This document shows positions 1-64,000 of a stretch of DNA of 64,000 bases, in pieces (positions within the stretch are counted from its first letter, which is position 1; each line of letters starts with the position of its first letter). Both the position numbers and the translations under genes were made by a program. This DNA is from Leucoraja erinacea (taxonomy: Eukaryota). The notes under the pieces are model-generated. The model did no database searches, had not been told where the DNA came from, and worked only from the letters and a program-made list of their open reading frames with translations. The stretch spans positions 124,001 to 188,000 of the forward strand of contig NW_026575374.1 in assembly GCF_028641065.1 (NCBI RefSeq), read 5' to 3'.

Positions 1-25
1 AAATTACGAAGGCGATGAAAAATGC

Positions 26-1318
26 ATGTTTATAGATAGCAAACAAAATTGTAAACACCTAATGAGGTGGAAAAGGGACTATGGGTTTAGTGGTAAATTA
101 TTGGTAGACGATTGTTCTAAACTAATGTCCGCAATATTAAATTATGCCGTTAAGAAACGTATAAACAAAGATAAGTTAAGCTACCAACAGGCACGAATTT
201 GGCTCGGCGTAGCCAAAGCATGGAAGGACGGGCAGGAGGAGAAAAAGCAAAAAGAAGAACAGATGACGGCGTACCTACAGAAAGGAGACAACGAGGTCTT
301 CTATCGACCGCCGCATAAAAATACGTTGACGCCTTTGCCGGCGAACCCCGGGACAGCGAGTGCCCACCCCCCTCCCTATTTTCAGGAAGGTGGAGTGGCC
401 TTGCCACCGGGAGAGAGGAGCGAAGCTGGGACCGCGACAGCCCGAGTTCACGGACCCATACCAGGTTTACAAAATCCAAGCGTCACCAGGTCAGGAACTC
501 ATTTTAAACCATTGGGGCCATTTATGGAACAAATAATCGAGGAAATGGGGGCCCTAATGAGCCCGCCTCTCCCGACCTTTAACCAAGTGGGCGAAGGGGA
601 GTGGAATATCTTGCCAATGATAGCCATGCCTAATCCAGGAGGAGCAGCCCAGCCGGTATATGTATATCGGGCGTGGACACTCAAGGATGTTAAGAAGGCA
701 GTAGAAGGGATAACACACCCCAAAGAGAGTTTCACAAGGTGGCAACGGGATTTTGGAAACCTGGTCGTGAGTTATCGGTTAAATAGTGTTGAATTTGAAC
801 AAGCCTTGCGAAGTATGTTCGGTTTTGATTGGTGTTTGATAGAAGGGGATTGGAACCCCCATAACACGGCAGGATTGCATTTCGAATGGGAACCTAATGA
901 TAATGATTACCAACAAAGGAGAAGAGCTATGGAAGGGCGTATAAGGGACCATTACCGAAAAATGGTCGACTATAATAAAATAAGATAATGTGTGCAGACA
1001 AAGGACGAGGATGTGCGCCACTATTTTTCGTCAGATTAAGACAAGTATTCAAGGCAAATAGCGGGATAGTGGGTGGATGACGGATCATTTGCCCAACAAC
1101 TAAAAATAGAATTATTAAACGGCTTGCGGCCAGAAATAAGCTCGAACATTAAGAAGCACATGGTGGGTTACAGAACCGGAGGGTTAAGGCAATTTAAGGA
1201 CTGGGCAGTACATGTGGAAGAAAATGCAAAAAGCAGAAAAACCACAACCAAACAAGTTTATCTGGCCGAAGTAATAGAGAGGAAGACGGACTATGGTGGA
1301 ATGATGAGGGAAAACTAA
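26..1318 (+). pseudogene. gag: Endogenous retrovirus (class I, gamma/epsilon-like) gag relic
   Basis: 320-aa ORF with a PPPY late-domain motif and capsid-like YVYRAWTLKD. After the stop at 986-988 it reads VQTKDEDVRHYF..RLRQVF (major homology region pattern, frameshifted), then LLNGLRPEI. Confidence 0.7.
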
Positions 1319-1483
1319 TCTTGCCAAGATCACTATTTAAATATACATGTTTAATGAGCCATGGGGTAACCCATGTCTCAACAGGAGGAATGATACAAAT
1401 AGTGGGCAAAATATTCAAAACATGGCTACAAGTAGAGCATGAAAAACTAAAAAGTGTGGATCAGGAGAAAAGTCGTAAATTAC

Positions 1484-1703
1484 ACAGAAACATAGAAATT
1501 AGGTGCAGGAGTAGGCCATTCGGCCCTTCGAGCCTGCACCGCCATTCAATATGATCATGGCTGATCATCCAACTCAGTATCCCGTACCTGCCTTCTCTCC
1601 ATACCCCCTGATCCCCTTAGCCACAAGGGCCACATCTAACTCCCTCTTAAATATAGCCAATGAACTGGCCTCAACTACCCTCTGTGGCAGAGAGTTCCAG
1701 AGA
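1484..1703 (-). mobile_element. CR1-clade LINE, 5'-truncated 3' end
   Basis: Near-identical to the 3' end of the CR1 copy at 53650-54775 ([19 protein letters not shown]..., (tttctatg) tail). Confidence 0.85.
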
Positions 1704-3520
1704 CATGGATTAACCATTATGCAGGATCAGCGAGAGCAAGCTAGGCAGGATCTCAAATGACTTGATGAGACTGTGGCAAAAGAGTTCCAGACACTCCATA
1801 ATCTTAGGAAGCATTTTGTTCAAGACTTTGTCACGAGAGCCAAAAAGAGTGCTGACATGGATTTTGACGATACTGGTGGGAGCGCTGCGCAGAAGCAAAA
1901 GATCTCCTTTCTTGAAAACAACCTTGAACAGCTCACCAAGGTTCACAAGCAGTTGGTACGAGGCAATGCAGACCTTCGGTGTGAGCTTCCAAAACTGGTG
2001 AAACGTCTTCAAGCTACAGCTGAAAGGGTCAAGGCTTTGGAGTAAACACTACCAGCAGGAAGTGGATCGTAGCAAGGAAGCTGTGCGAGCAAAGAACATG
2101 GCAGGTAGAGTGCACTCCGCACAGATTGCTAAGCCAATTCGTCCTGGTCAACCCCCAATCCAAGTGCAATTCGTGGGGGTGGTGGATTCTTCCAGAACAG
2201 CCAAGCAGTCGCTGTGCGTGGAGGTGGGGAGGTAAAATCAGATAAGTTTGTCCCTGGAGGGGTGCCTAATAATGCTGAAATTGGGTTCTTGCCTACATCT
2301 GTTAAAGCTAAAAGCAACAACATAATCAAAGCGCAACAGATATCATCCAACAACCCCATCATTCCAAGGCAGTGAACTCTGCAACTTAGACTTTTCACAG
2401 GAATATTTTTGGAAGAATAAAACACAAAAATAACAAAAAAACTGGCCTGTACAGCTACATCCTTGCAAAATCTAAGTGCAATGTCGGCATATTGCAAATA
2501 CTACATGTGATTTAATGTGTAGCTTCATTGCACAGTACATTGTCATTCATGTCTTAAATTTAGTCTGCACTGTGCCAGGTTGAATGTACGTTGTTGCAGG
2601 AAAACCTTAGCAGAAAACTGAAGCCTAATATGTGTATATTTCATTGTTTTAGGATTTGTGAAACAATGTCGCCAAGTAAATTTGATAAGCTTGTTTTACA
2701 ATGGGGGTAAAATGATTTGGAGGAACCCAGCTATAACCCTTGTGTAAATTAAGATAGTATTTGAAGTTTTCTTGAAATAGGATTTTTTTTCTTGGTTTAA
2801 GATGGAGAGTAGTACAATTTGAATACTGAAGGTGCATTTATGAGTGTGGTTAGAGCAGAGAGCTAGGGTAGTTCACAAAAAGCTGCTAATAAAATACTGG
2901 AATGTTTGATGAGATTGTTTAACATGAAAATATTGCATTGTCTGACTAAAGTTTGGGAAGAGTACATTAAACTATGCTGAAAGCATATTGCTGATCATAA
3001 ATGAACAAAGAATGTTAAAAGGCATTTTATCTGAAGATGGAAGAATGTGCAGCAGCATGTCCTGTCCAGATTCTTTGCGATTTCTTTTTGAATGCTAAAC
3101 TAAGGGTCAGGGTTTCACTATTGGGCTTACTATATAAGTTAAACTACATTAAAAAGAGCATTTGAGTTAAGAAATTGCACTTGTTCTGGTTGTACAATTG
3201 GTTTGAGTTGTAGTGCAAATAATATTTTTTTAATTTGAAATGTTAATTTATTTTCAAGCCTTGAACATTTTGCTGTCATCTAATATTTTTTCAATACTTA
3301 GTTCGTGCTCTGGGTCACTAGACTCTGTTTAGTGCATCCTGTGGAAATGAGTCACAAACGCAAAATCTGTGCAAATTTGCAGTACCATTTTATCACCATT
3401 GGTTCTTTATAGGTAAATGAATACATTCAATGCTTGTGTTTATTCTAAACTATCTGGATCTTTAAAAAATAAAATGGTATCCATAAGTAACTTAGATTCT
3501 ACAAAAATACAGAATAAAAT
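1704..3520 (+). pseudogene. KIF5B: Intronless retrocopy of the kinesin-1 heavy chain 3' part (stalk/tail CDS to 2375 plus AT-rich 3'UTR-like sequence)
   Basis: Reads [29 protein letters not shown]...[29 protein letters not shown]...IAKPIRPGQ...[20 protein letters not shown]. No introns, premature stop at 1758-1760, internal deletion near 2042, AATAAA near 3513. Confidence 0.88.
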
Positions 3521-5229
3521 GCTGGTTATTAACCCAAGTCTAAAGGGTACACTTTGATGTATGAAATTGGATAACTGAGAATCAATTCTTGGAAGACGCT
3601 TAAACATCTGTAAATCATTGCTTAAATGTGAGGGCTTTTATGTGAAGGGGGGTGAAGGGGTAAACTTTAATTCTTAGTCCCCTACCTGGTCGGAGAGGCG
3701 GGGAGCGGTCAAGCAATACAAGCTGCGAATGGCAGGGCGCGGCGCTGGGATATCGCCGTGCGGCAAGCTCACTGAAGTGTCCCAAGGCACTTCACAACTG
3801 GGTATAAGTGTTCATACACAGGTCCTCAAAATATGATACAGGTATTTGGAGCTTTGTTAATACATTGGTCTTTGTTGCCAATTCAATTGGGATGTGTAAT
3901 ACTGCATGTAACTAAAGGCAGAAAGCTGGTTTGGGAAATGGAAAAATATTGTAATTTCTGCACTAACATCCTTCATAGTGATTACAGGAATGTTCAAGGG
4001 TTGTCTCACAGACTAATAGAAACAGCCCTTACAAAACAAAATGCAGATGGTGTACAAGTTGGTTCCTCAGAAAGGAATTGAGGAAGAAGAACTGGACATT
4101 GACCTAAGGGATACCTTCATGGCCTGAACGGACCCCCGCAGATGAACAGATTGCATAAAATCAAAGTCGCGCACACGGCCAGTGACAGAACTGCAGCGCC
4201 GCTGAAGGTAAGATTTGTAACATACCTACATAGGAGGTTGAGAGGTGATTTTATGGAGCTGTACAAGATCACGGGGGAATATTATGGTAGATGCACAGTG
4301 TTTTACCCAGAATAGGAAAATCAATAACCATGGGACAAATGTTTAAGGTGAGGGGGGATTGACTCAATATGTACCTGGGGGCACCTTTTTGACACAACGT
4401 AGTGGGTATTCAACTCGCCAGAGAAGTAAGTAGAAGGAGATGCAAGAACAACATGATTGCAATCTGGAGCTTGCTGACTGAGGTGGTGATGGAGGCAGAG
4501 ACTCTCACAAAGTTTAAATATCTCGACAAGCTGTTAAATCACCAAGGAAGACAATGATATAGACTACTAAATACTCATAAATGTAGTTCACTCTATGGGG
4601 AAATTATTTCAGAATCTTACAAAATTTTGGAAGATGATAACCTCTGTCTCCAGAGCCACTTGTTCCCAAACTGTGGAATCTAATGTTCTTGAGTCTTGAG
4701 ATTTTAGTGGTGCTTGACTTCCACTTTTGAGGACCCTCCCAATTCCCCACCCCACGACTAGAGGATGTTGGTCCACCAGATTGACGCCGATTTGCAGCCG
4801 AGCGTGGCCAATGAGATACGGGGCTGGAAAGCTGCGCTATGACAATGTCAATAATATTATACACCTTGCAGGGCTCTCACTTAACTTTTTTTCTCTGTTG
4901 TCAGCCGGGCAACCTTGGAAGCTTTTTAAGCTGCCAAATGACAATTTAGGTGGTCATTTAAGATGGCTTGCATGACGCGTGCGATAATGTGCTCGGACGA
5001 AGTGCGTATTTACCATTCGGAATTATACTCAATGAAGCAGTCACATATGTCTGCTTCAAATAAAGTCACAGACTAAACATATTCACCAATCAAGACATGA
5101 TATATACCACAATGACATGCAGCAAAATTATAATACAGTATCTCAACTTTTTGTACACGTTGCAATGAATGCAGTTTCCATTATTTCTTTCCACTTCCAA
5201 ACAAAAATGTGGTTGGATTATTCAGCATA

Positions 5230-5672
5230 AGATCAACCTCGGTGAGACCAAGCGCAGGCTTGGCGATCGCTTCGCACAACACCTCCACTCAGTTCGCAAT
5301 AACCAACCAGATCTCCCGGTGGCTCATCACTTCAACTCCCCTTCCCATTCCGAATCTGACCTTTCTCTCCTGGGCCTCCTCCATGGCCAGAGTGAGGCCC
5401 ACTGCATATTGGAGGAGCAGCACCTCATATTTGCTTGGGTAGTTTACACCCCAGCAGTATGAACAATGGCTTCTCTAATTTCAGGTAGTCCTTGCTTTCT
5501 CCCTCCTTCCCTTCCCATTCCCATCTCTCCCACAGCCTACTGTCTCCACCACTTCCTTTCTTATTCGTGTCCCCCCCTGACATCAATCTGAAGAAGGATC
5601 TCGACCCGAAACGTTGTCTATTCCTTCGCTTCATAGATGCTGCCTTACCTGCTGATTTTCTCCAGCTTTTTT
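5230..5672 (+). mobile_element. Penelope-like element 3' fragment (GIY-YIG end)
   Basis: GETKRRLGDRFAQHL...HFNSPSH; tandem with the next copy. Confidence 0.75.
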
Positions 5673-5675
5673 TGT

Positions 5676-6424
5676 CTAACAATGGGATCCCACCACTCGA
5701 CACATCTTCCCATCTCCCCCCATGTCTGCCTTCCGCAAAGACCGCTCCCTCCATAACTCCCTTGTCAATTCTTCCCTTCCCTCCCTTACCACCCCCTCCC
5801 CGGGCACTTTCCCTTGCAACCGCAAGAAATGCAACACTTGGCCCTTTACCTCCCCCCTCGACTCCATTCAAGGACCCAAGCAGTCGTTCCAGGTGCGACA
5901 GAGGTTTTCCTGCATCTCCTCTAACCTCATCTTATGCATCCGCTGCTCTAGATGTCAGCAGATCTATATCGGTGAGACCAAGCGGAGGTTGGGCGATCGT
6001 TTCGCCGAACACCTCCGCTCGGTCCGTAATAATCAACCTGACCTCCCGGTGGCTCAGCACTTCAACTCCCCATCCCACTCCGTATCCGAACTCTCTGTCC
6101 TGGGTCTCCTCCATGGCCAGAGCGAGCAACACTGGAAATTGGAGGAACAGCACCTCATATTCCGCTATGGGAGTCTGCATTCTGGGGGCATGAACATTGA
6201 ATTCTCACAATTGTGTTACTCCTTGCTGTCTCCCCCCCTTCCTCAGCCCTCCTGCTGTCTCCTCCCATTACTCAGCATTCTGGCTCCTCCTCCTTTTTCC
6301 TTTCTTCTCCCCGCCCCCACACCCCCGATCAGCCTGAAGAAGGGTTTTGGCCCGAAACGTTGCCTTTTTCCTTCGCTCCATAGATGCTGCTGCACTCGCT
6401 GAGTTTCACCAGCTTTTCTGTGTA
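5676..6424 (+). mobile_element. Penelope-like element, GIY-YIG endonuclease fragment plus 3' end
   Basis: CIRCSRCQQIYIGETKRRLGDRFAEHLRSVRNNQPDLPVAQHFNS is a PLE GIY-YIG signature. Confidence 0.82.
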
Positions 6425-7202
6425 CACACATATATTTATATAGTTTTACATTCATATATAAATATACACCGTTTGTTTTCTCATTTATAACATTGTTTAC
6501 ATAGTACTGTATCTACATATTCTGTTGTGCTGCTGCAAGTAAGGATTTCATTGTTCTAACTGGGTCGTGAGAGAATAAAACACTCTTGACTCTTGACTTA
6601 CTCCACTAATGTGTGGGATAGAACTAGTGTAAGGGTGATCGGTGATCGGCGTGGACTCGGTGGGCCGAAGGGCCTGTTTCCACGCTGTATCTTTAAATTA
6701 TACTAAAAACACTAAAACCAGAGGGAGTCTAAAGAAGGTTCTCTACCCGAAACGTCACCCAATTTTTTCTATCCAGAGTTGCTGGCTGCTCCATGGAGTT
6801 CCCCCGCACAATTAAAGCATGCAATAGTCTTCACCCTACCATAGTTACCCAACCAGACGCAACTAAATTTAAGGCACCTCTTTTTTTCCCGAAGAACCCT
6901 TTTTTTTTGCTTAAGTTCAATTCAAGAGTCAAGAGAGTTTTATTGTCATGTGTCCCAGATAAGAAAATGAAATTATTGCTTGCTGCAGCACAACAGAATA
7001 TGTAAACATAATACAGGAGGTACAATTTCAGTGTGTTCATATACCATAGACCATATATATATACACAATAAATAAACATATAAAATGCAATAGGCTGTTA
7101 TTGTTCAGCTCTCCACCATCTCCAGTTTAAATTCCATTTAGAAAATCTATGGCGGACCAGGAAACCATAAGCAAGGGTTACTCCAGGTAGTTACTCCAGC
7201 TC

Positions 7203-7711
7203 CAGGGTCAGGGACTGCGTTGGTTTTCAGCGGTCGCGGCGAGGCGGCGGCCGGACAGCAATGGCGGCCAGATCTCCCACAATTCAAAGCGAGGGAGAAA
7301 GTGCCCAGCGCCGACCAGTTCCCGTGGCAGTGCGCATGCGCAGGGCGGCCGATGAAATGCTGGCCGTGGTTGTGCGCATGTGCAGGGGGAGGATTTGCTG
7401 GGCGTAGCAGTGCGCATGTGCAAGACAGCCTGCCGTGCCGGCGGATGAGAAGCGAGCGGAGAGTGGAGACCCGGCGGCCCGGATACGTATGGCAGGCGGA
7501 GACGGAGATTGACAGACAGACAGAGAGAGATAGAGAGGGGGCCCAACCAGAGTTCAACGGCAGGTGTCCTGCCTTGGCCGGAGGTCGCCTACATTTCGAG
7601 GCCCTAGGCTTCAGCCTATGAAGCCTAGTGGTAAATCCGGCTCTGCGAGGCCCCCTAGATCTCGAGGCCCTAAGCTTAAGCTTGTCAAGTTTATACGTAC
7701 ATCTGGCCCTG
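7203..7711. mobile_element. hAT-like non-autonomous element fragment (paralog at 25121-25605)
   Basis: Long similarity to 25121-25605; ends in ...ggccctg (CAGGGCC-type TIR); contains TGCGCATGCGCA palindromes. Confidence 0.55.
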
Positions 7712-8219
7712 CCTGTGTGCCTGCTCCACCCCTGCCTCGCATTTGCCCCCTCTCTCGCTGTTACATCTCGCCCATTGTTCCTTTGGGGGGGGGGGGGAGG
7801 ATAACAATTTTACTCATAAATTATGAATAAAGATTAGGATTTATACACAGTTTTTTTTCAGCTAGCGCTTTGATCGCCTTTTCTTTATATTGAATGACCT
7901 TTAACAAATCCCATGATTCATTGCGTTTTTCGGCATGCAAACCTACTTATTTGGATATTAAATGACAGGATTCTTCCCCGCCGCGTTCTCCTTCTCGTTC
8001 TCCTGTCAGTTGCAAAGACTGCCCCACTGCCTGCTGATTGGGCATTTTGGTGCAACTGAACAAGGATTAATCAATTGGAATCAACGATTTCTCATCCTTC
8101 ATTTGCACACTGCTGCCTCCATCAGAGAGGCGACGGGTGACACTTGCATAATATTTCATGCGGATATTATTTTGAGTTAGGCAGGCTTGAAGGGTTTGAA
8201 ATGCACATCGCTGTTTCTA

Positions 8220-8648
8220 TTTCCACAAGTGCTTCGGCAGCGACTTCCAAAAGCGCCATTTCAAGGCAGACCTCGAAGAAAACTGCCATGAACATGAGCA
8301 AGGAAGGCGACAAGTACACAGGAAGAGCAGGAAGGAGAGTATCAGCGTCTACATCTACACAGTGCTGAAACAGGTCCACCTTTAAGTCCTCCAAGGCCAT
8401 AAGTGTAATCAACTCGTTCACCAGCGACATTTTTAGAGCATTGCTTCCGAAGCTACCGCTCTGGTGCATTACACCTACTGCCAGACCATCTCTTCCCGGA
8501 GATCCAGACTGTCGCCGTCCCCTGCTACCCGGGGAACTGGCGAAACACGCCGTCTCGGAAGGGACGAAACCAGTTAAAACATATACCAGTTCCAAGTGGA
8601 GGCCATCAAAAGCTGCCATTAAACGCCAAACTGTTCTTTTAAGAGCCA
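8220..8648 (+). pseudogene. H2B: Histone H2B pseudogene (divergent type)
   Basis: Frameshifted RKSRKESISVYIYTVLKQVH...INSF..DIF...TISSR...[25 protein letters not shown], followed by a degenerate stem-loop tgttcttttaagagcc near 8632-8647. Confidence 0.88.
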
Positions 8649-8869
8649 CTCAAATGTTTTAAATTAAGACTATAATTGATCAATAGCTTTGTTGGCGTCA
8701 AATTGTTGATAAATTGGCTATAATAAAAATCAAACCACTGAAAATTACAAAGCCCTGGAGACAGTCCAATCAGGCAGCGTCCGAAAAGAAACAATCAACG
8801 CCAAGTCAAGACCCTTCCTCGTCCCTTATCAATTTGAAGTATCAAAAATACTATCAATAGAATCTAAAT

Positions 8870-9934
8870 CGAACCACTGTGTGCCTGGGTCCTGGACTTT
8901 CTCACCGCCAGGCCCCAGGTAGTCAAGATGGGAGGGAATACATCGAAGTCCCTCACCCTGAGCACAGGATCGCCCCAGGGTTGCGTCCTCAGCCCCCTAT
9001 TGTACTCCCTGTACACACATGACTGTGTGGCTAGGTTCAGCTCCAATTCAATAATTAAGTTTGCTGATGACACTGTGGCGGTGGGCCTGATCTCAGACAA
9101 TGATGAGAGGGCCTACCGGGAGGAGGTGGCTGATCTAGCACTCTGGTGCCAGGAGAACAGCCTCCTCTTGAACATCAAAAAAACGAAGGAGCTGATCTTG
9201 GACTTTAGGAGGGCACATCATCCGAGGACGTACACTCCATTGAGTATAAATGGGGATCCTGTGGATAGGGTGAACTGTTTTAAATATCTGGGAGTCCACA
9301 TCTCTGAGGATATGACATGGTCATCACACGCCTCAGCACTGGTGAGTAAGGCAAGGCAGCGCCTTTACCACCTCAGGCAATTGAGGAAATTCAGAGTGTC
9401 TCCGAGGATCCTCCAGTGCTTCTACGCAGCGGCGGTGGAAAGCATCTTGTCCGGGAACATTACCATCTGGTTCGGGAATTGCTCTGCCAAGGACAAGAAG
9501 GCTCTGCAGAGAGTAGTGCGTTCGGCCGAACGCACTATGGGAACTTCACTCACCCCCCTGCAAGAACTATACAACAGGAGTTGCAACTCCAGAGCAAACA
9601 AAATCATGAGAGACCTCTTCCACCCCTGCAACGGACTGTTCCAGCCGCTACGGTCAGGCAAACGCCTCCGTTGCCATGCAGTGAGAACGGAGAGGTTGAG
9701 AAGGAGTTTCTTCCCAGAGGCAATTCGGACTGTAAACGCCTTTCTCACCAGGGACTAACTGTACAGAACGTTTTTCCTTCTATTATTTATTATGTAAAAT
9801 AATATGTGTGTTATGATTGTGTTTATAATTTGTTTGGTTGTTTTGTTGTTCCGCGAGCATTGCCACTTTCATTTCACTGCACATCTCGTATGTGTATGTG
9901 ACAAATAAACTTGACTTGACTTGACTTGACTTGA
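8870..9934 (+). mobile_element. Rex1/Babar LINE 3' portion (RT C-terminus)
   Basis: ORF 8928-9758 has [26 protein letters not shown] and FKYLGVHI; (cttga)n tail near 9910-9934. Confidence 0.88.
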
Positions 9935-10214
9935 TCTGTTGTATTGTCATATGATGGGACAATTAAATTCTTACTTGCTGCAGCACACCAGAATATGTGA
10001 ATATGTAACCATAGTCCATAATGGGGCAAGAGAAAAAAAGAAAAAGTTCAATAAATAACTAATATAGTGCAATAATAATACAGGTGCACAACCTTTTATC
10101 CGAAAGCCTTGGGACCATACACTTGTCGGATTTCACATAATAATAAGATTTTTAGCGTAGATTTAGGTAGCAGTTCAGAAAAGTCAGAGCTGCCTCCTCC
10201 CGGGTGATTTGTTT

Positions 10215-11000
10215 AGTTGTGTTTGATAGCCTGGTGGTGGACTGTAGGGAAGAAGCTGTTCCTGAACCCCTGGACGGGGGCTTACAGTTTTCAGGCTCCT
10301 ATGCCTTCGTCCTGCTGGCAATGGTGAAATGAGTGCATGGCCAGGATGGTGTGGGTCTTTGATGATTTTGGCTGCCTTTTTGAGGCAGCGACTGCAATAG
10401 ATCCCTTCGACGGTGGGGAGGTCAAAGCGGTGATGGACAGGGCAGCGGCCACAACCTTTTGTAGTCTTTTTCGCTCCTGGATGTTCAAGTTGCCGAACCA
10501 GACCATAATGCAACCAGTCAGAATGCTCTCCACAATGCACCTGTAGAAGTTTAGGAAAATCCTCTTTGACATGCCGAATCTCCGAGTCTCTGATGAGGAT
10601 TGGAATCAACGATTTCTCATCCTTCATTCTTTATAATTGCATCGGTGTTCTGGGTCCAGGAAAGATCTTCGGAAGTATGCACGCCAAGGAATTTGAGGTT
10701 TTTGACCCTCTCCACCATCGTCCCATTGATGTGAACAGGATTGTGGGTACTCATCCTTCCCCTACCAAAGTCCACAATCAGTTCCTTGGCCTTACTGATG
10801 TTGAGAGCTAGTTTGCTGTGCTGGAACCATTTGGTCAGTCTGTCGATCTCACTTCTATACTCTGACTCGTCCCCATCTGTGATTCATCCAACAACAGTGG
10901 TGTCGTCGGCGAACTTGATGATGGAGTTCGCACTATGTCCGACTCCGCAGTTATAGATGTGAGTAAAGCAGGGGGCTGAGCACGCAGCCTTGAGGTGCTC
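10215..11000 (-). mobile_element. Rex1/Babar LINE degenerate fragment
   Basis: Minus strand reads KFADDTTVVG, FYRCIVESILTGCIMVWFG and IIKDPHHPGH. Confidence 0.8.
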
Positions 11001-11784
11001 CCATACTAATTGGTAAATTAGTCTTCCACAGGTTAAATAGTTGCACTTCCATTATTGAAGAAGTTCAACATTCGTTTGGCGTGAAATAATTGGGGCATAG
11101 GGCCTGTTGCCATGTTGTATGACTCTCTAACCTTAGGAGTCGCCATGGACCCAAATGTATCTGGGTCGGGGAGGGGTGAACATGCCTAAAATGAAAATCC
11201 TCATATTGGGTACGGAAGCAGTAGAGATTGAGACTAGGGCGTGCCATCTTTGCAAGAGGAAGTAAGATGTCCCCAACAACTCTCACCAACATCTACAAGT
11301 GTGCCATAGAAAGCATTTTATCAGGAGAAGTGCGTGAGATGGCTTGACAAAGCGAAGGTGCGCTGTTCATAGTTTTTGGTTCAATTCATTTTTTTTAATT
11401 TACAATGGTCAACAATACATTCATGTAAAGAAATATAACCTGTCATTTTGTTTCCTTCAAAATAAAGGTACACCAATCTAAATCTTGCTGAAGGATGAAA
11501 CAGGGTGCATTATAATCTGGTATCAGGTATTTGATCTGGTATGTTGGTTCACATGCTTGATCAATGGTGTTTTATCATTAATGTCTTATTATTATTCATG
11601 TTTAGTGTTTCCTGAGTCATTCGTAACTGTCACTGTATGTCATGTTGTTACTTGAGGGCGGAGCACCAAGGCAAATTCCTTGTATGTGAATACTTGGCCA
11701 ATAAACGTACTTACTTACTTGAAACCAGAGGGGGAATGGAGTGTTCAGGGACGCGGCTTTGTGTCGTTAGGAGCAGCGGATTGG

Positions 11785-11856
11785 GCAGCTCCAATCGGAT
11801 TATGGGCGTGGCCCAATCGATTGTCTCTCCCCTGTCCGCCTTTCGTTTTTATAAAC
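11785..11856 (+). promoter_or_regulatory. H1-like gene promoter (CCAAT x2, GC box, TATA)
   Basis: ccaat at 11791 and 11813, gggcgtgg near 11804, tttataaa near 11848; the GC box and TATA are conserved in the copy upstream of 59806. Confidence 0.65.
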
Positions 11857-11913
11857 CGTGATCCTGCACAGAGCTGCCACTTCTGTAGCGGTGTCCATCC
11901 GTTGGAAGTGGAA

Positions 11914-12522
11914 ATGGCCGAGATCGTACCCATCAAGGCGGATATTGCCGCCGCTATCCCTCCTGATCTCACCAGTGGTCCGGTTTTCTCGGCCCCTCCC
12001 GTCGCACTCGCTGCCACGAAGAAGAAGGCGGCCTATCGCCCGCAGAAGGGAGCAGCAGCCGCCGTGGCCGAGCAGATCCTGGAGGCTGTGGCCGCCACCA
12101 AGGAGCGTCAGGTTGCCAAGCTGGGCGCTGTAAAGAAAACTGTATCGGCTGCCGGCTACAGGACGGACAAGGTCGGCGCCTGGCCAAACAAGTCTGGCAG
12201 CGCGTTGGCTAACAAGAGCACCCCATCTGAGGACGGCACTGACACTTCCGCGGCCACTCTCTCGGAGCGGGTTAAGGAGCTGAGAGGGACAGAGGGCGAA
12301 CAGGGAGAAGGCAAAGGTCGGAACAAAAGGAACACCAAGAAAAAAGCGCCTGCGAGGAAAATGGGCCAGAGGAGAGCGGCACGTGTTAAGCCTGCCGCCC
12401 AGGAAAGGATTCAAAAACCGGCGGCCAAGAGTCCCAGCAAGCGCACGGCGGACAAGAAAGGGTCCAAGGGACCTGCCTCCAGAGCTGGAGGGCGACAACG
12501 ACGGGTAGCCAGAAAGAGGTAG
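11914..12522 (+). CDS. Divergent linker histone H1-like protein, 202 aa
   Basis: ATG in good Kozak context downstream of TATA. VAEQILEAVAATKERQVAKLGAVKKTVSAAGY aligns to H1 [32 protein letters not shown]. Basic K/R/A/P tail, then a perfect histone stem-loop. Confidence 0.85.
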   Translation: MAEIVPIKADIAAAIPPDLTSGPVFSAPPVALAATKKKAAYRPQKGAAAAVAEQILEAVAATKERQVAKLGAVKKTVSAAGYRTDKVGAWPNKSGSALANKSTPSEDGTDTSAATLSERVKELRGTEGEQGEGKGRNKRNTKKKAPARKMGQRRAARVKPAAQERIQKPAAKSPSKRTADKKGSKGPASRAGGRQRRVARKR

Positions 12523-12546
12523 ACAAAACCCGAACAGCCAAACAAA

Positions 12547-12562
12547 GGCTCTTTTCAGAGCC
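12547..12562 (+). terminator. Histone mRNA 3' stem-loop
   Basis: GGCTCTTTTCAGAGCC followed by ACCCA; purine-rich taggag downstream is a putative HDE. Confidence 0.95.
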
Positions 12563-13183
12563 ACCCATACATCTTTATTAGGAGTTACTGGCAATAGGGT
12601 TATTTCTCCCAGATAAATCTTAATAGAGACATCGAGCTGTCAGACTTTGTCACGCCCCTCATTCTTTTCAGCTTTCTCCCACCCATTGCGATCAGTCTGA
12701 AGAAGGTCTCGACAGATGTTGCCTAACTAGCGGAATTCCTCCTGCACTTTGAGTTTTGCACAGAAACAAGCCCTTCATGATCAGAATCAGATTTTATTCG
12801 CCAAGTATGTTTTGCAACATAAGAGGAAATTCACTGGCCATGTCAGTCATACAATTAAATTGGCCAGGTCAGTCATACAATTAAAAGCAACAGACTCAAA
12901 GACACATTTTAACATGAACATCCATCATAATGACTCATACACATTCCTCACTGTGATGGAAGGCGAAATAAAGTTCAAGTCCTTCCCTTACGTTCATCAT
13001 TGTTCGGGGGCCTCGAGCCCCCGTTAACGGGATGATCTTGAATCCCGTAGCCGGTGGCGTTCGGGCCCCTCCGCGTTGAGGCGTTCATCTCCCGCATCGG
13101 TGGGTTGTCAGCTCCCCCCGCGCCGTGCGATCAAACCTCGCGTCGGGGCTGGTCGAGCATTCTGCGGCGTTGGAGCTCCCGAC

Positions 13184-13208
13184 CAAAGATCCTAGAGGAG
13201 CCCATTTG
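13184..13208. mobile_element. CAAAGAT-family TIR remnant / excision footprint
   Basis: caaagatcctagaggag (17 bp) plus cccatttg, flanked by the exact 8-bp duplication ctcccgac (13176-13183 and 13209-13216). Confidence 0.75.
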
Positions 13209-14491
13209 CTCCCGACTAGCCTCTCCAGAGACTGCGAGCCCTTGATGGTAAGTCCTCAGGCCGAGGTGGGAGCGATCCCAGGCAAGGGATCCGCTCCGAT
13301 GTTAAGCTCGCGCCCCGCGGTGGGGCTCACGACAGTCCGAGGCGGCTTCCAGCTCCAGCGATGGTAGGCCGCAAAGCCCGGAGAATGTGATCCGAAAAAT
13401 GATCACATCTCCGGGAAGGCAAGAACCTTTTCTCTATAACTGTTCATTCCTTGCTTTACCTCGTTAAATTTAAGAAACATCGACCACTTCTTTAAATACC
13501 TCGCCTGAACAACCTGCGAGGGGAGAAAGTTCCAGAGATTCACGGCTCTCTGCAAGAAGAAATATCGTTTGGCCAATCTCTCCGCAGTTGCTGCCTGATT
13601 TGCTGAGTTCTTTCAGCACTAACGGAAGCAAGGGATATGGGGAAAACGCAGGAACGGGGTACTGAATTTGGATGATCATATTGCATGGCGGTACTGGTTG
13701 GAAGGGCCGAATGGCCTATTGCACCAATTTTGTATGTTTGTCATATGTATTCAGACAAAAGATCAGGCCAGATCAGCGAGAGTATGGGTTCCCTCAGGAA
13801 TAAAGGTGGTCATCAACGTGTGGAGACGCAGGAGATGGGCAACGTCCTCAATGAGTATTTGTGCTCAGTCTTTATTTATCATGGCGAAAAACACGATGGT
13901 CAATGAAATGGAATGGAGAGGTCTTGTGGTTGAGCAGGGTTTAACGTCCAAAAACAGATACATCATTTATGTACAATTCACTTGGTAATTGAAATTGCAT
14001 ACACATTCTTCCCATTTCAAAGTTAAGAAGAACAGTTTTGAGTGGGGACTTGAGTGTAAATCCAATGGTCAATGCAAAGAGACAGTTTCCTTGTTGCACA
14101 AGAATTAAAGTAATTTTAGGGTTAAAATTAGGAATAGAGAACTAATTCTCGTTCCGAAGAACTAATCGTTTCTCTCACATTATTCGTTTCCCTGCCATAA
14201 AATCCATCGCTTTCATTTCCCATAAAAAACCACTCTGTTGTCGCAATTATTCATATAATGTCATAAATTGTAAGATAATCGGTAAATATACGCAAAAATT
14301 TCAATTGAGGAAGATCGTTGTTTATTTAATTTCACTTGATGTCGGCAGTGATAGGTCTGCGCCGAAGGATGAGCCACGTGATATGTACTGGCTCACGTTT
14401 CTTGTTGTTCTTCACCCAGGTCCGCACAGTTGATATAAGAACCAATCGAGGCACACGTTTATTTTCGCTTGTGAACCCGCCATTTGGTGTC

Positions 14492-14877
14492 TTGACAGGC
14501 AGAGGAAAAGGAGGGGTAGGGGTTGGGCAAGGGCGGTTCAAAGCGGCACCGTTAACTTATTTGTGACAATCAAAGATACTAGAGGAGTAAGTAGACCACT
14601 CCTACAAAAAGTCGTAATAGGTCACGGTTAAGGTTGGTGACAACATCCAAGGCATCACCAAATCTGCCAGACGTCGTTTGGCTCGACGAGGCGACGTCAA
14701 ACGCATTTCTGGACTCATCTATGAGGAAGTACGCGGAGTTTTGAAGGTTTTCCTTGAGAATGTCATCCGGGATTCAGTAACCAACGTGGAACATGCGAAA
14801 CTCAGACAGTGACAGCAATGGACGTGGTGTATGCACTGAAACGCCAGTGGCGTACCTTGTATGGGTTTCGGGGCTAA
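14492..14877 (+). pseudogene. H4: Histone H4 pseudogene
   Basis: Start codon is TTG; 66-bp insertion plus target duplication; frameshifts; degenerate stem-loop ggttattttcaaaacc near 14907-14922. Confidence 0.93.
14571..14636. mobile_element. CAAAGAT-family internally deleted remnant inside H4
   Basis: Starts caaagatactagaggag and ends ttg; flanked by gtgacaat/gtgacaac. The intact paralog at about 62682 has a single gtgacaac. Confidence 0.8.
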
Positions 14878-17230
14878 AAGATGTGAGAAGTACTTAGAAA
14901 ACCAAAGGTTATTTTCAAAACCACCGCATCATACTAAAAGACCGATAACTTAGTTTAACCGCTTTGAACAGGAAGCGACATCCTACGCATGGCAAATTTA
15001 ACATTACATTGAACATTATTATCTATTCACTTTCCTCCTCAACTGGTCACCATCTCCATCTAGTTTATTTTCTTTATGTACAGTAATGGTAACATTTCAC
15101 TTTTCCCCAATTCTACGGATTAAAATCTAACAAACCACTTATAATTTCAGAGATTATTATCAACGTAATTCATTTTTTCCTTCTCTCCTCACTTGATTTT
15201 CATGATGATTGTAATTTTACAATTCCAGTATTATCTTAGATTTTTGTACAGTACATGCTTACAGTTTCACAATTTTAATTTAGTAGCACCTTAATTGTCA
15301 GCTCATTTGTGTCTGAACAGACAGTCTTCCCAGCACTGATCCCAGTGGAATGTACCGTACAATTTAGGCAGTGTGAAGTTGATAATAAAATAGCAGGGGA
15401 TTTGAACTTTAAACCATTCATAACAATTATTCATTAAGTCTTTGCCACATCTATTGTTGTACTTGGTGCCTTTTTGCCACCGTTTAGAGGGGTGCTGCTG
15501 AAGAAATCTCGGGGAGATGCTGTAAATGGTGCAGTATGGCCGCAATGGTGAACGAGGCGTCATTCAATGGTATTCTTCACTGATAAAATGACACAAAGGG
15601 TTGCAGACACTCAGCAGGTCAAGCAGCATCTCTGGAGAACATGGATAGCGAGAACCATGGTCGGGAACCTTCTTCAGAACGTTCAAGGAAGGATACCCTC
15701 AAACGAATTAGAGCATATTTCCCTGAATAGTTGGGAATGAGTCGGGCCAAGGACGGAACCTCGACGACGGAGCTGGTCGGAGCGAGTGGGGCTGAGGTCG
15801 GACTCTCGAGGTCGGAGTGCGCCTCAATGAATAAAGTGGGATCTGACCTGGAGCGCCGCCGAGAACGGTGGGGTGTTTGAAGATTGGTGCCGACATATTC
15901 TCCTCCCGACCATGACTGGGCAAATGACCACATTCTCAAAGGGAGCTAATTGGATCAATTAATTTACATTAGCCTCTGACCTGTGGGGAAATGCCAAAAA
16001 ATATTAATTGGTCGAAATGTAACCAATTAATTGGTTGCCGGTTAATTCATGAGGTGAAATGTTATGCAAAATGCATTATGTGCCTGTCCCACTTAGGCGA
16101 TTTTTCAGCGGACTGCCGGGGACTGTCAAGTTACCCGCAGTCGCCTGAATAGGCTGTGGACCGAGGTTCTTTTTCGTTTAAGTTCGTGACCCAAATCATG
16201 TAACTACATATTGTGTAAAAATATTATAGAAATCTTACCTGAAATCCGTCAATAACAAAACCTGCGCATATTTTTAAAACATAAGAAAAACCTCCAATGT
16301 TCCTAGTAGTAATTGTTAAATCAATGCACATTTGACATTGAGTCGGACGCCAATTGACCAATCAGGTGCTTTGTTTCATGGTAGCTAGGCAGTGAGCGCT
16401 GGGGATCATGGCTGCCTTCAAATTATATCAAATCAATAGCAAGGTTTCCAAGGAATAAAGGTAATGCTTACCTTGCCGAAAATTTTGTTGTACAATTGAT
16501 TTTTCTTTGTAAATTTGCGATGTGAACTGTTAAATAAAAATGATAAATAACAAATGTAGAGCTATGGTTTCTTCTTAAACAATAATAAAGGTATCAAATT
16601 TTACACTGCTGTACATTTTTGGTTTTGTTCTTGTCGTAAGGCATGCATGGTATTGTAAACTCTTCTACATTTAAGATAAATCAAGTCAAGTCAAGAGAGT
16701 TTATTGTAATGTGTCCCAGATAGGCCAATGGAATTCTTGCTTTGCTTCAGCACAACAGAATATAGTAGGCATGAATACAGAATATATTCAATAGGCATAA
16801 ATTGACCTACTAATATAAAAGGAATATGAAAGGAAAATGCATCTTCAATATACATGTCTCTCCCCACCCCTGAAAACAATTGCAATTAAGTGATATATCA
16901 TCCATTCTGCAGTTATGTAATTATAATCAGATTTGTTCTTATGTTAAATCTATATGATACTAGACCAAGTGCAGACCCGTTGGGTCTGTTCCCCCAACGT
17001 GTGGTTGTGGGGGGGGGGGGGGGGGGGTGGCGGCATGCAGTATCACACACTAACTACCCCCCCCCTCCCGCACTCACGCTAATGGAGGGGAGGAGGAAGG
17101 GGGGGGAGGAGGAGAAGGGGGGAGGAGGAGCTGTGGGAGGAGGGGGGGAGGAGCAGGGGGGAGAGAGGGGGGAGAGGGGGGAGTAGAGGAGAGGGGGAGT
17201 AGAGGAGAGGGGGAGGGGGGAGAGAGGAGA

Positions 17231-17370
17231 NNNNNNNNNNNNNNNNNNNNNNNNNNNNNNNNNNNNNNNNNNNNNNNNNNNNNNNNNNNNNNNNNNNNNN
17301 NNNNNNNNNNNNNNNNNNNNNNNNNNNNNNNNNNNNNNNNNNNNNNNNNNNNNNNNNNNNNNNNNNNNNN
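17231..17370. other. Assembly gap (140 N) within a GA-rich low-complexity tract
   Basis: Run of n. Confidence 0.99.
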
Positions 17371-17689
17371 AAGGAGGAGAGGGGGGAAGAGGAGGAGGAG
17401 GGGGAGAGGAGAGGAGGAGAGAGGGAGGAGAGGGGGGGGGGGTGAGGGGGGGGAGAGGAGGGGGGGGGGGGGGGTCTAGTATCATATAGATTTAACATAA
17501 GAACAAAAATCTGATTATAACTACATAACTGCAGAATGGATGATATATCACTTAATTGCAATTGTTTTCAGGGGTGGGGGGAGAGAGACATGTATATTGA
17601 AGATGCATTTTTTCTCTAGTAGGTCAATTTATGCCTACTGAATAAATTCTGTATTCATGCCTACTATATTCAGTTGTGCTGAAGCAACC

Positions 17690-17697
17690 TCTCTCTT

Positions 17698-17735
<38 letters not shown>

Positions 17736-17977
17736 TCCCTCTCTCCTCCTCTCTTCCCCATTTCTCCCTCCTACCTCACTCTTCCCCTTGCCCTCTCTCC
17801 CCTCTGTTTTCTCCACTGTATCTATCTATTTTTCTTTGTCCCCCTATCTCTCTCTTACCCCCCGTTTCTCTCTTCTTTCCCCCTCTCTCTTTCTTTACCA
17901 CCCCCTCTCTCTTCCCCTTCTCCCCCCTTCTCTCTCCTACCCTCTCCACTCCCTCTTTCTTCCCTCACCCCTCTCTC

Positions 17978-18014
<37 letters not shown>

Positions 18015-18524
18015 TCTCCCCCTACCTCTCTCTCCCCTCTCTACCCCCCTCCCCCTCTCTCTCTCCTCCTCTCTCTCCCCCTCTATCCCTCCCTGTCTCT
18101 CCCCTCTCTCTCCTCCTCTCCCCCCCTCTCTCTCTCCCCACTGTCTCCCTGTCTCCTTCTCTCTCTCTCCACCTCCCTTTGAGAGTCTGGCGGCAGCGGC
18201 GCGACACCTCCGACGTCCGGGACACTCGCACTGTCCGGAGTGCTCCATGGCCAGAGCTGCAGCGAGCGACACGCCGGCCCCGGCAAACATTCGTCCGTCC
18301 CGGCTCCCCGCATCTGTTCCGGCCGCTGGTCCTACTCCCATCCATCCCGCAGCCCCTGTTCTCCAACACCCGCGGACCATTGCAGTTTATCCGAGTTTTG
18401 AAATTTTCGTTGATCACAAAATTTCTCACAACTGAGCGTGAGAAATTTCTGATGAGCGTGAGGGCGTGAGAGTTTGCTTGAGGGCGTGAGTCCCACGCTC
18501 AAAGCGTGAGAGTTGGCAGCCCTG
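17690..18524. mobile_element. hAT-like (CAGGGCTGCCA terminus) non-autonomous element with CT-rich tract
   Basis: Ends agttggcagccctg with subterminal gcgtgag repeats; inverted paralog begins at about 31161. Confidence 0.65.
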
Positions 18525-18660
18525 GATAAGTTGATCTATAAGTCTGCATGAATCGGTGGAGCGTGCGGCCTGTTTACATGCTACATTTACAAACTAAACT
18601 ATAGGTATAACTATTCAAATATATTACACCAGGATAAAACTCTTTAGGGATAGGTTTAGT

Positions 18661-18676
18661 GGCTCTTAAAAGAGCC
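18661..18676 (-). terminator. Histone 3' stem-loop of H2A
   Basis: Minus strand GGCTCTTTTAAGAGCC, with HDE-like aaagagtt downstream. Confidence 0.95.
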
Positions 18677-18708
18677 TTTTGTATCCAGTTGGATTATGTT
18701 GATGTCAT

Positions 18709-19310
<602 letters not shown>

Positions 19311-19994
19311 TGGTATCAATCCGAGAAATTGACACTTTCTCTTTCTTCGACGTCATCTGTCCCGCTGAATATTTCCAGCGGTATCTGGTTTTACTTCGGG
19401 TTCCATTTTCTTGGTTCTTAGTTTCTTGGTCCTCCAAAATATTCCAAATGGAATTAAAACTGGAGGCGGTGGAGGGAGGTCTTAAGCCAGAAAAGGTTAT
19501 TGGGAAGAAATAGCTACTTTAATTTGTTTCCACATCCAATTAAATTAAAGGTACACAAAAAAGCTGGATAAACTCAGCCGGTGCAGCAGCATCTATGGAG
19601 CGAAGGAAATAGGCAACGTTTCGGGCCGAAACCCTTCTTCAGACTTAAGTTAAATTAAGTTGTTTAATGGACTATCAAGGAACTGTAAATGCACAATTGA
19701 TTTAAATATGTTTCCCCGGGATTAGGTACAATGATAATGCATTGTAGTAGCATGTCAACCTATATATGTGTAGAGAATGGCAGGGTGACATTTTTTCATG
19801 CAGTGTTGAATCTCTGGAACTCTCTCCCCCTAGCGGGTTGTGGAGGCGAGGGTATTTGAAGGCGCGGGAGATTTTTTAAAATTTAAATAAGTAAATCAAG
19901 GAATTAAAGACAATGGATAACCTGCGTATAAGAGGAGATGAGTTCCAGCGTAGATCACCCATGACAATATTAAATGGTGTGGTAGACTTGGGTC

Positions 19995-20520
19995 GAGTTG
20001 TAAGCACGTTTGTGGCCCATATCTGAGGAAGGATGTGCTGACTCTGGAGAGGGTCCAGAGGAGGTTTACAAGAATGTTTCCATGAATGAGTGGGTTATCA
20101 TATGATGAGCGTTTGACAACACTGGGCCTCTACTTGCTGGAGTTTGGAAGGTTGAGAGGGGGACCTCATTGAAACTGACAGGATGTGGAAAGGATGTTTC
20201 TGCCAAAGATTATAGATTTCTACTGGTGGAAGAGTCTAGGATCAGAGATCACAGCCTCAGCATTAAAGGGTGCTCTTTACGAAATGAGGTGAGGAGGAAC
20301 TTCTTTAGTCAGAGGGTTTTTAACCCGTGGAACGCGTTGCCACTGAGAGCTGTGGAAGTCAAGGCAGTGAATATTTTTAAGGCAGAAATAGACACATTTG
20401 TGATTAGAATAGGTGTCCTGGGGTGAAGGCAGGAAAATGTGATTCGGAGGCATAAATCAGCCATAATTGAACGGCGGAGTGGATTTGATGGGCCAAATGG
20501 CCTAATTCTACCCCTATTAC
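19995..20520 (+). mobile_element. CR1-clade LINE 3' fragment
   Basis: LERVQRRFTRM...FFSQRVFNPWNALP. Confidence 0.8.
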
Positions 20521-21258
20521 GTGACCCCACCACTTGCCACATCTTCCCATCTCCCCCCATGTCTGCCTTCCGCAAAGACCGCTCCCTCCGCAACTCCCTT
20601 GTCAATTCTTCCCTTCCCTCCCGTACCACCCCCTCCCCGGGCACTTTCCATTGCAACCGCAAGAAATGCACCACCCGTCTCTTTACCTCTCCCCTCGACT
20701 CCATTCAAGGACCCAAGCAGTCGTTCCAGGTGCGACAGAGGTTCACCTGTATCACCCCCAACCTCATCTACTGCATCCGCTGCTCTAGATGTCAGCTGAT
20801 CTACATCGGTGAGACTAAGCGGAGGTTGGGCGATCGCTTCACCGAACACCTCCGCTCGGTCCGTAAGAATCTACCTGACCTCCCGGTGGCTCAGCACTTC
20901 AACTCCCCCCTCCCATTCCCAATCCGACCTCTCTGTCCTGGGTCTCCTCCATTGCCAGAGTGAGCAACACTGGAAATTGGAGGAACAACACCTCAAATTT
21001 TGCTTGGGGAGTCTGCATCCTGCGGGCATGAACATTGAATTCTCCCAATTTTGTTTGCCCTTGCTGTCTCCTCCCCTTCCTCAGCCCTCGGGCTGTCTCC
21101 TCCCATCCCCCAGCCCTCGGGCTCCTCCTCCTTTTTCCTTCCTTCTCCCCGCCACCCCCTATCAGTCTGAAGAAGGGTTTCGACCCGAAACGTTACCTAT
21201 TTCCTTCGCTGCATAGATGCTGCTGCACCCGCTGAGTTTCTCCAGCATTTTTGTGTAC
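20521..21258 (+). mobile_element. Penelope-like GIY-YIG fragment plus 3' end
   Basis: LIYCIRCSRCQLIYIGETKRRLGDRF; similar to 5676-6424. Confidence 0.82.
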
Positions 21259-21869
21259 CCTCCTCCTATCCCCATTTTGTTCTGTCATCTCATACTTGCT
21301 CACCAGGTCATAGAATCAGAGTAATGCTGCATAGAAACCAGTCATTCAGCCCAACTTGCTTTTGCCAAACAAGATGCCCCATCTACACCCATCCCATCTA
21401 CCCGCTATGGCCGATATTCCGTTAAAACATTCAACAAAAAAAGACAAATGAAGGAGTGAATAGGTCCTGTCAAAGTATAGTGGAGCCACAATTTTTTATC
21501 AGGGCAGTAACGTGAAGACAAGGGAAGAGGGAAAGATAATGAGAAATCTTGCAGATAGTTTGCGTTACTGCATTGGAGCTATATTGTGCATACTGACCTT
21601 CCTGTCTTGGGCTTCCTCCACTGTGAGAGTGTGGCCAAATGCAAATTGGACGCACAGACCCTCATATTTTGCTGGGGTATCTTACTACCCTGCGGTAGGA
21701 ATATTGGTTTCTCTAATTTCAAATAACCCTTGCATTCCCTCTATTTCCATCCCTCCCCTATCCTAGTCATCCAACTAGTTTCATTGTCGTCCTGATTATT
21801 TTCATTGTTTGTATCCCCTTGTTATCACATTTTCTACAGCCAGCATTGTGGGCTCCACATTTCCGTGAT

Positions 21870-21917
21870 CGCCGTGTTGGAAGGAACAAAGGTGGTGAAC
21901 CAGTACACGAGCTCCAT
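21870..21917 (+). pseudogene. H2B: H2B C-terminal remnant
   Basis: gccgtgttggaaggaacaaaggtggtgaaccagtacacgagctcc reads AVLEGTKVVNQYTSS. Downstream flank (tttaagcatcagctgtccgg...agaattcct) matches the H2B flank near 41765-41812. Confidence 0.72.
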
Positions 21918-22119
21918 GCAAAGATCTGAGATTGCGAACAAACGAAACTGACACACCCACATTTTCATTGAATAATCTTACTAATATTTCAACAAATAAT
22001 TTTAACACAGATGTTGCTCTCAAGATTTCTGCTGCGGATTTAATCTTGGTTATTTCTACATTTAAGCATCAGCTGTCCGGAATACCTCCTGCATAGCTGA
22101 AGAATTCCTGCCACTGGAA

Positions 22120-22925
22120 CACCGCGGAAAGTATCATTCACGGATTACAACTCTCGCTCCCCACATGGCACACCCTTGATCTACTGAGAGGTCATTCCTC
22201 CATACAAAGAATGGGTTCAGTTCTGCCTCTGAATCCAGCAACTTGTTTGGCCATCCATTTGTAACATACTCCTGCACTCTTGACAAAAGTCTGTCAGTGC
22301 GACTAGCCTTTCGAATGTCCCCTGAAGTGAGAGGTAACTAATCTACATGAGAGAAACAAAACAAGTCCTCTCTGTTTGGGGTAACCTCCAAATTCAAAGG
22401 TAATCTAGACATGGCATCAGCACTGCTGTGCTCTGCTGCCTTATGATACTGAATATCATACTGGTATGCAGACAATATCAATGCCCATCTTTGCATTCTG
22501 GCTGCTGCCAGAGTTGGTATGTGTGCTTTTGGATCACTGTCAACAGCTGGTGATCTGTCTCGATTACAAACCTTCTACCATACAAGTATTTGAGAAACCT
22601 CCTAATGTCAAAAATCAATGCAAGAGCCTCTTGCTCTATTTGCGCATAATTTCTCTCACTGGCATTAGGTTTTCTAGACGGAAATGCTATTGGCCTCTCG
22701 TCTCCCTTTTTTTTTTGCACATGAGAGATCACAGCACCAATACTGTATGGTGAAGCATCCCATGCTAACTTCATTGGCTTATTTACATCATAATGAATTA
22801 GCATTGTACTCTCTGCCAACTGAGCTTTACATGACTTGAAAGCTTGGTCCCATTCATGTGGCCACTTCCATGGTACATCTTTTCTCGAGGTCATTCAAGG
22901 GATGTAAACAGGTGGACAGCTAGGG
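22120..22925 (-). mobile_element. Gypsy LTR-retrotransposon pol fragment (RNase H)
   Basis: LAWDASPYSIGAVISH...ERNYAQIEQEALAL...YLYGRRFVIETDH. Confidence 0.85.
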
Positions 22926-22989
22926 GCATAATTTACATGAGCCCTGAATGAGATACATGAATAATCGTGAGACACAAGTGAGATACAGG

Positions 22990-23400
22990 AATGCTGGAGG
23001 CTGTCCAGTGTTATGCCTCTGTTTAAGAAGAGCTGCAAGGAAAATGCCAGAAATTATAGAGCTGTGAGCCTTACTTCTGTGGCAGATAAATTTGTGTGAA
23101 ACTTAAGTTACTGTAGCTGATTCTGAGGGATAATATACATATATAGGCATATATGAATTTGGAGAGTCGTGGGCTAATTAGGGATAATCAGTTTGTATGT
23201 GAGAGATCATGTCTCATGAATTTGATTACATCTTCTGAAGAATTAACCAAAAGATTGATGAAGGCAAAGTTGTAGATGTTGTCCATAGGGACATAAGCAA
23301 GGCATTTGATAAGGTTCTGCATGAGGTTCCTCTGGAATATTAAATCACACAGGATCCAGGGAGAAAATACATCAAATGGATAAAAAATTAATCATGGAAG
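22990..23400 (+). mobile_element. CR1-clade RT fragment
   Basis: NYRAVSLTSV...KAFDKV. Confidence 0.7.
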
Positions 23401-24015
23401 ATTGCTTTTCGAGAGGCTCGTGACGATGTATTTAAAAGTATGTATGACATCCAATAGGGGCACAATTTATTACGTTCTGGCCTTAAGACAAAATAGAACA
23501 ACGTTTATATAACATGAAAAAAAACTTCAATTAGTCAATGTCTCATGTGACTCTCCCCTGGAGTCGTGTAAGGTGCTGATAACAATTTTGAGCATCTATT
23601 AATTGAATCATTTAAACAAACAAGAGAGTTCTCACACTGTCAAAAGTCCAAATTCACCACCAAAGGATCATTACCAAAGACAGTACTTTTTGGAAATTGC
23701 TGAAGAGACGCCAGCTGTTGCATTTGTCTGCATTTGTTCCAGATAAATTAAAGTAATTTTAGGGTTGAAATTAGAATTCAAGTAGAGAATTGTATGTCAT
23801 ACTCGTTTCTCTCCCATAAAATGGCAATGTTTTAATATAATCTTTAATTTCCCAACAAAAGAACTATTCTGTTGTTGCAATTATTCATATCATTTTACTA
23901 ATTGCAAGAAAATTGACAAATAAGCAACTATTTTTTTCCGTTGAGCAAGACCATTGTTTATTTAATTCCACTTGATTGGGAAGCAAAGGATCTGGACCGA
24001 GGATGAGTCACGTGA

Positions 24016-24444
<429 letters not shown>

Positions 24445-24468
24445 ACGATACATTATTAGAAATCCAAA

Positions 24469-24484
24469 GGTTCTTTTTAGAACC
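24469..24484 (+). terminator. Histone 3' stem-loop of H4
   Basis: GGTTCTTTTTAGAACC, a compensated stem. Confidence 0.9.
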
Positions 24485-24799
24485 ATCACATTATTCTAAA
24501 AGACCAATCACTTGGTTCAACTTTCAACAGCAAATAATCTAAGCTACACCTGGTAAACCTCTGTGAAAACCGATTTTCAGTTGCCCGCTGGTGTCCGGGT
24601 CACGCATTTCCTCCATTTTGCTCCATTTTCTTTATGTATAGTAATGGCAATGTTTCACATTCTTGCCAATGCTACGGGTTAAAATTCCAAATCCAACAAA
24701 CTGGATAATTTCAGAGGTTTATTATCAACGTAATTCCTGTAGCCTTCTCTTGCAATGTGCTTGTTTTCCCTGATGGTTGAAAGTTTCACCTTTTTTTAG

Positions 24800-25085
24800 A
24801 ATTTAGACTGTCGAGGTACGCCGCGGAAACAGATCCTTCGGCCCACCGAGTCTGCGCCGATCAGTGATCACCCCTGACCAAAGATACTAGAGGAGCTCCT
24901 CTAGTATCTTTGCCCCTGACACTAATGTACACATGCACAACGGACACCTGTACGTCTTTGGAGTGTGGGAGGAAACTGTAGCACCCGGAGACAGAGAGAA
25001 CGGGCACAGGAAGAATGTAAAAACTCCGTCAGCACCCGCAGTCAAGATCGAACCCGGACCCTGAGCGCTGTAAGGCAGCAACCGT
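24800..25085 (-). mobile_element. tRNA-derived SINE (HE1-like); related copies near 25815-26010 and 41980-42250
   Basis: Minus-strand B-box gggttcgatc, central acactccaaagacgtacagg domain, LINE-derived tail gggccgaagg. Confidence 0.7.
24879..24912. mobile_element. Perfect 34-bp palindrome (17+17) with 8-bp target duplication; P-element-type excision footprint
   Basis: cccctgac|caaagatactagaggag-ctcctctagtatctttg|cccctgac. Confidence 0.85.
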
Positions 25086-25120
25086 AACAGAAACCAGAAG
25101 CAAGAGTTACTCCTGATCAA

Positions 25121-25605
25121 GGGTCAGGGAGTGATTCTGCGTTGGTTTTCAGTGCTGGCGGCGAGGCAGCGGCCGGACAGCAATAGCGGCCAAATCTCCC
25201 ATAATTCAAAGCGAGGTAGAAAGTGCCCAGCGCCGACCATTGCCGTTGCAGTGCGCATGCGCAGGGCGGTCGATGATGTGCTGCCGTGGTTGTGCGCATG
25301 TGCAGGGGGAGGACGTGCAGGCCGCAGCAATGCGCATGTGCAAGGCGGCCTGCCGTGCCGGCGGATGAGGAGCGGGCGGAGAGCGGAGTCCGGCGGCCCG
25401 GACACGGATAGCGGGGGGAGAGATAGAGAGGGGGGCCCGCCCAGAGTTGAACGGCAGGTGTCCTGCCTTGGCCGGAGGCCCCCTAGATTTCGAGGCCCTA
25501 GGCTTCAGCCTATGAAGCCGAGTGGTAAATCCGGCTCTGCGAGGCTCCCTAGATCTCGAGACCCTAAGCTTAAGCTTGTCCATTTTATACGTAAATACGG
25601 CCCTG
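25121..25605. mobile_element. hAT-like non-autonomous element fragment (paralog of 7203-7711)
   Basis: Ends gtaaatacggccctg; collinear with the copy at 7203. Confidence 0.55.
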
Positions 25606-26430
25606 ACTTTCCTATATGTTCCCCCGGGCACGTTTGGCGCGTCGTGTCAGTCATGTCTGCAAGACAACCCTTATCCCCTTTGATCTCTGCGCGGCTGACT
25701 CGCTCCCCAAGAACGAAATGTTTTCAGCCGCCGTCGCAATTAAACTTTTCTACGTTTCTTTTCACCGACACGCCTCTTTTTAGATGGCAACTTTTTTAGG
25801 CACCTCTTTCTGGAGTCTGTACGTTCGCCCTGTGACGTCGTGGGTTTTCTCCGGGTTCTACAATTACCTTACACACTAAAGACGTACAAGTTTGTAGGCT
25901 AACTGGCTTAGTATAATAGTCCCAAGTCCGTCGGAGAGTGCGGGGATCAATGGTCGGCGCGGACTCGGTGGGCCGAAGGACCCGTTTCGCGCTGTATCAC
26001 TAAACTAAATTAAAGGAGAAAAATGCTTATACGGACAATAAGTTACTGTGGCATCATGTCCCACCAATCTGTTATTTTGCGCGTTAATTGGTAGTTAAAA
26101 TCACAATCAAACGTCGTGTGGTCTCGCGATAACATAGTTCATCATTGAACATAAAACACATTAATTGCACGGAGCCAATTTGTGCAAGAATAGTGAAACA
26201 TAAAAATGAGTAAGCAGGAACTACAGATGCCTGTTTACACCGAAGATTAGCCTATAAAAGTTGGAGTAACTAAGCGGTCAGAAAGTCTCTCTGGAAAAAA
26301 TGGGTTGGGGTGCTGGAGACAGCGGGATTAGACTCCGTACAGCAAGTGATTGCGCGACCATTGCACCTAAACCTCTGTGGAGACAGTAATATAACAGGGC
26401 AAGGGCAGTTCTTTCTGCTGTCGGGTCGGT

Positions 26431-26446
26431 GGCTCTTAAAAGAGCC
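26431..26446 (-). terminator. Histone 3' stem-loop of H3
   Basis: Minus strand GGCTCTTTTAAGAGCC, with HDE-like gaaagaactg downstream. Confidence 0.95.
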
Positions 26447-26473
26447 GTTTGTTATCGGAGTTAGAGGCCGGGT

Positions 26474-26890
<417 letters not shown>

Positions 26891-28239
26891 TCAACAGTGA
26901 AATACAGGAACTGGTGGACGGAGCCGGATCTGGGAGCGGCTTTTAAAGCTTTGGTGAAGGGCCAGCCCGCAGCTTGTGATTGGCTGGGGTATACGCGGTC
27001 TATCACAGTGTCCTAGCGCTGAGATTGGCTGCAGGTCTGTCAGCTCCAGCCGGCAGTTTAAGAAGGTCTGAGGTCGGCGTGGGGAATTATCTGCGACCAA
27101 ATACAGGGTTTAATGATAGGCGGGGAGCGGGGGTTCATTTAGTTTAGTTTAGCTTAAATTTTAGTTTTGTTTATTGTCACGTGTACCGAGGTATAGCGAA
27201 AAGCTTTTTTGTTGCGTGCTACCCAATCAGTAGAAAAACTACATGATTATTATTAAGCCATCCACAGGATAACGAGAATAGCACTTTGCGTAATATGAAG
27301 TCCAATAAGGTCCGATTAAAGATCGTTTATGTTTGTGACCCAAATCAAGTAACTACCCGAATTGTTAACATATTGTGTAAAATATGATATAAATCATAAC
27401 TGAAAATCGTCAAGAACAAAACCTGCCCATATTTTTAAAATATGAGGAAAACCCTCAAATTTTCTGAATAGTAATTGTCCAATCAAAGCACGTTTGACTG
27501 AGCTGGACGCCAATTGACCAATCACGTGCTTTGTTTCAGGCTAGTTCGGGATGTAGCCAACATCAAGTCGTGGGACCAGTGAAACATTGTGAATCAACTG
27601 GAACTGAAAGGTAAGATCTAAAGTCTGAATTTATGAAATTTAATCTGTATGCACTTTAATTAATTTAATTTCAACCTCTTATAATGTGAAAAATTAGATC
27701 TGGAGGCTGAAGTTAAGGGCCTAAACTATTTCTATCTATAACAAATCAAATTAAAAGTTGTCACTAATGCCAGCTTGTTGAAGTCAAAGAACTCTTAAAC
27801 ATCGAATCTCGGAGCTGCCTGTGATAATTTAACGCAAAGACGTGCTCCGACCGCGGAGCCTATGTACTTAACATAGTGAAGCCGTGGTCTCCGGTAAGAA
27901 GCAGCCGATTCAGGAACTCAGAGCCGCGGACTGTGTTTGGATCAACGCCGCTCCATTCTCGATGGTAGGCCGCGAGGATGGGGCGAAGAAGCAGCTCGGA
28001 GGGATGCTGCCTCTCCGACCAGGTAGGTGACTAAGAATTAAAGTTTCCCCCTTCCCCACCCCCACCCACCACATAAAAGACCTCCACTAACATTTTGGAC
28101 AGGGCTTAAAATTAAAAGAAGGTGAAGAACATGAGAAAAATATGGGGAAAATGGGCATTGGAAGAAACAGACTCTAACATGTTTATACAAGCCCATAATG
28201 AACTATTTGGTAAAGGACAAATTGTGTGTTACCTTGCTA

Positions 28240-28468
28240 CTCTCAGAAATACGTCTGTTCTCTTTACAGGATTGATATGCCTTATACTTTCTGTTGGCAC
28301 ATGAGGGAGGGACATGTGCTATTGTGAAAGACAGATGTATGATGGGAATTCAGGACAGAACTAACATCACAAACATCAAAATTACATTATTACACTGCTC
28401 GATGGGATACTGGATGGTATTGAATGGGGAGACTGGGGATTTGGGGGATTTTATAATTGGATCATTAG
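28240..28468 (+). pseudogene. env: ERV env transmembrane subunit relic (immunosuppressive domain)
   Basis: EIRLFSLQD*YALYFLLAHEGGTCAIVKDRC matches the LQNR.ALD.LLA..GG.C pattern; a Trp-rich WGDWGFGGFYNWII segment follows. Confidence 0.72.
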
Positions 28469-28470
28469 TA

Positions 28471-29437
28471 CAGGTGCACAACCTTTTATCCGAAAGCCTT
28501 GGGACCAGACACTTGTCGGATTTCGGACATTTTCGGATTTCCGAATGGAAGATTTTTTGCGTAGATTAGGTAGGTAGCGCGGGCGGTTTGAAAAGTCTGG
28601 AGCGGCTGCCTCCTCCCTGGAGACCGGGGAATCATTGTAAATCATTGCATAAATGTTAGTCAGTTAGTTTGGAGGGATTTTATGTGGTGGGGTGGGTGGG
28701 TGAAGGGGTAAACTTTAATTCTTAGTCCCCTACCTGGTCGGCGACTCCCAACATCGCGGAGCTGGGGGCTCCGTCCGGCCGCGGGCGGCGCCGGTTGTAG
28801 CTCCGACCCCGGCAACTCCACCCCTGGCTGCGCGGCGCTCCAAATCCAGCGCCGCCCGCAGCCCCCAGCCCCCAGCTCCGCGAACGTTGGGAGAAGGCGG
28901 CCTCAGCGCCCTGGAGCTTACCGCACAGCGACCCGGCATTGCCCGCTTCCCGCTGGTATCCCAGCGCTGCGACGCAGCCGACTCCCAACATTTGCGGAGC
29001 CTCGCAGCCAGGGGTAGAGTTGCCGGGGTCGGAGCTACAACCGGCGCCGCCCGCAGCCCCAGCTGGGAGTTGGCGGCTACAGCGCTGCGGAGCTTACTGC
29101 ACGGCGACCCGGTAAGGCATTGACCGCTCCCCGCCTCTCCGACCAGGTAGGGGACTAAGAATTAAAGTTTACCCCTTCAACCCCCCCCCCCCACATAAAA
29201 GTCCTCCAAACTAACTGACTAACATTTAAGCAATGATTTACAGATGTTTAAGTGTCTCCCCGGTCTCTGGGGAGGAGGCAGCCACTACAGTAGTACAGAC
29301 CTGGGTTGACCGTGGGTCGTTTCGGGTCAAGTTTGGCGCCAAACGCAGATTTGGTGTGCAGACGACATCCTGGAAAAAATGGCCGGTTTTCGGAGTTTTT
29401 CGGTTTCCGGAACACTGGATAAAAGGTTGTGCACCTG
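28471..29437. mobile_element. Tc1/mariner-pogo type MITE
   Basis: ta|caggtgcacaaccttttatcc ... ggataaaaggttgtgcacctg|ta, plus long internal inverted repeats; partial copies near 10081 and 3600. Confidence 0.88.
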
Positions 29438-30874
29438 TACTACTTTCATTCTGTCTTCACTAAGGAAGACATAAATAATCTGCCCGAAATAGCAGGGGAC
29501 CAGGGGTCAAATGAGATGGAGGAACTGAGTGAAATCCAGGTTAGCCGGGAAGTGGTGTTAAGTAAATTGAATGGATTAAATCCTCAGGGCCAGATAGGCT
29601 GCATCCCAGAGTACTTAAGGAAGTAGGCATGCTGGTGCAGCAGGCAGTGAAGAAAGTGAATGGTATGTTAGCATTCATAGCAAAAGGATTTGAGTATAGG
29701 AGCAGGGAGGTTCTACTGCAGTTGAACAGGGTCTTGGTGAGACCACACCTGGAATATTGCGTACAGTTTTGCCATAGAGGGAGTACAGAGAAGGTTAACC
29801 AGACTGATTCCTGGGATGTCAGGACTTTCATATGAAGGGGTTGGACAAGCTAGATGCAGTTTTTGGGGGCTATAAAGCATCTCAAGGTTAGGTATAAACT
29901 TGGATGACTAATAAGCCAATGCTGATGAATCTCTGCCTTGTGTTATTATCCTATTAGTGGTCACAGAATGACCAGAGTGGGGAATGAGGAAATATTATAT
30001 AAATAGAACCGCTTGGATAGTTACTTTTATATAAGCTAGGTAATTTGCAAAAGAAAAACAAGGTTTTCCTGAACTGAAATAAAGTGCAAACAGACAGATA
30101 CACACAGGCAAAGATGAATCAAAACATGGAGGCCTGAACCTGAATCTGCTTAGCTTAGGTTTATTGCTGAGGCACTGGAGGAAATTGTATTTGATATGAC
30201 TTTGTGTTGAAGAATAGATAACTGAAAAGGGACCTCTTCTTAGGCCAGAGGTCAGTTGTTCTTAGTTGTTCTTTCCTTTGTGGACATTCTTGAGCTGTGA
30301 GGTTTGGGCTGAGTGTGAGATAATAGGCCCTGTAGTTAGCCTTGGCTATGTTGAATTCGGGTGGATATGAGGGGAGTAGTTGTAAAATACCTTGTAGAGA
30401 GATAGCAGGAAAAGGGGAGGCTGTAAGTTAAGCTTTATGAAATATGTAAGTTAAGTGAATGTATCCTGGAACCAAACACTAATTAAGTAAATTGACAGAT
30501 TTACGACCCATGTATCTTTGGATGGGAGATGGAAATGTGCGTTTTGAACTTAGAAACTGTAATTCAGCAAACTTATATAATTAATGTTTTAAAGACATAG
30601 GTAATGGTATTTCAAAATGTGTAAAATTATAGTAACACCAATTATGAAATGTATTGTCTTAGTAGAAAGGAACACTTTAGACTTATAGAAATTGTTTAGA
30701 TTTATAGAAATATATTTTCTCTTGGTATAGAAAGTGTGTATGACTTGTGTGATCATTATGTTATATATGTATCTTGTATTTTGAGGACTGGTCTTTCATA
30801 AGAGCCTACTGGGGTTTTGCTGTGTTGAAATAAAACAATTCTAAAACAGTTATAAAGCACAGGCAAACGAAGGC

Positions 30875-31160
30875 TGTAATGAGGCCAGGGAAGGGGGATC
30901 ATGTGACTGATGTTGTAAATCACCAGAAGGACTCAGATGATTGGTTACTAGCTTGTCATACCCTCTGTATCTGAAATGACTAATACCTATATAAATGCCA
31001 TGAGTTTGTATCAAAGTTACTCCTCTCTGGACCCGCCCCAGAGCATCAGCTCTGTGTTGGAAGGTTCAGGAGACTAGTCCCAGCTGAATAAAGAATTGAT
31101 TTTAACAGCAACAAGTGTTTGAGTCAAGTTGACTTTAGATTGAAAGAACTCAGTTTAACA
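30875..31160 (+). mobile_element. Putative ERV LTR
   Basis: TG...CA boundaries, TATATAA near 30988, AATAAA near 31087; lies downstream of the env relic. The 5' boundary is uncertain. Confidence 0.55.
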
Positions 31161-33389
31161 CCCTCACGCTCATCAGAAATTTCTCACGCTCAGTGGTGAG
31201 AAATTTTGTGATCAACGAAAATTTCAAAACTCGGATAAACTGCAATGGTCCGCGGGTGTTGGAGAGCAGGGGCTGCGGGATGGATGGGAGTAGGACCAGC
31301 GGCCGGAACAGATATGGGGTGCCGGGACGGACGAATGTTTGCCGGGGCTGGCGTGTTGCTCGCTGCAGCTCTGGTCATGGAGCACTCCGGACAGTGCGAG
31401 TGTCCTGGGCGTCGGAAGCGTTGCGCCGCTGCCGCGAGAGTCTCTGTGCCGAAGGGACGCTCTCAAAGGGAGGTGGAGAGAGAGAGAGGGGAAGGAGACA
31501 GGAAGACAGTGGGGAGAGAGCGAGGGGGGTGAGAGGAGAGAGAGACGGGGGGGATGTGAATGGAGAGAGAGAAGAGGGAGGGGGGGGAGAGAGGAGACAT
31601 GTAGGGGAGAGTGAGGTGGGAGAGGGGGGGAGTGAGAGAGAGGGAAGAAAGAGGGAAGTGAGAGAGGAGGTGGAGAAGGAGGAGAGAATGGGAGAGAGAG
31701 AGGGAGGGAGAAAGAGGTTGAGGGGAAGCGAGGGGGAGAGAGAGGAGAGGGCGGTGAGAGAAGAGGGGGGGGGAGAGAGAAAAGAGGGGGGAGAGAAGAA
31801 AGAGGGGGAGAGAGAGAAGAAAGAGGGGGGAGAAGAGAGAGTGAGGGGAGGAGAGTTAGGGGAAAGAGGAGAGAGAGAGTGGAGAGGGGGAGAGAGAGAG
31901 GAGATAGGGGACAAGAGGGAGGGGGAAGAGTAAGGTGGGGGGGGGAGAGAGGGGAGAGAGAGGGGGGAGAGAGAAGAGAGGGAAGGGGAGAGAGTGAGAG
32001 GGGGAGAGGGGAGAGAGAGGGGTGAGAGGAGAAACAGAGGGAGAGAGAGAGAGAGAGCGAGGGGAAAGAGAGGGGGAGGGGAGAGATAGAGGGGGAGAGA
32101 GAGAGGGGGACTGAGAGGAGAGAGAGCGGAAGAGAGGGGGGAGAGAGAGAGAGTCTCTGTGTCGAATTTGCTCAGGTGACCGGCATGGATCAGGCTGCGG
32201 CTCGGTGCATCCTGGAGCACAACCAGTGGCTGCTGGAAGTAAGTACCAAGCACTGGGTAGAAATGGTGGAAGGTAGTGGACTTCAAATGGGGGTGATTGG
32301 AGAAAGCATCCTGCTTGCCTGCTAGATTTTCACTTACTGTAACTGCATGAAAAATGTTCCCGATGTTGGGGGCGTTCAGAACCATTGGTCACAGTTTAAG
32401 AATAAAGGAGGGGGGGGGGGCAGTTAGGACTGAGATGAGGACAAACTTTCTTCACGCAGAGAGTTGTGAATCTGTGGAATTCTCTGCCACAGAAGGTAGT
32501 GCAGGCCAATTCACTGGATGTTTTCAAGAGTTACATTTAGTTCTTGGGGCTAACGACATCAAGGGATATGGGGAAAAAAACAGGAAAGAGGTACTGATTT
32601 TAGATGAATAGCCATGATCATATTGAATGGCAGTGCTGGCTCGAAGGACCGAATGGCCTATTCCTGCACATATTTTCTATGTTTCTATGCTTGAGTATAT
32701 GGTAATAAAACTCCATCACTTGATTTTGAAGCATTCATGCATGGTGGAGGTATAATGTAGTCATAGTGATACAGTGTGAAAACACGCCCTTCGGCGCAAC
32801 TTGCCCACACCCGCCAACATGTCCCAGCTACACTACCTGCTTTTGGTCCATACCTCCAAACCTGTCCTATCCATGTATCAGTCTAACTTTTTCTTAAATG
32901 TTGGGATGGTCCCTGCCTCAACTACCTCCTCTGGCAGCTTGTGCCATACACCCATCACCCTTTGTGTGGATAAAGTTACCCCATAAAAAGTAACCTTTTA
33001 AAAATACTTCATACAAAAACATTGAAATCATACTTCTACAGTGCACTAAAACATGATTTCAAATCTATCCTTCTTCTACACCCTCTCCCCACTCGGTTGC
33101 TCCACTCCCTCACCGGGTACCCCCAAGGCCAGTGATCAGTGATCGCACAGCCTCCCCCCTTTCAAAAACGCTCCAATCCAATTTAAAGCATATATATTGC
33201 ATTCAAGTGTGAGTTATAAGACTCGCTACAGTATGCACCATATTGCACAATTTCAAACTGAAAAATGCAAATGTTCCGTACCAATGGGACGGGGCACCCT
33301 CCTACCACCCACCTCCCCCTCCCCCCGGTCGCGATGCTCCCTCGGGCTTTGTCTCTCGCAGATTTCTCACTCCCAACTATCACCCAGTA

Positions 33390-35306
33390 CATAGATACAT
33401 AGAAAATAGGTGCAGGAGTAGGCCATTCGGCCCTATTCAATATGATCATGGCTGATCATCCAACTCAGTATCCCGTACCTGCCTTCTCTCCATACCCACT
33501 GATCCCTTTAGCCACAAGGGCTACATCTAACTCACTCTTGAATATAGCCAATGAACTGGCCTCAACTACCCTCTGTGGCAAAGAGTTCCAGAGATTCACC
33601 ACTCTCTGCGTGAAAAATGTTTTTCTCATATCCTTAAAGGATTTCCTCAAAGGTTTTTCTCAAATCCTTAAAGGATTTCCCCCTTATCCTTAAGCTGTGA
33701 CCCCTTGTCCTGGACTTCCCCAACATCGGGAACAATCTTCCTGCATCTAGCCTGTCCAACCCCTTGAGAATTTTGTAAGTTTCTATAAGATCCCCCCCTT
33801 AATCTCCTAAATTCTAGCGAGTAATAATAATAATAATGCATTTTATTTGCTGGTGCCTTTCTGGACACCCAAGGACACCTTACAGGACATAAAATCACAA
33901 TACATTTATCAATATTAAAATCTTCGGGCGCCTTGCAAAGTCTCAAGGACACCTTACAAAAATTAACAGGAGAGAAAAAAAACATATAGTCGGAGAAAAA
34001 TAAATAATAAGGACATCATCAATACACAAATTAAAGATAGAAATCGCTCCAAAGACACAAAATCAAAAAATCAAAAAACACAATGTGAAGAGAGAGCAGT
34101 GGCAGCTAAAGCGCGCCAGCATCCACTCTCCCTTCCGACAGCCATCTTGGACACAGACTAACATGATTAACTTACACAAAGAAAAATCATCCCCCCACAA
34201 TGGATACCACTGTGGGGGAATGCACAATGTCCAGTCCCCATCCCCAGTTCACCCAAAGTCAGGCCTATTGAGGCCACCGCTATTGCCTCTACGGAGGCCC
34301 GATGTTCCTGGCCGCTCTGGCCGAGTGGTGTTGCCCCGGCGTCGGGAGAGTCCTCACAGCGGCTGGGCCACCTGGAACGGCCGCTTCCTAGCAGGGGATT
34401 GTCGGCTTCCGAAGCTGACAGGGCCACGCCGGGTTTGAGCTCCCAGGCTCCCGATATTAAAGTCGGCGCTGCCCGGAGGTGTTGATCTCGGCGTTCATGG
34501 CTCATCGGAGCTCCAGCGTGTCGATCCAGTGCGGCGACCCAGGCAAGGCATCGCCCGCTCCGCTCCACGATAGCGCTCCAGCGCTGTGCCGCCAACGAAG
34601 CCGAGGTGCTGGGCGGTCCCCGCCAGGAAACGACGCTCCACGCCAGGTGGTAGGCCACGAGGACGGGTCGACGGGCAGCCCAGAGAAAAAAGCTGCCTCA
34701 CCGACCAGGTAGGGACCTAGAAGTATAATTACCTCCTTCTACCCACATTAAGAAGTCCATTTCTCCAACAAACGAAGAACAAGACTCACTAATAACTTTA
34801 AGAAAAAAATAATTAAATGGACGGCTGCTGGTTAGCAGCCGTTCCCCAAGATGGCTCCTCCTCTTTGTATAAGCCGAGTCTATCCAGTCTTTCTTCATAT
34901 GAAAGTCCTGACATTCCAGGAATCAGTCTGGTGAACCTTCTCTGTACTCCCTCTATGGCAATAATGTCTTCCTCAGATTTGGAGACCAAAACTGTACGCA
35001 ATACTCCAGGTGTGGTCTCACCAAGACCCTGTACAACTGCAGTAGAACCTTCCTGCTCCTATACTCAAATTCTTTTGCTATGAAAGCTGACATACCATGT
35101 GCTTTCTTCACTGCCTGCTGCACTTGCATGCCTAATTTCAATGACTGGTGTACCATGACATCTCCCCTTTTCCTATTCGGCCACCATTTAGATAATAATC
35201 TGCTTTCCTGTTTTAGCCACCAAAGTGGATAACCTCACATTTATCCACATTATACTGCATCTGCCAAACATTTGACCACTCACCCAGCCTATCCAAATCA
35301 CCTTGC
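33390..35306 (-). mobile_element. CR1 LINE 3' part split by a ~1-kb insertion (33822-34862)
   Basis: Collinear with the CR1 at 53650-54540 on both sides of the insert. Confidence 0.85.
33822..34862 (-). mobile_element. Non-coding ~1-kb retroposon with (tta)n tail (paralog 56762-57730)
   Basis: Both copies share the end ggacgg.tgctgg.tagcagccgttcc.caagatggctcctc and a (taa)n run; no ORF recognised. Confidence 0.7.
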
Positions 35307-35379
35307 CAATGTTGGTAGCCCTGTTATTTAATCTTTGGTTTCTCTCTCCAAAAAATGAAATTAACCCGAATGCACCTTC

Positions 35380-35560
35380 ACAGCTTCTTCTATATTTTCA
35401 TCATAAACAGTAAATGGTGCTGTTTTTCATTGGTCAATTGATTCCCCTTTAATTCTGATTGGCCTTCTTGACGGAGTGAAGGGGAAACATTCCAAAATCT
35501 CAGCCAATGGAAATAGGAATCCTACCTATCCTTAATTATCATATTGTATCAATCAGAGAA
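35380..35560. promoter_or_regulatory. Orphan paralog of the H2A/H2B promoter with no histone CDS
   Basis: ttttcattggtcaattg..ctgattggccttct..cagccaatggaaat..taattatcatat.gtatcaatc matches 19188-19325. Confidence 0.75.
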
Positions 35561-36499
35561 GTTAACTCCATTCCTTGGACACGTTCTGATCCGCTCAACA
35601 ATTCCTAGGGTGTCTGTTTTTATTTCAGGTTTCATTTTGGACACCCAATTAAAGTTATTTAATTGACAATCAGGGAACTGCAAGTGCACAATGGATTTAG
35701 ATAAGTTTTCTTGAGATTAGGCACAAAAGTAATGCATTGGAGCAGCAATGCCTTTTCACCACTTTTGATTTGTAAAATGTGAAGATAAATAATGCACTGA
35801 GAATTTATTTTTTTTGCAGGCAGGATGGGATTGAGCGGGTTCAGTAAGACACTAATCTGTCAACCAGGCCATATTCATATATACGTCAGCGGGGCAGGCA
35901 GCATCTGTGGAGAGAATGGGCAGTTGACATTCCTTCTTGTAGAGAGTGGTGGATTTCTGGAACTTTCTCCCCTGGCAGGTTGTGCAGGCGTGATATTTGA
36001 AGAAGCAGTATATTGTTTTTTTAACTTAATCAAGGATTTAACGGCAATGGGAAGCTGGTGTGGAAGAGGAGATGAAGTCCATGGTAGATCAGCAATGACA
36101 ATATTAAATGGTGTGTTAGGCTTGTGTTGTGTCTTGGTTCTTTTTTGTGTGTATGACTGAAGAAACAACATTTCATTTGAACCTCAATGGGGTTCAAATT
36201 ACAAATAAATTGTATTGTATTGTATTGTATTGTATTGTATTGTATTGTATTGAGGGGCCGAGTGGTCTACTCCTGCTCTGATTTTGTTAATCACTGGGGT
36301 AAAATTCAATTCCCACAGAATGAAGTGTTGCCCATGTTGATGACAAAATGGAAGAAGGCTCAGTTATTCCCAGAATCCCCCCTTTTATCCTAACAGGACA
36401 ATATTAAAAGGTGTTGGTCAGCGTCATCATACAGGTAGATGTTTGTGAGATGCACAGACATGAACAGCATTATACTGAACCATGGTAGGCTGGACTACC

Positions 36500-37490
36500 A
36501 TGTTAGATCGCATGGGATCCAGAGAGCTAATCGAATGGATAGATAATTAGGTTCATGGAAGGAACCAGAGGGATGTGTTGGGGCCGTTGCTGTTTGTCGA
36601 TAATGTATAGGATTTGGATGAGAATACAGAAGGCATGATTAGGAAGTTTGCAGATGACACAAAAGTGAGTGCTATTGTACTTAAGGACCTTGGTCAGTTG
36701 GGCAAGTGGTAAATGGAGTTTAATGTGGAAAAGTGTGAGGTGTTGCATTTTGGGAAGACGAACCAGTTCAGGACGTTCACAGTAAATGGCAGGGCCTTGT
36801 AGAGTGTTGTACAGCAGAGGGATCTATGTGTGCAGATACATAGTTTCTTGAAAGTGGCATCACAGGTAGATAGGGGGTTAAAAATGCTTTCAGTACATTC
36901 CCCTTCATCAGTCATGGTATTGAGTATAAGGAGTGGGATGTTATGTTACAGTTGTACAGGACGTTGTTGAGGCCGCTTTTGGAGTTGTGTGTTCAGTTTT
37001 GGCCACCCTGCTACAGGAGGAAGAATTTTGTTAACTTGGAAGGACTGGAGAGAATATTCATGAGGATTTTGCGAATATGTGACGGCCTGGGCTATGGAAT
37101 AGGCTGGGTAGGCTTGGAATTTATTTCTTGGAATATAGGAGCTGTCATTATAGAGCTGGGCAAGATTAGGAGGAGAATAGATAGGGCCAATACACAAAGT
37201 CTTTTGCCCAGAGTACCGAGGGAATAAAGAACCTGAGGACATAGGTTTAAGATGAGAGGGAAAAGGTTTAATGGGAATCTGAAGGGCAACTTGTTCACAC
37301 AGAAGGTGATGCGATATGGAACAAGCTGCCAAAGGACACAGTTGATTTAAAAGACATTTGGACAAGTACAATACATGGATAGGGAAGGTATAGAGGAATA
37401 AGGATCACATGCGGGCAGGTGAGACTAGTGTAGATGAGGTAACCAGATGAGCGCATCCAAGTTGGGCTGAAGGTTCTTTTTCCATGCTGC
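36500..37490 (+). mobile_element. Degenerate CR1 LINE fragment
   Basis: KFADDTK, LQLYRTLLRPLLELCVQFWPP. Confidence 0.8.
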
Positions 37491-39409
37491 ACACCTCAAT
37501 TACTCTGAATATATCAAGTAGTCGAGGCAAGGAGGCAGGAATTCAGATTTATGGACCACGGGGATCTCTTGTGTGCGGAGGTGGATGTGTTGCATTTGAA
37601 CTGGAGTGGGACCAATATCCTGTCCGGCAGATTTGCAACTGCTGCTTGGCAGGGTTTAAGCTTAGTCAATGGGGGATGTGCGATCTTAAGCAGTAGTGAT
37701 GCAGATAAGATTGGAATTTGATGCAGAAGTTAGTGATAGCAAGTTGAGTCAACAAGACAGGCATGAACACAGCAGGGAAGGCATTTGAAATAAATTGCAT
37801 TTATTTCAATGTCAGAGGCCTGACAGGCAAGTTGGATGAACTCAGGTATGGATAGGTTCATCGAAAAACTATTATAGAAACATGGATAAAGGGGTCTCAG
37901 AACTGGCAGCTTGATGTTGCAGGGTACAGGTGCTGCAAGCGTTGAATTTGGAGGCAATAGTAGTAAAGTTGAACATCACAGTAGTGGCACAAGTTGGAAT
38001 TATGGAGGCTTTATGGATGTGGCTGAGAAATAAGAAGGCATTAATCACTTTGTTGGGAATGAGAGGAACAAAGATGCAGGGTGTTTGGAAAAGGATGCAG
38101 CACTATTAATCGGAGGATTATAAGGGATTTTAACTTTCTGAATTTAGGCTGGGACTGCCATAATGTGAAAGACTTGAATTAAGTGGAATTTGTGAAGTAT
38201 GTTCAGGCAAGTGTCTTAAGACAATATTTAGAGGGTCTTATTTGGCAGAGGTCATATCTTGACAAATTAAAGTCAGAGTCATATAGCGTGGAAGCAGGTC
38301 TTTCGGACCAATTAATTCATGCCGATCAAGATGCCCAACTATACTAGTACAATTTGGCCATGTTTATCCCATATCCCTCTAAAGTTTTCCAGTGCTTATG
38401 AAATAGGGTAAGTGACACATGTTAATGGGGAGACACTTTGGGTCAAGTGATCATGGTTTTTGTGTTAGAATAGTTATAGAAAAGTACAGAACTGCTCCAA
38501 GACCTGAAGTTACAAATTGCAGCAAAGCGACTTTTGATGGTATGACTCAGAAGGATAGAAATATTGGTCGGAGTATGTTGTTTGCAAGAAAAGTTGCATC
38601 TGACTGGTGTGACAGTGATTGTTCAAGATCTGCATCATCCTGTTGGAGCGAGGGACCTAGTGGAAGGAAGGAGGGTACATGATGGAGGGAACAGTACAGG
38701 CAGCGTTTTCAAACAAAACCCTGGAGGATTGTCGGTGATGTCGGAGTATACAAGGTAACCAGGAGATGTATGAAGGGGTATGAGATAGCTATGGCAGAGA
38801 AAGTTTAGACTAATCCAAGAGAGATTTCTAAAGAGAGATTTTGAACTCGTGAGAGAATAGTTGCCATGAAAGACCAAAGAGAACATCTACGAGTAGAGTC
38901 ACAGAACGTTGACGAGATCGGCACAAAATATTTTACCAACGTTTTTGCCAGAGAAGAAATGTGAAGATGAGGGCTCGAAAAATTAATTGGGGAGGGGGGG
39001 TCTTGCGAATAGTATGCATTACTGTAGTGGAGGTAGTGAGCATCGTAAAATGTATAACAAAACAAAGAATTGCAGATGCTGGTTAACATACAAAACGACA
39101 CAAAGTGCTAGAGTAACACAGCAGGTCAGACAGTATCTCTGAAGAACATAGCTGGGTGACGCAAAATGATGGCGACCCTTCTTCAACCTGAAACGTCACC
39201 CATTCCTTCTCTCCAGAGATGCTGCTTGTCCCGCTGAGTTACTCCAGCATTTTGTGTCTACCTTCAATTTAAACCAGTATCTGCAGTTCTTTCCTACACA
39301 TAGATAGACAACATTTTGGTTTAAGATCCTGCTTCAGACAGAATGGTCTCAACCAGAAACATCACCCATCCATGTTCTCCACAAATACTACCTGAACAGC
39401 TGAGTTAAT

Positions 39410-39777
39410 AGCACTTCAACTCCCCCTCCCATTCGCCGTCCGACCTCTCTGTCCTGGGTTTTTTTTCCATGGCCAGAGTGAGCAACACCGGAAATTGGAG
39501 GAACAGCACCTCATATTCCGCTTGGGCAGTCTGCATCCTGCGGGCATAAACATTGAATTCTCCCAATTTTGTTAGCCCTTACTGTCTCCTCACTTTCTCA
39601 GCCCTCGGGCTGTCTCCTCACATCCCTCTGCCCTCGGGCTCCATTTCCACCTTTTTCCTTCCTTCTCCCGCCACCCCCTATCAGCCTGAAGAAGGGTTTT
39701 GGCCCGAAACATTGCCTATTTCCTTTGCTCCATAGATGCTGCTGCACCCACTGAGTTTCTCCAGCATTTTTGTGTAC
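39410..39777 (+). mobile_element. Penelope-like 3' fragment with 13-bp target duplication
   Basis: Flanked by cagctgagttaat at 39397-39409 and 39778-39790. Confidence 0.75.
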
Positions 39778-40002
39778 CAGCTGAGTTAATCAAGTAGGTT
39801 ATGTCCTTAAAAGGTGTAAAAATCTCAGCAGCCTCAGCAGCTATATCACTTTATGAAGCTAGAGAAGAAATTGTGGGGGCACTGATTGAGAGCCATGTAT
39901 CATTTCCGGTGTTGCTCACTCTGGCCATGGAGGAGACCCAGGACAGAGAGGTCGGACGGGGAATGGGAGGGGGAGTTGAAGTGCTATTAACTCGGCTGTT
40001 CA

Positions 40003-40668
40003 GGCAGGTGCAGCAGGCAGTGAAGAAAGCAAATGGTATGTTAGCATTCATAGCAAAAGGATTTGAGTATAAGAGCAGGGAGGTTCTACTGCAGTTGTAC
40101 AGGGTCTTGGTGAGACCACACCTGGAGTATTGCGTACAGTTTTGGTCTCCTAATCTGAGGAAAGACATTCTTGCCATAGAGGGAGTACAGAAGGCTCACC
40201 AGACTGATTCCTGGCAGGACTTTCATATGAAGAAAGACTGGATAGACTCAGCTTGTACACGATATAATTTAGAAGATTGAGGGGGGATCTTATAGAAACT
40301 TACAACATTCTTAAGGGGTTGGACAGGCTAGATGCAGGAAGATTATTCCCGATGTTGGGGAAGTCCAGAACTAGGGGTCACACAGTTTAAGGATAAGAGG
40401 GAAGTCTTTTAGGACCGAGATGAGAAAATCATTTTTTACACAGAGTGGTGAATCTGTGGAATTCTCTGCCACAGAAGGTAGTTGAGGCCAGTTCATTGGC
40501 TATATTTAAGAGGGAGTTAGATGTGGCCCTTGTGGCTAAAGGGAATCAGGGGGTATGGAAAGAAGGCAGGGATGGGATACTGAGTTGGATGGTCAGATCG
40601 AATGGCGGTGCAGGCTCGAAGGGCCGAATGGCCTACTCCTGCACCTATTTTCTATGTTTCTATGTCTA
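40003..40668 (+). mobile_element. CR1 LINE 3' part
   Basis: QVQQAVKKANGMLAFIAKGFEY...; tttctatg tail. Confidence 0.88.
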
Positions 40669-40834
40669 TGTAAGCCACCCGTGAGACGCCAGAAGATTTG
40701 GGATTGGCCGATGTTGTGCTTCTATTAAGAAGGCTTACACAGGAAAACCTGGGAATGATCGACCAGTGAATCATGTTACTGGAGGGGATTCAACAGGGGT
40801 TGAACGGCTCCAATTCTCAGTCCGCAATGTGAAC

Positions 40835-40853
40835 CAAAGATTATAGAGGAGCG
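40835..40853. mobile_element. CAAAGAT-family TIR remnant / footprint
   Basis: atgtgaac|caaagattatagaggagcg|gtgtgaac. Confidence 0.7.
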
Positions 40854-40861
40854 GTGTGAAC

Positions 40862-41022
40862 CAAAGATCTTAGATCCGATCTTTGGCCGGAAACAAGATG
40901 GCCGAACAAGATGGCGGGGGCTGGTTGCTAAAATTAGTCCTATAATCACCCATGAATCTGCCCATGAGCGTACTATAAGTTTGCGTGAGAGTAATCCATC
41001 TTGCTTTGCTCTAAGATCTTTG
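40862..41022. mobile_element. CAAAGAT-family MITE, 161 bp
   Basis: TIR caaagatcttaga / tctaagatctttg; exact 8-bp TSD gtgtgaac (40854-40861 and 41023-41030). Confidence 0.88.
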
Positions 41023-41059
41023 GTGTGAACCGGGCAGAATCCCGGGTAATGCGAACGAC

Positions 41060-41212
41060 TTCTAATTGGTGGAAGGGGGGATTGTTGCGTCCCCTCAGAT
41101 ATCCAATCAGAACGTCTGAAAGTTGTAATTATTCGTGTCTCAAACCGACCAATAGAATTTGTTCCTGCTCTATCCTACATTAGCATAGGGCGACGGCGCT
41201 GTCTATTTAATC
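41060..41212 (+). promoter_or_regulatory. H2B promoter (CCAAT x2, octamer ATTAGCAT 41179-41186, TATTTAA)
   Basis: Motifs in the classical H2B order upstream of ATG 41261. Confidence 0.78.
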
Positions 41213-41260
41213 CGCGCTCCGAATAACTGTTTCTGTCTTCGATTGAAATCCTCTGAGAAA

Positions 41261-41626
41261 ATGCCTGAGCAGCTGAAAACAGCTCCCAAGAAGGGCGCTA
41301 AGAAAACCTTACCGAAGCCAGTGGGCAAAAAACGCAAGAAGTCGAGGAAACAGAGTTACTCCATCTACATCTACAAAGTGATGAAGCAGGTTCACCCTGA
41401 CACCGGCATCTCTTCCAAGGCGATGGGCATTATGAGCTCGTTCGTCAATGATATTTTTGAGCGCATCGCGGGCGAGGCGTCCCGCCTGGCCCATTACAAC
41501 AAGCGGTCCACCATCAGTTCCCGGGAGATCCAGACCGCCGTGCGCCTGCTTCTGCCTGGGGAGCTGGCCAAACACGCCGTGTCCGAAGGGACAAAGGCGG
41601 TTACCAAGTACACCAACTCCAAATAA
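41261..41626 (+). CDS. H2B: Histone H2B, 121 aa
   Basis: [12 protein letters not shown]...[14 protein letters not shown]...[21 protein letters not shown], with a stem-loop. Confidence 0.97.
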
Positions 41627-41666
41627 ATATCCACTGGGTACGGACAAAACAAATTGAAAACCCAAC

Positions 41667-41682
41667 GGTTCTTTTCAGAACC
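41667..41682 (+). terminator. Histone 3' stem-loop of H2B
   Basis: GGTTCTTTTCAGAACC, with HDE-like aaagagt near 41698. Confidence 0.93.
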
Positions 41683-42369
41683 ACGTACATTTTCGATAAA
41701 GAGTAAAATGTCAAGTAATTCAAACACGTTGTTCTTCTAATTTAATAACCTTTTTTTTTCCAGATTTAAGCATCCGCTGGCCGGGATACACCCCGCATAA
41801 CTGCAGAATTCCTACGTCCACAATTACTTTCTCCGTCACTCAGAAATTAGAGCAAGATTTTATCATGTTGCTATTCAAGAATCTAAACAAATGTAATTGT
41901 TTTTATATTGTAGTTGTTTTTAATTGTATATTATTTCAATACATGCAAAAATCCGAACACAATAACGTGAGTTCAGTTTACTTCAAAGATACAGAGTGGA
42001 AACAGGCCCTTCGCACAATGATCCCCGCACATTAACACTATCCTACACAAATGTACAATTTTACCAAGCCAATTCGCCTACAAACCTGTACGTCTTTGGA
42101 GTGTGAGAGGAAGCTGAGCACCTGGGGAAAGCCCACATAGGTCATGTGGAGAATGTACAAACTCCTTACAGACAAAGCAACCGTAGTCAGGATCGAACCC
42201 GGTTCATTGGGGCTGTAAGGCAGTAACTCTACTGCTGGTCCACTGTGCTGCCCCAGGTCTCTCGCTGCCCCAGGTCTTCCCAAAATGCAACACCTCAACT
42301 GGTCAGGTTAGAGTCAGAGATTAGGAAGGAACTGCAAATACTTGTTTAAACCGAAGATGGACACAAAAG

Positions 42370-42795
42370 AGGAGGCCCGTGACAGCGAGGGAATGGGAAT
42401 GAGAATTAAAGTGTTTCACAACTGGGAGATCAGTCAGTCAGACTGATCTGATCTGATCAGCGACTGATCAGTCACCCAGCCAGACTGAGCGAAGGTGTTC
42501 AGCGAAACGATCACCCAGTCTATGTTTGTTCTTGCCTGTAAGAGCCCACACGTTGAATAACGGATTTAGTAGATGAGGTTAGAGGAGGTGCAAGTGAACC
42601 TCTACCTAACCTGAAAGGACTGTCGAGGTCCCTGGACAAAGTCGAGGGAGGAGGTACAGGGAGAGGTGTTGCATCTCCTTGCGTAGTGAGGGAAAGTACT
42701 TGGGGAGGGGGTGGTTTAGGTGGGAAAGGGATGAGTTAACCAGGGAATTGTGGAGGGAACGGTCTCTGGAAGGCGGAAAAGGGTGAAGATGGGAG
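42370..42795 (-). mobile_element. Penelope-like GIY-YIG fragment
   Basis: Minus strand reads SNLIY..CSTCGL..KNKHRLGDRFAEHLRSV. Confidence 0.7.
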
Positions 42796-42927
42796 AGTTG
42801 GCTAATACAAGTGAAGTTTTATTTCATGAGATCCTGCGCGCTTTCTGTTAACGACAAACAAAAGTGTTTGTCGTCCTTTAGCGTTCTTCTAAGTGGCCTT
42901 TGAATTGTGTTGTGGTGAAGCAAGTCT

Positions 42928-43200
42928 CTATTTGCAGCCGGTGTATTTGCTGACCGCTTTTGTTCCTTCAGAAATAGCGTGCTTGGACAGTTCCCGGGCA
43001 GCAGGGAGGTCTGGATCTCCCGAGAAGAGATGGTCTGCCGTTTGCTCTACCGGATAAAGCGGGAAGCCTCGGAGGCGAGGTGCTCAAATATGTCATCGAC
43101 GAAAGAGTTAATGATACTCATGGCCGAAGAAGCGATGCCCGTATTCGGGTGTACCCAAAGATCTTATAGCAGATCTTATATCCTTTCTACTTTTTTCCAT
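42928..43200 (-). pseudogene. H2B: Divergent H2B pseudogene interrupted by a CAAAGAT remnant at 43156
   Basis: [46 protein letters not shown]...ELSKHAISEGTKAVSKYTGCK*; upstream MEKSRK at 43200. Confidence 0.85.
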
Positions 43201-43789
43201 CTCGGTCAACGTACTTCTGTTCCAAATTTGAAACCACTCAACCGCAGACATGTCCATTGTTCTCACCATCTTTCTCCTTTTATAGTAGTTAAAACGTATT
43301 TAATTTCAAACTTTTCATCGTTCTAAAGGAAGATCAAGGACTTGAAATATTCAGATTTTCTTTATCCTCAAGGACTGCCTGACCTGCAACATTCGCAACA
43401 TTTCTGAATTTAACTTCAGATGTTCAGCACCTGCAGATATGTTTTTTTTGCTTTTGATTTGACAGGTTTTCTTCCACAGAGAATGTACAAAGTATGTTAG
43501 ACAGAGAGCAGCACATCACAGGAGTGCATTGTTTGTGCCAAACATGATGCCAAGTTAAACTGATTGCATTTGCCTGTACATTATCAAAATCTCCCTATTC
43601 ACTGCATTTGTTCATGCTAATCTAAACGCCTTTTAAATGCCACTATCGTAGCAGCCTCCAGCTTTTCAAAATGAATTTTACTTTCATTAAATCCAGGTTT
43701 TTATCATCAATTTACACACAATACCCCATAATTAAAAAGTGAAAACAGGTGTTTAGAAATGTTTGCAAAGTAATTAAAAAGAAATAACT

Positions 43790-44455
43790 GAAATATCTAA
43801 TTTACGTAAGTATTCAGACACTTTACAAAGTACTTTGTTGAGGCACTTTAGCAATGATTACATTCTCAAGTCTTCTTGTGTAGGACGCTACATGCTTGGC
43901 ACACCTGTATTTGGGTAATTTCTCACATTCTTCTCTGCAGATCCTCTCAAGCTCTGTCAGGTTGGATGGGGAGCGTAGCTGCACAGCTATTTCCAGGTCT
44001 CTACAGAAATGTTTGATTGGGTTCAAGTCTGGGCTATGGCTGGGCCACTGAAGGACATTCACAGACTTGGCACAAAGCCATCCTGCATTGTCTTGGCTGT
44101 GGTGCTTAGGGTCGTTGTCCTGTTGGAAGGTGAACCTCTGCCCCAGTTTGAGGCCCAGAATGCTCTGGAGCAGGTGCTCATCAAGGATCTCTCTGTACTT
44201 TGCTCCGTTCATCTTTCCCTCAATCTTGACTAGTCTCCCAGTTCCTACCACTGAAAAACATCCCCACAGCATGATGCTGCCACCATCATGCTTCACCGCA
44301 GGTATGGTATTGGCCAGGTGATGAGCGGTGCTTGGTTTTCTCCAGACGTGACTCTTGGCATTCAGGCCAAAGAGTTCAATCTTGGTATCGTTAGACCAGA
44401 GAATCGTGTTTCTCATTCCTTTTTGGCAAACTCCAAGCGGGCTGTCATGTGCCTC
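43790..44455 (-). mobile_element. Tc1 transposase remnant (DDE domain)
   Basis: WSNDTKIELFG, KHDGGSIMLWGCF, FQQDNDPKH, WPSHSPDLNPIKH. Confidence 0.92.
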
Positions 44456-46375
44456 GTAGCAAAGATGAGCGAGAAGCAATAGGATTGGGTAATGTTTAAA
44501 GAGCTGAAGATAACTAAAAATGACAATACGGGGAGAAAAGATGAGGTACCAAGGTAAGCTAGCCAAGAATATAAAGGAGGATAGTAAAAGCTTATTTAGG
44601 TATGTGAAAAGGAAAACACTAGTTAAGACCAAAGTAGGACCATTGAAGGCTGAAAAAGGTGAATTTATTATGTGGAACAAGGAAATGGCAGATGAGTTGA
44701 ACAGGTACTTTGAATTTGTCTTCACACATCATCTTCCTGATGTACTAGTGGCCAGAGGATCTGGGGTGACAGATGAACTGAAGGAAACCCACATTAGGCA
44801 GGAAATGGTGTTGGGTAAACTGATGGGACTGAAGGCTGATAAATCCCCAGGGTCTGATGATCTGCATCCCAGGCTACTTCAGGAAGTGGCACTAGAAATC
44901 GTGGATGCATTGGTGATAATGTTCCAATGTTCTATAGATTCAGGATCAGTTCCTGTGGATTGGAGGGTAGCTAATGTTATCCCACTTTTTAAGAAAGGAA
45001 GGAGAGAAAAAATAGGTAATTATAGACCAGTTAACCTGACATCAGTGGTGAGGAAATGCTGGAGTCAATTATAAAAGATGAAATAATAGCACATTTGGAT
45101 AGAAGTAAGAGGATTGGTCCGAGTCAGCATGGATTTACGAAGGGGAAATCATGCATGACTAATCTGGAATTTTTGGAGGATGTAACTAGGAAAATGGACA
45201 AGGGAGAGCCAGTGGATGTAGTGTACCTGGACTTTCGGAAAGCATTTGTTAAGGTTCCACATAGGAGATTAGTTTGCAAAATTAGGTCACATGGTATTGG
45301 TGGTAGAATGCTGACATGGATAGAAAATTGGTTGGCAGACAGGAAACAAAGAGTAGGGATTAACGGGTCCCTTTCAGAATGGCAGGCAGTGACTAGTGGG
45401 GTACCGCAAGGCTCGGTGCTGGGACCGCAGCTATTTACAATATACATCAATGGTTTAGATGAAGGGATTCAAAGTAACATTAGCAATTTTGCAGATGACG
45501 CAAAGCTGTATGGCAGTGTGAACAGTGAGGAGGGTGCTATGAGAATGCAGCGTGATTGGACAGGTTGGGTGAGTGGGCAGATGCATGGCAGATGCAGTTT
45601 AATGTGGTTAAATGTGAGGTTATCCTCTTTGGTAGTAAAATACAGGAAGGCAGATTATTATCTAAATGGTATCAAGTTGGGAAAATGGGAAGTACAACGG
45701 ATCTGGGGGTCCTTGTTCATCAATCAATGAAAGTAAGCATGCAGGTACAGCAGGCAATGAAGAAAGCAAACGGCATGTTGGACTTCATAACAAGAGGATT
45801 TGAGTATAGGAGTAAATATGTCCTTCTGCAGTTGTATAATGCCCTAGTGAAACCACACTTGTGTGCAGTTTTGGTCCCCTAATTTGAGGAAGGATGTTCT
45901 TGCTATTGAGCGAGTGCAGCGTAGGTTTAAAACTTTAATTCCCGGGATGGCGGGTTTTTCATATGCTGAGAGAATGGAGCGGCTGGGCTTGTATACTATG
46001 GAATTTTGAAGGATGAGAGGGTATCTTATTGAAACAAATAAGATTATTAACGGCTTGGACATGCTAGAGGCAGGAAACATGTTCCTGATGTTGGGCGAGT
46101 CCAGAACCAGGGGTCACAGTTTAAGAATAAGGGGTAAGCCATTTAGAACGGAGATGAGGAATCACTTTTTCAATCAGAGAGTTGTGAGTCTGTGGAATTC
46201 TCTGCCTCAGAGGGCGGTGGAGGCTGGTTCTCTGGATACTTAAAGATAGCGGAGTCAGGGGATATGGGGAGAAGGCAGGAACGTGGTACTGATTGGGGTT
46301 GATCAGCCATCATCACATTGAACGGCGGTGCTGGCTCAAAGGGCCAAACGGCCTACTCCTGCATCTATTGTCGAT
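44456..46375 (+). mobile_element. CR1 LINE, ORF2 RT region and 3' end, frameshifted
   Basis: KSPGSDDLHPR, NYRPVNLTSVV, YLDFRKAF, GVPQGSVLGP, FADD. Confidence 0.92.
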
Positions 46376-46379
46376 TGTC

Positions 46380-47085
46380 TATTGCAGATAGTGAAGAAGG
46401 ATGTCAAAAACTGCATCTTGAGTGGTTGGTCAGGTGGGCTGAGGAATGTTTGATGGAATTTCATACACAAAATGTGAAGTCGCATTTTGAAAATCTAACA
46501 TGGGCAGGACCTACACAGTGAATGGTATGGCTCTGGGGAGTATTGACGACCAGAGGGATCTTGGAGTGCAGGTGCATGGTTCCCTGAAGGTGGTGCCACA
46601 GGTATATAGATAGGGTGGTCAAAGATACTTTTTTTCACTGTTCTTCGTTAGTCAAAGTATTGAGCACAGAGGTTGGGATGTCATGTTGCAGTTATCGTTG
46701 GTGAAGCTGCATTTAAAGTAGTGTGTTCAGTCTGGATACCATATTACAAGAAAGATGTTGTCAAGTTATAAAGGGTGAAGCGAAGATTTACGAGGATGTT
46801 ACCAGGACTTGAGGATCTGAGCAGAAGGGAGAGGTTGGAGCACTGCAGGATGAGCGATGATCTTATAGAGGTATATGAAACAAATAGATCAGTAGACGCA
46901 CATAGACTCTTGTCAAAGGTAGGGGAAGCGAGAACTAGAGGACATAGGTTTAAGGTGATGGGGGAAAAATTTAATAGGAATCTGACGGGTAACTTTTTTA
47001 CGTAAACGGTGGTGGGTGTATGGAACGATCTGCTAGAGCAGGTAGATGAGGCAGGGGTGATTGCAACATTTAAGAAATTATCTTG
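46380..47085 (+). mobile_element. Older CR1 3' fragment
   Basis: KRRFTRMLPGLE...RTRGHRFKV. Confidence 0.75.
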
Positions 47086-47600
47086 ATCCCAGTGGAATGT
47101 AATAATAATATATTTTATTGTCATTGCACATCAGTGCAACGAGATTTGGTATGCAGCTTCCAACCGATGTCAAAAAAATAAAATAAATAAATAAACTGTG
47201 CGACGTGACCATCTGAGGGAGACTGTCCAGGGGGGGTGGGGGGCACTCAGCAGGGCCGGTTCAGAGCCGCTATAGCTCTGGGAATGAAGCTGTTTCTGAG
47301 TCTGGAGGTTCGGGCGTAGAAGGCCTTGTACCATACAATTTAGGCTGTGTGAATATCGAGGTGATAATAAAATTAAACTGGGTGTTATAATTTAATCTTG
47401 TGCGTTACCAAAATACCGGATGTAGATTGGTTATGGTTATTGAATCTGTCAGCCAAATAGGGGTGGAAATAGTTTATCTTGACAAACAGATGACAGAACT
47501 GCCAACTCCTCTGGGAAATCAGTCATTTAAAATGTTGATGTGGAAACAACAGGGGATTTGAACTTTAAACCATTCATAACAATTATTTATTAGTACGGAA

Positions 47601-47698
47601 TCTGGTTACTGAAATGGATCCTATAATTGCCCATGAATCTGCCCATGACCGTAATACGTGTTTTGCATAGGCCATCTTGCTCCGCTATAGGATTTTTG
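47601..47698. mobile_element. CAAAGAT-family terminal fragment
   Basis: cctataat..cccatgaatctgcccatga.cgta...ccatcttgctccgctataggatttttg matches 40921-41022. Confidence 0.75.
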
Positions 47699-47699
47699 A

Positions 47700-48215
47700 T
47701 CTCAGCTGCACGGAGGCGGAGAGGAGAACCCTTCAGCACGTCGACCACAGAGCACAGAAGATTATTGGGACACAGCTACCAGCCTTGGAGGGCATCTACC
47801 ACACACGGTGCCTCCGGAAGGCCGTCAGCATCCATAAAGACTCCTCACACCCTTGTAATGGACTGTTCGAACTCCTACCTTCCGGCAGACATTACAAGGC
47901 CTTCTACGCCCGCACCTCCAGACTCAGGAACAGCTTCATTCCCAGAGCTATAGCTGCTCTGAACCGGCCCTGCTGAGTGCCCCCCACCCCCATGGACTGT
48001 CTCCTTCGGATGGTCACGTCGTACAGACACATCTGCACTTTAGTCTGTCGTGACTGTTTACTGTTTTAATGGTCTTTTTACAAACCATGTTCACGGGGTA
48101 TCTAAATCTAAATTATATTAGTTATTTAAGTTATGACATCGGATGGAAGCTGCATACCAAATCTCGTTGCACTTATGTGCAATGACAATAAAATGTATTA
48201 TTATTATTATTATTA
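47700..48215 (+). mobile_element. Rex1-type LINE 3' end (inverted partial copy near 47100-47330)
   Basis: KDSSHPCNGLFELLPSGRHY...RLRNSFIPRAI; (tta)n tail. Confidence 0.75.
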
Positions 48216-48889
48216 ATAATAGTCATGTGCAGTAGATGTACCTGGCAACATCACAACACATTTTATGTGTGAGCTTATTTTGAGAAGGAATGTTTATTCT
48301 GCCTTTGTAAAATACATAAAATAAATAGATGTGTAATTGCAACAAAATGAATGTGTTTGTAGGAAGAATTTTAAATAAAACTTCACTTTTGCTAAAACTT
48401 TGATGCTGTCATTTGCAGGTACCATGGTTTGAATGATTGTCTGCGATTTGGTATTAGTGCTGTAATGTGACGCAATAACTTGTTCTGTGTTTAATATCTT
48501 GATAATATAGTGGGCTATACCCTGATTATATTAGTAACCTGTGGTGTATTTGGTGCTGGGAACGGACTTTAAATAATACTTGGACACGGGAGTAAACTAA
48601 CAAGCTTATTTTATTCTGAATGCCACAAAGAGTCTCTCCTGTGCATGCATCAATTGCGCACGACCTTAAATATGTTAATTATATTTCATACACAACACAA
48701 CTCCCCCTTTAACTTGGATGCAGGTAACACAATTTCACCTTCACGGTAGATGCTCTTTACCAAAAATATAATTGATTAATACACTGTTCCAAAATTGTAT
48801 TATTAAAGTCATCTTACAATACATCCTCATAACTGTAATAATCATACCTAAACTTAGTACTTGTAATTTTTACATTCCACCCATCTTCC

Positions 48890-50555
48890 TTAAACCAAAT
48901 CCATTACACCTTGCTTTATGTGATAACCTTTATAAAGAACAAAGTCCTCAAATCTTTTGGGCGTTCTTTTTGTCCTATCAGACCTTTGTCTCTCTGCCTG
49001 TGTCGGCCTTTGCACGTTATCTGAGACATCAGGCTCTGGTTGTGATAATATATTATCACTAGGGGCTAGAGGTTCCCCGCGCTCTGAATTTCCTTCAGGA
49101 TCTACACCAGCTGTTGGAGTAGACATAACTATCAGTGGCTCCTCGCTTGGTTGACCCCCTTCTCTTAGCTGGACACCGCCGTGCTTGTCACCTTTTGGCC
49201 AGGATGCTCTTATTTGATCGACATGACGATGCACAACTCTTTCCTCATTCAACTTTGTGTTGTACATGACTTCACTGATTACTTCTTCTATCATCCCATA
49301 AAACCAAGTAGGGCCTGAAGTGACGTTCTTGACCATGACATGGTTATTCATTTCAAAGGCTCATTCCTCGCTTCCTCGATCTGCTGCCTGTTTCATTGAA
49401 GCTTGCTTCCTCTGGACAGATTTGCTGAGATCGGGTCGCAGACTGTCAAGTTTAGTGCGGATCTTTCGTCTGAACATCAGTTCACTGGGTGACTTTCCAG
49501 TCATTTCTTGAGGTATGACTCTGTATGTCAACAAGAACTTCTAGAGCGTTAGTTCCAGGTCCGATCCTTTCTCTTTCTTCACACCTGCGTACACCTCTTT
49601 TGGTTAGTCCGTTGCTGGACGGGTGTTTGGGTGATGTTTGAATACGGCAGATGTTGTTGCTACTGAGGAACCTGGCAAATTCCTCAGACACAAACTGCGT
49701 ACCGTTGTCTGTTACCACCGTTTCCGGTAACCCATGAGTTGCAAACAACCGTCTCAGGGCAATCACTGTTGCTGCTGATGTTGCGTGTCTCACCCGAATG
49801 GCTTCAATCCATTTACTGTGAGCATTGACCACAATCAGCAAATTCTCTTCGTCCAGGCTGGCATAATCACAGTGAATCCTACTCCCCGGTTTCGCAGGAA
49901 ACTCCCATGGATGGCTGCCACCGGACTATGTTGACTATGCTGTCAGCTTGGGCAACTTCTCACTTGCTGTTCCAACTCTTTTTTGATTCGGGCACCAGAC
50001 GTTTGATCTTGCCAATGCCTTCATTTTCACGATGCCAGGGTGCGTGCTATGAAGTTCTTCAAGGATTCTAGTCCTCATCTTAAGATTATCTGGGATGACC
50101 ACTCGTGATCCCCACAGGATAATGTCATCCTCCACTGACAGCTCTTCTTTCTTGCTGGCAAAGGGCTTTACTCCTCTGGAAGATTCCTAGCACATAGCCA
50201 CCCTTCCATGATGTGGCTCCTCACCTTTGACAGAACTTTGTCCTTCTTGGTGGCTCTCTTCACTTCCTATGTGTCCAGATTGGTGAGCAAGTTGCTGCGT
50301 GCCTCTGGTGCTTCATCGAGCTCAGGGTGATTCCATGAAGAGTCCTCTTCGTGGATCGGAAAGCGCAACAATGCATCAACATTCTGGTGTTTCTTGCCTT
50401 CCAGATGGACAATCCTATAACTGTAGACAGACAGAATCATATGCCATCTTGCTACCCAGGCAGAGGCCATTGGGCTTGCAGGTTTGTGGTCACCAAACAG
50501 TCCCATCAGAGGCTTGTGATCAGTCACAATGGTGAAAAACCTCCCATGTAACTGC
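48890..50555 (-). mobile_element. Gypsy pol remnant (RNase H end plus integrase)
   Basis: TDHKPLMGL, LHSTHPGIVKMKALARS, HGLPETVVTDNGTQFVSEEF, HPSSNGL, RHVDQIR. Confidence 0.9.
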
Positions 50556-50774
50556 ATTCAGTATATTTACAATACACAAAATTAATTTATAATACTAAGT
50601 TTACTTTCATTAGGGGAGTACGTCACGACGTGTGGTGTGGCGGCGTCTAACGGCAGCGGCTCAACTACAGTCGTCCGTCTTTTTTTTTATGTTGGTTTTG
50701 TTAAATGTATGTTTTGAGCTTAGTTTTTATTAGTTTATTAGCTGTGTATATGTGGGGGATGGAGGGCGGGATGT

Positions 50775-51072
50775 GGGGTCACAGTTTAAGGATAAGGGGG
50801 AAATATTTTAGGACCGAGATGAGGAAAACATTTTTCACACAGAGAGTGGTGAATCTGTGGAATTCTCTGCCACAGAAAGTAGATGAGGCCAATTCATTGG
50901 CTATATTTAAGAGGGAGTTAGATGTGGCCCTTGTGGCTAAAGGGGTCAGGGGGTATGGAGAGAAGGCAGGTATAGGATACTGAGTTGGATGATCAGCCAT
51001 GATCATATTGAATGGCGGTGCAGGCTCGAAGGGCCGCATGGCCTATTCCTGCACTATTTTCTATGTTTCTAT
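50775..51072 (+). mobile_element. CR1 3' end
   Basis: GHSLRIRGK...[11 protein letters not shown]; tttctatg tail. Confidence 0.85.
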
Positions 51073-51959
51073 GTTAGTCTCTTCCCTGTACGGGGACCCG
51101 ACTTTTTCCCTGTCGGGTCTCCGGTGTCGTTCGGCCTAACATAGTGGGGCTGGCGGCGGCCGGGACCAACCTGAGGGCTACAGTCGCGGACCTGAGGACC
51201 TGAGATCGCGGAGCTAGCCGTCTTCGGAGCGGGGAGAGCTGTGATGGCGCTCGGCTGCGACACGACTTTGGAGCTTTGGAAGCTCCGGCTGCAGGCTCGG
51301 TGGACAGGAACATCGGGAGCTCCAAGTCCCTGGTGGGAGGCGGCTTTTTGGAGCTCCCGCAACGGCAGCTTCTCCTGCTGGAATCGCGGGGTTGCAAGGA
51401 CACGGAGCGAGGCCTAACATCGCCCGGTGCGGGTTAGTGGCCACGGGATTTACCATCTCCTGCCGGGGGCTCTAACATTGGAGCCCCAGTTCGCCTAGAC
51501 GCTGCAGTTGGACCGCGGGTGAAGAATAAAGGGAAGAGAAGACTTTGCCTTCCATCACATTGAGGAGGTGTTGGAGACACACTGTGATGGATGTCCACGT
51601 AAATTATGTTAAGTGTGATCCTGAAACTGTGAAGTTACAACCATCAGGAAAAAACAAGCACTTTCAACAAGGAGAGAAGGTAAAAGGAATTACGTTGATA
51701 ATAACCTCTGAAATTGTATAGTGGTTAGATTCGTCATTTTAGTCCGTGGCATTGGCAAGAATGTGAAACGTTGCCATTACCAAAACAGTAATATGACCAG
51801 ACCCAGAGTCGAGGGGGAAACCGAAAATATGAGAAATTACGATTTATTATCATACATTAGGGTAGACTGTTATCAAAGTATTTAGACCAAGTTGTCGGTC
51901 TCTAAGAATGATGTGGTGGTCCTGATAAGGACCTTTGATCATAACTTTTCATTTATCTT

Positions 51960-52382
<423 letters not shown>

Positions 52383-53649
52383 TCACGTGATTTATCCTCC
52401 TGGATATATACGTCATTGTCGACGTCAAGTGAAATTGAATAAACAATGCTCTTCCCCACAGGAACAAAAATGCGTATTTGCACACTTCCTTGCAATTTGT
52501 GAAATGATATGATTTATTTCAACAACAGTCGTTTGTTGTTGGTGGGAAATGAAAGTTTGTTTTATAAACCTTGCCATTTTATGGGAGAGAAACACATAAT
52601 GCTTGGAAACCAGATACATTTCTTGACTTTCATCCCAATTTTAACCCACTAAATTACTTCCTCTTGGACAATGGTTCCTGCAAGGAATACATTTATTGAC
52701 ATAGGCCATTGGAATTACACTCCAGACCCCACTCGAAACTGCTCTTTTAATCTCTCAAATGGAAAGATCGTGTTTGCAATTACATTTCAATTTCTACCTG
52801 CGCTGGATTTATTCCCAATCAAATTATTTTAAAACATTATGATTCAAAGTGCTGGAGCACCTCAGCATGTCAGGCAGCATCTCTGAAGAACATGGAAGAG
52901 ATAACATTTTGGAAGAAACTTCTTCAGAGTCTGAAAAAGGGTCTCGACCGGAGACATTGCCCACCAGTTTTCATGTTCCCCAGAGATGCTGTCTCACCCC
53001 CCAAATTCATAAAATCATGTTATAGGAGCAGAATTAGGCCATTTGGCCCATCACGTCTATTCTGCCATTCAATCATGGCTGACCTATCTCTCCCTCCTTA
53101 CCCCAAGGAGAGCCCTGAGTTCGAAATTCAGAGAAGACTATGCCCTACCAACAGAATGAATCTGGCAATTCATTCATATGGGTAATATCTGTCCAAGTTA
53201 TGACTTTTCTGATTTAGTTTAAGAAGTGATAAGTTGTAATAGTAAAACAAATGAGAAGTTATTAGAAGTCAATGATTTGCGTGAATGCTTAACTCGAGTT
53301 GTAATAAACCTTCAGATCCTCTTGTTCGACACGTCAGTTGATAGCCGATAGAAATAAAAGGGTCAACATTTTCGTGTGCGTGGTTGAGTGTTCAATTTTT
53401 TTGGTCCCACCGTGCCTGAATCACAGATGTGCCGGACAAAGCAGAGGAAGATCGAGAGGAAGTAAAAGTTGCTTAAGAGGATGTAAATCGTCCAGTAGTG
53501 AGGGTAAACTCTTGAGGGGCGTTCAGTATACCTCCTGTGAAGTGAGTCGGAGGGACTGGGTGGGAATTAGCAAGGAAGATGGTCACTCGGGATTAAAGGA
53601 CATCCAATGCCCTCTGGCCATACCGGAACGCTGGTCCAGCACTTTGTGT

Positions 53650-54775
53650 CATAGAAACATAGAAACATAGAAACATAGAAATTAGGTGCAAGAGTAGGCC
53701 ATTCGGCCCTTCGAGCCTGCACCGCCATTCAATATGATCATGGCTGATCATCCAACTCAGTATCCCGCACCTGCCTTCTCTCCATACCCCCTGATCCCCT
53801 TAGCCACAAGGGCCACATTTAACTCCCTCTTAAATATAGCCAATGAACTGGCCTCAACTACCCTCTGTGGCAGAGAGTTCCAGAGATTCACCACTCTCTG
53901 TGTGAAAAAAGTTCTTCTCATCTCGGTTTTAAAGGATTTCCCCCTTATCCTTAAGCTGTGACCCCTTGTCCTGGACTTCCCTAACATCGGGAACAATCTT
54001 CCTGCATCTAGCCTGTCCAACCCCTTAAGAATTTTGTAAGTTTCTATAAGATCCCCTCTCAATCTCCTAAATTCTAGAGAGTATAAACCAAGTCTATCCA
54101 GTCTTTCTTCATAAGACAGTCCTGACATCCCAGGAATCAGTCTGGTGAACCGTCTCTGCACTCCCTCTATGGCAATAATGTCCTTCCTCAGATTTGGAGA
54201 CCAAAACTGTACGCAATACTCCAGGTGTGGTCTCACCAAGACCCTGTACAACTGCAGTAGAACCTCCCTGCTCCTATACTCAAATCCTTTTGCAATGAAA
54301 GCTAACATACCATTCGCTTTCTTTACTGCCTGCTGCACCTGCATGCCTACCTTCAATGACTGGTGTACCATGACACCCAGGTCTCGCTGCATCTCCCCCA
54401 TTCCCAATCGGCCACCATTTAGATAATAGTCTGCTTTCCCGTATTTGCCACCAAAATGGATAACCTCACATTTATCCACATTATACTGCATCTGCCAAAC
54501 ATTTGTCCACTCATCCAGCCTATCCAAGTCACCTTGCAGTCTCCTAGCATCCTCCTCACAGCTAACACTGCCCCCCAGCTTAGTGTCATCCGCAAACTTG
54601 GAGATATTGCCTTCAATTCCCTCATCCAGATCATTAATATATATTGTAAATAGCTGGGGTCCCAGCACTGAGCCTTGCGGTACCTCACTAGTCACTGCCT
54701 GCCATTGTGAAAAGGACCCGTTTACTCCTACTCTTTGCTTCCTGTTTGCCAGCCAGTTCTCTATCCACATCAATA
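53650..54775 (-). mobile_element. Young CR1 LINE 3' part with open RT ORF (338 aa)
   Basis: PQGSVLGPQLFTIYINDL, KFADDTK; (tttctatg)n tail. Confidence 0.93.
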
Positions 54776-55639
54776 CTGAACCATTTTGTTATTTTAACCA
54801 GTATCTGCAGTTCCTTTATACTAAAATACTGTAGTGCAGAGAAATGGAAGAGCTGGTGTCTATGCAGCAATTTCCTAAACAAAAGCAGTTGAATACATTT
54901 AAAAGAATCTGTCTGGAATGGAATGGACAAGGCACAGTGAAATTCTCTGCTTGCATACCCAAGGAGCGCAAATAATCACCACATAATCGGTGCTGATATA
55001 GTTACAAAGAACCCTGCGCTTGCTCCTCCTTCCCCCCCCCCCCCCCCCCCCCCCCCCCTCACCCTGTTAACCCCCACCCCCCACCCCCCCCCCCCCCCAA
55101 GCACCCGTAGTCAGGATTGAACCTGAGTCTCTGGTGCAGTAAAGCAATAGCTCTACCGCCCAGCCACCTTTTATGTCTAAAACTGTTATCAGCATCTTAC
55201 CCGACTCCAAAGGAAAGAGAATCACATGAGATTGAATTCAGAAAACTTAATCAAATTTATGAGAAGTGACCTCCCACATACAAATTGACTACCCCTAATT
55301 AGCCACTGTAACGCAAGGGTTAAACAGACAATTTCAGCTAAAATGTGAAATGGAGTCATTTCCCACCAACAACAAATAAATCATATAATTTCACTAATTG
55401 AGCAGCGCTACATCCCATAGCCCCTTGAAAACAAGATTCCGACGCGTTATCTCCTAGAATTGACCTTGCACATTGCCTGGGAACGTAGCCTTTCTCAGGT
55501 CATTCTATGGGAAAGCGTAGCATTGGTGAACAAAACATAACAGCAATAGTTGGGTAGACCACATGCGCCCCTTGTCGCTAGTAGCGCAGAAAAGTTGCAG
55601 ACAAGGGGGGCTTATGATTGGCTCACGCAGGAGGCAGTG

Positions 55640-55972
55640 GTGCGGTCTGCTCTGATAAGATATGCCATAAAATATGTTGTTGGGCACCCTTTCGAAGGAC
55701 CTTTCCAGGTGCTGCAACACGGCACCTCGACTTTTGTCATCAACTTGGGCAGTAGTCACGAGATCTGTGGATCATCTTAAACCGGCACAATTGGACATTG
55801 ATCAACCAGTGCAAGTGGCACAGCCCCGATTTAGAGGGCGTCCACCGTTACGACCACACCCACCCTCAACTCTGCCGGTTGTGACCCCGAGCATAGGAGA
55901 CATGTACACGAGATCAGGCCACCTCACTCGTAAACCTACTCACCTCCATTACTCCAGTTTTGGGGGGAGGGA
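55640..55972 (+). mobile_element. Gypsy integrase C-terminal remnant plus polypurine tract
   Basis: PFEGPFQVLQ..SVDHLKPA (GPY/F module), then ggggggaggg. Confidence 0.6.
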
Positions 55973-56761
55973 CCATATGGTGCCATCTTGTGGTCAAGCC
56001 ATTTGTCACTCCAACTTTCAATTATCGGGCTCGAACTCTCACGTGCACACCGTGTGATTTGGGCCGATCAATCACGTCAGGCCTGCGCCTCATCTGCAGC
56101 CAGGACCAAACCCGGGTCTCCGGTGCCCCTCACCCCGTCCAGGGGCGGCCAGAGAAGTCGGGAGTCAGACTGCCAGCGCGAAGAAGCAGTGCTAAATCCA
56201 GCTCAACTCCGCCTGTCTCGCCGGGTTAACCTACCAGCCATGCCTGGACTAACGGGACACCAGCCCGGAGCGGTGGAGTTAGCGCTGCTTCGTGCTGGCT
56301 GTAAGCCTGGGCCGTCGTTCGTGGTAAGTCCAGGCAGGGCTGTAGGTTAACCCGGTGGGGGGGGGGGGGGGCACTCAGGAGGGGACAGACGGGGATGGTC
56401 CAGTGGTGGTTTGGCAGCGATTGCGGCGCCAGAGACCCGAGATCGATCCTGACTGCGGATGAGGCGCAGGTCTGTGTGCATGCCGCGGCACGGCTGCCGA
56501 GAGTGTTTTTCACTTGTGACCTATGGCCTGGGCATGCGCAGTCGGAATACCAAACTCGCTTATTATTAAACAGAGTATTTACACTATGCGTGGTCCTGTA
56601 CAACCGTAACAATTTCAGATACAGGCATGACATGATATTCCAACTCCTGCACTCAATATCCTGAAAAATGTACCTTTTGCAACAAGTCAAAATTAAAAAA
56701 AAAAAAAAAACACTAATCATAAATGGGTGGCTAAATAATCATTTATAGAGTCAGACAGTCA

Positions 56762-57730
56762 TAATAATAATAATAATACATTTTATTTGTTGGGTGCCTT
56801 TCAGACATCTCAAGGACACCTTACATAGATTAACAGGAATATAAACATATAATCAGAGTAAAATAAATAATAAAGACATCACAGAGACACAAACTAAAAA
56901 CAGAATTCAGTCCAAAAACAGAAAATCAAAAACACAATGTGAAGAGAGAGCAGCGGCAGCCAAAGCGCGCCAGCGTCCACTCTCCCTTCACGGCAACCAT
57001 CTTGGACAAAGGCTAACAGGATTACATTATAGACAAAAAAAAATCATGTGGGGAAGGCACAATGTCCGTCCCGCCCCCAAGTTCACCCCAAAGTCAGGCC
57101 TATTGAGGCCTCCGCAATTGCCTCTACGGAGGCCCGATGTTCCTGGCCATTCTCACCGGGTGGTGTTGACCCGGTGTCAGGAGAGTCCTCTCAGCGGCTG
57201 GGCCACCTGGAACGGCAGCTTTCTAGTTGGAGACCACGACTTCCGAAGCCGACAAGGCCGCGCCGGTTTGGAGCTCCCAGGCTCCCGATGATGAAGTCGG
57301 CGCTGCCTGCTCCGCTCCGCAGACCCGCAGCCCAGAGGTGTTGAACACGGCGGTCTCAGCTCACCGGTGCTCCAGCGCGTCGATCCAGCACGGCGACCCA
57401 GGCAAGGCATCGCCCGCTCCGCTCCACGATAGCGCTCCAGCGCTGTGCTGCCACTGAGGCCGAGGTGCTGGGCGGTCCTCGCCAGGAAACGGCGTCTCCA
57501 AGCCCGCTGGTAGGCCACGAGGACAGGCCGACGGGCAACCCGGAGATAAAGCTGCCTCACAGACCAGGTAGGGACCTAGAAGTAGAGTTGACACCTACCC
57601 CCCACTTTAAAAAGTCCATATCCCCTACGAATGAAAAACAGGACTCACTAAAAACCATTAAAAAAAAGCAAATTAAAATGGACGGTTGCTGGCTAGCAGC
57701 CGTTCCTCAAGATGGCTCCTCCTCCTCCTC
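56762..57730 (-). mobile_element. Non-coding ~1-kb retroposon (paralog of 33822-34862)
   Basis: Collinear similarity including the (taa)n end. Confidence 0.7.
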
Positions 57731-57810
57731 CATAGAGCTGTACAGCACCAAAACACGCCCTTCGGCCCGAGGTGCCAAAGCCCACCAAGTTTCCTTACTG
57801 GCTGGTTATA

Positions 57811-58609
57811 GGGAGGTTGCACGCAGTCGAGGTCATGACCCGTGACCCGTACTGTTGCCACGCAACGCCAACTGGAGTACACGCGGTGAACTGCAGGTAA
57901 GCATTCTGGCAGCACAGCAGGCCCTTCTTCTGGCCCAGCATCCGGAGCGGTTGCACACTCACGGACCCCGGGCCATCTATCACTGCGGCTGGCGGTGGAA
58001 GGAGGAGGAGGTGGTCGGTGGGGTGGGTAGGGGGGGGGGAAGGAAGAGGTTGGGGTGTCGGTGCAGCGCGGTCAGTGAATCTGGGTGGGCGGAGGGAGCA
58101 GTCCATCCCCAACTCTGCTGCAGCTGACATTGCCCAGAGCCGCGGCCCGTCCTCACCCGGACCCGCTCCCGCCGGCCCCAGCCCCGTTCCACCCGGCCCT
58201 GGTCCCGCTCCCCCCGGCCCCGCTTCACCCGGCCCCATGTGTGGGCGCTGCCGACACACAGCCCGTGACAGTGCAGCCCACAGAGGGAGATGGGGCAGTG
58301 GGCGGCCTTGACCGGACAGCGCTGACCTCGGGTGGAGAGTGGGGGCTGTCCAAATGGATGGCCTCCTTCGGCGGCGTACACCTTGGTGCTCAGGCTCAGA
58401 GCAAAGATACTGATACATTCCCGCTTTCAATGACAGTAGCGACACATATTTACAGCGCAAAAAATGACAATTTCGGCTATTTTTAACATGTCTGAAGGTA
58501 CGCGTTCCGTGTGTTAACAGTCTGTGCCGAGGCAGCCATGCCCTCCACATGGATTGATTTGGTCCGTGCATCACGCCCTTTGACCCGATGACCTTACACG
58601 CAACCCCCC
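57811..58609. mobile_element. GC-rich TIR element of unassigned superfamily
   Basis: tata|gggaggttgc ... gcaaccccc|tata, inserted in a CR1 tail. Confidence 0.55.
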
Positions 58610-59805
58610 TATATTTTGCCTACTTTTGGCCCATATTCTTCCAAATCTACTTTGTATGTTTAGCTGTCTGGGAGTCTTGTTATAACTGTACCTGCCGCTA
58701 GCGCTAACTCAAGAAGCTCATTCCATAGACCCATCATCTTCTGTCCCCTCAAAATCTTTCCCCTTTCACCTTGAACCTACCCTGGAGAAAAGACTGTGGC
58801 AATTCAACTTATCTATGCCCCTCATGATTTATGAATCTGTAAGGTGTAATGTGTATGATGTACGTTATTGGCTGCACAATGTTTGCTGTATTTATTTGTC
58901 CAAAGAAAGTGAAATATTAGTCATGTTTGAATATTGCTGAAAAAGGAAAATGGAGCATGTGACTGAAGATTGCAACCTGACCATAACTTAATCCAATATA
59001 ACAGACTTCAAGTTAGTCATTACATAAGCACCTTGTTCGACTTCATTTCATCTTTCCACTGTAAATGGAGGTGGAAATTAGTAAATGAGTCTTCCACAGG
59101 TTAAATGGTTGAACTTCCGTTATTGAAGGTTCAACATTTGTTCGGCCTGGGCTAATTGGGCCGTAGGGCCTGTTTCCATGCTGTGTGACTCTTTGATCTT
59201 AGGAGTCGCCATGGACCCAAAATGTATCCAGGAGACGGGGAGGGGTGATACGTTGATGCCTAAAATGGAAATCTTCATATTGGGCACGGAAGCAGTAGAG
59301 ATCGAGAATTGAGACCTATCTTTGCTTGAGACCCTTTGCAAGAGGAAGTTTGACATGTCCCCAACAACTCTCACCGACGTCTACACATGTGTTGTAGTAA
59401 GCATTTTATCAGGAGAAGTGCGTGAGATGTCTTGACAAAGCAAAGGTTCGATGTTCATAGTTTATGGTTCAATTCCTTGTTTTTATTTACAATGATCAAC
59501 AATACATGCAAGTAAAGAAATACAACCTGTCAGAAGAGTAGCGATGGTGCATAGTTTATTTCAATATAAAGGTACACCAATCTAAATCTTGCTGAAGGAT
59601 GAAACAGGGTGCATTGAAATTAGATGGGAAATGGAGTGGGTGATGATGGTCAGGGACGCGGCTTAGTGGTGGATTGGGCAGCTCCACTCGCGCTATGGGC
59701 GTGGCCAACGGATTGTCTCTCCCCTGTCCGCCTTTCGCTTTTATAAAGCGTGATCCTGCATTGAGCTGCCACTTCCGCAGCGGTGTCCATCAGATAGAGG
59801 TGGAG

Positions 59806-60378
59806 ATGGCGGAGATCGCACCCATCAAGGCGGATATTGCCGCCGCTATCCCTCCTGATCTCATCAGTGGTCCCGTAACATCGGCTCCTCCCGTCGCACT
59901 CGCTGCCACGAAGAAGAAGGCGGCCTATCGCCCGCAGAAAGGCGCAGCGGCCGCCGTGGCCGAGCAGATCCTGGATGCCGTGGCCGCCACCAAGGAGCGT
60001 CAGGTCGCCAAGCTGGGCGCTGTAAAGAAAACCTCGGCAGCCAGCTGCAGGACGGACAAGGTCGGCGCCTGGCCAAATAAGTCTAACAAGAGCGCTCCAT
60101 CTGAGGACGGCACTGACACTTCCGCGGCCACTCTCTCGGAGCGGGTTAAGGAGCTGAGAGGGGCAGAGTGCGAACCGGGACAAGGCAAAGTTCGGAACAA
60201 AAGGAACACCAAGAAAAAAGCGCCTGCTAGGAAAATGGGCCCGAGGACCGCCGCCCAGAGAAGGGCTAAGAAACCGGCGGCCAAGAGTCCCATCAAGCGC
60301 AAGGCGGCCAAGAAAGGGTCCAAGAGACCTGCCTCCAGCGCTGTGGGGCAGCAACGACGGGTAGTCAGAAAGAGGTAG
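59806..60378 (+). CDS. Divergent linker histone H1-like protein, 190 aa (paralog of 11914-12522)
   Basis: Open frame with the same H1-like helices, TATA near 59740 and a perfect stem-loop. Confidence 0.85.
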   Translation: MAEIAPIKADIAAAIPPDLISGPVTSAPPVALAATKKKAAYRPQKGAAAAVAEQILDAVAATKERQVAKLGAVKKTSAASCRTDKVGAWPNKSNKSAPSEDGTDTSAATLSERVKELRGAECEPGQGKVRNKRNTKKKAPARKMGPRTAAQRRAKKPAAKSPIKRKAAKKGSKRPASSAVGQQRRVVRKR

Positions 60379-60404
60379 ACAAAACCCGTACAGCCAAACA
60401 CAAA

Positions 60405-60420
60405 GGCTCTTTTCAGAGCC
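60405..60420 (+). terminator. Histone 3' stem-loop
   Basis: GGCTCTTTTCAGAGCC followed by ACCCA. Confidence 0.95.
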
Positions 60421-62449
60421 ACCCATACATATTTATTAGGAGTTACTGACAATAGGGTAATTTCTCCCGGATAAATTTTAATTCATAGAAACATTGAGCT
60501 GTCACGCCCTCTTTCAGCTTTCTCCTACCCCCCATTGCGATCAATCTGAAGAAGGGCCGACCTGAAGCATCGTCTGTCCTTATCCTCAAAAGATGTTGCC
60601 TGACTCGCTGAATTCCTCCGACGCTTTGAGTTTTGCATAGAGACAGGCCCTTCATGATATATCATCCATGCCAACCACATTGCCCAACCGAGCTACTACC
60701 ATTTATAGCCTGGCCCATATCTCCATACCCTTCCAACTCCCGTGCCTGTCCAAATATCTTCATTTAAATTCCGGAAGTTGTTGACAAAATAGAGGTAATA
60801 CATCTATTTCATGTCTTCACGTAATTTATTCCGCTTCAAATGAAATAGTAAGATTTTTTCTCATTTTATAATTTAGATGTAATCGGCTAAAATGGATTAT
60901 GTTTGTCACAATTATCAATTCATCTTTGTAGGAAGTTGTCATATGAGCTCACAGAATCTAAAATGCTAGACACGTATTCATGCAAACACCCGTGCTCCCA
61001 ATCCTAATATAATTCTGCAAACAATTAGTGACTAACATTTAGGATAAGATTTGAAAAGTACATATAGCATGTCTAGGGAACTCCAACCTCAGCCCTTCAC
61101 CGTCAGCTACCAATGTGCAATTGTGAAAAAAAAACTCATCCAGATCAATCCATCCATTCCCTGAGAAAATTATTGTATTTGGTTTGTAATATTGTTCTTA
61201 TAGAAACATATACAATTTTTAAAGGATTGGATAAGCTCGATGCAGGTACTGGTTCGAAGGGCCGAATGGCCTACTCCTGCACCCATTTTTCTATGTTTCT
61301 AATATCAGCCATCAGCGGGCAAGTGGGACTAGTGGATATGGAGCATCTTGGATGGCATGAGCAAGTTGGGCCGAAGGGTCGGTTTCCAAGTTGCATAACT
61401 CTGAATCTATGACATGTTGAAGAAGTATAGAAGGACATAACAAAATCGGAGCAGGAATAGACCACTCTACCCCTCAAGCCTGCTGCACCATTCACTAATG
61501 TCATGGACGTCATCTACTCTTCTACATCAGTTCTCCATAGCTGTTCATTCCTTGCTTTACCTCGTTAAATTTAAGACAAATCGACCACTCTTTAAATACC
61601 TCGCCTGTACATCCTGCGAAGGAATAAAGTTCCAGAGATTCACGACTCTGCAAGAAGAAACGTTGTCTGGCCATTCTCCCCACAGTTGCTGCCTGACCCG
61701 TTGAGTTCTTTCAGCACTAACGGAATCAATGGATATGTGGATAAAACAAGAACGGGGTACTGAATTTGGATAATAAACCATGATCATATCGAATGACGGT
61801 GCTGGCTCGAATGGCCTACTCTTGCACCTATGTTCTACCTTTCTAATATGTATACAGACAGAAGACTAGGCCAGATCAGTGAAAGTATAGTTCCCCTCAG
61901 AAATAGAGGTGGGCATCGACGTGTGGTGACCCAGGAGATGGGCAACGTCCTCAATGAGTATTTCTGCGCAGTGTTTTTTTACCATGGAGAAAAACACGAT
62001 GGTTAAGGAGATGGAATGGAGATGTCTTGTGGTTGAGGTGGGTTTAACGCACAAAAGCATATACATAATTTATGCACCCCAATGCACTTGGAAATTGAAA
62101 TTGCAAACACATTCTTCCAATTTGAAAATTTAGAAGAACAGTTCTGGAGTGTAAATCCAATGGTCAATGCGAAGAGATAGTTTCCTTGTTGCAACCATGG
62201 TTCCATAGTAACTTAAGTAATTTTAGGGTTAAAATTAGGACTAGACACCCTTATCTCGTTCCAAAGTACTACAATCGTTTCCCTCACATTACTCGTTTCC
62301 CTGGCATAAAATCCATAGCTTTAAAAAAATATTTCATTTCCCATATAAACGAAACTGTTGTCGCAATTAATAATATAATGTCACAAATTGCAAGATAATC
62401 GACAAATATACGCAATTTTTTCCGTTGAGCAAGTGCATTGTTTATTTAA

Positions 62450-62923
<474 letters not shown>

Positions 62924-62954
62924 AAAATAAATGAGAAGTAATTAGAAAATCAAA

Positions 62955-62970
62955 GGTTCTTTTCAGAACC
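62955..62970 (+). terminator. Histone 3' stem-loop of H4
   Basis: GGTTCTTTTCAGAACC followed by ACC. Confidence 0.93.
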
Positions 62971-64000
62971 ACCATATCATTCTAAAAGACTGATAACTTG
63001 GTTTAACTGCTTCGAACAAGAAACGCTCCATCATACACATGGCAAATCAATAACATTAAATTTATGTTAAAATAATAAACTTTGTCCCTCGACTCTGGTC
63101 ACCGTCACCATCTAATTTATTTTCTTTATATACATAAATGGTAACATCACATTCTTCCCAATTCTACGGATTAAAATTACATCTAACAAACCACTTTCTA
63201 ATTTGAGAGATTATTATCAACCAATTCATTTTGCCTTCTCTCCTTAAGTGTGCTAGATTTGCATGATGATTGTAACCACAGTTCCGGTATTATCTGATTA
63301 GATTGTCTGATTAGTCTTTGCCAGATCTATTGCACTTGCTGCCTTTGTGCTTCCGTTTAGGGAGGTGCTGCTGAAGAAATCTTGGGGAGTTGCTATAAAT
63401 TGTGCAACGTGGCCACATTGATATTATGGTGGACAAGGTGCCAATCAATGGTATTCTTCTCTGAAAAAAAAGGCACAGGATGGCAGACACCCAGCGGGTC
63501 AAGCAGCATCTCTGGAGAAAATGGATAGGCGAGAGTTCTGGTCGGGAACCTTCTTCAGACCGTTCAAGGAAGGCTGCCCTCAAACCATGTAGGGCATCTT
63601 TCCATGAATGGATTCACACTTCTTGAATATATCAGTTGCAGTTACTCGGATGAGTGGAGAGTATTTCCTGCACTCTTGCTTTGTGGTTTAAAATCAACCT
63701 GTTTTTTTGCGAATTGCCCTTCACAGCTCCCTTTTGTAACCCGGGCAGCATCATAAGGGCAGCATTTATTGCCCATCCCTCACCATCCTTAGAACAAGTA
63801 GGGGTGAGATGCCTCCTTGAACTGTTGCAGTAATTGAACTTGAAGCAGAGCCCACAACATCTGTGTCTAACGATGCCAAGATAAACTCAGCTCATTTGCC
63901 TGCACATGATCCATATCGAGTATCCAGTGTAAATGTTACTCTCATTTATCAGGTTGTGCTGGATGTCCTAACTGTCTGCAGTCATTCTATGGGGTTGCAA

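Follow-up and report, generated by a model that had tools for sequence, protein, structure and literature searches.

An elasmobranch family of linker histone H1 variants with an eroded winged helix

Copy A, a gene in the 64-kb stretch of Leucoraja erinacea DNA analysed here (the window), encodes an H1 variant that keeps helices 1 and 2 of the globular domain, whereas its helix 3 and wing are degenerate. It belongs to a real and conserved, apparently undescribed, family found in 11 elasmobranch species (four batoids and seven sharks, L. erinacea included). The family is likely best read as weak H1 variants that do not dock at the dyad, by analogy with mammalian H1t and HILS1. The full explanation that we favour, though tentatively, is an elasmobranch-wide half-domain H1 that likely forgoes dyad docking, binds linker DNA weakly and probably loosens germ-cell chromatin. 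An earlier note on this DNA had proposed a new sperm or germline linker protein; a real, selected and distinct H1 variant with an eroded winged helix stands, but it is older and more widespread than proposed there. The features of the two family genes in the window are collected in Table 1.

Table 1. Features of copy A and copy B, numbered from the first base of the window
Feature	Position	Strand	Basis or remark
Family-specific promoter block	11765..11913	+	76-88% identity among 4 copies
Reverse CCAAT	11780..11784	reverse	motif scan
CCAAT boxes	11791..11795, 11813..11817	+	motif scan
GC box	11804..11809	+	motif scan
TATAAA	11850..11855	+	motif scan
Intronless CDS of copy A, 202-aa H1 variant	11914..12522	+	ORF list, phmmer alignment to GH1
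Basic patch, helix 1 and loop 1 (aa 34-66; K40, R42 equivalents)	12013..12111	+	most invariant columns
Helix 2 equivalent (aa 69-82)	12118..12159	+	hydrophobic positions, K51/K52 equivalents kept
Degenerate helix 3/wing (aa 87-118)	12172..12267	+	column comparison
Acidic linker (aa 104-132: 8 D/E, 3 K/R)	12223..12309	+	composition
Basic tail, last 70 aa (14 K, 14 R)	12310..12519	+	composition
SPSK (aa 173-176), only S/TPxK of copy A	12430..12441	+	
Histone 3' stem-loop of copy A	12547..12562	+	Rfam Histone3, fold z -4.7
Purine-rich stretch where the histone downstream element sits	12580..12584	+	sequence, inside Rfam match 12542-12586
Copy B, intact 190-aa paralog	59806..60378	+	same promoter type as copy A
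Histone 3' stem-loop of copy B	60405..60420	+	pattern match, fold

Gene, copies and range of the family

No stop codon interrupts the copy A reading frame. The 3' stem-loop scores 37.5 bits against a cut-off of 34 with Rfam Histone3, and the purine-rich stretch downstream is a putative histone downstream element. Copy A has the architecture of a replication-dependent gene: it lacks introns, carries a stem-loop and is clustered with core histones, the window also containing H2A, H2B, H3 and two H4 genes. The earlier identification of a stem-loop H1 gene therefore holds, with an intact reading frame and a stem-loop above the Rfam cut-off. Residues 48-105 align without gaps to GH1 (E 8e-4, phmmer with a single sequence), and a profile of the family reaches 4.5e-9 against GH1, with all eight matches being H1. 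The Pfam Linker_histone model does not recover the gene: copies A and B gave no Pfam match at E<=10, and neither is among the 33 Linker_histone matches of the skate genome. Three of 15 family members match the model at this threshold, the best at 3.2e-4. The mRNA would probably be missed by poly(A) RNA-seq and the protein by Pfam, which would explain why the family was overlooked.

Of 44 candidates scored in a search of the skate genome, 11 matched. Full-length, intact genes with a stem-loop account for four of them (A, B, L003, and L004). Copy B is the second family gene of the window, absent from the earlier note, and differs from copy A by in-frame deletions of 3, 15, and 18 nt. The L003 protein is identical to a L. 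erinacea record named histone H1A-like. Another match (L008, the same locus as L020) is an intact-domain relative. The remaining six are broken: L005-L007 are frameshifted across the conserved segment, L009 has stops, and L010-L011 are partial. This count of at least six broken copies weighs against the explanation that we favour.

Pairwise dN/dS among the four intact skate copies is 0.50-0.74 over the whole gene and 0.08-0.38 in aa 34-66; the high whole-gene values also weigh against the favoured explanation. When a codon model was tested by likelihood against omega 1, kappa being taken from a grid, 2dL was 11.5 in aa 34-66, 6.0 over the gene as a whole and 0.4-1.8 in the four remaining segments. 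Among segments, significant constraint thus falls only on the basic patch and helix 1. In the six pairwise alignments, 27 of 29 gap segments have a length divisible by three and the remaining two add up to 12, with events shared among pairs. These data bear on whether copy A is a redundant, decaying paralog, a young pseudogene of a functional family. Such decay would match the birth-and-death pattern of the broken copies, the dN/dS near 1 in tail and linker of several pairs, and the absence of the exact copy A protein from the protein collection searched. It is nevertheless very unlikely, given an intact reading frame, promoter and stem-loop, a CpG o/e of 0.82, three of three indels in frame between A and B, an A-B dN/dS of 0.50 overall and 0.08 in aa 34-66, and an ortholog in Rhinoraja that is 79% identical to copy A.

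Outside Leucoraja, the ortholog search found members in Rhinoraja, Pristis, Mobula, Heterodontus, Heptranchias, Pristiophorus, two Scyliorhinus species, Chiloscyllium, and Carcharodon, all under automatic record names only. Since the family occurs in sharks and rays, it predates their split, which took place roughly 270-300 million years ago. P0011, P0029, P0030, P0031, and P0034 are more divergent members. The set suggests a second paralog lineage or more inside the family, in rays and sharks alike. Three named Callorhinchus proteins have intact domains, in a search where 17 of the 105 new profile-search rows were named and the library held one representative per 50% cluster. A catshark record named 'dapper homolog 3-like' (P0014) is a mis-annotated fusion of three tandem H1 variant genes, one of them a family member and the others intact variants. 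In Pristis and Heterodontus, family members and intact-domain variants have consecutive accessions. Together with the catshark fusion, this suggests an old array of variants.

At the level of titles and abstract openings, the full-text literature that was covered does not describe the family; most subscription papers, including the main one on chondrichthyan sperm proteins, fall outside that coverage. The accessible part of an elasmobranch genome preprint (bioRxiv) mentions large histone clusters and contains no mention of such a variant.

The family is a clade in three trees with support of 100/97 or better; these trees left out the named mammalian germline H1s. In the tree with bony-vertebrate-type rows, it falls inside a 25-row group of variant H1s (81/99), with the L020 type as its sister (71/72). 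The earlier note had derived copy A from the replication-dependent lineage. Gene structure agrees and the tree prefers this lineage, yet the alternatives are not rejected: AU tests gave p values of 0.067 and 0.13 for placement beside H1.0/H1.10 and of 0.15 and 0.40 for placement beside canonical H1s. Because AU rejects none of the four alternative placements, replication-dependent descent rests on the stem-loop, the intronless gene and the cluster.

Kept and degenerate parts of the globular domain

Columns are numbered on human H1.0, to which 23 is added for the position in copy A. The family set comprises 20 rows, which are not independent; duplicates (P0001, P0003, and P0016), the fused model P0014, and partly deleted or fragmentary records (P0032, P0033, and P0061) were left out. 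The comparison set comprises 86 intact H1 rows, of which 64 (out of 98) were picked by the wing motif and 22 were others; seven rows without the wing motif were dropped. As these rows were chosen for the wing motif, the wing-motif columns are circular, while the helix 3 columns are not.

At the eight core positions of helices 1 and 2, family members are hydrophobic at 7.5 on average and intact H1s at 7.6, in agreement with the earlier claim that these helices are H1-like. At the eight core positions of helix 3 and the wing, the averages are 2.1 and 7.7, respectively, and copy A keeps two. The basic residues divide in a similar manner. All 20 members have a basic residue at the equivalents of K40, R42, K51, and K52, whereas one is kept at K69 in none, at R73 in four, at K85 in none, and at R94 in two. 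All four of the latter are lost in copy A, which also has Lys in place of Ser just before helix 2 and carries prolines at core positions 68 (Pro91) and 81 (Pro104). Pro occupies position 68 in 18 of 20 members and position 81 in 12, with a mean of 3.4 Pro per helix 3/wing segment versus 0.0 in the comparison set. The gain of Pro reported in the earlier note is therefore family-wide, but the gain of Trp is not a family trait, since that column holds Trp in 2/20 (the two window copies) and Arg in 14/20. Nor is the segment 'replaced', as had been stated: it is homologous, in frame and degenerate through substitution. In shark orthologs, the acidic linker contains runs of Glu.

A frameshift origin of the odd segment or of its Arg residues was considered and rejected. 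The segment aligns in frame and the other two frames carry stops; the use of six types of Arg codon also counts against a frameshift origin of Arg. Separately, aa 36-43 (12019-12042) have a KK-x-x-x-YRP spacing identical to that of H3 residues 36-43, a likeness that could be chance or histone mimicry.

The accessible text of one study assigns K69, R73, and K85 to DNA-binding site I and K40, R42, K52, and R94 to the other site (PMC5645174), and a similar two-site split is described in the available part of another (PMC2685081). Judged by aligned residues, the erosion tracks the boundary between the two sites. Positions 69 and 85 are also non-basic in all eight intact-domain sister proteins scored, so these two losses are earlier and not specific to the family. 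Because helix 3 and the wing have lost both their hydrophobic core and their basic residues, dyad docking is likely impossible.

An AF2 model of copy A, built with a 15-row family alignment, has a mean pLDDT of 50, no residue at 70, and a single helix (47-60). At equal alignment depth, the intact paralog L020 gives three helices and 46 residues at pLDDT 70-90, with a wing that is also low; its best Foldseek match is the H1.0 domain (E 1.0, TM 0.39). The contrast is weak because this control is itself mediocre, and Foldseek with the copy A model gave no match, which is uninformative at such low pLDDT. The models thus support fold loss, short of proof, in line with the eroded winged helix of the earlier note. 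Overall, the remnant is probably not folded as a winged helix.

A divergent but folded domain, as in H1T2 and HILS1, that binds the dyad with altered geometry is improbable. H1T2 provides a precedent, as an excerpt describes a three-helix domain at <=21% similarity (PMC7788777), and copy A has ungapped spacing to GH1 in a family that often keeps positions 75, 78, and 93. The prolines at 68 and 81 are difficult to reconcile with such a fold, as are the 5-aa deletions within helix 3 of copy B and L004 and the insertions in shark members.

The chief rival is docking to a partner through the conserved helices. In such an adaptor or decoy, the basic patch and helix 1, perhaps with helix 2, would form a motif that folds on binding a histone chaperone, a second H1 variant or an import factor, with DNA binding in a secondary role. 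The hydrophobic faces of helices 1 and 2, left without their helix 3 partner, are as compatible with partner binding or with a residual fold as with DNA binding. Identity across helix 1 and loop 1 is 0.86 in the family versus 0.72 among 37 canonical-type H1s, a loose contrast because the canonical group is not age-matched, and drops within the family to 0.41 in helix 3 and 0.26 in the wing. Acidic or Gln residues at positions 30, 34, and 43 are invariant or nearly so, and the basic patch with helix 1 is the sole segment under significant constraint. However, the basic residues that never vary coincide with the known site II set, and any partner is hypothetical. Such an adaptor is a serious but unlikely alternative to the weak DNA binder that we favour.

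Regulation, charge and candidate roles

The 150 bases 5' of the ATG are 76-88% identical among the four intact copies, compared with 45-60% further upstream, and the first 70 bases 3' of the stop are 85-97% identical. All eight genome matches of the promoter block lie at loci of the half-domain family. AAACACA, which we take to be the H1-box sequence, occurs at -142 or -150 in all five canonical Lys-rich skate H1 promoters scanned. It is absent from the six intact variants scanned and from the conserved block of all four family copies, with one occurrence at -220 in L004. As far as the available text goes, the H1 box is conserved in vertebrate replication-dependent H1 genes (PMC6027317). The promoter described earlier as intact is so in its TATA, CCAAT, and GC boxes but lacks this motif of canonical skate H1s. 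From these motifs, we infer that the family is regulated differently from canonical H1s. GTCCGC before the TATA box, which presumably resembles the H4 box, was rejected as a mark of replication-independent descent, since canonical skate H1 promoters have it too.

Germline expression of the family is moderately probable by analogy with H1t and HILS1. Feature neighbours of the whole protein in the Atlas include a spermatid-specific (0.92) and a testis-specific (0.89) H1 cluster, a lead only; with the domain only, the search returned generic H1 clusters. The RNA depths are not evidence in either direction, because 1-32% of each run was read and the stem-loop (H4) control failed. Depth on copy A was 0 in four runs with tissues not given; in four other runs, copy B was at 0 except for one bin at 0.46, and H4 reached at most 1.35. 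A catshark sperm proteome contains no histone, H15, protamine or spermatid term in its supplement, and its text lacks 'histone' (PMC11083954); it is uninformative because a general chordate database was used for its search. As context, H1-related genes are strongly expressed in coelacanth testis according to the accessible part of one report (PMC3750513).

A non-germline variant with the same weak binding, acting in the embryo or in differentiated cells such as nucleated blood cells, is also improbable, a judgement that draws on mammals. A promoter without the H1-box motif would fit any uncoupling from S phase, and the link to the gonad is itself an analogy. However, the strongly divergent mammalian H1s described in the sources, as far as these were accessible, are germline proteins.

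The earlier note had also linked copy A to protamine-like (PL) sperm proteins. Its residue counts for the tail and the single S/TPxK motif are correct, but the composition does not agree with a PL protein. Lys and Arg make up 22.8% of copy A, compared with 29-31% of canonical skate H1s, and its net charge of +29 is about half of theirs (+54 to +60). No Arg-dense block exists: at most seven Arg fall within 30 aa, the longest Arg run is two, and 8.4% of residues are acidic. In the accessible portions of three papers, PL proteins are said to descend from H5 and to combine a winged helix with a protamine-like block (PMC13148410, PMC13251019, PMC11607694). That copy A compacts mature sperm DNA as a PL protein is thus highly improbable, although Arg accounts for 0.41 of its basic residues (0.11-0.16 in canonical skate H1s), the tail ends in Arg, and sharks are said in an excerpt to use PLs (PMC13148410). 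The winged helix that defines PLs is degenerate in copy A, and the same genome holds better intact-domain candidates (L034, L029, and L035). These three and L028 (G000 C116, C193) are stem-loop H1 genes with an intact winged helix, Arg-rich tails and shark orthologs. L034 has 23 Lys and 56 Arg (22% Arg) and a net charge of +68; by composition, intact-domain paralogs such as L034 fit a PL role much better than copy A.

In the explanation that we favour, the retained basic face of helix 1, loop 1, and helix 2 would bind linker DNA weakly together with the low-charge tail, with contacts running through K40, R42, and K52. The half-domain protein would compete with or replace canonical H1. Weak binding and the lack of dyad docking would then loosen chromatin where canonical H1 is replaced. 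A more specific proposal, which we consider doubtful, is an H1 subtype as old as the shark-ray split. It would combine a two-helix docking module with a non-S-phase promoter and stem-loop processing, and in spermatogenic cells it would take the place of canonical H1, opening the chromatin ahead of the loading of sperm proteins.

In animal H1, the winged helix is regarded as the conserved core, and the family offers a natural half-domain mutant in which the role of site II and helix 1 can be tested without dyad docking. More broadly, the cluster-encoded H1 variants of cartilaginous fish form a radiation that has been little described and that includes much better protamine-like candidates. This radiation bears on the origin of vertebrate germline H1s and sperm proteins from replication-dependent genes.

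Related variants and known systems

Other histones near copy A are also unusual. Both H4 genes of the window (24127-24444 and 62612-62923) carry T54V and A69S relative to the H4 sequence shared by 11 of the 12 skate copies found outside the window; one adds R67Q and an extended C-terminus and the other S1T. Budding-yeast H4 presumably carries the same two residues, and the pair possibly represents a shared H4 variant. All three H3 genes found on the contig (26474-26884 in the window, L043, and L044) have S96C plus other changes from the reference, which is the sequence of 18 of 25 identical common H3 copies: A29V, V71A, and V89I in the window gene and Q125H in L043 and L044. On this contig, variant histones appear to be clustered. 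The window also contains an H2A with an unusual C-terminus (18709-19098) and an H2B with a short, divergent N-tail (41261-41626). Elsewhere in the genome, L039, L040, and L037 are Lys-rich canonical-type H1s whose wing loop is shortened by a 5-residue deletion.

L020 (G000 C1086) and P0017-P0027 form the sister family, also present in Callorhinchus, with a near-invariant basic patch and helix 1. Their helix 3 and wing are separately and partially eroding in Chiloscyllium, Pristiophorus, and Heterodontus members. No stem-loop pattern was matched within 1.5 kb of L020. These chondrichthyan intact-domain H1s are nearest to the half-domain family in the profile search and share with it Asn69 and a non-basic position 85. 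Unlike the family, most of the L020 type, the Arg-rich L034 type and the 'histone H1-like' records keep the hydrophobic core, the GASGS wing and a Pfam score.

Mammalian H1t (H1.6) is likewise a cluster-encoded H1 with few S/TPXK motifs; it retains a normal winged helix, whereas in the elasmobranch family the core of helix 3 and the wing is gone and an acidic linker is present. The accessible texts describe H1t as a germline H1 within the replication-dependent histone cluster (PMC8015243), and H1t and HILS1 as having few or no S/TPXK motifs and condensing chromatin poorly (PMC6069787). HILS1 (H1.9) and H1T2 (H1.7), which are Atlas feature neighbours, resemble the family in being strongly divergent H1s, in which helicity is low or S/TPXK motifs are missing, as far as their descriptions were available. 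They differ in being replication-independent genes outside the cluster (PMC8015243), with a globular domain described as kept, while the skate gene carries a stem-loop and lies in the midst of core histone genes. PL-I is also derived from H1 with an Arg-enriched tail, but PLs are H5-derived proteins with a winged helix and a protamine-like Arg/Lys block, none of which is seen in copy A. H1 proteins that lack a winged helix are functional in kinetoplastids, alveolates, and Entamoeba, according to the accessible part of one source (PMC8015243). In those proteins, the domain is wholly absent, whereas the skate protein keeps half of it, beside canonical H1 in a vertebrate.
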